DNA of 63,451 nucleotides, the filler included, from Sluysia triapertura (lineage: Eukaryota), in NCBI GenBank assembly GCA_046118255.1. It is 5 parts of 5 records of this genome, joined end to end, with 100 filler letters (N's around TTAATTAATTAA, not from the genome) between each part and the next. Parts side by side here need not be neighbours in the genome. Positions count along the whole stretch, not along the records: positions 10,957 to 25,401 come from JBJNIA010258959.1; 4 more parts are not named here. The stretch is one strand, 5' to 3'. A model generated the notes under the pieces. It had not been told where the DNA came from. It did not search any database and saw only the letters and a program-made list of their open reading frames with translations. Positions 1 to 63,451 of this stretch are shown here, piece after piece; positions within the stretch are counted from its first letter, which is position 1; every line of letters begins with the position of its first letter. The translations under genes and the position numbers were made by a program.

Positions 1-76
1 CTTAATCAGTTGCGGAACCCCTGTCAACGTTCCAGGGAACCCTAGGGTTCCGCGGAACCCAGGTTGAAGACCCCTG
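1..76. mobile_element. Terminus of a hAT (Charlie-like) MITE, truncated by the window edge
   Basis: Reverse complement starts CAGGGGTCTTCAACCTGGGTTCCGCGGAACCCTAGGGTTCC: a CAGGGGT-type hAT TIR with GC-rich palindromic GGGTTCC/GGAACCC subterminal repeats in an otherwise AT-rich background. Confidence 0.65.
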
Positions 77-271
77 GGATAAAGTTTATTTAAGTTAAAA
101 CTAATAACTAATCTTTAACCTGTCTTTTACGTGTATTTTATGATTATATGAAATTAATATCTACTTAATAAAAATAAATTACGTGAATCATGGAATGAAT
201 CGAAGAGTGCCCAGTGATTGCGCCAAAAAACAGAAATCCACAATGGCGACGAATACAAATTTTAATATAAA

Positions 272-440
272 GATTACAAATTGGCGATTTTCATTGTACT
301 GATGCTAGCTTATATACCAGTCATCAGCCAATGAAAATCGATAGATTGCTCTAGAACGTTCTAGAAACGTCTATTCTATTTTTAGAAGCTAACTTTCTTT
401 TTTGGAAAATAATTATTTTTAAAGTAATTTTAAAGATTTC
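272..440. repeat. Interspersed repeat, copy 1 (copy 2 at ~53432-53592)
   Basis: Shares blocks actgat.ctag..tatat, atcagccaat, aatcgat, tatttttagaagctaa.ttt and ttttggaaaat..tatttttaaagt.atttta with 53432-53592 in the same orientation. Confidence 0.7.
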
Positions 441-1177
441 TAAAGCGTTTTAATTGATTTTTAGATAATTCTAATGCATTTTGTGTGGTTTTAAAGGCTC
501 AAGATAACAACCTAGCAGATGAAATATAAATATTGTTATTTACAAGTATTCATTCTAGTTTAACTCCTTATTAACACTTAAGATAATAATTTATTGCACC
601 ACCTCCGTTAATTTAAATTATAAGATTTCAAATTTTGTATTAATAAGGTGATAAACTACATCTTTTATTTTTTACTCTTAACGCAGCATAATTTTTACTG
701 TTTGTCAAAATTTGAAAATGAATATAACCCTAACAATAGATTAAAATTATGAAATATTCGATAGTTTGACAATAAAAATTAAATTCAATGAAATATTACT
801 GCATTTTTAATGTAAAAAATGTATCACCATATTTTTATTATACTTGCTTTTTCCCCTGGTGTACTGAAAATGAAACAATTAAAGTCAAATAATTTATCAA
901 TGCTGAGTACTACATTAATTATCAACATGTTACTAGAATTAATATAAGGTAAAAATTGTTTTTTTGATGATTCAAATATTCTCTATGAATACCCAAAATT
1001 ACGCAAAATCAAGTGACTTCGAGAATCCCAGTTAATGAAAAAGGTTGAGAATTACTACCTTAGAGCTTTAAATTATGAAAGTTGAAAAACATCACAGAAA
1101 TTTATTCAATACTACAGATATAAAACATGCAAGTTTTTAAAATATTTTCCTAAATTTGGTGTTTTTAAAGTTTCAAT

Positions 1178-3177
<2,000 letters not shown>

Positions 3178-4423
3178 TAAATACAGTTAAATTAAATTTA
3201 AAAATAATTTAAAACAGAAAATTTATTGATTTATAACATAAATATATTAATTTTTTCAAAACAATATAAACAATAACTTACTAGACATTTGTAAAATAAA
3301 CTAATCCAAGCAACTTAGTTAATATTTAAAACAAATATATATATAAAAGTATATATGCAAATAAGAAATATGTGTGAATATATAAGTATATAGTTTAGGC
3401 ACACCTAGAATAATATGCACTTATTAACTGAGAATACATGTGTCCTTATATTTTTATATAGGTAATTCATATAAAATAGATATAGATTATCATTTTGAAT
3501 ACGTTAATATCAATATTTATATATTAATTCTGTCCTAATCATTACAAACAATTTATAATTTTAATATAAATACCGTTGTAAGTCATAAATTAAAGTTACT
3601 AAATTTGATTAGTCTCATTAAGCTAAAATAATTGATTAAAGAAATCAATCAAAACTACTTCATCTCTTTACTTAGCAACGTTATGAATTCACTACTTCAA
3701 TTAAATCACTATAATATTAATATATTATAATTTGCATTATTAATTTTTAATAATTTAATTAACAGAATAGAAAAAGTTTATTGTTTCAATACATTTAAAT
3801 TTTAGCATTTTCTATCATTCTGAATTTTTCAATACTTTATTATATGTTTAATAAAATTATGCTTTAACTAAAAACCACAAAAAATCTATGAAACACCTTA
3901 ATATTAATAAAAATTTTAATAATATTACTACAATTTCAGAGGAATTTTTGTGGCACAATAATTTAGTTTTATATTCACATATTTTACCAATTCTAATCAT
4001 TATTTAAAAACTGTTTAAATAAAAATTATTTATTGTGGCTCATTATTCTAATATTAAAATATTGAGTTAACAAATAATATACATTACATTTTTCATTATT
4101 GATTAAGATGAATTGATATCTCTCTTTAATAAAGAAAAATAAAAGTAGGTTGACTTTATTTATTTGTTTAAATATATTAATAATAACATCTTTGTTAATT
4201 ATATACAATTCATCTTAAATGGCATGAAATTAAATATTTGTGATCACATTTTCTATATTAAGATATTTTTGAGTTTATTATGTAGATTTTTAGAATACAT
4301 TGAATAAAAAAATTAATATAAATATGTTATTATTTTTAAAGGTTAAAATGATATTTTAAATAACTTTATTATTAATTAAATTATATTTTATATAGTTATT
4401 TTATTATTGATTTTATTAAAATA

Positions 4424-5632
4424 ATGACTGTTTTAGTCCCTATCGCACTGTCTGTAATAAAGTTATGGACTTATATTTATGAATTAATTACTTGGCCAAT
4501 ATATACTATATTTCAATCTACAGACAATTTGACACCAATTGATTCAAATGAAAGAACAGGAATTTTATTTTCTAAGCCTGTTATTGATAATGATCCATCA
4601 AGTCCATGGAGAAATGTAGAAGCTATAAGTGAGTTGTCAAGATCAATGATTCCAAATGGGGAAACGTTGGATGATTTGTTTTATTATTCATCTAAAAAAT
4701 GGCCACAACATCGTGCTTTGGGCACTAGAAAACTTGTTAAAAGTGAAATGGAAAAACAACCGAATGGAAAATTGTTTAAAAAGTTAACATTAGAAAAATA
4801 TTACTGGGAATCATACGAACAAGTTGATCAAAGAATACAAAATTTTGGTAAAGGTCTATTAAAAATGGGTTTAAAGTCTGGTGTGGATAATGTATTGTTG
4901 TTTGCAGAAACACGCGCAGAATGGATGATAGCAGCTCAAGCATGTTTTCGATTTAATTTTCCAATTGTGACTCTATATGCTACATTAGGGGAAGATGCTA
5001 TTGTTCACGGTATTAATGAATCAGAAGTATGTTATTATATATTTGAACGAAACAAAGAAAACTATACATAATGTAATTTATAATGCAAATGTCACTATTA
5101 AGTTCTTATAGTGATTACTTTTTAATTAATTTTTGTTACAATTCTTGAATACCTTTGTAATTCAAGTCTACTTTTGTAGAGTATATAATATTTTGACAAT
5201 GCAATTTAATTAAAATTAATCAAATTTAAAGATTTAATATTATGGTAAACATTTTATTTTAATTAATGCAAGTTATTTAATTTAAATTGATTGATTAATA
5301 ATTTTTTTAGACTAATACAGTGATTACAAGTGATGAATTACTACCAAAGCTTGATTCAGTTATTAATCAGTGCCCTAAAGTTAAAACAGTTATTTTTATG
5401 AATAACGGAATTTTTAATCCTGTACCTTATGGGGAAGCTTCACAACAAATTATAAGTAACTTTAAACACTCACAGCAAGTTACGTTGTGTGAAATGACCG
5501 CTATTGAAAAAGATGGTATTAATTATCCACCAACGACTAGTGGAGATGGGCCAGAATTTGAATTTCATACTAGTGATTATAAACCGTCTCGAAATGACTT
5601 AGCTATTATCATGTACACTAGTGGATCTACTG
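4424..5632 (+). CDS. Long-chain acyl-CoA synthetase (ACSL3/4-like), first two coding exons only
   Basis: Exon 4424-5026 (donor GTATGT) and exon 5311-5632 (acceptor TTTTTTTAG, donor GTTAGT). Motifs: LGTRKL..E.EKQPNGK.FKK, FAETRAEWMIAAQACF, TLYATLGEDAIVHGINESE and the AMP-binding IMYTSGSTG. The expected next exon (PKGV...) was not found in the window. Confidence 0.9.
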
Positions 5633-7290
5633 GTTAGTTATTATTAGTTAATAAGTATTTGTCAGATTTATTTATTTGCACAAGCATTACTTTGTGATGA
5701 ACTTTTTATACATGAATGTAATTAAACAAATTGACAGAAAATTTAATTATTATGGCATTCATTTTTTTAGTTTATTTAAAGTTTACAAGAACCAATATTA
5801 ACTTTGTTTAACAAAACCTTTTATGGGATACGTAAAGAAGTCAGAATTTGGTAATTTAATCCTGATGTATGTGTTGTGATTAAAAATTGGAACACGTGGA
5901 AATGTGTGTGTTTGTGTATATTGCATACAAAATCAAAACTAACCAAATCTTATTTTAAATGAAATTTGAAAATAAAGTTAATAGTGTACTGTAAGCGTAA
6001 AGCAAGAAGATGCAATGTATTTTAGTAGTGTAATGTTTAGCATATTGAGCGTGATACTATGACGGAGTTGGTTTATTATAGTGATATTTTGTATTGACTT
6101 AGTCTTATATAATGAACATCATGTGTTATTAGGCTTTCTATCATTGTGTCATACTTATTCGTATTTTAATTTAAAACTAAAATTCATAATTTAATATACC
6201 TTGAACGTGCGAAAATTAAATGAAAATTTAATTCATTTTCTATATCTTGGAAAATATCGGACTTTTTAACTGCTAAACAGCAAAAATTATACGAAAAGAA
6301 AAACAAAAACATGGTTTATAAATATAAACAACACTAAATTTTAAGCACTTATATAATCTAAAAATTACATGAATGTGTGATAAAGATGCTAGAAATCACA
6401 ATGTCAAGAGTAATCAGGCCACTTATAGAATTATTATCACCATCATCATTATCGGATAGTAACTTGCATGATATTGGATGGAATTAGGAGTTTAAATGTA
6501 CTGGGTTAAGCTATTTTTAAAATTATATAATAATAAAATAAATATAAATATCACCAATAAAATATTGTTGAACAATGATACTGATTGGGTTTCATCACTT
6601 TGACTTAAAAAATAGACTTAATTACCAATTCATTGTTATTTTTTGGTTATTGGTAAAATTCAATGAAAATTTAATTTATATTTCGTTTATATTAATTTTC
6701 TAATATATATTTTTTAATACTTGTTAACATATTATATAGACCATAATAAATATTAGTATTTTATTTCATGAAGTACTTATGTTTCTTAATTATTATCTAA
6801 TGATATTCAAATTCTTATTAATATTAAGAAATAATTCATTATTTGAGGTAATTGTACTTTTATCACATTTTATCAGCCTTTAATTTGACGCCGCTTAAGT
6901 TTCATCTATCATTCTTAGTCTAATCTAAATTGTTAATATTTATTCTGTTTTTGACAAATGAAAGATAAAGGATAATGTATCTAGGCGTGTCATATTTTTT
7001 TTGAACAAAAGTTACGCTTTTTATAAAATGCAAGTTATTTTTAATACAATATTTCATTTCTATTTTGCATGCTTTTATGGTCCATAATATTATAAATCAA
7101 ATTATTGACTTGTTTGTCTTAGGTCAAGTATTTATTAAACGCTAAACGCACCGCGTGTAATCAAATTAAGAGTAGTATATTTAAAGTGAATTTTATTCGA
7201 AAAATTTATTTTAATATTTTGGTTTTAATAATACATATACATGCAAACTCTTATTTTCATATAATTTTTTTTTGTATTTAATGCAACTTA

Positions 7291-7427
7291 TAGTCAAACA
7301 TGTTTTTATGCGGGGATAGAGACTGTATAAATAACGCATAAAAAATTATGCCTAAACTTTGAAATAGCTTTAAAATATTTTGTTTTGAAAAACAATAAAA
7401 AAAATCGCACAAAAACAGGTCTGACTG
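7291..7427. mobile_element. 137-bp pogo/Tigger-type MITE in the ACSL intron
   Basis: 22-bp TIRs: TAGTCAAACATGTTTTTATGCG versus reverse complement of the right end CAGTCAGACCTGTTTTTGTGCG; TA on the left flank. Confidence 0.7.
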
Positions 7428-8689
7428 TTATATAGCTAAAAATATAATAAATACGTTTGATAGTAATTAGAACTGTGAATAAATATTGGCCATTAATAAA
7501 TAATTATAGATATAGCTAAAAATAATTGATATACTAGTGAATAGAAAATAATAAATGTGTTGGGTACTAATTAATAAGTAACAATATAGTTATAATTAGA
7601 ATATTGGCTACCAAATAAATTAACACTACGACTTTATAAAAGCAAATTGGCCAAATATTTGAAATTAACTATAAGAAAAATTGAATGTGTTAATAATATT
7701 AGAAAAACTACTATACAATGAAGGTTTTTTTTCGTTTGTATGCTTCCAAATATTTACAATTGATTCCAAGTATATCCAAGATTGATTTCAATAATTGTGG
7801 ACATGTCAGCAGGCAGACATAGATTGAACTTCCGGTAATATATTTACACAATATCCCTATAAAATAGAAGATAATTTATTAACCCTAATAATAATTACGA
7901 ATGGTTTATCTTATAATTTTTATTTCATAATTAATAAATTTTAAGTTTTCTGTTTGCCTTGTTTCTTTCAGACTAATAGTATGAAATTTAATATCTCAGA
8001 CAAGCAATTCCACCTCTTACATCAGAGACGAGTACAACTCCCAACTTCCAAACCAAATAAAATAAAATGATTTAAATATAAATAAATTATAAATATAATT
8101 GAAGAATTGTGTTTATATGTTTTATATTTATTTTAATTAGGCATTAGGATTGTTAATTCTCGAAAATTCTATAAAATACAATTCTAAAAAAGATAATACT
8201 AGAATAATAATAATAATGTTTTCTTTTCTTTGATTGGCTCAAAACTAATATATAAGCATGTTGAAGATAATTTAGATAGCAATTAAATTAAAAACTTAGT
8301 CCGCCATTTAATCTATTTGGAGTTTTGCCATTTATTTTATTGAATTTGTTTTATTTTAAATTATTGAGTTTATTCCTGTTAAGTTGTGGTTCATTAAAAT
8401 CTCAAAGTATTTAATGAAAGGAAATTTGTAAACCATAATTATAATAAACTAAAATTAAAATTTTAGCGATTTTATATTAAAAATATATGGTTTCGTTTTT
8501 GTAATTTTGTCGAAAATATTATTATTTTTGTAATTTCACGTATATTGAGCATAAATTGAATCAAGATAATATTTTTGTAAACATAAAGTGCTAAAATAGC
8601 AGATCCTCGAAGTAGAAACAATTATATTACGATTTGTATAGATAAGTTTACTTTAGTTTTTATTAGGTACAGACATGCTGTAAGTGATT

Positions 8690-9000
8690 GATAGTAGTCG
8701 AGTATTTTATTTTGCTTGTGCTAGCACAGATATGAAGCATCAGCATTACCAATCAAATTTATAAAAGGTCAAATCGAATTGTCATTTGAACCTAATCCTT
8801 TTTAATCTATTTTTTTACTGGTACCGTTATCTGTAGTGACACAGATATTAAACTTACACTATCGTTTAATTACTCAAGTCAAAAATATCTATTTCATTAA
8901 AAATTTATATATCTTAATTATACTAAGTTTTATAGTTCTATCTCGGATTTTGTTATATTCTTTGAGTTTATGGATCAATGACATTTTAATATACCCAAAT
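8690..9000 (-). mobile_element. Possible heavily decayed hAT transposase fragment
   Basis: Minus-strand translation gives NICVTTDNGTSKKID*KGL, a downstream frameshifted C..HKQN-like segment and an upstream LRYIN; many stops. Confidence 0.3.
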
Positions 9001-10095
9001 GTACTGCTACAACGTTAGTACTGCTTCTGTTCATATAACTTATTACCATATTTAGTAAGTAATGATTTAGAATTGACAGAAAATAAATACAGACGATTGA
9101 ATTAACAGCACTACATACAACTAATTTGTTGCCATTTATAAATTCTAATCCTACAAATAAGAGAGATTTCTGTTTCATTTCTAATTTTTATTTATAGAAT
9201 GATTCATGTTTTATATTGATTTGTTTTAAATTATACTGTTGTAATTGATTGTTTTATGTAATAATTACGTATTCAGTTTTTACTGTCTGAGTAATGTATG
9301 TAAATTGTAAGACACGTGTGAAGCATGTGTACTTTATAAGCAACTGTTTCATTAATTAGACTGAATTAATGTTTATGTATCCCTTTATATATTAGATGTA
9401 TAAAGTAACAAACAATTAAAATATTCGCAATTTTAAAGTATAAAGTATCATTTGATGAACTTTCAAAGACTTGTTTAGCCAGAAAGGTTATGTTGAGTAT
9501 ATTTTGAATTTATTGAAAATGACATAAACACTGAATGTTACTACAAATGCTGGGTTCCTTTTATACATGAAGCAAAAATATAGAGCTTTAGTAGACAGAA
9601 AATGTGTCATTTTTCAAAGCATTACATAAATGATGATTATGAAAATTTCTAATCATATTTAAAAAGACTACACTTTCAAAATATTAAATAGATTTTAAAA
9701 TATTAAAATTAATTTTGATAGAGTAGCATGTTACATTTAAAAAGATTTAGCTGATACGCAAGCAATTGAGAAGAGTTTAGACTAAGTAGGTTAAAGCTTA
9801 GTTTTTTATTTAAATAATGTCACAGTCGAATAAATTACAAATGAAAATTAATGAGGCGTTGCAGTAATTCAGAAGCATCTTCTTTGTTATTGAAAAGTCA
9901 CAAAATTAAAAATGAGTTTGATTTTACATTAGATTAGAATGACATTACAATCATCCTACGTATTGGTTATAAAATTTATAAAAAATGCATTAATAATTTA
10001 ATAAGTTTAGTACATAAAACTTGTATTTTGCAATGCAGTTTACTGTAAATTGATAGTTACTAGTTTAAATGAGATACCTTGTCAGTGATGTAACT

Positions 10096-10096
<1 letters not shown>

Positions 10097-10139
<43 letters not shown>

Positions 10140-10165
10140 TATTATTATTATTATTATTATTATTA
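10097..10165. repeat. (AAT)n switching to (ATT)n, a self-complementary microsatellite
   Basis: An AAT run changes to an ATT run at AATT (10137-10140). Confidence 0.9.
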
Positions 10166-10790
10166 AATTAGAAGAGTGGCCAATTTCATTAAATGATATT
10201 TTTTGGCCAGATTCAATACATAGCAAAGATGACTATAATAAATCTTTTTATATACAAATTTGGTGAGAATAGGTTGTGCAGTTAGTATCAATAACATAAT
10301 ATAGCAAATTAGGCAAAATAATCTGTATGGTTTTAATAGATATTATGGAGCACAACAACAAACACAGTTAATTCAAAGTACATTTTGATAAGTTTTTGGT
10401 GAACTAAATTTGACAAGTTTGTGAAATTATTCAAATCGGTATTTTTTTAATAAAATAATCCAGATTAAAAATTAATATTCAAACGTGTAAAATTTGTTTT
10501 GAAATTTCCAAGAAAAAAAACCTCAATACTTTGATATTAGTTTAACCAATTTTATTTATTTATAGTCACAGTTAAATACTCCTTATTGTTGTAGGAAGTA
10601 AATTTATTAAATTGATTGCAGTTGAACTGCATTTGTACTCTTCCATCAAGGCAGGGAGAACCTTGTCATTCTATAAATTCATTAAGAGAATATGATTATA
10701 AACCTAAGAACGCATACCCAAACTATAAACTTATTTAAATACACACACAACTAATAAAATTATTTATAATACCAATTTTTTAATAATTAC

Positions 10791-10856
<66 letters not shown>
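10791..10856. repeat. (AAT)n microsatellite at a block end
   Basis: Pure AAT run abutting N. Similar runs at ~25502-25571, 34003-34043, 36629-36706, 36815-36862, 46983-47040, 60098-60145 and 61940-61995; (TA)n at ~35003-35038. Confidence 0.95.
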
Positions 10857-10956
10857 NNNNNNNNNNNNNNNNNNNNNNNNNNNNNNNNNNNNNNNNNNNN
10901 TTAATTAATTAANNNNNNNNNNNNNNNNNNNNNNNNNNNNNNNNNNNNNNNNNNNN
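10857..10956. other. Artificial assembly spacer N44-TTAATTAATTAA-N44
   Basis: Exactly 100 nt; the core places stops in all six frames; identical to three other spacers. Confidence 0.95.
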
Positions 10957-11421
10957 TATATATATGGTATTTAAAACCATATGATTCGATTACACTTGAA
11001 ACATCATTGATATGTATTATAGACAATAATAATATATATTATAAAAGATAATAATAATAAGACTATTATCGTCAAATATACTCAAAATCCAAATTTCTAA
11101 GTATAACGTTTTCCCGATATATTGAGGAGTAAATATAGGAAAAATTATATTTCATCAAAAGTTAAAGACCGAAAATCAGTGTTAGCTACAATAAATTTTT
11201 ATTTATTTGAATTTTATTTTCCTCTTGCAATCTTTTAAGCCGTGTAATTTGTGTTGTCGCATTTTTTAATTAATAAAGCTTCAAACTTTTAGTTTCGTTT
11301 ATTGTATTAAAATTTGTAGTTATACTTATTAAGACCTTCAAGTATCAATTTGATTGAAGATCATAATATTAGTTATTAATGTAACCGTTAACTTATTTAG
11401 TTGCAGAAAAGCCAACGATAC

Positions 11422-11780
11422 GTGAAGATAAAAACATCTAGAGCCTCCTGAATGCTTTATTAACTGATAAATAATTTTAAAACTTTAATAAAACATAAAA
11501 TGAGATAAAGTCTAAAAATAGATTAATTAATTAAAATCACGTTTTTGTGAATAATTTTGAATGCGGAATGCTATGTTGAGTTTGGGACGGTGTGTATTTG
11601 TTTTGGAGACCTTTTTTTGTTTGACCGAGTTCATGCAAGGAAAGCCCTAATATTGAGCAAAGTTAAATTTTAATTAATATTTAATTATGGAATGTTTATT
11701 TTTAATACTTATAGTGATGCAAATGTGATGAATGGAATATGTAATGATCTCTAAGTGAGTTTGAAATGTTTGTAGAAAAA
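11422..11780. repeat. Interspersed repeat copy A (direct repeat with ~19120-19539)
   Basis: Shared blocks tagag.ctcctgaatgc, ataattttgaatgcggaatgctatgttga, tttgaccgagt, caaggaaagcc.taata and aagttaaattttaattaat. Confidence 0.85.
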
Positions 11781-14423
11781 AATATACAACAGAGTGATAG
11801 CAAAATATGGCTCTTTATGTAATATTTAGATAAGTCCTAGGAAGTCTGGAATTCGACTTAATTATTGTGCTTATTCCTCAGACAGTTTTATGTTCATCTG
11901 TACGAGAATATTCGAACTCTAGTGATAAAGATAATTTATTTTTAATTTGTCGAACGACTACTCGAGATTTATTAACATTTACCAATGTTACATAAAACAT
12001 CGTAAGAACGATAATAAAGCTTCATTTACTGCGGAAAAATAAAAAAACAATTACTTGATTAAAAGCAATATCGTTTGACAATCATCACTATATCTAGAAT
12101 AAACTGGTTTTCAATATTGACTAAAATTGAAATTATACATTTATTTGGCCCAAAATGACTGACAATACAAATGACTTATAAATCTCTTCCAGGAATAGTT
12201 GAAGAAAAGCCTTCATCTTTTAGCGAATCTTTTCTTGTATTAACTAAACTAAAATTAATGTCTTATCTTCATTGCTTAATTGCATAAGTATGTGTTACTA
12301 GGCTCCTAAATTTCATTACTTAAGATACATTAGGATAACTTTTATAGTTTCTTAACATTGATATCTAACCTACATTTCTACCAAGTGACAATGAAAGATT
12401 ATTTGAATTGCATAAAGATAAATCATTCAGATCATACAATTGTGCAATTTAATCATGTATAAATTCATGTGACATATGAATCATTACCATATAAACCGAG
12501 ATAGATAATCACGTTTTCTTGGCTTTGGAATAATTAATCAATAATTAATGAACAATATATTACCAATTACTAAACAATTTCTAATATTACTCGAATTATT
12601 TTGATCTTTAATGCCTTCACATCTAACTGTTTAAAACATTTCCAACATTCTAACACAGATTAATTTAATTGATTCTTCAGAAATATTTTTTATTTTTTGC
12701 AGTAAGAACTTGTAATGGTTTTATGAATCTAAAGACATCAAAACATTAAAACTCTTATCAAACCGATGTTTGTTTAAATCATATACAATAATTTTTTATA
12801 TGTTCTTGGAGTACATAGCGTTTTTGTTCTTGCAACTGTTCATTTACATCTTTAGCAGTTTTATTCTGTAAATTCTTAATTTCACTATAGGACTTAAAAC
12901 ATCTTTTCAGTTTCTTACTTTTGTAGCTCATTTTGGAAATCCTTTTAATACATCTAGTTCTAGCCTCCAAGTATACATTTTATGCATGCTTCTATTTTAT
13001 ATTAATTTTTATTTTTAGATATACACAATTTTAATAGCCAATCAATTTAGCCAATTACATTCACATAAACATAGGTGAAAGGATGTAATGTGATTGGCTT
13101 GGCAAACATTAATTTGGTTAATTTACTTAGAGGCCTGGAGGTCATTTTGTTTTTTGATCGAAGTGAATTATTAATTATTATTAAAATAAAAATGAAACAA
13201 ACTTGATGTTTTTGTTCTTTTAAACTTCTCTGTTATGTTTCATTATTCTTGGAAATGTATTCACGATCTTGCACGAAATTAAGAATTTAAATTAATTAAA
13301 GTTTGAAACTTAAAACTATTTAAATTTTTTACATTCAATTTGCTTTCCTTTATTCTTTTGATTGTCGTATAATTCTTTTCCTCATTGCATCTTCTTTTGT
13401 GATATACGTGATGTTTTATATTTATATGATTATTCCATAAGAATGTTGATCAAAAACAATGCTTTATACTTTTAGAAGTGACTTCCAAAATTTGGTTTTC
13501 AAATTGGATAGCCTGTTCCTCATTTTTTGGATGTTCATTTATTTCTTGTAAATTAAAAGGTATTTCAGTAAGATGTCTACGCTGTTTTAGATTTAACTGA
13601 TGATTTAAAGGAGGAATGGTTTTGTGTTGCGCAAGATCCCTATTAGAATATTCATGGTATAAATTGGTTTTTTAGTGTATAGGTTTTGCTGTTTTCTTTG
13701 AAGTTCTTGCCAAATGTATAAAGTAATTCCTTTGTATTTTTGTTCAGAATTAGATTAAGTAATCACAGAAACAAACGATCTGATTAATTAACACACCTTA
13801 TTGCGAAATTTTTGAAAAAAAAGCATACAGAAACGTCTCCACTAAGACATAAACCGTTCGCTGCAGACGAATCCCGCTTTATTAGTTTTTATATAAAACA
13901 GCCTACGCAATTCTAATACTTCGTGGGATACATAAAAATTTAGTCCTATCACAAAAATCTAGATTTGTTTCATTGAATTAACTACGAATGTAAAAGAATA
14001 AAATAGCAAAGTTTAATGTAAGAAAAATGACATTATACAAGGTTTTTAATATCAATTTAGAATTTATTTTAGGAAATGAAAAATAGAGCTTAAAACTTTA
14101 TCAACAATTAACTAAATTATCTAACACAAAGTTAAAAGGATGTATTATTTTAAAGATTCATGAAAACTACTACCAAAAATTAAAAATTTAACAATTAATG
14201 TTTGTAGTTTAATGCTTTTAGTTTAATAAGACACTATCAAATACAAAACATTAAAACCAAGACCAATTATACTAATTTAAAACCTTATTATACAAAGATC
14301 CTTAGAATGTAAATTAAAATATTTTATTATGACAATCAAACAGTTTAAGTAACATAATCATATTTATCTAAAACAAACTATAATAGGTTTTAAGTTTTAT
14401 TTACAGTATTTAAATGGAAATAT

Positions 14424-17400
14424 TCATATAGTGTAGTGTAACATATAACGTGTATACTTTCTGTTTCGATAAGTTTCTGTAGTTGTGTTGGAATATTGGT
14501 GTATGTTATGACCATAATGATAATAACCCATAGGAGTAACTCCGCTGAATTGTTGATTTGCTCTGACATAATTTGGCATTAAATTACGGTGCATCATGTA
14601 TAGCATAGGCATTACTGGTGGAAGCGGAGGCGGTGGTATTTCATCTTCTACTCTAGGATACGCGCTAATAGCTGAATCTGGATTGCTTATAAATACAGCA
14701 TTATGTACCCGCCACATAGCACTTCGTACGGCTCGAGCTGGATGGAATAAACCTTGAATCACAAGTTGCATTATCAAGCCTGATCCAAGAGCTACACTGA
14801 GAGTATCAACGCATCTCATAAATTGTTGACTTAAATGAGGACTGGTCTCTAAAACATTTGGCCACAGTTGATTTAACATATGCACCAATGCATCTTCTTT
14901 ACCATATCCATAACAATTAAGAGCTAAATGTGAAACAGCTGCAATAGCTGTCTGACGGTGGACTATATCTCTTTCGGTAACCGCATCGGATATAAGAGGA
15001 GCTATTGCATCTATATAATTTACAATATTTTCACCTACATATTCAACTAAGAATCCTAAAGATTTTAAAACTCCGTGTTGTACAAATAAATCTGGAACTC
15101 TATATTCATTCATCACTAATGGTAACACTGTAGTTGGATCACAAGTATCTGCAACCACCGCTATGGCAACAGTACTACAAATTCGATTTTGTCGTTCTTG
15201 CGTTTTTAAATTGGTTAATAAGGCAGACACAACATCAACTGGGCCTACCGTTTGTGCTATATAACCAAAACTGTTTATAGCTGCTCTTCTAATTGACTTT
15301 TTTGGAGATTTAAAAATTTCAATCATGTCAAAGCACACACGCATCCACTCTCGACTATTAACCTGATCACCCGCATTAGCAGCAATAAACCCTACAAGAT
15401 CTAAACAACTTTCTTGTACACGTTCTTGTCTATTCTTTAATATAGGAGTTAATCGTGGTAATAATTCGTTAATAGGAGGCCGATTATCATGCAAGCCTTT
15501 CTCCCTAACTACCAACTCAATAGCTTTAATTATTGAACCAAGCGCTTCTGGAAATTCTTCACCGAGATACTCATAAAGCATATTTGACATTAACTCTAAC
15601 GTAGCTGATTTTCCACACATATTGGCTACTTTCGCAAGACGACCTAAAACATCAGCAGCTTGTTTTCGAGTTCTTTGACTGCGATTACGCATACGAAATA
15701 TAGCTTCAGTAACAAAATCATCAATGTATGGTTCACATCGTTTAGCAAGAGTATTTAAAATATTACCAAAGCAATTAATAGCAACATTATTTTGATCAGT
15801 AGCTTGCTCTTCAAATACACAACGCAAAGAATCTATAAGTGATTTAACCATTCCATCATCCAATTCGAGCGTTCCATTTATTGCAAGTACTTTATCACAT
15901 GTTTCAATAGCCATTCTTTTAAATGTTTCAGTGTCACTACGAATATGATCAATAGCTCGAGTAATAATTTCACGTACACCTACAATATTAGTCATAGCTA
16001 CAACAGTTTCAACAACACTATTATAAACTACACGAACTACAGCACTGCGACTGTTCCAGAAACTTTTAAAGAAAGGTCTGATTACATCAGACAACATATA
16101 ATCGCGAGATAATGCATCAGAATTACACAACTTTTGCATTGTATTCAAGAGGACTAACTTGAAGCTTTCATCTGGTGTTGCGAAATTTCTAACGACGATA
16201 GGAATAATCAATCCACTGAAATATTTTCGATAATTTTTTTCCATTAAAGGTATTAAGAAACTCGTAGCTTTAATAACAGCAGCTAAATGTTTACCTCTTG
16301 ATGAATTACATTCTTTCCACAGAGGTTTAAGAACTTCATCGAATGATTCAATACCATAAGGCGAAACAGCTTCAGCTAATGAACTAATGGCTAACACTGT
16401 TATAGTTTTCACATTTTGGTTTTCATCACTCAATCCTCCAGTAACTAAACTAACTAAATTATTTAAATATGGCAAAATCGAACACTTCATTGCTACTGCA
16501 ATCTCACGAACAATTCTCATTCCCGTATGACGTACTTTCCATCCTTTACGTGAAGTACAAACTGCTTTAATAAATGGCAGTAACGGAGCTAAGCCAAGAG
16601 AATGAGCAACTACAGCAAAACAACAAGCAGTTACTTTTCTTACACCGTCATCTTCATTGTCAATATCAGGTCTCAGAGCACTAATCATAGTTGGTAAACC
16701 AACAACTTTCGATAAATTTGATACAACTTCTCTTCCTTCTTGACGCGCAATATGATCCTCATCTACCAAAAGTGGTAAGACAGTTGTCAAAATTTTATAA
16801 GTATACGGTCGCACTTTATCTTCTAATTTGTACATTAAACGATCAAGTAATTTAACTAATAAATGTCTTTGTTGATCATCGATATTAGCTTCTAACAATA
16901 ATGGAATTATATTGTCAAACAATAAATTGACTCCAAATTCTGATGCACGTCTTGTTAACTCTCGAAGAGCAATACGACGATTTCTAGGATCTGCATTCTT
17001 AACTTTAAGAATTAATGTTAAAACTTCTCTTTCTTTTGGTTTTAATTGATGAGCATTGTCTTCACGTAATCTTTCAACAATAGCTGCATCTTCTTTTCCA
17101 ACAGGAATATTTTCAATTTCATCTACTGCACCTAATCCCATTCTGTTAGCAGTATCCATGGACTCAGATTTTTGATATGGAATGGAATATTGGCCCATCT
17201 GAATAGGAGTTAAGCCTCCACCACCAAATTTTGATCCTAAACACGGGGTTGGTGTCGCAATTACAGAAGATTTTTTTGTTTTGCTCACATAACCTTTTGG
17301 TGGTCGCAATTTTCTATAACCCGGAGGTATAATTGAATCTATATCTGAATCTGTTAATGGTTGAGAATGAGGATCATAACTTTTATCTACCATTACAAAT

Positions 17401-18083
17401 CTTGTGGGAACTTCTTTACCGCGCATAGGCGTTTTCATTAAAATAGCATCTTGACCCATTGGAGTTGACTCGCCGTATGACAATGAAGGCGTAGCTGCCA
17501 CAGAATGTTCCGATTTCGATATTATTGGCGTAGCGAATCCACTTGTTGCTGGAGTGTTATTACGAGCACTTTCATCCCATCGAGACCGACGTTTAGAACT
17601 GGGAGTTTTTTCCCGTGGCGTATCGAATTCTCTTACACTTTTTGGTGTTTCGTAATCTACAATACTTGGAGTTACACTTCGTTCACGACATGGAGTTTCT
17701 TCAAATTTCATCTTTTTCTTAGGTACTGGAGTTGCATCACCATCTAGCCCACTCATTGGAGTCTCAGACCAATTTTCCGCATTCTTCGATATATAACGAC
17801 TTGGTGTTTCTTCACAATAAGCTTTTGGTGTTGGTGAAACAAAATCTCTATCTGCTTTGCGGTTCAGATTTTTATCCCACCGGTTTCTTCGATTGTCAGA
17901 ATGCTGTGATTCTTTAGGCTGCTTAACTGAATTTGAATTTTCAACAGTATTACTTAACATCACCTTCACATATGGATTGTCATCAGTATCTTCAGTAAAT
18001 ACGTCTGGACCAACTGGAGAATACATCAAATTATGCATTTTTCGCTTCTTTAAGAAGCTATGTTGATCTTCATTTTCATTCAT
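14424..18083 (-). CDS. SF3B1: Splicing factor 3B subunit 1 (SF3B1/SAP155/Hsh155), single-exon CDS, highly divergent, 1219 aa
   Basis: N-terminal RWD ULM-like motifs and TP repeats. HEAT-region signatures: RPDIDN, PYGIESFD.VLKPLWK, LYEYLGEEFPE.LGSI, LLPRLTPILKNR, REWMR.CF, LK.QERQNR.C, MNEYRVP, HRQTA, WPNV.ETSPH, QGLFHPAR, and a terminal Y.RY.L.Y. A TAG acceptor at 18088-18090 just upstream of the ATG suggests a 5'UTR intron (candidate donor GTAAGT at ~18290-18295). Confidence 0.97.
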   Translation of the reverse strand: MNENEDQHSFLKKRKMHNLMYSPVGPDVFTEDTDDNPYVKVMLSNTVENSNSVKQPKESQHSDNRRNRWDKNLNRKADRDFVSPTPKAYCEETPSRYISKNAENWSETPMSGLDGDATPVPKKKMKFEETPCRERSVTPSIVDYETPKSVREFDTPREKTPSSKRRSRWDESARNNTPATSGFATPIISKSEHSVAATPSLSYGESTPMGQDAILMKTPMRGKEVPTRFVMVDKSYDPHSQPLTDSDIDSIIPPGYRKLRPPKGYVSKTKKSSVIATPTPCLGSKFGGGGLTPIQMGQYSIPYQKSESMDTANRMGLGAVDEIENIPVGKEDAAIVERLREDNAHQLKPKEREVLTLILKVKNADPRNRRIALRELTRRASEFGVNLLFDNIIPLLLEANIDDQQRHLLVKLLDRLMYKLEDKVRPYTYKILTTVLPLLVDEDHIARQEGREVVSNLSKVVGLPTMISALRPDIDNEDDGVRKVTACCFAVVAHSLGLAPLLPFIKAVCTSRKGWKVRHTGMRIVREIAVAMKCSILPYLNNLVSLVTGGLSDENQNVKTITVLAISSLAEAVSPYGIESFDEVLKPLWKECNSSRGKHLAAVIKATSFLIPLMEKNYRKYFSGLIIPIVVRNFATPDESFKLVLLNTMQKLCNSDALSRDYMLSDVIRPFFKSFWNSRSAVVRVVYNSVVETVVAMTNIVGVREIITRAIDHIRSDTETFKRMAIETCDKVLAINGTLELDDGMVKSLIDSLRCVFEEQATDQNNVAINCFGNILNTLAKRCEPYIDDFVTEAIFRMRNRSQRTRKQAADVLGRLAKVANMCGKSATLELMSNMLYEYLGEEFPEALGSIIKAIELVVREKGLHDNRPPINELLPRLTPILKNRQERVQESCLDLVGFIAANAGDQVNSREWMRVCFDMIEIFKSPKKSIRRAAINSFGYIAQTVGPVDVVSALLTNLKTQERQNRICSTVAIAVVADTCDPTTVLPLVMNEYRVPDLFVQHGVLKSLGFLVEYVGENIVNYIDAIAPLISDAVTERDIVHRQTAIAAVSHLALNCYGYGKEDALVHMLNQLWPNVLETSPHLSQQFMRCVDTLSVALGSGLIMQLVIQGLFHPARAVRSAMWRVHNAVFISNPDSAISAYPRVEDEIPPPPLPPVMPMLYMMHRNLMPNYVRANQQFSGVTPMGYYHYGHNIHQYSNTTTETYRNRKYTRYMLHYTI

Positions 18084-19119
18084 TTTCCTAGAATAAAAAC
18101 ATAATATATAAAATATGATAGGTTTAACAAAACTTATTTTTGTCCCAGTATAAATGTAACTGAATATATATTCATTTTGGAAATATGAATATTGTCATGA
18201 TATACCCATATTCATAAAATAATTTTAAAATTAAACTCATACTTATATGTACTGCATTGATAAGATCAATTTCGAACATAAAAAAATAAACTTACGCAAT
18301 GCAAATAACCAATATTCAAATAAATTTAAAAAAGTGCATTTTAAAACAAATGTAAAAGTAAAGATATAATAAAAAATTTTAAACCAATATAAAAATTTAA
18401 TACATTAAACCGCCGAATATATTAAAAACACAATTTTGTTAGAAAATGAAGAATTTGTGTGAATCAAATGTTATTGAAACCATTATAAATAAATGTCAGA
18501 CGTTAAAAAGTAATATTAAGAAAATGAAAAATAATTTATAATACTAGTGCTATTTGTAAATTATTAGATGATTCAATGAAGTTATTTACTGCTTTCGTGA
18601 TTACGTTTTGGAAAAGAGAACAATTCAAAATCAGAAGGCGTTAATGAATTAAAAATTATTTCTTCTAATTAGGAATTAGAAATTCCAGTTAAAGAAGTTC
18701 CTAAAATTGATGATAACAAAAATGAAAGAATAAAAAATTAAATTTAATGGAAAAACAAATAATCTTAATGATGTCTTCACAATGTTTTGTGAGATTTAAA
18801 TCCAGCAATCCAGCAATGACCTAAAATTCTAAAGAGAAAATAATAATAAATTACATAACATACTAATGAGCTAAAACAAATAGTTATAGATAATAATAAA
18901 CCTGCTGTTGATTGTCAAAAAATAAAATAATTAATTAATCGTAAATGAGTAATCGTAAATAATTAATCGTAAATAAAATACCAAATGACGAAGAATATAT
19001 ATGAGCATTTCAGATCCTTTATTAATCTTATAAAGTGTTTAAAATCTTTAAAATAGTTAAGAAATAAAATCTAGTATAGTAATAATTAACATGAAGAAGT
19101 AGAAAAGGGAATCAGAAAG

Positions 19120-19539
19120 GTGAAGGTGAAAATATTAGAGTCTCCTGAATGCCTTATAAACTTACTAAATAATTTTAGAACCTCAATAAAAACTTTTAGC
19201 ATAAAATAAGATTAAGTCTAATAATAGATTAATTAAAATTAAAATCTTAATTAACTTAAGAAAAAATACGTTTTTGTAAATAATTTTGAATGCGGAATGC
19301 TATGTTGAATTTGAAACTATGTATGAATTTGTTTATAAAAGACCTTTTAACGAAGTTATGGTTTGACCGAGTACAATCAAGGAAAGCCTTAATACCGTGA
19401 GAAGTTAAATTTTAATTAATTCTTGATTATGCAATGTTGAGTTTTTTATACTTAGAATGATATAAATATAATGAATTAAATATGAGATGATTGCTGTGAA
19501 AGAGGAGAATCTATGAGTGAGTTCAAAATGTTTGAAAAA
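19120..19539. repeat. Interspersed repeat copy B (direct repeat with ~11422-11780)
   Basis: Same blocks as copy A, same orientation, several indels. Confidence 0.85.
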
Positions 19540-20798
19540 TGGTTCGTTGGAGAATAAGAACCGTAAAAAATTTTTCATTAGAAAATTGTGTGTGAAAAAC
19601 CAAAGATCAATTAAATTCTGAAAACTAAAATTAAATTCCTTATTTTTATGTATGTTAACAATAATGATTGTTATTTTAATGTGAGAATTAATTTAAGTAA
19701 ATGTAGATTGAATAAAGTAAGGGAAAATAATAGATAATCGTAAATAAAATTTTTGTGTTCTGTATCTAATAAAGTTTGACAGTCTGTATCATGTAAGTGT
19801 CCAAGTATTAACTGTCGGATTAATTCTGAAAGAATGCTGCAGTGATATGTGTGAGAAAATTGGAAATTATTGGATGAGAAAATATAAAAAGGAAAACTTA
19901 AAAATTTTATTACACTACACAACAACAACTACAACGACAATACAACAATAATAACAATTAGGAATGCAAATGAGAAGATCCATGCATTAAGTAATTTTTG
20001 AATTTATTTTATAATTAAAAATATTATTTTTTGGAGGATTTTATTAAAATAGTTTTTTGTTCTTGTGTTGTATTGAAAAATTTATATTTGATAATCGTGA
20101 ATCATAGTTAATATTTTTCTTAGTGTTACTTCACTTCTGGTTTCTTTTGATAGATTGTTATATCCTTGAGACTGTTATAAATGTTATTGTTAATCTGGTC
20201 ATATTAATCATTTTTAGTACTGCTTAATAGAAATTTATAATAATATTAATTTGTAATTGATTTTTATTTAACCAGTAAATTTTTTAACATTGTTGTTCTT
20301 ATTTTTGCTCATAATAAATTTTGATTCTCAGATGATTTTTCTTTATAATTAAAGACAATACAAGTTTAATATTGATTCGCTTATATAATTATTCATTTAG
20401 AAATAAAATAGAATAAGCATTGTAAACTAAACGATATAATAAACTAAGATATAGTATTTAAAAATAAAATAAAATAATCGTTATAAAATAAACACTATAA
20501 CAACAAAGTAAGGAATAAACTTTTCAAGAATAAACAGTTAACGTATACTTGTTAGACGCAATTTAAATTTAGGAAAAGCATTGTTAATTGCATCAAGTAG
20601 TTAAGGACCCTTTACGTAGCCCTATTGACATTTGACATCTTCTGAGTACGTTTTCTTTAAGGTATAAAGTGTACATCACAAGCGGACCCAGAGAAATTTA
20701 TAATTGTTGCAGTATTAGTATAAAATCTGAAAAATCTTTGCCAGACCGTAAAAAGGTTGACTTAAATTATAACTTTACAAGAATATAGCTTTAATTTT

Positions 20799-21017
20799 AT
20801 ATAGTGGTCGTAAACATTTTTAGGAAAATGATAGCTTAAAATCACTGCATTAGCATACACCTTGTAGTCAAACGATAGTCTCTTTCTTTTTCGAAAAATC
20901 TAATTATTAATATAGTGGTCGTAAACATTTTAAGGAAAATGATAGCTTAAAATCACTGCATTAGCATACACCTTGTAGACAAACAATAGTCTCTTTCTTT
21001 TTCGAAAAATCTAATTA
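20799..21017. repeat. Tandem duplication, 111-bp period, 2 copies
   Basis: atatagtggtcgtaaacattt...tcgaaaaatctaatta starts at 20799 and at 20910, with about 3 mismatches. Confidence 0.95.
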
Positions 21018-22629
21018 GAATGTCTTCGTTCAGATATAAAACGTGTCTAATTAGTCGGACTAACTTCCAGAGCTTATTCATTTTGCTAGTTAGGTTTCTT
21101 TTAAGTAAAACCACAGCAGAATTAATTAATTTTTTTGCATCAAGTATTGAATTTTTTAGTATTTCTTTTAAAAATTTTAAATTAATTTAATAAATTTATT
21201 TTTTCAAATGTATTTTCGTGTAACGTGTTTTCGATCATTCTTCCACACCTAATAATTTAATAATTTGTCTAACACTTGTTTAAAAAATAACTTTTCACTT
21301 AACACGTAATATTAAGATATTACTAATAATTATTGAATTTAAATGTCTATCAATTTTTTAAATGGTATAATCAATATAAAATATGTTAAATCGAATCTAT
21401 CTTCTGTTATATTTAAATATTATTGATTATTAAGAATTTGGTTTTTCAATTTTCAACTAACCTTTGCTTTTGCATAAATTATGCATTTATAAAAATGTAT
21501 TTGGGTTTGTGTTCTTAGATCCATTAGCTTGAAATTTAAATTGTTCTAAAATAAAATATTTTACGATCAAAACGTACAAAGGTTATTTTTCTCCATTTAA
21601 AGATCCAGAAGCTCAGATAGAAAATATATTCCTATTTTTTATTTGAAGACAGTCACTTGCAAAGTTGAGTCTATAAACTAAAAAAGTCAGATAACAATAA
21701 TGAACATATTTAATAATGTCAAAAATACAAAATTCTTAATTTTAATTTCATTGTTTTTATACATATTAATTAGTTATAAAACTTAATTATTAAAAATTAA
21801 TATTTTGTTCTGTAATTTTCAAAGATTGAATTATTTATATAAATTGTAAAATAAATGCTTCTTGGCATATTTTCATTGTTTTAAACTAAGTATCACATTT
21901 TTTTATTTAAATTTAACAGAAAAAACATACTATTGATAATAAAAAATCAATTACCAATATAAAATTTATATTTATTATTATTTGAGGTTGAAAATTTTTA
22001 ATAATGTTACAATTTTATTATACATAATTTTAAATTTTTTTGTACTTTATTAAAAAAATTATCAGACTTTGTTGGGCGATCAGGATGCCAATTTAATTTT
22101 AATTTTGAGCTTTTAAAAAGTCTAGTTCCTTCAACCACAAATAACAATTATGAAACTAAAGAAACATAAAAATAACCTACATAAAATGTAAGTTGATCAT
22201 ACATATTTTGCATTACTAATAATTCACTACGATATCAAACATCATTCACCAAGTGATTGGTTTATAAACGGTTTTAAATTCTTCATTAATTTATTAATAT
22301 TACTAAATCAGTTTGCCATTAACATTTTTGAGTCCTCAGTATGTCCTACTGTCATTGCAAATAGATGTTTCACACTTTATTTAAATTTAACTATAAATTT
22401 AACACATTAAAAAATTGATTGGAATTTTGAGTATATTGAATATGCGATTTACTTTCCAATAAAATATAATTTAAATGTAGTAAAACATTTCTATTTTTCA
22501 AAATATGATAAGAATAAAATTTAACTATTTTATATAGCTACAGAACAAACAATGAAATTTAACTATATCCAACCGATTTTTAACAATGCAAGTTTACACT
22601 TTATTCAAATTTTTGTTTTCATCAATTCT

Positions 22630-23111
22630 TTATCAATGTTTCATTGGAAATAGAAATTATTTTCGTATTTTTAATCGTTTTATCGCGACTTGTTTTCGAG
22701 CATATCCTGATGTCGCTCACTGAGGAGGTTACATTTTATTGGACGATAGTATTTCAGTTCACTTTCTTTGATAATTTTAAATACTGATATTTTCGATATA
22801 TTGAGATGTCAAGCGATTTCTCGGTGACTGAAATGACGTCAGTTCATTGCACCGTGTCGCACAGATGAAACAGAAAAATCTTTCACTGTGGCAGTGCTTC
22901 GTCCGAAATTTTTTTCTTTGGCGTGTACTGGCTATTACAAGACCTTCTAGTTTCAAAGTTGCAACATTATTAAACTGATGCATTGTAATCGTTGAGAAAA
23001 TAGTTGGTAACACGGCTAGACATTTTGTCAATCCCAAGTCGGATTTTCGTTTTTGAAAAGAATAATCACTTGCCTTTGAAAGTCTGAAAGCTGTTTCTTG
23101 TTTCCTTCCAT
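22630..23111 (-). mobile_element. Decayed Tc1/mariner-superfamily transposase (N-terminal HTH region, maT/rosa-like)
   Basis: MEGNKKQLSDFQRQVIILFKNENPTWD* ... FSHREIA*HLNISKISVFKIIKESELKYYRPIKCNLLSERHQ ... KIISISNET (IIFSDE-like); stops and frameshifts. Confidence 0.75.
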
Positions 23112-25119
23112 GATGTGGGTATCAAAAAGAACCTAAGATAAATCAAAATAGAAATGAGTAAGCACGCATTTTATTCATGACCCTCAAAATTTCCGCTTTT
23201 CTAGCGACGATCCTGTATTATTTTTCTCCAGCCAGTACTTCTTGTCATCATTGTTTGGGATGCAGTTTTCCATGATATAATTATATATAAATTATGTTTT
23301 TGGAGCCAATTCTGGTTTGATCTACAGAATAAGTGGTATAATTTTCAAAAAAATTCTTTATATTCTTGATGACTTCTATTCAATATATTTTACCTTACCT
23401 TGACTTTCGTTTGTAAATTTAATTATTACATCTTGAAATTAATTACTATGCATTGAATGGTTTATATCATGAGTTGAGGTACTTTTTTAATCATTTAATT
23501 TAATAAAGTATCTAAATTAACATTAGTGAATTTTAAAATGAAACTATTTGTATCACCTGCCATAATTTCAATCTAACAATTAAATTGCTGACGATATTTT
23601 TCTAATTCTTTATATTGTAATTCTTAAATTACTTAAATCTAAACAGCTGTCCCACATAACTTGTCCTTCTTTTCCTAGTAAAAGCGCAATCAAACAAATT
23701 TTTAAATGAAACTTTAAATGAATTTTTAAAACTGGATAGGCCATATGATGTGGAAAAATACCTTTTGATTGTCACATTATTTGAAAATACTTTACTGGTT
23801 AATAATAATGCAGATATCGTGCTAGTTAAATTTACTAAAATACTTGGCAAATTGAAATCTATCCATAAATTTCACTGAAACATTTTTAATGATTTAGTAT
23901 AAGCAAGTGGGGCTTGAAACTTTTCTGAAATTCAAAATTTATTAATTCACCTATTGCATATTTTAATAAATGACGAATGTTATATCCATTCAAATTAACA
24001 AAACGCAAGTCCTATAGAAACATCGTAAACATTACGTAACACGTATACCAGGTGAATCCATAAGTTAAATTTAATTTTGTAAAATACCATTTTAAAGGTC
24101 ATATATTAAAGAATTACCTTAAATAAAAAGTAAATTTAGACCAATAATATAGCGTCTTAAATGTAGCATCTCAATACACATTTATTATCCTCCAATAAAC
24201 AAAATAGTCAAAACCATTAAATACAAATCATTTTCAATCTCAAAAATATTGTACATCTTTCCTTTCTACGCACATTTACTATCATGTTATACTATTGAAA
24301 TTCTTTTCAATTACTTATTTTTGAACATCTAATATTTTCTACGAAGTTAAGATAAAGCATGAAGAGATCACTTAATACAATTTTAAAATAAAATAATAAT
24401 TCAAAAACAGAACGAATTTTAGGCGTACTTTTAAAATAGCAAAAATAAGATAAATCTTTAAGATAAAGTAATATAAGATCCTTAACATACCAACATAGAA
24501 ATAACTACTTTCAGCTTAAAAACAGCTTAACTGCATTGTAATTCTGCCAAACTGAAAAACACCATTCCGAAAAATAAATTTATTACATTAATAAAATATT
24601 TTTTATTTTCAAAAGTTGAAATTTTCGTATTTTATAAGATAAATTAAAATATGATGCATAATCTATAATAAAATCTAAATAATAGGTAAATTTACATTTA
24701 AAAATATATTTAAACAATAATAACACTAATTTTTTCAAGTATTAATTTAAAGATTCTAATTGTAAATGATGTGCATTGTAAATTTTTTAAAAAACAAATA
24801 AGAAAAATATTTTGTAAAAAAATTAAAACCTAAAAACACTAAATAAATCGTGAATTTGCAAATATTAATGTGGTACTAATTTTATCGTACTTAATTTGAG
24901 GGATTGAATATTTTTAATTTTGATTTAAAAATCATTTATCAGTATTTATTATGATATTTGATTTAAAATTCGAAAAGTAAAATAATAATTTAAATGGGTA
25001 ATAGATCGAAATAACAAATTGCAGATTAATTATATAATGTGAACAAATGCAAATTGAGCTTACAGTATAAATATTAAATGAACCATCACACAAATTATAA
25101 ACTTTGCTGATTATGTTCT

Positions 25120-25391
25120 TTTAGAAGCATTGGATATGCTACAATGTCTTTGATTCTATGTCAGCTAGACGATTCGTTTCTTTTTAATCTTATAAAAACA
25201 GCTCTTCACATTTTTCTCAATTGAATTATTAACTCTTGATCGAAAAATTTCTGCACTTTCTCGATCAGCTAGTTGGTATTAGAATTAGATGTCACATTTT
25301 TTTGAATATGTCAAACCACCCACTTGAAGCGATAAAGTGTTTACGTTCAGTAAACTTTAAAGTTGGCCCATTTATTGGGAAACTTTCAGAT
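25120..25391 (-). mobile_element. Decayed Tigger/jerky-type (pogo) transposase fragment
   Basis: SESFPINGPTLK...FIASSGWFDIFKKM*H (CENP-B-type HTH, cf. PISGP...FKASNGWL.RFK), then LADRESAEIF and SNAS; cut by the spacer. Confidence 0.75.
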
Positions 25392-25401
25392 TATATATAT
25401 A

Positions 25402-25501
25402 NNNNNNNNNNNNNNNNNNNNNNNNNNNNNNNNNNNNNNNNNNNNTTAATTAATTAANNNNNNNNNNNNNNNNNNNNNNNNNNNNNNNNNNNNNNNNNNN
25501 N
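25402..25501. other. Artificial assembly spacer
   Basis: N44-TTAATTAATTAA-N44. Confidence 0.95.
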
Positions 25502-25571
<70 letters not shown>

Positions 25572-26418
25572 CTATATACGAGACAAATCTTTGATTGTAT
25601 GTTTTAATAATAAAATGTTAATTTGTAAGCTTTGAGCATTTCACTTAGCAAAAGCATAATTTAATTAATCACACTTTCTACCTTTTAAAAATTGATTTAC
25701 TTCATCTGATGTGTTGTGTAAATGAGTAATTGTTTTTAAAATACGATGTTTAAATAATATCATGTTGTTCAATATATCAAATTGAAATATAAAATATTTA
25801 ATTATACTGTTTTATAACCTCAAATGATGTAATGCTTTTAAAGAATTATGTAAGTTATGCTTGGTTTCGTTTTTTTGAAATAATTTTCATAAACCATCTT
25901 TATTATATTAAAATGATGCATTACATTATTTATTACACATACAAAATTAATTTTGAATCTTAATTAATTTTTATAATAAAAATACAAATATGAATACAAT
26001 TGCAAAAAAATGAGTATTACAAAAATAAAACTAATTTTAAATGTTTAATTTAAATGCTTATTTAATGTAATAAACCTAAATTTATTAATCACATGTTATT
26101 GTTTACTCTGTACGTGCATTATTGAAATAATTGAAATAATATTTTACGTAATTTTTTCGATTTTTCGAGTTTTTTTTCTTAACATCAGATATTTTGTAGT
26201 ATTTTGATTTTTAATAAAGACTTAATATATACATAATTCAAACATTGATAATTGTGATTATGCTAAGTTTTCAGGAAATTCCGTATTTAAAATACTAAAT
26301 AATTACTTTAAATGATATTAATTTAGTACAAGCAATACACAAATGCATAGACTCTAAACAAGACAGCACGATTAAGTTACATTGGTTTTATTTTGATTAA
26401 ATCATCGTTAGAAAATAA

Positions 26419-26757
26419 TTAGACGACTTGCACATGATCTGGTACAAGACCGTATAACCACACGTTTCTTAACTGATAATTCGGATCATCATGACTTACC
26501 GCATTCAAGTCAGTGTGTTGACATCGATCGATGCTTGGAGCACTTTTACTACGTAATCTTCTGCTAGTGGGCTTAAATGCAGGTCTTGCTGTTTTGTCTG
26601 ATGGTTTTGATGGTCGATAATAATAGGTTCGTGGATGGCGTTCATAATTGCCTTCTTTAGCTCTTTTTATATCTTCTATACGTAACCATTTTAGGAGATA
26701 ATAACAATTGTAACAATAATAATAATAATAACAAAAGGAAGGATGTGAAAGTTTACA
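26419..26757 (-). other. Unidentified 113-codon open frame or candidate exon (no start codon, so absent from the ORF track)
   Basis: GC-enriched island reading ...YLLKWLRIEDIKRAKEGNYERHPRTYYYRPSKPSDKTARPAFKPTSRRLRSKSAPSIDRCQHTDLNA|VSH...VV*; consensus GTAAGT donor at 26494-26499. Confidence 0.45.
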
Positions 26758-29153
26758 CTATGTTGATGCGGTTGGAGAAGGTGATCACAGCGAAATAAAG
26801 GTAATATTAATAATAAGTTATTGTAATTTTAGTATATTATAATTTATTTACATTAGTGTATATTATATATTATTTAAGTTACTAAGAGAAATGTTATATC
26901 TTATTTAGGTTATTATATATTGGTGTAATATGTGATAAATGTTTGTGTTAATGTGTGTTAGGGGTTCATGAATGAGCTGAGCACTACAACAACAAATAAA
27001 ATTAATTCTAATAAAGTTATTTAGTTCGGAAATATTAATTTTCTCTGAAACTGAAATATTATAGTTTAGAATACGATTCATTTATGCAAGGTATAGTAGG
27101 TTCTTCATCCTGATAAAACATTTATGGTGAATAATATTGCTACTTACACAAAAGGTTCTGTTTGTGTGATTTATTTATTTGTTAAATTTTTTGAAACACT
27201 TGAATATGAATTTGATTTTGTTAGTAGTCAGCAAAAAAGTATGAGTTACTAAGAAAAATAAATATATATACTAATTTCAATATTTACGTTATCTTAACAA
27301 TAAATATTCAAAGAATAATAATATCGATTTTAACTTGTACAAACATTTTAATACCAAACTTTAATTACAAAGAATATTAAAAATTATAAAAGTTTAAGTT
27401 TAAATAATTTTCGCACCAAAAATAAAAGATAAGAAAGTATATACAAATGTATAGTAAATATCATATGTAAATGTAAAATATGAAAAATACTGTCATGTGA
27501 TATTTTAAAAGCGCTTTTTATGAATGAAGGGAAAAATTAAACAACATAAATAATAATTGAATGATATTTTAAGTTCAGTATTTTATTAAACAGTGCGGCT
27601 AGTTGAAATTGTAAAACCATTTCTATTAACTATTAAAAATATTATATATTAAATTAACAATCTAAATTGTATTTCAATTCTTTTAAAAGATGCTTTACAT
27701 CTTAAGAAATATAAGATAATATAGAAAAAATGTTGCTGTTTCTTAATAATTATATAAATACCTTGGTAGTTTATATGACCTTCAAGTATTAAAAGTTTTT
27801 AAGATCTAATATTTTAAAAATATTTTTAAATATACAATTTATATAACAATAAAATTTTAACAAAACGTAATAACAATATAGTTTAGAAAACAAAAGCTTT
27901 TCATATTCAAACTTCTATTCTGATTATTTATTTCTATTCTTAACTAACATAGTGGGATATTTCTCCGATGAATTACAATTCTGAATTACAGTACTCGATT
28001 ATTCATTTGAGATTAGTTTTTAAACCAATTGAAATAAGTCTTCATTTTGTAACAATCAACTGAACAGTGTCTTAAGGAAGAATGTTTTACAAACCATTTT
28101 AATTTCAAATCATGTTTTATAATCGATGTGGTTTTATTTAAAATAACTAACCTGCAATGATAAATGAACAAAATCAGATTAGTGAGTCCATCTATAATTC
28201 AAGATTTACAAACTTAATAGCTTATCAAAAGGATTTTGGTGAAATAGTTATGTTATAGAAAGATTAAGATCAAATTATGTATCTATATGATTCTATTTTC
28301 TTAACTTCATGATATGTCAAAACTTTAGACTCTAATTGATACTTAGATGGATTTGAGTTAAGTTTGTGGCTTTTTTTCTTGCAATCCTTATTTAAAATAG
28401 GACTTGAAAATTATAAGTTTATGAGCCTTTTAAACTGACTCTGCAAAAGAATATAATGACTGATTTTTACTAGATTAAGACTTCGCTTGAATTTACGTCC
28501 TTGGTTAAAATATGACTTATAAATGGGGTACAGTGAATTTAAATTTTGGATTAGGATTCAATTTTATGAATAATTAACACTCAGAATTAAAAATTTTATC
28601 TAATGAAAATATAAATTTTGAACCGACACATATTTGAATTTTAATCGATACTATGCGACTCTGAAATTGTAAAACAAATAAAACGAGACAAATCGTTAAT
28701 AAAATAAATCATTTTGAATAATAGAATAGTTAGTTAATTTATAAAAATATGGATTTGTTGAGGTTAAACCTTAGAATTTGACTCCGATTTAATGAGGAAA
28801 AGTATACCTATTTAGAATCTCTTAACTTGTATTTTTTCCCAATTATATCATGAAACTAAGTTTATAATACATTTCTATTCCTTGTTTTTGTGCATTGCAG
28901 TATAGTTAATATTTGATTTTGTTGAATAAAAGTATCAATCGCTGTGTTTGTTAAGTTTTATAATCTTTTGAATGGCAACAAACTTATCTATTTTATGCTC
29001 TTAGTCGTGAATTGTAACTGGACCCTTTAAATATCATTTTACACTAAAGTTCTTAGAAAACCATAGCATTTATAGTACATTCATAATGAAAATTTCTTTG
29101 GAAGTTGATTTCATGAATTTTTACAATTAGTATTAATGTTAGAATTCATAAAA

Positions 29154-29217
29154 TGGACTGACCGGAGATCGAACCCGGGACCTCTTGCTGCGCAGTTCGA
29201 TGCTCTACCACTGAGCT
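29154..29217 (-). pseudogene. tRNA-derived module, copy lacking the 5' acceptor strand
   Basis: AGCTCAGTGGTAGAGC (A box/D arm) and CCGGGTTCGATCTCCGG (B box/T arm); unpaired anticodon stem; 9-nt deletion relative to the 48224-48296 copy. Confidence 0.75.
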
Positions 29218-29365
29218 GTCTAACAATGTTTAGATTACTGTAGTCCATTATACTACATGGCACCTTAGGCCTCTATCCCAACATTAATAAGGTAGCGATT
29301 GATACAGCCTTCATATTGCTTTTGTGATTTAAATAATTTTTCTTATATCGTACCAGGATTAATAC

Positions 29366-29685
29366 CAGTGGTGGCCAAACTGCTGATCGCGAGCCGCATG
29401 CGGCTCTCTGATCTTCCCAGTGCTGCTCTCGCTAAGATTTAAAAATTCCGAAATTTTAACATTAATAAAAAATGTACATGTAAAAATTTTACAAAATTTG
29501 AATCATACAAAAAATGTATTGAATAAATTTAAAAAATTTTTTATTTATTTTGTGTAGGCTATATTTAGAAATGATAAACAATTTTTAATTACTATGCTGA
29601 TTTTAACAAAAATTTTTCTTTGGTATGTTTGCGGCTCTCGACGTTTTGGATTTTTATGATTTTGGCTCCTGACAGGCCCCACTTG
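29366..29685. mobile_element. hAT (Charlie-like) MITE, 320 bp, with 8-bp TSD
   Basis: Left TIR CAGTGGTGGCCAAACT, internal GCGGCTC repeats, degenerate right end GGCCCCACTTG; flanks ATTAATAC/ATTAATAT (7/8 match). Confidence 0.8.
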
Positions 29686-30329
29686 ATTAATATCATTAAA
29701 AAACGGATTGTATGAGATTTTACGAAAAACATTTGAAAATTTATAACCACTGAAATAACATTTACAATCACGATGCTTGTTTTTCTTTTATTAGAGTTAC
29801 AAAGTCATAAATCTAGTTTTTGATATAACTATAAACTCCACTTTTGCCAGAACATTCGATAAAACCACAATTTTGTTCTTTTAATATATTTTAGTCCAAA
29901 AAAGTATCCTGCAAGTAAATCCTATATAATACCGATTGTTAAAATACATTTGTACTAATTGATATTTGATTTTTGCATCTAATTCTTTTACACATTTTTA
30001 CCATAAAAATATCACTGTGTTTTTCTTATAAATTTATCCCATTTTAATAGATAACACTAATGATAGTGCTTCTATATCACTATGAGCAATTTGAGGGATG
30101 CAACATACATTTAATATGGGTTTTGTCCTTGCTCCTATAATTCTCTTTCTTTATTTTTTATTCTTAATTATTATTTTTTTAATTTTGTTTATTCTTAACT
30201 TTAGTTTAAATTTTAAAAGATCTAAAGCAGGCTTAAGGCCTAGCAAAACTAAGTTTAGAGGGTTGATTGACCCATTAACAAAAGAAAAGTAATAAATGAT
30301 AATAACATTAATTATAAAACAAATAAAAC

Positions 30330-30953
30330 GCATAAATCTAACACAAGTATCGTTTACTCTTCAACAAGATACTTTATTAAAATTTTCTTGTAGTTCAAAG
30401 AATCATTCCATGTAGCATAAAATGCCACTTTCTAATGATAGTGGAATTGGACACAGTACATTTTTTGAATCAACTTTATCTTTTTCATTATGTTTAAACA
30501 TTTTTGGTGACAATTTAACATGAAGAAAAACGTATCATCTGTAATTGATAATTTAATGGTATAACGTCTAATGCATTAATCATAAAATCTATAAATTATT
30601 GCTATTTGTGATGTTTCATGGTTACCATGTAACAAATTCAATGTAGTAATATAAGAAATTTCATAAGCAGACATATACATTCAAGACTTTATTTGTCTCT
30701 ATCGACATAATCTTCTAGGAATAAGTATTCAGTATCTTCTGGTAGAATATACGTAATAAATCAGGATATTGACCATATATCTCCAAGTATATTTCAAGTA
30801 AATTAGGTTGAGACGAAATTATTTTTCGGAATGTATGATTCACGTTCAGAAAATTTATAAAATGTAATTTGATTGGTCTTCCTGGATTATTTTAGATAGA
30901 TAATAATTATTCTATTACCTCCGTTAAATTTAAAGTTAGATGTAAAGTCGCAT
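30330..30953 (-). pseudogene. Protein phosphatase 1 catalytic subunit (PPP family) pseudogene
   Basis: Across frameshifts: LNLTEVIE*LLSI*NNPGRPIKL, RKIISSQPNLLE, GDI(fs)GQYPDLLRIF, LPEDTEYLFLEDYVDRDK*SLECICLL, LLHGNHETSQIAIIYRFYD*CIRRYTIKL, LSPK, SGILC..WND. Colinear with PP1 GDIHGQ/GDYVDRG/RGNHE; no introns apparent. Confidence 0.9.
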
Positions 30954-33247
30954 GATTAATTTCTTATTTTATTAATTTATTAATTATTATGATCATAACA
31001 GATTATAATTATTATGATAATAATATAAAGATAATAAATATAATTAATAGATAAAAGTTATGATTATAATAATAATAATTACTGTGAGTAGCAAATTATT
31101 GATAATATTAAATAAAACGCCTATTTTCGAAATTAATTTTTTTCACGTTTGTATTCATCAATAATGTTTTCTAGCGCACATTTCCATAAATTAATACAAG
31201 GTAATAGAAAATAAAAACAATTTTTAGCAACATTCAGAATAACATTTATGTAAGCTTTCGGTGTTATGGAGATCTTATTTTACAATATTCTACATCTATA
31301 TTACGTATTTGAATCGTATGTTATATATTTGTAATAATGGATATAGGTGATTCTTTGTTTCGATAATTTTTTTCTCCATATTAATTAAATTCATTTACAT
31401 ATAATGTTGATTGAATTATTCGGTTATTGGATGCTCATTGGGTTTACACGAAAAATTAGTTCTTTTAATTGATATGCATGTATAATTAACAAACTATCTA
31501 ACATACATACATAGATTTACAAGCTGTAAAAGCGGCAGAAGTATAACTTCTATTTTATACTCTTTTTAGAATAAAAACGACTATGAATCACGATACTCTT
31601 ATTGCCTTTTTAGCGATGTAATTGAATGTTATAAAATGATATAAACTAAATGTAATTTTGATAGCGGAAAAATTAGAAGGATAGGAAGATAACAATAATA
31701 CGATGACAGTAACATAATAACAATAACAATTTAAATAACAATGACACATTAATATTAATTTTAATAATCATATTAAATTTCAGATTATATCTGTGTGTAA
31801 TTGTTGAAATGAGTATTATTACTATTATTGTGACTGTTGTTTTTACTGTTATTATTACAACTTTGAATTTGCAAATTATGTCTTGTGAATATTGATTCTA
31901 TATTATATATGTTATTCGTTGATTTGGTATTTTGTGTTAGATTGTGTTGAAGTTTGTCTATGATTTTGTATTACGAGAAATGTGTTTTGGTTTTGAACTC
32001 ATCACATGCAACATTTTTATTAGTATCTTCTTAATTTTTTTAAGATTGATGCGTACTTTTAATATTAAAAATAAAAATAAATAAAAAATAAGAAAATTAT
32101 TAATAAATAATTGGTTATAAATAATTCTGATAATTTTATTTTAATTAAATTGGTTAATGAAACAATTCTTTGAAAATACACAACATTAAGGTATTTATAA
32201 TTGTTCAAAAATAAATTTGATTACAATAAATAGCATTCTTGATTTTGAAGATGGAAAAAAGCATCAAACAAACAAATATAATCTACTTTTATCAAATTTA
32301 GTACTACTTGTTTATTTATTACTTTGAAAAATTAAATTTAATATTAAACACTTAAATATTAAAGTAACTATCCATCTTAAATCGTTTATCTATCACTAGA
32401 TGAATTTTGGTTTTCAATAGTATTTTGTACTTAAATTTCCCTAAGAAAGCATCAATCTGATTTACCATTTATCTTTGTATTTTCTAAAAATACAAAACTG
32501 TTCTGATTAGTTCTTGTCGCATTTTTGAAGGTTTGATCCATTATAAATAACATATCGTCACAAATATGATGAAATGCCGTAAGTACCATTGTTATCTTTA
32601 TTGTTATGATATTAGTGCTTAATCTTTTAATTTTTACAAATTTGCTTCTAAGATCCATGCTAATTTCAAAAACTACAGAAAACGCAATCACATTTCTTTC
32701 AAGTCCCAAACATCCCTAATGTACTACTGATATCTTATTTTATTAAAATCAACTTGCATTTGTATTTATTTTGTAACATCGTAAATTGAAGCATCAATTA
32801 TACAAATTTTGTTTTCGAACTTCATTTTTCTATTTTACAATCCACTGACTATTAACATAAGTGCATTCAAATTGTTTCAGAATTCTTCAACATTCACCGT
32901 ATTAAATATTTCTGATTTTATATACAAATTTATATAGTACAAATATATAAATGAATATTTTAATTTCTAACAAACTGATAAAAATCATCTTTCTTATATT
33001 TTATATAATGAATTATTCGAACAGTAGCTGAAAACTAAGCATTAATATTCGCATTAAAAATAATGGAATCAGTTAAATTTATTAGTTTACTAATAATAAT
33101 TGTTTTATAAGAATAATGTAATATTATTAAAACTTTTTACCAAAACACAATTTAGTTTAAATTCTTAAATATCTAGTTTTAAATAAGATAGCACTAGAAT
33201 ATTAGAATAAATTTAATTTGAGAATTTATTTATTTGTGTATTTTTAG

Positions 33248-33297
33248 GTCTTCCGGGTTGGAAAGCTGGTTTACAAACTGGTGATGAACTTATAAAG
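33248..33297 (+). CDS. Orphan 50-nt exon encoding part of a PDZ domain
   Basis: TTTTTAG acceptor, AAG|GTAAAG donor; (G)LPGWKAGLQTGDELIK matches the PDZ consensus GSPA..AGL..GD.I..VNG. Confidence 0.75.
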
Positions 33298-33762
33298 GTA
33301 AAGTAAATATAAATTAATTATAAATATAAAAATTGTTTTAAAAAATTAAATTATACCACTTCATAGTTATTCTATGATTAATTTTTATTATTTGATATTA
33401 AATTTACTAAAACTTTTGCGTCTTTGAAAATTAGTATTTACGATAAATCAATATCAATTTAATTAACTTAAATAAAATCTCAATAATTTAAGTACTCACT
33501 ATATCAAGAATAAATTGTCAATAATTTTCTTATTTTGATAATAATAATTATAAACCCCTAAAATTAAGTCTTTAAATCAAATTAGCAACTCAGTAATTTA
33601 ATGATTACAAATAAAAATTAAACACAAATTACTATTATAAGTCTTCACTGAACAATTATAAAAATAAATAAAATTACAGGATTAACAATAACGTTTATAA
33701 TAAATTAAGGACACACAATCTATCTAACAAAACCAGGAGTGACGCAACAAACACTAAAAATA

Positions 33763-33929
33763 TCAATATCTAGAAAGTTTCTGTAAAATGAACCAATAAT
33801 TTTTAATTTTTCAAATCTGACTAAAACAATTTCATCTCATTTAAGATTTACCTTAGCTACAACACTTGCCAATCTACCAAGTGGATGTACTGAGCAATCA
33901 ATAACACGAACATTTTTTGTAGAAGACAT
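33763..33929 (-). pseudogene. RPL13A: RPL13A (uL13) 5' fragment retaining an intron
   Basis: 33929-33852 encodes MSSTKNVRVIDCSVHPLGRLASVVAK (cf. IDGRGHLLGRLA.IVAK); GTAAAT...TTTTACAG 71-nt intron (33781-33851); then KLSRY* with homology lost. Confidence 0.8.
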
Positions 33930-34003
33930 TTAAAGGTTTTTAAAATTCAGAACAAATTTTTAGTACACACAAAAATTTTCTTTTTAAACAAATGTGAAAA
34001 TAA

Positions 34004-34045
<42 letters not shown>

Positions 34046-34998
34046 CCAGAAAAGCGAAAATGAAATAATAACAATAATAATTGTATAATATTTAATAATT
34101 TTTTAATTTTATAATTAAATTTTATAAATTTTAATTTTAATTTTACATAAATTTTTATAATTTTTTAACTCAATGAATTTTAAATGTATAATTAGAGTTT
34201 ATTCACAATACTAATAAAAGGAATATTTTATTTTCCAAAATATTTTATAATTTATATTTCAAAAAATTTTTGTGAACGCATAAAAAATTCAACCACTGTA
34301 ATGCTTTCAGAGGTGATGCTGAAGCCAATCGACAAACGACATCCAGGGAAATAATTATGATATAAATATGATCGATTATAGTAGTTTAAATGTTAATGAT
34401 TTTATTTTGAGTTTGGTCGTTTGTGTGATATGGGATGAGGTTGTGAAATATAGAAAATATTAGTAAATCGGTTTTATGTAAATGCATGACTGTATGCAGA
34501 AATAACTGCTTTATAACATATAATCGCATATGAAAAAATACTACGGTTAATGAAAATATTTTACACAATTGCACTCGAAATATGATGCTGAATCAAAAGT
34601 ATTCACAAATGAAATCAGCTGTTTCGACTGCATCTAAAATTAATTAAAAAAATTAATTAAAACGAGAATTAATTTAACTATAAAAGTAATTTAATCATTA
34701 AATTATTAATAAAATTTATGAAATTGTTAATAGAATTAATAACTGAAAATTAAAAAGTAATATTACTTATAGAAATAAATAAAATTAATAATAAAATATA
34801 AAAAACAAATAATAATAAGAAAGTTAATAGTGTAATTATTGATAATATTAATAAAATGATAATAGTTATAAAAAAATGTGATAAACGAATAAATCGCGTA
34901 CGAAAGGAGAAATGCTTATCAAACATTGCCGTTTATGTAAGATATTTTTAGTTAGCAAATGAAAAAAGCTATGAAAACTTTAAAACGCGTTTTATTTG

Positions 34999-35041
<43 letters not shown>

Positions 35042-36627
35042 TTATTTTATTTAAAGGTATATTTGTTAATTAACTTAAATAAATTAAGTAAAATATTTCT
35101 TGTAAAATAACTTTGAATTAATAGATGTTTTTGGAAAAGCTATACATTGAATGAAAATTGTTGCAATATATTATTAATAGAAAAATGAAATCCTCTGATT
35201 TAAATTAACGGTGATAGCACAGTAAATAATTATTTTAATCAATTTTAAAAGTGTTAACAAGGAATATCGAATGAATTAGAAATATGCAGAATTGATCCAT
35301 GTCAAAGAACAATTCTAAATTTGATATTTATTTAATTAAAAAATGTAGCTTTGACGCATTATGCATTGAAAATAATCTTCACTTGTTAGAAGTTATAAAA
35401 TTAGAAAAAAACCTATCAAAAGTTAAGTTGACAGTTACATATGTTGATGGAAATACATTGTTTTAAAACGTTTTAAAGTGAGGTGTATTTATTGAAAGAT
35501 ATAAATGAACGCATAATATAAAGTTAATTAATCATATTAATCATTTTTAGAAGATTGTCTATCCTACTATAATTTACTTAGAGTAATGAGTTTCGATTTC
35601 GTGCATTGTTTGTTAATTATTGATTATGAAGATTTCGCTTCCAATTTCACAACAAAATAATTGGGATAATGAACCAGGAATTATTGAATGGGAAACCCTG
35701 CGTAAATTCAAGTTGCATTATTGGAAGATAACGGTTCGTTACCAATGTGTTTTACATCGATTATTTTGATTTAATTTTTGAGGACATTAGGGTTTTGGTC
35801 GCGTTACCTTGATTGGTTTTCTTAATTTTTGTAATTTTTACAATACTAATGTTCTATAAGTTGATTATTTGATTTGTATTGTAAATATTTATTTGTGATA
35901 AACGATATTTATTAACTTTAATATATTTATTTTGATAATTGATAAATTGCATTAATTGTGATATAAAGAATGTAGTTCTTATTTTGATTATTTGAGATTT
36001 GAATTAAAAGTTATTAAAAATTAAATTTCTTGTCATAATAGTCTTAATTGTGGTATAGAGAATAAAATTGAAGTTAAATCTTATTTTGATTTTCTGGGTC
36101 TTGAATTTAAAGTTATAAATGAGTTAAATTATTTAAAACACTCAACACTATAATTAAAATCAGTAATTATTGGCCTTCAAACTTTTACTGACCATGGAAC
36201 CATCTCGGCTAGTGACTTATCAAGAATCAATAAGTTTCTATAATAAAAGTTCTAAACACACGATTTTTATGAATACAAAATATTTAAAACATGATTTATA
36301 CAAATCAGATCAGTCATTTGTCAGGCAGCAGTAAAAGTATCATGATAGGTTATAGTCGAATATGAACATTCCAAGCAAGCAAAGTCATTTTTAGTCATTA
36401 AAAAATCGTCAGTATGTGAAAATATACATTGCATTTTTACCGTTTTAAAGCTTAAGAAATAATAATATCATCAAATGATTTTTATCCTTTAATTTTACAA
36501 TATCTCCAAATCTTTCGCGGAATGCCATCTGAAAACTCTATAGAGGTACCATTTTTACTGATTACTAATATGTTTTTTAATTTTCACATCTATTTTGGTA
36601 TGCATTAGTAGTATTATTAGTATTGTA

Positions 36628-36690
<63 letters not shown>

Positions 36691-36706
36691 GTAGTAGTAG
36701 TAGTAG

Positions 36707-36806
36707 NNNNNNNNNNNNNNNNNNNNNNNNNNNNNNNNNNNNNNNNNNNNTTAATTAATTAANNNNNNNNNNNNNNNNNNNNNNNNNNNNNNNNNNNNNN
36801 NNNNNN
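36707..36806. other. Artificial assembly spacer
   Basis: N44-TTAATTAATTAA-N44. Confidence 0.95.
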
Positions 36807-36815
36807 TTGCAATAC

Positions 36816-36863
<48 letters not shown>

Positions 36864-39800
36864 GTTATGCATATGTAACCAAATCCAAATATATAAGTAT
36901 TATATTTTTCCTTTGCATTTTTAGTTAAGATACTTGAAACTTAATAATTAAAATCCTGAAACATTTGAATATTTTAAATTATTATAAACTGTTATAAATC
37001 TCTTTAATAATTTTTAGTAATTGTTTATTTTATATTATTTTGAAAAATTCTTACTTCTATTTTTTGTAATTTATTTTTGTTTGCTCAACTTTGATTTTCA
37101 TTCATATTTTTAAAAACAATGAATTTGTAAAATTAATTTTATTCTTTAACGCTTTAATTCTTTTTTCTTCTTTTCCCATTTTTAAAATTAATATTGCCAT
37201 TGGAATATAACAGACATTTAAATAATGTTGCTTTATATTCTACCTTATAATTTAATAAATTTTGCCAATTTTCTCTCGTTAAATCTAAGAGTTTCAATAA
37301 TTCATCACACTTTTTAATCATTTTTATATTATACTTCTTATTTTTAATTATTTCGTTCATTTGATTATTACCTTGAAAAAAAGTAACTTTAAATAGTATG
37401 AATGATATTTTCTGATAGTGTATGATGTAATAGTGAATCTAAAGTGAATGAGTTAAAGACTTTTGAAGAAAAATCGATGTAGTACGAATTCTTTTCAGAC
37501 AGAACTTACAAAAATTACAAATTGTTCATAATTATTGAATGTTAACGTATAAGTTTTGACAATAAAAAGATTTAACTTGCATGCCTGATAAGTTAATGTT
37601 AACGTGCGCCTCTTCACTATCAAAATTACTTTAAAATATGTTTTTAAATTTACACAATACAATCTTGAATAAAGTAACGTTAATATTAATTAGAGTAAAT
37701 TTATTCTTAACTATTTTATCATAATATCGAATTACACATCGTATTTTATTTTTTGAATAATTAAAAGTACAATCTCCCACATTTATTTTTAAAGAAAATC
37801 ATTTGTAAAATTCATAATTTTATAAAATAACGTAGATAATATTTTACTAACAAGGTACATTAAAAACTGAACTCGTTAATACCAAATTTATTTGAAAAAT
37901 TCTAAACTATTTTCTCGTTAGACTTATGTAATTCAAAAAAGTTATTTCAATATTAAAATTAATTAATTATCGTCTCTAATTATTATATCAATTAAATTTA
38001 TAACTTGTGATAATTGTGTTATTATTATTATTATAAATCGAAAAATACATAAATTTCCTTCGAATATCTATTTTTATATGATACTGCTTTCTTTCTTTAA
38101 TTCTTCTAGATATTTTAAAATTGTGGAAACAAAAAGAACTTGTGGTATTGAGGCTTTTATTTGTACACTTCTTGAATGCTGTTTTAAAATAGTTTTTAAA
38201 TGTATGTTTGGTATTTTGAAATAAAATCTTGTTTCAAGCTGAAAGTGTACTGAAATGTAATATTTATGATAACTTTTGGATGTTGATTAATATTTTTAAG
38301 TGGAAGTAAGAGGGATAAGTATGAGAATGTTAAATCTTTAAGATGATTAGAAAGTTTATGTGGTTGAAATTAAATTGTTTAAGATGAAAGAATGCAAAAA
38401 TAAAATATTTCGAATGAATTTTTAATGTACTTTGATGATTTAAAACGTTATTTTGATTTGTGTATTGTGAGGTGTCGAATAAATATTTTCAATGGATGGC
38501 TTAATGTGATTTGATGTTATTCTTTGCTATGAAATTGTCAGTTTGAAATACTTTGAAAAGTGAATATTTATTTTAATGTTTAGGAAGATAAATAAGATAT
38601 AAAAACGATTGTGGTGAATTTTGTAAGATTATTATTATATGTTGTTGAAAATATGGTTTTCGTTATGTTGCATTAGTTTTTAAATGGATTAAAAGGTGTG
38701 TGATGTATACGTGAAAGTTTATAAGATTTTAATATGCTAGAATTTTTATAAAATTCATTAGAACTAGTGGATTGGCCACCACAAATTGTTTCTGAAATAA
38801 TAAGTGAAAAAACTATAAGTAAAATTTTCTGTTAATGTATCTATCTTCTATAAAATCACATTCAATATTAACATAATCTTAGCAAAGATTTGAACAAGTC
38901 TTTCTGATAATGGTGTGATGTACAGATAATTTATTACAATTAAATATATTTTAGTAACATAAAAATAATTAATTATAAATAAGCACAATTTTTCAATTAG
39001 CATTTAATTGATGGAACATCAACTTCACTTTTAAAATCATTTTTGTATTGAATTTTTGTGTTCTTGAATCATTATTCTCTTTTAATGATTCAACTTTAGT
39101 TGATGAATCCATAGACAAATGGATTAATGTAATTAATTTTAAAATTTTCAACTATTGTATTAAAACTTATATTATAAAATGAAAACAATGACGTAGTTAA
39201 TTCATAATATAGTAAAATAATTTAGTTTCATATTGAATGTAAGTTTTCCCTTTTTTAAAAAATATCTGCAATATCTAAATTTGCTTAGAATATTTATTAT
39301 AACATGATTTAGTAATATTTTATTTTTCATTAAATCTTTTAAAATATTTTTGCCAGCTTTTAATTTATTAATACTTGTCAAAATATCTACACACAAAATT
39401 ATTTTTGTATGGGTTCGCCAACACTGCATGATTTATATTTCTGTGAAAAGACGTACCTCTAGGATTTTGAGATCAATCTGCTATTTTCTTGAAGCAAGAT
39501 TTTCTTCTAACAGATCAGTACAAATAAATTTTATTATTGATCCTTAACAATTTCAGATTGAAGGCAGCCAATTATATCCACAAAAAGAAAACCGAAAATT
39601 TATTAACTTTATTATTCGAACGAGATAAAACTGTTAATCATTAAACCACTATAAATTAAATATATCCTCTAAAATTACACTGATCTTTCCTCTTATTAAA
39701 TTTACTAAAATAAAGGCTAAACAGAATTTTCTACGTCTTAAACTGATACTATAAACTAATTATGTTCCAAAATTTCAATAATTCAAAAAACAAAACGAGA

Positions 39801-41942
39801 AAAACTTATTAATATGAAAATTTTATTATAAATTTTATTATAAACATAAAAAGATTATTTTACCAATCTTTTTTAACAATCTTTTACTTTCTCTAATGCT
39901 CATTAATGAAACTTTAATAAATATTTATGAAATTTGAGTAGGATTTTATACCTTACATAAATAAGGAAAACTTAAGTGAATAAAAACTTACAAAATCCGG
40001 ATCGAATGTGTGTTGATGACTTTTCTATTATGCGCCAAAAATTCCACGAATAATAATACTTTGTAAATCGATTCGTTATTTATTTTGTGATGAAACATTT
40101 TTCTTATTTATATTCATCAAAAATGCCATCCATTAAAATTTTAGAATAAATGAAAAAACTTTTTAAAATATTAAAAAATCCATTAACTAAGTGGGAAATA
40201 CATTAAACATCCATTAAATTATTATTATTATTATTATTCAATTAATTTTCAGATAAATTTAGTTAAATAAAAGAAAAATCCATTAAATTAATATCTTTTC
40301 CATTAATGCATAATTAAAACTTGCTTTTCTAAAAATATTTGTATTTTATTTTCTAATTAAAAATGTTTTAATTCAGTTAAAAATATTTACAATGTTAATT
40401 ATAACATTTTTATTAACATTATTATAATAATTTTAGCTGCCAATAAATTTTCCATACATCATATTTTAATAAATCAGTTGATGGGATCTATTTTTTATAT
40501 GGTTAATCTTATGATAATAATAATTCTTAATATTTTATTGTGTTTCATAAACAACCAATCATTTTGCTGCGTTCTTTTCTAAAATCGTTCCTTTTAAATA
40601 AAGTTTAACATTTATGAATACTTGTGTGGATTTAAAATATTTTCAACTTCTGTCTTCTAATTCAATTTTGAAAAATAATTTCAAATGATTTTGCAACCTT
40701 TGAAATGCAATATCAACAGATTTAAACAGATTTATTCATTAAAACCAGAAGTTGGTTCTAAACTTAATTTAGACTTTCAAAATTTATGATTTCCACTTTT
40801 TTAATTAATTTTTAAAAACTGTTTTATGGATATTTTAAACTTATTAACGAATATTTCATGTTAGTGGATTACGTTGAAAATAGTTTTAAATTAAAGAGCA
40901 CTTCGAAAACAACTGCTAAAGTTCCATTAACATTTCTAATTCTTGCTCTTTCAACACAATTAAAAATCTTTATAAAATCAATTGATAAATTTAATCCATA
41001 AAATGGATTATAAAAATCATATGGTACAAGAACGACTTTTGTGATTTATCTTCTCTTTTGGGTTTGATTTATGCTTTTTCTTATTCCTTTTGATATTATA
41101 CCGAGAGATTCTGAAGTTGAGCAATAAAATTAGCAGTCTCGTAATAAAAATAGTACATTGTTGATTTAAATTCTTTGGCTTGTAAATATGGAATATTTAT
41201 TTGTTGATTATTGAACTTTAGTTAAAATATAATTTTTGATTGTTTTAGTTATCAATTTCTTTTTTTTTAATTGTACACAAAAAATGCGCATCAAAATTAT
41301 TTTGTAAACATCAAATGAAAAGTGTTTATTGTTTTGAAGCAACAAAAGAAGTTCGGTTTTAATTGGTAATTTCTACTTTAAACTTTGTTTTTTTTGTTTC
41401 AATTAATTTTAGATTTTATTTTTAATTTTGTTTAAGTTTAAAGTTTATTTAGTGAGATAAATTAGTTAGCATTAAAATAGAATTCATGTCATTCACGTAA
41501 TTATAAAATAATTATTTAATATTCATCAATTACATTATTATAAAATTGTACAATGTGAAGTAAATACAATATTTAAAAAAATATAGAAAATCATTATTTA
41601 TTTATTTTAATTTTTTACTTTTGTCTAAATAAATTTATTTGAAAATATAAATAAAACTAAAAAATTAAACACGATTTAATAAAATCGTTAATTAACTAAT
41701 AAAATAAATAAATTAAAAACGTAAATAGATGATAATAAATATAAGTATTTATTATGCAAAATCATAAAATTATTAATAATAACAATAATTATATTAATAA
41801 TAATCCTATATCAGTATCAAACAATTAAAATTCTATTTTAAACAAACAGCAAAAGTAAACCACTTAGTACAAAAGATGAAACTACAACATAAACAATAGC
41901 CAGAGAAAGAAACAATGCAAAAGAAAACAATTTCCTTTCAAT

Positions 41943-42089
41943 NNNNNNNNNNNNNNNNNNNNNNNNNNNNNNNNNNNNNNNNNNNNNNNNNNNNNNNNNN
42001 NNNNNNNNNNNNNNNNNNNNNNNNNNNNNNNNNNNNNNNNNNNNNNNNNNNNNNNNNNNNNNNNNNNNNNNNNNNNNNNNNNNNNNNNN
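41943..42089. other. Sized scaffold gap (147 N, no spacer core)
   Basis: Plain N run, different in type from the 100-nt spacers. Confidence 0.95.
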
Positions 42090-45000
42090 ATATAATTTAA
42101 TCTACAGTAATAATACCTTTATTAAACAATGCTTAAACCATTTTCAATAAAAACCAATTTAATAGTATTTGTGGAGTTTATTTAATTATGTAGAAATAAT
42201 ATTCATACAATAATAAACATATATTAGGCATAACAATTATAAATACTGTTATTATTGCTGTTTTAGTGGAAAAAGATGTTCTTATTGAAAAAATGAGCTT
42301 TCTGATTTTATAGAGTCAAAATCAAGAACATCTATTTTAAATTTAATTTTACATGAACAAAATAAAATTTTATTCTAACAATGTTAAAAATAAAATAATC
42401 AATTTATCATGCAGTTCTCATTTTTAATTAATAAAATTCAAATTTAATAATTAAATTAAAAATAAAAATTTTTACTTATATAAATTTAATTTAAATTAAT
42501 TTTAATTTAATTACTTTTAATTTAAATTTTGAATTAAATTTAGATGAATTGAAATTAATGAATATAATTTGCCAAATTTTAATTTTCTTTAAAATAAAAA
42601 TATTTCAAAAGTGAAACATTTTTTCAAGAATAAACATTTAATAATTTCTAAAATAATTTACAACAATCAATTGAGCATGACCGCACTGAGGAAGATTAGT
42701 TTATTATTATGAATTTAGTAGTAGTTTAGTACGAACACATCTTTAGAGAATCTGATTGGTTAAACCTTGTCGAGGGATTTGTTTTATTGAGTGCTGTTTA
42801 TTATGTTTTGATAACTAATAATAATCATTCAAGTTTGAGTAAAAAGGGAATAAATTAAATTATTAATCATTAGTTTTCTATGTCTGTTTCTAAAAAACTT
42901 AAATTTTATATCTGTAATTTCTATTGCCATTTGAGGTAGTACAATTTTGTAATGATTAAATAATGTTTTGTAAATATTGTTGAAATAATTCGAAAATAAA
43001 ACATTTTAATAATGATTTAAATGAAATATCGGTAGACACTAAAATATTGAATTAGAGATAATATGGCTATAGTGGAGACATTATATGATGAAAATTGAAT
43101 AATGAAAAATAGTTTATAAGCATCAGAAACTTAAATACAAACACACAAGCACTAATTGGACACTTTGTATACATTAAAGATTTTCATTGGAGATTCAATG
43201 TTGGAGAAAAATAATCAACAACAAAATTTAATAAAACTATTTATTTTACATTATAAATTGTATTATCATAAATAAATAGAAATATTTACGTATAAAATAC
43301 GGGGATATGAATTTTATGAATTTTATGCTGAAAGTAAATCCTGTAAATCTTGGTAAATAATGAATTTTATTTGCCAAAAAAGTTTTCAATTTCTTTAAAT
43401 ATTAAAATAAAAAAAATGAATTTTATAAAATAATCGAAAATAAAATTGTTTATTATGATGTTTATAGTAATTGTTTATAGTATTTGTTTATAGTATTTGT
43501 CAAAATTTAGGTAATGATATCTTTGGTACTTTATTAAAAATTGACATTTCTTTTATTTTATGAAAAGTTTAATTGAAAAAGCTTTTGTAATGTTTTAAGT
43601 TTCATTAATTTGTTATTAATGAAAATTTTAAATTATCGTAACACTTTTAAAAGGTTATTAATTATTTTTACTAAATTATTTAAATTAAATTATATAATTT
43701 TAAAATTAAATTATTTTTAATGCTAATTCTTTTTATTATTTTAAATTTTTAACAATTTATTTCGCAATTTAATTTAAATTTTCAGTCCATTTTATTTGTT
43801 CTATTTATATTATTTTTGATTTTCGTAGGAATGATTTATTAAATTTTAATAACAAACGTGTGTCAGGTCGATTATATTTAAATTATATTTAAATTATTAT
43901 ATTTAAAATTTCATTAATCTTAAATTATAACGTTTAATCTAAGATCTTTGTAAATTTACAATATTCTAAGTTAATGTTGTGGGATTCGGGAGATATGTTT
44001 CGAAATGTGTTTAAGTTAAGATTTCATGTATGTATTGTTTATGATTTAACAAAATCGTAGGAAAATACTAAAATTTAATTTAATTAATTTTTAAATAATA
44101 ATTTTAACAATATTATTAAAAACGTTTAATAAATTAATATATTAAATTGACTATGTTGACTCAATTTAATGTATGAAATAAATGTTTTACTTATATTTTG
44201 AAATCTATGAGTATCATATCGTAAGATGTTAAAATAAAAATAATAATAATTAATTAATAAGAAGAATATGACCAGGCGGAGAAAGTATTAGGGGTAGATT
44301 TGGACCATAAAGCAAAATATTAAAGAAGCGATGAATGAAAGTGAACAAATGAAAGTTTTTGGAAAAAAACATGATACTCATAATAGATGAAGATTTTAAA
44401 AATAAAAAATACAGAAAATTAATTAGTATATTCAATGCAAAAACGTAAATATTCAACTGCAGTGACATGTTATTTACAATTTCAACTTTTAGTTTTTATT
44501 CAGTTGTGTTTAATAATTACGTTGCAGTTACTTAATTAAAATCTTTGTGAAACATAATATTCGGACAGAAAAAGCATGAAAGAATATCTGAAATAATCTT
44601 CATATTTTTTGGTGTTATTTGCTATATAAAATAGAATTACATAAATAAAGGACTTTTGATACATAGAAGAAAGAAAGATTTCTCTAAATTATTGTTTTTA
44701 ATAAGGATAGTTAATTTAAATTAATCATAATAAATAATTAATAATTAATTTAATTTAAATAATAAATAATATTGAAATAACGTAATTTCTGCACATTAAT
44801 AATACATTCAAATCAAATGTATTCTACAAACTTTATGGTTTGAGGTCAATTATATCGGTATGAAATTTCCGAATACCGAATACATTGAAAAATCTGTAAA
44901 AACACAAAAAATCTGTAAATGACAACAGACAATCAAATACCCTATGGACATTCTGAACAGCTGAATGCATATCCTAATGGCACGTCATTTTACTCTTCTG

Positions 45001-45233
45001 TTGCAATTTATCGCCCTAATATTCATTATTATTCCAAGCTATTATCGATAATCCCAGTTATTAGTATATTGGTCATACTTTCATAAATAATTTGATCAAC
45101 AATAAAATAAATCCTAAGTTATGTCCACTGAAACTAACCAATGAGATATCTCAAAGCTCATATCCCTGCTAAATCATATTTTCGAAATGATGTTTTAGCG
45201 TGGTCATATTATATCATTTACACACAAGCACAT

Positions 45234-45800
45234 GCATAATCAAACCACAACTTGGACTTATTTCAAAATAAAACTAAAGAACATCAACATTTAGAACTGA
45301 CTTAAATCGTATATTCTTCCTAATAAAACTCAATCTCACTAATTACTAAAATTTTAAAACTGCCGAGTAAAGTTAAAATATTAATCATGTGAAATAACAT
45401 TATTTGATTCTAACGTTTACGAACAATTTTATTGCTTTGTTTCTTAGTTGGAAATAATTATTTGAAATATTTTTTGACAAAAGACCACGTTATCTTATTA
45501 TTTCTCCGATTGTGCAGATAATAAAAAAGGTAAATCATAAATAATAAAATTGGACACACAGAATAATAAACATGATGACGACATAGTGACAACAACAATT
45601 TGTTAACAGATATAATTATAATGTTCGTAAACGTTATTGTTGCACATCTTTAATATTTTAACTTTACTCGGCAGTTTTAAAATTTTAGTAATTTGTGAGA
45701 ATGAGTTTTATTAAAAAGAATATAAGATTTAATGCAGTTCTAAATGTTGATGTTCTTTAGTTTTATTTTGAAATTAGTTCTAGTTGAAATTTGGGTATGC
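45234..45800. mobile_element. Long-TIR foldback/MITE-like element (~180-190 bp arms, ~195 bp spacer)
   Basis: 45234-45425 is the reverse complement of 45622-45800, e.g. tttcaaaataaaactaaagaacatcaacatttagaactg, ttactaaaattttaaaactgccgagtaaagttaaaatatta and taacgtttacgaaca. Confidence 0.85.
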
Positions 45801-46981
45801 CATATAATAGCGGTAAGAGTCCCAGATAATTGTTGTATTCAATAATTTTTATGATACATCAACATTAATTTATTACATGTTATTTCTTTATTACATTCTC
45901 ATTATTATTGACTTTATTTGTATAATAAAATAATAAATAATTAAAACAAAACAAAATAAAGAATTAAAACATATCAGGGTAAAATAATCAAAGTATTCTC
46001 TTAAATAAATAAACTGTGGTTAATTGAATTTAAAAAAAAATTACATAGATGTTTCCAGGAAATTATTATTTAATATTGATTATTTAAAGAAGCGTCTGAT
46101 AATTGTTAATTTTGTTCTTTTGTTAAACTAAGAAAAAATTATCATAAATAAACAATATTAATAATTTAAATAAGTTTCTTTTGTTTTTGTTTTTTTTCAG
46201 ATAGCTTTATTTAAATAATTTATTAGTTTTTTGTATAAATATATTTTTGTGGTGTTTGTCACATCAGTAAAAAGTGATATATTGCAATAATTAAATAAAT
46301 ATATTAATAACAAATTAATATTGGAATTTTATTAAAATTAAATAAATTTTTATTAAATATAAAAATTTATGTTTTGTTTTATGTTTTATTTAAGTTATTT
46401 TTAATGAAATTTTTATTCACCAAAATCAATAATTATTATTTAATTAATATAATTATTATATTTTACAGTATGTGAATTTTACTTCCAATAGTTTCATTTA
46501 GTAAATATTACAAATAATAATATAAATAATTTATACTGTCTCACAGTTAAAAAAGATAAAAATAAAAAGTTTAAATTATTTCCATTTATTCTAACATTCT
46601 TATTAAATATACATTTAATAATAATAATAATAAATATAATAATAATAATGTCTGAATAAAAATGTATTTTTCTTTAAATAAAATATTAAAGAAAGTAAAT
46701 GATTTTGGATTGTTTTAAAATAAAGAAAATATAAAAACAAACATAAAATATTTGTTTTATGTATTAAATTCAAAGAAAGTTGTAGCTTAGTAATTCTAAT
46801 CGAAAATATGGCTTTGTATCCTAAATTTAGTGACGTATTAACTAAATTTAAACATATCTACTTGATAAAATGTTTTTTCCCAGAAATTTTATTTAATTAC
46901 AATATAAAGAAAATGGATTTTTTTTGAGTAAAAATAATTTTAACATAAAATTTTAAAATTTAAAATCATAAATGATAATTT

Positions 46982-47040
<59 letters not shown>

Positions 47041-48223
47041 TGAAAGTTTATGTATAACTTATTATTCAAAAGATCAATTACTAGAAGATCTGTATCAGAA
47101 ACATAATAATGATTTAATTTAAGCACTTTTCAGTGATTATTTTATAATAGATATTGGCGCTGTATAAATTAATTTATTATTATTATTAAATTATAGAAAA
47201 ATATTTTTATATTTAGGTAGAAGTTTAACTTCATTACCTATTCTGAAATATGAGCTCTGAAGTAGACCAAATGTGGCATTATTTCTTACGATATCTGATG
47301 TCTAATCCTAATTTAACAAATCAATTGAAAATTATTGACTCATTTTCCATAATATTCCACCTTAATATATATACATTCTAACTTACATATTCTGCATTAA
47401 ATAATAAAACTACTAAAACAAAACACAAATATTATGCAAGAAAAATACGATAAATATTTAATAAATGTATTTGTCAGTCAAACTTGAAATCAAATAATGA
47501 ATTCAAACATTGCAGCAGCAAGGCAGAACAAACAAACAAAAATAAAACAATATTTATTAAGAAATTTGAATAAATGCTTTTGAATAAATATTTGTAGAAT
47601 ATTTAAAGATAAATAAACATTTGTTATAAATAAAATAAACAATAATTTTTAAGTAGACTTATTGTTTACGAAATGATAAATGTATTTGTGTAATTGAAAT
47701 TGATTAAGGTTTAGCATAAATTAATTTATAAATTTTACAACTCAAATAATGCGCTTTGTTAATTATTTGATTTTATTTTACTGAATAACTTATTTAAAAA
47801 TATCTAAAAAAAGTGAACTATTTTCTATAATTAATGTTTTTCCATATCATTTTACAATATGTACTATGATTATAGTCTTAAAGATTTCAGATGTGTTCTT
47901 TTTTAAGTTTGTAATTTTAATGACGTTATATAGATTTAAAATTTTCAATAAACTAAATTATATTAAAAATATAAAATATATAAATATTCGGTTTTTGCAT
48001 AAAACAAAAATGCAAATTAATTTAATTTTTAATGTTTAAGTTCATAATACCAACAAAATAAAAATACCAAATATGTACTTAAGGGAAAGATAGTGAATTT
48101 AGATGACTTTTAATTGCTTTATCAATTATACGAGTTATATCGTAGTACGTTTTTGCGATAAAGTGTTTGTGACAACGCCAAATATCAATATCCGTGTAAT
48201 GGGGTGTGTTAGACTTCATAAAA

Positions 48224-48296
48224 TGGACTGATCGGGGATCGAACCCGGAACCATCGTCTGCGCAGTCCGACTGCTCTACCACTGAGCTATCAGCCC
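48224..48296 (-). pseudogene. tRNA-Ala-like module (pseudo-tRNA or repeat-embedded)
   Basis: GGGCTGA TA GCTC AGTGGTA GAGC...CCGGG TTCGATC CCCGA TCAGTCC A. Paired acceptor stem with G3:U70 and A73, intact A/B boxes, TTTT just downstream, but a non-canonical anticodon arm. Confidence 0.7.
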
Positions 48297-48863
48297 CGTC
48301 TAACGATTTCATTTTCAATATATTCAATTATACTACTTGGCACTTTTTAGGCCTTTTACCACAACATAAGTACTTGTAAAATAAAACTTAACCTTGCTGT
48401 AATTTTGTTGATCGTTTAAATTGATAAAATTTAAAATATTTTGAAAATATTTACAAATTAATTAATTATTACTAGAAAGAAAAAATAAAATTATTATTAC
48501 ATTCTCTTTTCAATATTACAAAAATTTCTTAGAAAGCCTACATATTGAAATTGTGTTAAAATTTTCATTCCTTATCCAAATATATTGAAGTTCAATTCGT
48601 TATAAATTCGAGAATATTGTAGGATACATTAGAGATAATAATGTGGGATTTACGCCTAGTTTAGTTGAGAGGGCGTAAAATTATTAAAAGTAATTCATTA
48701 AATAGGCGCTTAAGGTACCTGATGAACTTTCGACATTTTTCTTGCAACATGATTAACAAAGTCAAATAACACTGACTAAAATTTATTGCATTAAACTTAA
48801 CAACATATCGATCTAATAAAATCATATTGTTACAAGAACAAGAATGAAGCCCTTGGCACACAG

Positions 48864-49394
48864 CTAGTGCCGTAAATATATACACAATTGAATGAACAAA
48901 AAAATAAAATTAAAAAATAAAAATAAAAGAATAATAATACATATAAAAGTTTTGGTAAAATTGTCCTTTGTCTGCGTTCTTTTCATGATTAAATAGATGT
49001 CTATTTCAATCTCTGGCATTGGTGAATCGTGGAGTAAAATATATGGTAGGCTGGTACCATATATGCGCAGCCTTATCTCAACTAATGTTCTAGGGCTAAA
49101 TACAAAATCGTTTTCCTTGCTTCGTCTTTCTCATCGAAGGTTCTTGTTATGACTAAACGGTACTTCGTGCTCAGAGTGTAACTTCTCGAGATATGGTTTG
49201 AAATTACGAAGAAAGCTTGATTCAAGATATACATAGGTTTCATCGGAAACAAATCTTTCTGTAAATATACGGTCGATTCTATCTTTAAGGCCGGCTTTGA
49301 AATAACTCTTAAACTTAATGTCATCCAGCATTCTTTGGATTGCAATAATTTTTTTGCGTAAAAATTGATTCACATAATGAGCTCTATCCAGCAA
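48864..49394 (-). other. Unidentified coding-like stretch: 177 codons with one internal TGA
   Basis: The 49131-49394 ORF frame stays open beyond the TGA (ERRSKENDFVFSPRTLVEIRLRIYGTSLPYILLHDSPMPEIEIDIYLIMKR...) to a TAG at 48864-48866; locally raised GC. Confidence 0.3.
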
Positions 49395-51481
49395 AATTGA
49401 ATTTTTAAAAATTTTAAAGAAATTTTACATAAAAATAATATAAACAGCAATTGTAGAAAATGATTAAAGTATAAAAAATGATTTAAAATATAAATTATTA
49501 AAGATATAAAGATGATTAAAATATAAAACTATATAATTTACTAATTATTCTATGTAGTAATATGATTTTTATTTCAAGTAATACTTGACTGAATGTTAAA
49601 ACACAATTTCTCATTAAATTTATTAAATTATTCTTCATTTCCTTCTTTTCTTTTTTTCAGAAGCAGAAACACTGGGAACACAAATATCTTTTGCAATTCC
49701 TTCTTCTATATCAATTAACTTACAATGCTGCAGCTCATTCTGCAAAAAAGTCCTTTTCGATTTCATGTATTTCTGGCTTTTATTTTCTTTAAGAAAGTCA
49801 CAAACAATGTATAGAAAATTGAAAACGATAAATATAGAGATAATGCTTAATTTAGGGAAGACAATGATAATATGTTAGCGCATATAGTTAGTATTGCGTA
49901 CTGATATTAAGTAAATTTAGAATTTTAAATTAGATTAAAGTCTTAAAATATTTAAGTCTGTAAGTGTGAATTTTATTAAAAGGGTAAATGAAGTTTACAA
50001 TGAACCTAGTCGTTGATGTCTGGTGGTTATGTATTTGGAATAAATTGAAGTTGAAGTTTAATTTTTTGTGTGGGATGGCATGAACACTACACCTAGGTTA
50101 TGTTATATAAAATCTTCTAATTATAATTCTGTAGGAAGGAGACGGTCTTTAATCATGTTAGTTGACTAAACGCCTGTGACAAAATTATATAGTTGCAAAT
50201 TTTTAAAATTGATCATTTTTTATATAAAAACCGATTCTACAATTCGGTAGTAAAGTTACTTTTTACAAGATCCTTTTTAACTTTGACCGTATTTAAAATA
50301 TTATTATGTACAGTATTGATTATTTAATTTGACTGTTCATGGACTTTGTGATTAAATTTGATTTGATTATAACTTTGTGATTATTTTTAAATAACAGAAT
50401 ATTGATTCTAAATTTTATTAACAGATTGTGATAATTTTATTAATAATTTTAATATTTGGAAAACTTTATTCAACTTATTCAATTTTTGGAAATTTTATAA
50501 TAATGGACATGATTAAGGTATTTTGTAATTATTTTATTGAATTTTAATAATATGTATGTAATTATTTTTTAATTATTAAAATTATTGAATTTTAATAATA
50601 TGTAATTTATTCTAAAATTAAAATTATTGATTCTAAAATTATTAAATTTTAATATTTGTTTTAATATTTTAATGTTTTGATTTGTTTTAGTCTGACCAAT
50701 GTCAGAATAAAACAGGTATTTAAAAACTAACATTTTTACGTTAATCACACAACACGACAACAACAAAAATTTTGAAAATTCATTACAAGAATTCTTTTAA
50801 AAAATTACCATTGCGTATACAAGTAAGGATTCTATTCAAAACCGAAGTATCGGATCAATTCAAATTATAAGGATCGTTACACAAAATAATTTTAGTATTG
50901 GCGTTAGTTTAATTGTTTATAAGTTTTTTTATATCAATTTATATCACACGCAAAATATAACTTAATATATATTTTGTTACAATTTGGATCTTATAAAGAT
51001 CTATAGAAAAATCCTCAATAAATTTAAATTAAATGTAATTAACTAATAATAGTTAATAAAAGTATATTTTTATTTTTATTATTATTCATTACCTGTGCAT
51101 AAGATTTACATACCTGTAGAGAATAAAGAGATTTTTGTATTATTATCGTTTTTAACTTAAATAGTTTTAAAATAAACTAAAATTCCATTATTTATGGTTT
51201 TCAAAAAATCTAGAATTTAATTCTAGAAGGTAAACTTCTATCTATTGATTCAATATAAGAGAATCATTCGTAAAATACATCAATAAATTCAAATTAATCT
51301 AAAAACTCGAATTAAAATTATATATCTACCTTCAGACAACCAAAAACCTTAACTTTTACTTTACATTTATCTTATAAAAATCAAACGGCTGGCCTTAACA
51401 AGTAAGTCAAGTACGTTGGTGGACTCACGTCTTTAACTTCATTTCATTTATTCAATCACACTTTTCTCACATAGAATAAAC

Positions 51482-51499
51482 TGGTGCCCAGAGTGAGGA
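51482..51499 (+). mobile_element. Candidate LTR-retrotransposon primer-binding site (elongator tRNA-Met-like)
   Basis: TGGTGCCCAGAGTGAGGA resembles the complement of the 3' end of animal elongator tRNA-Met (TGGTGCCCCGTGTGAGGA). Preceded by AATAAA; followed by a C-poor AAGAATT-rich leader running into the block end. Confidence 0.5.
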
Positions 51500-51914
51500 C
51501 CAGTAATTGCAATAATATAAATAAGTTACAAGACTTTTTAAGAATTATGAAGAAACTTATTATAGGATTTGAAGATTAATATCAATTCTATTTTTGAAGA
51601 ATTTGACCAGATTTTTAAGAATTTAATAAGATTTTAAGATTTTTAAGAATTAACATAAAGATTAAGAAGATTTTTGCAATATAAGAATTAAGAAGAATCA
51701 TTATTGAATAATTTAAGAATTAATTAAGAATATTAAGGAGTAAGATTAAGTAATTAACATAAGAATTTAAGAAGAATTATTGAATAATTTGTGAATTAAG
51801 CAATTATACTAAGATTTCGTTAACAATAAGATAAATCTAAGCAAAATTATTACTCCCTAAGTTAATTATTGACAGATTTAGTAAACTTTAAGAAAAATAG
51901 ATAAGCAATTAGTA

Positions 51915-52014
51915 NNNNNNNNNNNNNNNNNNNNNNNNNNNNNNNNNNNNNNNNNNNNTTAATTAATTAANNNNNNNNNNNNNNNNNNNNNNNNNNNNNN
52001 NNNNNNNNNNNNNN
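51915..52014. other. Artificial assembly spacer
   Basis: N44-TTAATTAATTAA-N44. Confidence 0.95.
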
Positions 52015-53431
52015 ATATATCAAATTAATGCTCATTAAGAGATCATTTAATAGATGACACACCGTTGTTATTGGAAATAAATTTTATATTTGATTAGATT
52101 TAAAATTAATTTAAATTGATTCATTATTGTAACAATAAGCATTGTTATAATCATTTGTAATTGCTGGAAATTACTATTACATTTTGATTATTAAAATTGG
52201 CCGACTTATCTAAACAATGTAAGTGATCGTTCATATTTTTATAAATTACGTCAACATTCCTTTGGCAATTTGCTGAATTATGTTTCTGCTTAATTTATCT
52301 TGTTTGTGGTTAATTGAACTTTAAGCTTTTATTGCCAACTAGCTGTACAAGTTCACGAGTTGCTGTGTTAAAAATCTGAACAAAAAGGCAGTTTTGATAC
52401 ATCAATCATAATTTATTAATGATCAAATGTATACAATACATCAAAATGAAAATTAGCAATATATGTCATTTGAATATAACATATGTGCAAAACATAGATA
52501 CTCATGGTTACCATGGTTGCACCTAGAAGCCCAACTCTGATTTAAATAATTTTCAGAAACCTTCCAGAGGATATACCTAATAATTTCCCAAATTTTCACG
52601 GCGATTGGATGTGTGGTTTTATTAACATCATTTTAATTTGCTAAAAATACAATTATTTAACTATGAATTTTAACATATGTTTTTTAAACGTTTTTGTGTA
52701 AATTCCGCGACAATAAGTGTTCTGATGAATTTACTTGTTTTAATAGCCGAATAACGCTTATTACTGCTGCATATATGTTGAGTATGTCGTTTGGTCACAT
52801 CAGTTGTATAGAGTATGATATGACAGGATATTTTAGATTTGTGTCTATCATGTCTGCTCAGTACTTAGAATTCTAGATAAATAATTTAATAGTCTCGTCG
52901 CTTTATTACTTTCATTTGGATTTCTACACTTTTTCTACGTCAGTTGTTACCGTTATTTTTATACTATGGGTACACTTTCTCGTCATTTTCCCTCATCAAA
53001 GCACCAAAATGATGAAAACAATACTTGAATAAAATAGACAGTAGTGACACTTAATCTACCGCAAAATATTTTCCGAACAGGGTTCGGCTACAGAAAATGA
53101 CTTACAACGTATATGGTGTTCCTGTGACTTCTAAACTAATACTCAAATAGTCGAATTTTCTCCAAATTTATTCTATTCTGGCAATAAAACAAAAAATAAT
53201 TAAAAACAGTATTTTTAGAGATTAAAGGTCCAAGAGCGTTTAATTTAATAACTATATTATTTTGAGTAGATATATATATCGAGGACTTAATAATTAAAAT
53301 AACTGAAAATTTAAGTAAAATTTTATAATTTCAACTTCGAAAATTGAGATTCATTTACAAATACAGTAAATTGTAGATAAAATCGATATTGAATAGACTG
53401 TTAGTTGTGAACGGATTACTAAAATTTCACA

Positions 53432-53592
53432 ATTACAAATGACGAATGATGATTTGCTAAACTGATACTAGTTGATATATACTAGTAATCAGCCAATAGG
53501 AATCGATGGAATGTTTTAGAAAATTTTATTTTATTTTTAGAAGCTAATTTTCTGTTTTGGAAAATGAATATTTTTAAAGTGATTTTAGAGGG
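53432..53592. repeat. Interspersed repeat, copy 2 (of 272-440)
   Basis: Same blocks as copy 1. Confidence 0.7.
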
Positions 53593-53609
53593 TTGTGAAC
53601 GGATTTTCT

Positions 53610-53660
53610 TGAGTCCGGCGCGTGCGGTATTGAGAAATATACCCTTACGGAAAGGGTTAA
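53610..53660. mobile_element. Possible piggyBac-type terminus
   Basis: GC-rich stretch ending ACGGAAAGGG-TTAA (reverse complement TTAA-CCCTTT); partner end not identified. Confidence 0.35.
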
Positions 53661-54366
53661 TAAAAATAACTATATAAAATAATTATAATCATATAAATTA
53701 ATAATTGTAAATTGTAATTTTTAGCAAAATATTTCGATTCAAAATGTGATTAAATGCAGCATTGATTATATGAGAAATTACGAAGTGATAACTGAATTTT
53801 GTTCGACAATATCGATTCATCGTAAGTTTAAACTTTTTAAGATCTTGTTTCTTCTAACATTTATCATTGTCTTTAATAACACAATCAATAATTTCTTCCC
53901 TATTAACCGCATTTCTTCATTGGCTTGTTAATATTTATTTTTAAAAGATACATCTTCTGCCAGTCATATACATACATAAACAATAATAATGATGAAATTA
54001 TTTGTTAGCAAATAAATGTAGGACAATTTAGAAGCGTCTTGAAAAAAAAGCATTATAAAAAAAGCAAAAGAAAATTAACATAGTTTTTTCTGTAAAACAA
54101 AAACAATTTCAACTGAAATAAATAGAAGTATTGCGTGTTAAGTTAAAACGAAATAGCAATTAACTTTTATTTAGCAATTTGTGTAAAATAAAATAAAAGT
54201 TGTGATATTTATTTACAAAATATAATATTTTATTTTTAAAGATTTTTGTTATTCTAGATGAATATTTAATACAAAAAAACGATAATAATATTAAGACATT
54301 GCTAATATGTCTTAATATTATGCAAAATATATGCAAAATATATGTGTGGCATGCAGAAACTGACAG

Positions 54367-54850
54367 CAACACCGAATAAAGGAGCGGGCAACTGGCCGGG
54401 GGGGCGCCGATATAAAAACGCAATATTTTTTACATTCATTATTATTTTTAGATTTTAGAAATAAAATCGATTTTTTTAGCAAGAAATAAATGTTTTTCTT
54501 TAATAATACCAAATAAAGGTCACAACGTGCTAATTATTTTAATATTGTAAACTGTTTACTAAAACTCATTTTCATAAAAAAATTAATTTAATTAGCTATG
54601 TTATTGAATTTTTGACAAATAGCATTACAAACAATCTTGTATGTCACACGTATGCAACAAGAATAGCATGCGCTCGTTATGTTATTCCTTATGTTGTATC
54701 GCTTGTATATAAATACTGTATTATTGTATAATTTTGATTTTTTGCCATTTTTACTATTTTTTTAATTCGCAGTAAATTTGTACATTCTTATATCAAATGG
54801 CGCCAAATTTCGTTTTGTCCGGGACGCTCAAAACCCTAGTTCCGGCCCTG
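54367..54850. mobile_element. Probable hAT-type MITE (CAGGGCCGG TIR)
   Basis: Right end reverse complement CAGGGCCGGAACTAGGG; GGCGCC motifs near both ends; degenerate left TIR; flanks ACTGACAG/ATGGACAG (6/8 match). Confidence 0.5.
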
Positions 54851-55579
54851 ATGGACAGGATGCGTAACTTAACAAATACTTGGGAGCCCCTATACGTTTC
54901 ACATTGAAATGATTGAAGCACAAACTTTCATGACAATAGTTCTGTTGAATATTATTTACAAATAATATTAATTGACAATAATTTGAATTAATACATGGTT
55001 GTATCATTGTCGCTAAAACGCCGGCCATACATTTTTGACTACGGCTATATATTTAATAGGCAAGCAGCTCATACGATATTTTAGCAAGAATAAAATTCAA
55101 AACCACATTCATCTTGCAATCTGAAGCTGTTTCTCTGTTTGTTTTTGGCGTAAAATGAAAATTTCGCTTATAAAATTTAAAATTTCAAATGTTTCATTTT
55201 AACCTTCAAGTAGAAACTACCTCCTAAAATGTATATTTTCTCTAACTTGGTATTTTTTAGACTTATTTAGATGTATATTTCTATAACTCATATTTTTGCC
55301 TCTAAAATGAAATACAGTGTCTACCTTCTTCAAATGCGAAATTTTCTCAATATTTATTTTAGGTATTAAATGGAAATAATTCTTTATAATTAGACCAAAT
55401 AGTAATAAATGTGAAAGTTTCTATGTCCGATATTCATAACAAGATAAATGACACCAGGTACCCGAGCAATTCATCAGATCACTTATTGACGACAGCCGCA
55501 GTTAAAGGATTAAATATTGTCGTATGTTTAAATATTAATAGGAACAACAATTTCGCTTCTTCAAAATTATTATGAAACA

Positions 55580-56022
55580 TTGGATTGGTGCATAAGTTCG
55601 TGGTGTTTTTTACAATTATGAAAATGCATACTAATTAAGAATAAAAACCATGCAAAAAATTTCACATAACAAAATGAATTTATTAAATCATTAGAAAAAA
55701 CAAATATCTTAGTTCCTTCCATCGTCTGGCAGTTTGCCAATCCCACGTTTGAAGAAGCTTGATGATTTTTGGTTGAAAAATTCTTCAATCCACATCGTGA
55801 GACCAGAAATATAGCTTGGAATGGATCAAAAAAGAGGAAAATCTTTTAGGGCTAAGTAGATGCCAGAAATGTTCATTTTTATCTACCTGACACTCCATTT
55901 TAATGAGGATAATGAAAAAGATAATAGATAATGAATGAATATAACTCAAGTCAGTTAAAAGAAGAAGTTGGTGTGTTTTCTTTGCAGCAAATAAAACCGC
56001 ACGAATTTATACACTAACCCAA
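55580..56022 (-). mobile_element. Internally deleted mariner element, 443 bp
   Basis: TIRs TTGGATTGGTGCATAAGTTCGTGGTGTTTT and reverse complement TTGGGTTAGTGTATAAATTCGTGCGGTTTT, with TA on the right flank. Internal mariner C-terminus DFPLF*SI...WIEEFFNQKSSSFFKRGIGKLP(fs)RW. Confidence 0.9.
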
Positions 56023-56189
56023 TATATATAAAAATGTAACAAGACAAAATGTAATATTTTGTATCATGTAGGTTCCAATAGAGGATTGTATATTGATTCA
56101 TTACGTGACGATATTATAAATATTCTAAGATTAAATTATATAACAAATGATAATGCTGGAATATTTAAAATCGATAAAATTATATAAAC

Positions 56190-56375
56190 CTTTATTTTCT
56201 TCTCTTGTTTTAACTTTTATTTGTTTTTCTGAACCTCTTCCAGGTTTAGTAACTGCCCAAATTGTCATTAAATATGTTGTGTCTGGATGTAAACCTGATA
56301 CACGGGTTCTGATTTGCAGATTATCACGTATGTGGATGTTGTTGACATTGTTATTCACTTGATCGTTCTTTGTCA
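56190..56375 (-). CDS. Orphan exon encoding the C-terminal half of a fibronectin type III domain (cell-adhesion or receptor protein)
   Basis: TTCAG acceptor, AAAG|GTTTAT donor, 186 nt, phase 1-1; RVSGLHPDTTYLMTIWAVTKPGRG...VKT matches the FN3 consensus L.P.T.Y.....A....G.G. Confidence 0.88.
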
Positions 56376-56427
56376 CTGAATGATATGATAATAAAATTTA
56401 TTACAATGTTAATAATTACTACGAAAT

Positions 56428-56658
56428 TCATCATCATCAATATCATCACCATCAGCATCATCATCACAATCATCACTTCATCATCATCATCATCATCATC
56501 ATATTTGCCATCATCAACATCATCATCACTATCATCATAATGACTATCATCATATTCATCATCATCATCATCATCATATTTGCCATCATCATCATCAACA
56601 TCACCATCAAAATCATCACCATCATCATCATCATCGACACAATCACCATCATCATCAT
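56428..56658. repeat. Imperfect (CAT)n microsatellite
   Basis: CAT/CAC/CAA units; the source of the spurious poly-Met ORF. Confidence 0.95.
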
Positions 56659-58511
56659 AAAAAAAACCCCACAGTATTTTTCACGGCTGTTACATTAGAG
56701 CCAAAAATTGTCTTAATCCTATTTTATAATAATTTCTTCATAATTAATTTTCTCTATAATTACATCCACCTCAATTTTATTCTACATTATTTATATCTGT
56801 TGTATTATTCTATGTTGTTTGTCTTATCATGCAGCTTCTTTCTTGACTAATTATGTGTGATAAGTTCCCTTCTTTCTTCCTACTTTCTTTCATTATCTGT
56901 ATAAAATATTTTTGGAAATATTCCCCCCCCCCAATTTTCAAATCTCGAAGTTTTTCTTAAATTGGATAATGTTTTTTGAATATTTATTTAAAATTATATG
57001 ACACCTTTTTTAATTTGAAATTATTTTCTAAGTTTAACCATTTTTTCTCAATTCATATTTTGACTTTTCGTATAATAATTGTTAAATTTATTTAGCGGTA
57101 TAATTTTCCTAGATCTAAATACACAAAATTGTGGTAGAAATAGTGTTAAACAAAAATTCAAAAATTAAATAGATATTTTTTATTACAAATAAAATTGTGT
57201 AAAAATATTGTCAATTTTAGCAACAATAACCCAAAATAAAGACAGTCATTGAATAGAAATTGACGATTGTGAATTAAAATTATTTAGATTGAAATTATTT
57301 TCTTGCTACAAAATGATGTACTGTTTTCGTTAACAACTTTTTGAATATTTAAACAAATAAAATATAATTTATATTAAAGTTTCTATACAGTACCGTTTAA
57401 AAATATTGATTATTACATTTAGTAATGATGTTAAAGTTTACTAAAAAAAAGGGAAAAATATTTTCGAAGTATCTATTAAAAAGTTAATTATATATTATTT
57501 TACTTATATTAAAACATTAATGTTAAGTTTGAAATGCCCAAACGATGTATTTGTATGTGTATTATATTCAATCAAATTAAATATTTAAGAGAAATAGATT
57601 AAGCAGACTAATAATTATAATTAACAAACGAAATCAGTATAAAACATTAAAAGAAACAGAAATTAGTATAAATAGTATAAACAAGATTGAAATTTGGAGA
57701 TAATTTTGAAATATTTCGATTTTCTTTTATTTAATTAATTAAGGGTTTTAAAGAAAACACGAATTTATATTATTCTCAAAATAATTTTAAATTATTTGAA
57801 CATACAACGAGTTATCGTTCGATAATAATAATAATATTATTATTATTGATAAGATTCGACGAAGTATAAAAATACAAATCCAAGTCATAAAATTCACTCC
57901 AATTTACTGTAGCAGTTTTGTTTATATTTTATTTACTGATGTGTTTCTATCAGTAGCAACATAAACAATTAACATGTTTTGTTTTTCAATTTTTCATTCG
58001 ATTTATGTGGATTATTTCTCAGTAAACTAAGAAAATAAATTTTAAAACAGTTGACCTAAAAATGTGCTATTTAGAATAATGATAGCATAATTGACTATAT
58101 TAAAATAAAATTGTAGCTAATGATTATATTACATTGATCATTTAAAATAATTGATCTTTAGGTCAAGTTATATACATTATAAAAATGTGTAACTTTTTGA
58201 ATCAGTGACCAATGAAATCTTTAGAATATTTTAGAAAGTTTGTAATTAGTAATAAAAAATATTCAAAATATGAATTTTACATAAATAAGTAAACTGAAAA
58301 ATAAAATAAAATTAGAGTTAAGATAAACGTCTTCAAAAATTTGCTTAAAGATTCTCTGAACAAATCATGACAGATGATTGAAATCATGCGGCTGATATTG
58401 ATTGTATTTTTTGTCAACATAATATCAAATGAAATAATATCATCAAACCAAAATTTATCTATTAATTTATTATTTTCTTACAAACAATTGATTTTAAATT
58501 TTAAAATCTTG

Positions 58512-58900
58512 TATATAAGCTGCACTAATGCATAAGACGCATTGACTTTTCCGTTAAATGTCTTTTTTATTTAGATAAGACGAATTTCAATTTTAATTAA
58601 AAAATTTTATTTTACCCTTTGTTTTGATAATAATGACAGCCAAGAAAAATTAGAAATAATAGAATATTCAGAGATGAATGAAAATAAAAAAAGCAGGTTG
58701 ACGTTATGGAATAAATGTGAGATAATGTGAGATGGAGAGCAAATAAATCGATTCTGAATGTTACGAAAACAAAATGAGCAAGGAGGAAGAAAAATCCATT
58801 AAAATTGGATTAAAAAATTGGGTTTTAAATCAACAGAAAGAAAGTATAAAAGTTTCTGTTTTGTCTATTAAATTTGAAGCTGAAAATTGCAAAAAGAAAG
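58512..58900 (+). mobile_element. Decayed pogo (POGK-like, Brinker-type DBD plus CENP-B HTH) transposon 5' part
   Basis: Subterminal TATAAGCTGCAC/CATAAGACGCA motifs; DSQEKLEIIEYSEMNENKKAG*RYGIN(fs)VRWRANK, then LKNWVLNQQKESIKVSVLSIKFEA. Confidence 0.8.
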
Positions 58901-60096
58901 TGATTGTTGGGTGCTGTAACATCGGTAGGGCAAAAGTTTGGGAAAAAAGTTGGATGTAAGTTGGACTTCGAAAATTCAGGATTTGAAGGTTTTTCAACTA
59001 CTTGAATAAGCCGTATCATAATTTTCTATTGTTTTATTTGTCCAAGATTTTAGGGTAATTTAATTTTACAATAAAACATTTGTAAAATCAAAAAGTAAGT
59101 AAAATAAAACAAAACAAAAGATCCGAATATTACGTAAGAGACAGTAACGCAGAAGTAAAGAGAAAAAGGAATGCTGACACAATTTAATGAATTATAATAA
59201 AAGAAAAACCACTATTACAGAAAATTAATTCTTATATTCACAGAATTGATCTGTATTAATATAAATTTTTGGTAGCGACAATTTTTTGAATTGCAGTAAA
59301 ATAAATACTATAACTAAATTTAAATAAAAAATTAAAATCATAAATTATTTTATTAAATCTAAAGGATTTACGAATAGTTCCTAAGTTATATTGTTAGGAT
59401 TATAAATAAAATAAAAATTTAAATAAACCAAATACAAAATAACCAATTCAAGCATAAACAAACATTTATAAATCAAGAATTTATTACAGACAAGCAAAAT
59501 ATATGGACAAACATTGACTGTAGCAAAAATATAATATAAAAATCATTATTGAAAAGAGAAAACGATTTTGTTTATATATAATGAACAAAACAAAACTACT
59601 AGCTGCAGTAAAATTATAGAGAAAACGAGAAAATTTTACAATAAACTCCATTGGTCATAGTACGTAATAAAATGAGGCAATAATAGAGTAAAATTTTAAT
59701 AGAAATAGTTACCAACATAATCTTACCATTTATTTACATAAATTTATAACAATTACACAATTAATAAACAAGTATTTGTCAATAAAAGCAAGAGTAGAAT
59801 TCAAAATCATGACAATAATTTACAAATGCTTACTTTACAAAAGTCTTGAATATCTCTTAGAAATAATAAAAATTTGAAAACCGAGATGAATATTTCATTG
59901 AGACATAATAATCTATACAGAATCCACAATGATAATAAGCTAGGTGGCAGGTTATACACAAAAATTACTGGAAGATTATGTAATATTTAAGAAAAGGCAA
60001 AGTATTTCTGTTACAGAAATATTATGATGAATTATTTATTTTATGCGCTTTTGAGTACTTATTTTGCCATATATATTAGTTCAATATAAATTAATA

Positions 60097-60145
<49 letters not shown>

Positions 60146-60661
60146 ACAAGTGAAAAATAAGAAGCAGTTAGATAATTATTAACGGAAATTTAAATCAAAT
60201 GGAAGATTCAATGATTTGGAGATTTTCTTCGAACAGAAATTTAGATTAAAAGAAATCTTTTTATTGAAAGATTTCGAATATTGATGTATTTGTTTAAATC
60301 GAAACTTTTAAGTTGAATAAATTTAATTAATTTAAACCTAGTATCAATCTTTTACAACAAATCTTTGTTTTGAATTTTTTGTTTGAGTAATCTTTTAGTT
60401 TTATTGAGTAAACATTTTTAGTTTTATTTCCATTCCCACATTTGGGGAAGATCGATTAAATAAAGTGATTATAAATATTAACAAAATAATTAACGATTTT
60501 AGTTATTTTGAATATAGAAATTTAATGCAACAACCAATTTGCATTTTTATTTCAACAATAAATAATAAGTATATTTAAATAAACATCTCTTTTTCTCTTA
60601 CTAAATTTATATTGAAATTATACGTGACTTATAAAATATCCTATGTAAATAACTAAAACCA

Positions 60662-61004
60662 TTAAAATAGTTCATTAGCTTTTGTTTCAATTTTCAATTA
60701 TTTTATCGCTAATTCAGAAATATTTCGATAGTCCATAATACTAGACATATTACAAACATAATCAAAGATTTTCAAAAATAAATCAACCTTTAATTGCTGC
60801 AGTAATTTTCGGATTTAATTTATTTTTATAGTATCCTTCACCACTTAAAGAACTGATTGCCAGAACTTTCTGACTGAAATAATGTTTCATTAATAATCGA
60901 ATAAGGCGAGTGGCACTATTACTGGCTTTTATAAGCATCATTTGAAATACTTCATTTGATAGACGAATTTCTGGTGTCAGTTGTGGTGATAAAATAACTT
61001 CATT
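60662..61004 (-). pseudogene. BEN-domain protein exon(s), probably pseudogenised
   Basis: Exon 60788-61004 (TTTTAG ... AAAG|GT) encodes NEVILSPQLTPEIRLSNEVFQMMLIKASNSATRLIRLLMKHYFSQKVLAISSLSGEGYYKNKLNPKITAAIK, a BEN pattern (R.L...F....LA.SS..G...L.P...AIK). The continuation DYVCNM...ISELAIK*LKIETKANE contains a stop; upstream 61380-61810 is coding-like with stops. Confidence 0.75.
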
Positions 61005-61938
61005 CTAAAATATACCAATTAAAATCATTGAAGTATTACAAAAAAAATTAGTAGAATTTTGTTTAAAATAATAATAATAATAATAATGATTTCGAAAATA
61101 ATATGCAAGTAAAACATTAGTTTTTGTTTAACTGTATTGGTAACTAAGCAACTGACAATAGAAATAGTACGTGTATAAAGAACGATGTTGTTAATTAGAA
61201 ATACAGTAGCAGTATCTTCAGTATTATAATGTCATTTAAGTCATTATACTTACAGTCATAATTGCATAATTATCATTATTATAAATAATATTTAATTCAT
61301 CAATTTTATTTTCACATTGCATTTGAATAATTTATATGGAACTACACAAATAATTTTATTTTTCTTACAATATTTCTGCAATTTAAGTAAAATCGTTCAT
61401 AATTATTTTGTTCCTTCGTTTTTAATTTTCGTTTTGGGCATTTGTGCTTTTTTCGTTCAGTGTTTCTTCTTTTTTCTTTACCATCTCACTAAATAATAAC
61501 TAATTAAAATTTTTAGTATCTTTAGCAGCAATAAACTTTCCAGAAACTGTTTTTGCAACATTTTGTAGATATCTACTCAAGTTGGAGTTTTATTAAACAA
61601 TGAAATATTCATTGGAAACATCCATTTTTTTTGCATCCGAGTCGTAAGAATTATATTTTCATTCATCATAATTATGTTTTCTTTGCATTTTTGTTCTGAT
61701 TAATTTATTTTTTTCTTGTTCTGAGTTACTTAAGGTTTCTATGTCATTTTAATAATTTGAACTTCTTCCTGTAGACACTTTACTAGTAGCAAGATTTGCA
61801 AAAGACCGTATGCAAATATTGTTGATAAATGACAATGTTAATTAAATTATTAATTTTGTGAATACCAATAATGTGGTCAAACAAAACAAAATTAATTATA
61901 CACATTTAAATATAAATAAATAATTTATTGTTTATAGC

Positions 61939-61995
<57 letters not shown>

Positions 61996-62204
61996 CAAAT
62001 ATAGATGGTTTTTCATATAATTTAATTCTCTTGTCAAGTAATTTAAGCATTTTCTCATATATCTTAATCTTTTTAGAAATTAATTAATATATTGTAATTA
62101 TAATGCTTATATATTAATCAATAAAATAATAACACTCAAAAAGTCATATTTTTAATAAAATTACCATAAATGTACCATAAAATATATTTAATTAAAAAGA
62201 TATT

Positions 62205-62760
62205 TAATCAATATTCGAGCAAATGCCTCTAATATGAGATACAATCTTCTCTACTGATATTCAAACTTGATTGCATTATTTTCAAATTTAATTGATTTTC
62301 TGTTTGCCAATTTGCAGATTTTATGATATTTTTCCATTTCGAAAATACTTCTTTAATTGAATTAAGAAGTAAATTAAGAATAAATTTTATTTCACGATTA
62401 TTCTTGATACATATATCAGATGCAAGTTGTGATTTATGTATAAGGTGCATTATCCATAATGATTATCGTATTTGATAAATTGTTTTAATATAATGCTTAA
62501 ATTATTTGACAAAATGATTAAATTTTATGACTCTGTAAATCAAATGCTTAGTACACTAAGGCATATTTAATAATAATAATAATAATATATATATATATAT
62601 AAAAGAAAATTTTATTTCAAGTTAAAAATTAATTTTGACTGCAGTTTATCGTTAATAATTTACGATTAACTTGATACCAAATTTGCAATCAATTGCAAAT
62701 TAATCTTTGCGAGTTCCTTCATCAACAGAAAATCCAACATTAAACAATAATTTACACTGA
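62205..62760 (-). mobile_element. Decayed IS630/Tc1-like DDE transposase
   Basis: VGFSV ... NTIIIMDNAPY(fs)HKSQLASDICIKNNREIKFI..LLNSIKEVFSKWKNIIKSAN...ISREDCISY*RHLLEY, matching MDNA.FHK...LNPIE.VFSKWK of IS630-like elements. Confidence 0.85.
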
Positions 62761-63451
62761 TATTATATAAAGAACAATAAATTCTTTGATTCTATTATGT
62801 AACAAATTATTTTATAGTTAAAATACATAAATGATATTAATATATGCATTAAAGTGAAAATATGGCAAGTTCCATCTATATAGTAGTTTGGCTAAATTAT
62901 CATTCATTTATTTTTTCAAGTTAATTCATTTAATTCTTAGAATTCTGTATTTGCTAATTAAGTCTCATTCCGTGCTTCTAACATTACATTTTGGATTTAT
63001 TTTTGTTTTATTTTAAATTATAAAATTATATTGTTTTCACGATATTAATAATAATTATATAATAATAATGATAATAATAATAATAGTAGCTGTTATTTTT
63101 ATGAAACACTTTTATATTATTTTTACTTTGCGGTTTAAGGAAATAGTTATTCTATTATTTTCACTAAATGCAAAATAATCGTAACGATTTAGGGATTAAA
63201 TTACTATCTAAAATGTCCTCTTATGTTGCTAAGCGTTAGTCTTTTGGAAAGTGAATTTTATGAATAGAAATTTAAATATTGATGATTACTAAATTAATTT
63301 GATGAAAACCTAAAAACATTTCATTACTTTTTATCTAGAGGATATTTTTATTTGCATTATTTTAAATTATTCCAATTAGAGAAAAGTTTTGTTGCAAAAC
63401 CAACCAAGCGTGAATTTAATAAATATAATGCAATTTTATAGGATAAATTAG

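Follow-up and report, generated by a model that had tools for sequence, protein, structure and literature searches.

A divergent, intronless SF3B1 paralogue alongside a canonical SF3B1 gene in the AT-rich genome of Sluysia triapertura

Organization of the divergent SF3B1 copy

The window, the whole stretch of DNA analyzed here (63,451 nucleotides of Sluysia triapertura, filler included), harbored one complete SF3B1-type gene, whose features are listed in Table 1. Its frame was free of internal stop codons, whereas 200 composition shuffles contained 91 on average and never fewer than 72, and the other five frames across the same segment displayed 47 to 131 stops. In phmmer searches of the PDB, residues 67-1147 of the encoded protein matched residues 230-1289 of human SF3B1 (5ife_C; E=0, 1024 bits), and yeast Hsh155 was matched at 5.6e-216. 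The offset to human SF3B1 was +143 over residues 362-764 and +142 beyond residue 766. Reading frame and alignment agreed with the original prediction of an intact 1219-codon frame colinear with human SF3B1 at an offset of +143 in this region. Its codon coordinates (16647-16649, 16515-16517, 16413-16415 and 16287-16289) were arithmetically right, and the motif changes that it described (NGTPPMRK to NADPRNRR and EDYYARVE to EDHIARQE) were present.

Table 1. Features of the divergent SF3B1 copy in the window
Feature	Coordinates	Strand	Remarks
Divergent SF3B1 paralogue, complete intronless ORF, 1219 codons + stop	14424..18083	(-)	contig C258959
N-terminal regulatory region, aa 1-344, 17 TP motifs	17052..18083	(-)	
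ULM-like motif RRNRWD, aa 65-70	17874..17891	(-)	
ULM-like motif KRRSRWD, aa 164-170	17574..17594	(-)	last ULM, ahead of p14-binding region
Pfam SF3b1 domain PF08920 (p14/SF3B6-binding region), aa 163-284	17232..17597	(-)	E=3.4e-17
HEAT-repeat domain, aa 345-1147	14643..17051	(-)	colinear with human residues ~488-1289
HEAT 4-7 part with D479, G480, K483, R523, N557, H599	16287..16649	(-)	
Branch-point-adenosine/modulator pocket segment, aa 929-936	15276..15299	(-)	alignment to human residues
C-terminal tail, aa 1148-1219	14427..14642	(-)	

The protein displayed the features of the SF3B1 family, namely the colinear HEAT domain, PF08920 (63.5 bits; cut-off 25.1), ULMs together with a TP-rich region, and most of the pocket residues. 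Strict ULMs numbered two, against three in the canonical copy of the same genome described below, and TP motifs 17 against 26. The start of the protein coincided with that of flatworm SF3B1 proteins, in which ~110 N-terminal residues found in other bilaterians are absent. At the opposite extremity, the tail contained an insertion of ~57 residues ahead of the conserved terminal Y-x-R-Y-x-L-x-Y-x-I motif. Among the branch-adenosine pocket residues, as defined in PMC5458519, the equivalents of K1071, R1074, R1075 and Y1157 were unchanged, while changes in the pocket region (T1077A, V1078I and L1066F) were all conservative.

A complex predicted for this protein and the genome's own PHF5A scored 0.65, against 0.00 for the best control; the prediction favors binding without demonstrating it, and its score may stem from solved SF3b structures known to the model. 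Of 78 solved complexes, 51 attained the mark used for such scores, as did two of 108 mismatched pairs. Runs agreed in at least 91 % of contacts with a partner pLDDT of at least 80, and the pocket segment (aa 929-936) fell inside the predicted PHF5A interface.

Canonical splicing factors and hotspot positions

To our knowledge, the SF3B1 core scaffold is single-copy in most eukaryotes and ranks among the most conserved spliceosome proteins. A canonical, intron-bearing SF3B1 was encountered on another contig of the same assembly (C90935). Its identity to SF3B1 of other bilaterians was ~80 %, and it retained all 14 hotspot residues. The divergent copy displayed 52 % identity to it and was uninterrupted at the site of a ~805 bp intron of the canonical gene.

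A SUGP1 orthologue was recognized from SUGP1-type exons on contig C127098, of which the G-patch exon matched human SUGP1 (8ejm_B) at E=1.3e-21, the next G-patch protein reaching 3e-6. The exon encoding the C-terminal YY of SUGP1 was not recovered, as this contig ended first. Among the assembly contigs, none combined SURP and G-patch Pfam matches, which is attributable to the shortness of the contigs. A SURP exon on contig C195724 was ambiguous as to its family. DHX15 was represented by an exon on contig C222166 that matched the human protein (E about 1e-138) far better than DHX8 (5e-56). Exons of canonical SF3B1, SF3B2 and SUGP1 were each used singly, without being joined. Since canonical SF3B1, SUGP1 and DHX15 all occurred in the same genome, a rewired main splicing system was not supported. 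The original prediction had regarded the divergent gene as the wild-type SF3B1 of the animal and had proposed that SUGP1-DHX15 proofreading was lost or had co-evolved; neither claim was supported. Its fallback, a possibly specialized SF3B1 paralogue, is favored by the evidence.

In the phmmer alignment to human SF3B1 (5ife_C), six residues of the divergent protein were changed (E622 to D479, Y623 to G480, N626 to K483, K666 to R523, K700 to N557 and G742 to H599) and five were unchanged (R625 as R482, H662 as H519, G740 as G597, K741 as K598 and D781 as D638), exactly as predicted; the T663 equivalent was also retained. The comparison panel consisted of 145 bilaterian SF3B1 proteins with 473 invariant columns. 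All 14 hotspot columns tested were invariant across this panel, and the divergent protein differed at six of them, the bilaterian-invariant HEAT 4-7 residues E622, Y623, N626, K666, K700 and G742 all being replaced. Over the whole protein, 176 of the 473 invariant columns (37 %) were replaced and 63 % kept, and 74 % of the changes at these columns scored BLOSUM62 >= 0.

Hotspot positions were not enriched for change: six of 11 were changed against a background of 0.372 (P=0.19), and six of 14 in the wider set (P=0.43). A hotspot rate no higher than background is an outcome that the original prediction itself had named as counting against it. HEAT 4-7 was no more changed than the remainder of the protein (Fisher P=0.67). 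In HEAT 8-12 (human 760-960), 53-69 % of invariant columns were changed, and HEAT 15-19 was among the best-kept parts. Hotspot positions had changed at the same rate as other invariant positions, and the predicted "cluster" was not confirmed; these substitutions are part of the general divergence of the protein and do not represent a targeted remodelling of the site.

Hotspot positions also varied widely among 65 diverse eukaryotic SF3B1 representatives aligned with MAFFT, position 700 being other than K in 36 of 62. Judged from these aligned proteins, the HEAT 4-7 hotspot residues do not define the SF3B1 family across eukaryotes. SF3B1 homologues of other eukaryotes were already described as naturally carrying hotspot-type substitutions, including E622D in some fungi and in Paramecium (PMC8785561). 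In human data, docking of the SUGP1 C-terminus is linked to K700, H662, K741 and E622, and K700 contacts the SUGP1 C-terminal tyrosine in the published model (PMC10760632). On this basis, the SUGP1 C-terminus would be expected to dock less firmly on the divergent copy owing to K700N, Y623G and G742H.

Origin, retention and possible role

The divergent protein, the canonical copy and the nearest relative (P0002) formed a clade with SH-aLRT supports of 98 (LG+G4) and 84 (LG+C20); the placement of the divergent protein could suffer from long-branch attraction, support being 84 under the mixture model. Out of 59 states derived on the stem of the canonical copy and P0002, 22 were displayed by the divergent protein, whereas it shared 11 % of the states private to non-flatworm lineages (P=4e-6). 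GC3 was 0.207 in the divergent gene and 0.202 in the canonical copy, against 0.90 in P0002. Its position in the tree, the derived residues in common and the identical codon bias together indicate, at the level of sequence, that the divergent gene arose from the canonical copy by an old duplication, in a flatworm-like lineage. Branch length was 3.08 for the divergent protein and 0.13 for the canonical copy.

The branch of the divergent protein was extremely long, at 3-10 substitutions per site, and its composition deviated from that of the alignment, features that could affect its placement.

Since the gene has no intron where its parent has one, it was most likely retroposed from the parental mRNA, an argument that concerns a single comparable intron position. 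Contig C230411 contained an intronless, frameshifted processed pseudogene, 76-88 % identical to the canonical protein, which shows that canonical SF3B1 mRNA undergoes retrocopying in this genome. Within ~700 bp on either side of the divergent gene, neither a poly(A) remnant nor a target-site duplication was visible, as expected for an old insertion in DNA of 25 % GC. No orthologue of the copy was detected among 5.8 billion proteins or 1.84 billion representatives, a search in which length filters and 50 % clustering could hide one. A few representatives that scored higher against the divergent protein were rejected as orthologues, their scores being explained by the N-terminal region of the query alone. 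No described case of an SF3B1 paralogue was found in the literature searched.

Selective constraint was apparent from a dN of 0.43 with four-fold sites at chance identity, 52 % of residues being kept despite saturated synonymous sites. The only public sequencing run that matched the gene was DNA-type and probably derived from the source sample.

SF3B2 was likewise accompanied by an intronless, divergent paralogue in the same genome. In the tree it lay next to the canonical pair and was joined to P0296, a protein of different source, which appears to be its orthologue in another species. Since SF3B2 was duplicated in parallel, a variant SF3b complex is plausible. SF3A3 yielded 31 matches that were rejected as candidate paralogues; they consisted of an N-terminal fragment of SF3A3 joined to low-complexity sequence of unrelated origin and correspond to a repeat family. 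PHF5A, PRPF6 and PRPF31 were single-copy in the assembly, while the PRP8 profile PF08083 had no match across it and was uninformative as a single-organism control.

That the gene might be the ordinary SF3B1 of the animal, with a SUGP1 surface rewired as SUGP1-DHX15 proofreading was lost or co-evolved, was suggested by the six changed positions, K700 among them, and by the ties of K700, H662, K741 and E622 to SUGP1 docking (PMC10760632). This is largely refuted by the canonical SF3B1 with all hotspot residues, and SUGP1 and DHX15 orthologues were also present. The absence of enrichment at hotspots (P=0.19 and 0.43) or in HEAT 4-7 (P=0.67), the variability of these positions among the 65 representatives and the natural substitutions already described (PMC8785561) likewise leave it exceedingly improbable. 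Hardly more credible is a decaying processed pseudogene whose frame stayed open by chance. Processed SF3B1 pseudogenes do exist in the genome, and the copy is intronless, very divergent and devoid of detected orthologues in the proteins searched; however, zero stops in 1219 codons against ~91 expected effectively refute decay, 52 % of residues were kept, and 63 % among the invariant columns, although synonymous sites were saturated, and the true pseudogene on C230411 was full of frameshifts and stops at a much lower divergence.

Alternatively, DNA of a second organism (a parasite, a symbiont or prey) could have been co-assembled, and the gene would then be the normal SF3B1 of that fast-evolving species. 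The assembly was highly fragmented (263,945 contigs), at least one short contig (C125671, GC 43 %) looked foreign, and the protein was equally distant (~52 %) from all bilaterian SF3B1. Such an origin is nonetheless very unlikely in view of the identical GC3 and equally AT-rich flanks, the significant excess of derived states common to the divergent protein and the canonical lineage, and their grouping in the tree; it is further disfavored by the single-copy PHF5A, PRPF6 and PRPF31, among which no divergent pairs occurred. A retained paralogue acting outside the spliceosome, as a neofunctionalized HEAT scaffold or as a decoy titrating SF3b partners or UHM proteins, would accommodate the extreme acceleration (3.08 versus 0.13), the replacement of 37 % of otherwise invariant positions, the strong alteration of HEAT 8-12 (53-69 %) and the 57-residue C-terminal insertion. 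It is an unlikely reading, given that the best-kept features were those important in the spliceosome, namely ULMs, TP region, p14 domain, HEAT 15-19 with most pocket residues and the predicted PHF5A interface.

The probable explanation is an old, lineage-specific duplicate of SF3B1, likely retroposed, fast-evolving and selectively kept, which may serve as an alternative SF3B1 subunit. An AT-rich, flatworm-like animal would have kept its canonical SF3B1 and gained, most likely by retroposition of the parental mRNA, a copy that appears to have evolved more than twenty times faster than its parent. Despite this acceleration, selection would have kept it as a full-length SF3B1-type protein with TP-rich N-terminus, two ULMs, p14-binding domain, HEAT superhelix, most pocket residues and a surface predicted to be compatible with PHF5A. 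Its most likely role would be to enter SF3b/U2 snRNP in a particular tissue, at a particular stage or for a particular class of introns, where it may cooperate with the divergent intronless SF3B2 paralogue. The "cancer alleles in a wild-type gene" are accounted for by a fast-evolving extra copy and not by a rewired core pathway.

A further-reaching proposal, which we regard as rather unlikely, is a second SF3b module composed of divergent SF3B1 and SF3B2 with shared PHF5A and other subunits, which would escape SUGP1-DHX15 proofreading and display an altered branch-site choice. Its SF3B1 would naturally be devoid of the K700/Y623/G742 pocket, in which the C-terminus of SUGP1 docks. Introns of ~39 nt (micro-introns) and of ~800 nt were encountered in the genome, and such a module, if true, could serve one intron class, spliced-leader trans-splicing or a tissue such as the germline. 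Under the preferred reading of an old, retained duplicate, a paralogue with E622D, K666R and K700N, among other hotspot changes, constitutes a natural experiment on hotspot replacement; it could show which SF3B1 functions tolerate the loss of the SUGP1-docking pocket and whether two kinds of U2 snRNP can operate within one animal.

Comparison with known systems

The divergent copy shared with canonical SF3B1/Hsh155 (human 5ife_C) the full-length colinear layout, comprising TP-rich N-terminus, ULMs, PF08920 and a HEAT domain of ~800 residues, as well as K1071, R1074, R1075 and Y1157; a PHF5A interface is predicted for it. In contrast to bilaterian orthologues, which are ~80 % identical to each other, its HEAT domain was only ~51 % identical; it further differed by 176/473 replaced invariant columns, only two strict ULMs, the 57-residue C-terminal insertion and its coexistence with a canonical copy. 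Retrogene-derived paralogues of splicing factors include mouse Zrsr1, which arose from Zrsr2. These similarly consist of an intronless copy of an intron-bearing gene with a retained open frame, but divergence was far greater for the SF3B1 copy, and a second SF3b subunit, SF3B2, displayed the same pattern.

Cancer hotspot mutants of SF3B1 that lose SUGP1 (including K700E, E622D, K666N/R and R625C) have six substituted positions in common with the divergent copy; E622D and K666R are identical changes, and K700, the contact of the SUGP1 C-terminal tyrosine in the published model (PMC10760632), is replaced by an uncharged residue. The changes reported here are, however, germline, reside in a separate paralogue amid ~370 other substitutions and are not enriched at hotspots, and R625, H662, T663, G740, K741 and D781 were retained. 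SF3B1 homologues of divergent eukaryotes likewise display cancer-type residues as their natural state (PMC8785561). In those distant lineages the affected gene is the only orthologue, whereas the present changes affect an extra copy in a bilaterian, and bilaterian orthologues are otherwise invariant at the changed sites.

The window gene and the canonical SF3B1

The window gene is not the only SF3B1 of its genome. A six-frame search of its own assembly (619 Mb, 263,945 contigs) recovered a second one on contig C90935, whose HEAT and N-terminal exons were analysed as separate sequences. Identity of this canonical copy was ~80% to arthropod, mollusc, vertebrate and flatworm SF3B1 and reached 91% with the Logan protein P0002, its closest known relative. 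It retained 14 out of 14 hotspot residues examined (human numbering) and displayed the motifs NGTPPIRK and EDYYARQE.

The window copy lies in an AT-rich piece (10957-25401, 21-38% GC). Pfam matches in its product comprised the SF3b1 (p14-binding) domain and numerous families of HEAT type, and residues 67-1147 aligned with residues 230-1289 of human SF3B1 (phmmer against PDB, E=0), at an offset of +143 through the hotspot region. This alignment displayed E622D, Y623G, N626K, K666R, K700N and G742H; R625, H662, G740, K741 and D781 were unchanged. The substitutions and their coordinates, the retained residues and two altered motifs were thus all as the original prediction had them. The status of the gene had been misread: it had been taken for a wild-type SF3B1, and it is a paralogue beside a canonical copy.

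Two ULMs, 17 TP motifs, the p14-binding domain and the conserved C-terminal motif were all present in the window protein, as were equivalents of the pocket residues K1071, R1074, R1075 and Y1157 (branch-adenosine pocket residues according to PMC5458519). Its C-terminal insertion was absent from the canonical copy and from the other compared SF3B1 proteins.

Features in the window, in other contigs (C-numbers) of the same assembly and in one Logan contig; L-numbers are the stretches taken up
Feature	Position	Strand	Description
Window SF3B1 copy	window 14424-18083	minus	single long ORF, 1219 codons
Insertion from HEAT-domain end to C-terminal motif	window 14427-14642	minus	~57 residues, P/M/Y/H/N-rich
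Canonical SF3B1	C90935		N-terminal exon and 783-codon HEAT exon, ~805-bp intron between
Canonical SF3B1 region compared with P0002	L015:3565-5913		
P0002 (Logan SRR33002330 contig)	L016:265-2643		
Canonical-SF3B1 pseudogene fragments	C230411:1351-1907 (L005), C27314:1033-1262 (L006)		63-88% identical, stops and frameshifts
Canonical SF3B2	C5289 (L036:1968-2975)	minus	intron-bearing
Intronless SF3B2 copy	C198396:11-1687 (L035)	minus	559-codon ORF
SUGP1 micro-intron	L034:4255-4293 (C127098)		39 nt, GT..AG
Second SUGP1-type G-patch	C125671:1-638 (L023)		638 bp, 43% GC
SF3A3-domain matches (examples)	C52112:13359-13505, C22290:2556-2702, C194335:1458-1601 (L037-L051)		
Extra SF3A1 SURP2 exons	C83887:779-934 (L009), C254627:921-1076 (L010)		
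Further SURP exons	C198387:6800-6943 (L011), C17525:5746-5886 (L013)		

Ancestry and maintenance of the window copy

Maximum-likelihood trees grouped the window protein with the canonical copy and P0002 (SH-aLRT 98 under LG+G4, 84 under LG+C20+F+G4), and this group sat with cestodes and trematodes; the window branch measured 3.08 substitutions per site vs 0.13 for the canonical one. Of 59 states that evolved on the stem leading to the canonical copy and P0002, the window protein displayed 22; it had only two of 24 canonical-only states and one of eight P0002-only states. Private states of non-flatworm lineages were encountered at 11% (38/332; Fisher P=4e-6 vs stem states). Both copies start where flatworm SF3B1 starts and so lack ~110 residues found at the N terminus in other bilaterians. 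The window and canonical genes had nearly equal GC3 (0.207 and 0.202), vs 0.90 for the P0002 orthologue. A second organism in the assembly is spoken against by PHF5A, PRPF6 and PRPF31, each present at one locus. We conclude that the window gene is in all likelihood an old paralogue, which would have arisen after the split from neodermatan flatworms, the duplication falling around or before the split between the canonical and P0002 lineages. Protein database searches found no orthologue of the window copy; the length filters and the clustering at 50% may have concealed one. The regions of P0002 and the canonical gene that were compared are 91% identical in protein at a GC3 of 0.90 vs 0.20; for related lineages, these base compositions lie extremely far apart.

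The window ORF is continuous over the canonical intron site. One pseudogene fragment, on C230411, was 76-88% identical to the canonical protein, lacked the parent intron and contained several frameshifts and stops; it is therefore a processed pseudogene, and SF3B1 mRNA has thus been retrocopied in this genome. Retroposition is inferred as the likely origin of the window copy, whose locus bears neither a poly(A) remnant nor a target-site duplication.

The window frame contained no stop, compared with a mean of 91 (minimum 72) in composition shuffles and 47-131 in the remaining five frames. Identity to the canonical copy at four-fold sites was at chance level, synonymous sites being therefore saturated, and dN was 0.43. 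Of the columns invariant in the bilaterian panel, the window protein kept 63%; where it departed from them, three in four replacements were conservative. For residues 345-1150 of the window protein modelled together with PHF5A from this genome, the predicted complex reached 0.65 vs 0.00 for the best control; the mark for this score was attained by 51 out of 78 solved complexes and two out of 108 mismatched pairs. Runs agreed in at least 91% of contacts, partner pLDDT was at least 80, and the predicted interface included residues 929-933 and 1014-1017 of the window protein against PHF5A 35-38, where the branch-adenosine pocket lies. The prediction lends support to possible PHF5A binding, and may stem from the model having learned solved SF3b structures. 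Among public sequencing runs, no RNA run containing the sequence of the window gene was found. Judged from its sequence, the window gene is a fast-evolving, selectively maintained and probably retrocopied paralogue of SF3B1.

Partners and other splicing-factor copies

The proposed loss of SUGP1-DHX15 proofreading was not supported, both orthologues being found. SUGP1-type exons were located on C127098, where the exon with the G-patch and its upstream flank matched human SUGP1 (8ejm_B, E=1.3e-21; next G-patch protein 3e-6), and DHX15 on C222166 (E about 1e-138 vs human DHX15, 5e-56 vs DHX8). The window paralogue coexists with an intact canonical SF3B1 and with SUGP1 and DHX15. In a published model the C-terminal tyrosines of SUGP1 dock in the K700/H662/K741 pocket (PMC10760632); the last exon, expected to carry them, was not found on C127098 because the contig ends. 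The SUGP1 micro-intron restores the reading frame and, together with the canonical SF3B1 intron, indicates that very short and long introns coexist in this genome. The second SUGP1-type G-patch was very near vertebrate sequence; its contig is probably DNA of another organism, since its GC content is unlike that of the remaining genome (~27%).

The DUF382 family was represented by two loci, both SF3B2. The intronless ORF covers the sites of at least three canonical introns; its DUF382 shares 62% identity with that of the canonical copy, and its match to human SF3B2 reached E=1.9e-92. It paired with MetaClust protein P0296 (SH-aLRT 98) and the canonical exon with MetaClust protein P0298 (SH-aLRT 89), all four forming the sister group to neodermatan SF3B2. 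This pairing suggests a duplication common to at least one other species. The SF3B1 and SF3B2 paralogues may together form a variant SF3b complex; what still makes the window gene of interest is how rare a long-lived SF3B1 paralogue is.

SF3A2 and PHF5A were single-copy; SF3B5 displayed one full match and another, incomplete, at the edge of a contig. The SF3A3 domain matched at least 31 loci, as mutually similar N-terminal fragments of ~200 residues fused to unrelated low-complexity ORF sequence. These were rejected as true SF3A3 paralogues and constitute a repeat or gene family that captured part of SF3A3. Besides the full SF3A1 gene on C169280, two extra SURP2 exons with common unrelated sequence upstream look like chimeric or mobilised SF3A1 fragments. 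Similar SURP exons at two further loci, which resemble SURP1 of SFSWAP type, may represent another duplicated splicing factor. The PRP8 PROCN family (PF08083) gave no match in the whole assembly. PRP8 must exist in this genome; the miss reflects either incomplete assembly or failure of the first-look filter, and absences here are therefore not to be trusted.

Hotspot positions against background divergence

The window protein and the canonical HEAT exon were aligned with 145 bilaterian SF3B1 proteins, among which 473 out of 768 core columns were invariant, including all hotspot columns. The canonical copy departed from this panel at only nine invariant columns, the window protein at 176 (37%). 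The latter was altered at six of the 11 hotspots of the original prediction (binomial P=0.19) and at six of 14 in a wider list (P=0.43), a rate indistinguishable from background, and the proposed clustering was not confirmed. Such an outcome had been named in the original prediction as one that would refute it. Within human 603-781 (HEAT 4-7), 35.6% of invariant columns were altered, vs 37.8% in the rest of the protein (Fisher P=0.67). Change was strongest in human 760-960, conservation in 1000-1240 and 560-760. The hotspot substitutions are best read as a by-product of the overall divergence of the window protein.

Hotspot positions were also highly variable in a fast alignment of 65 diverse eukaryotic SF3B1 cluster representatives: K700 was replaced in 36 out of 62 and G742 in 55 out of 62, and E622D was encountered in 11. 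A similar picture emerges from a published survey of natural hotspot-type SF3B1 substitutions (PMC8785561).
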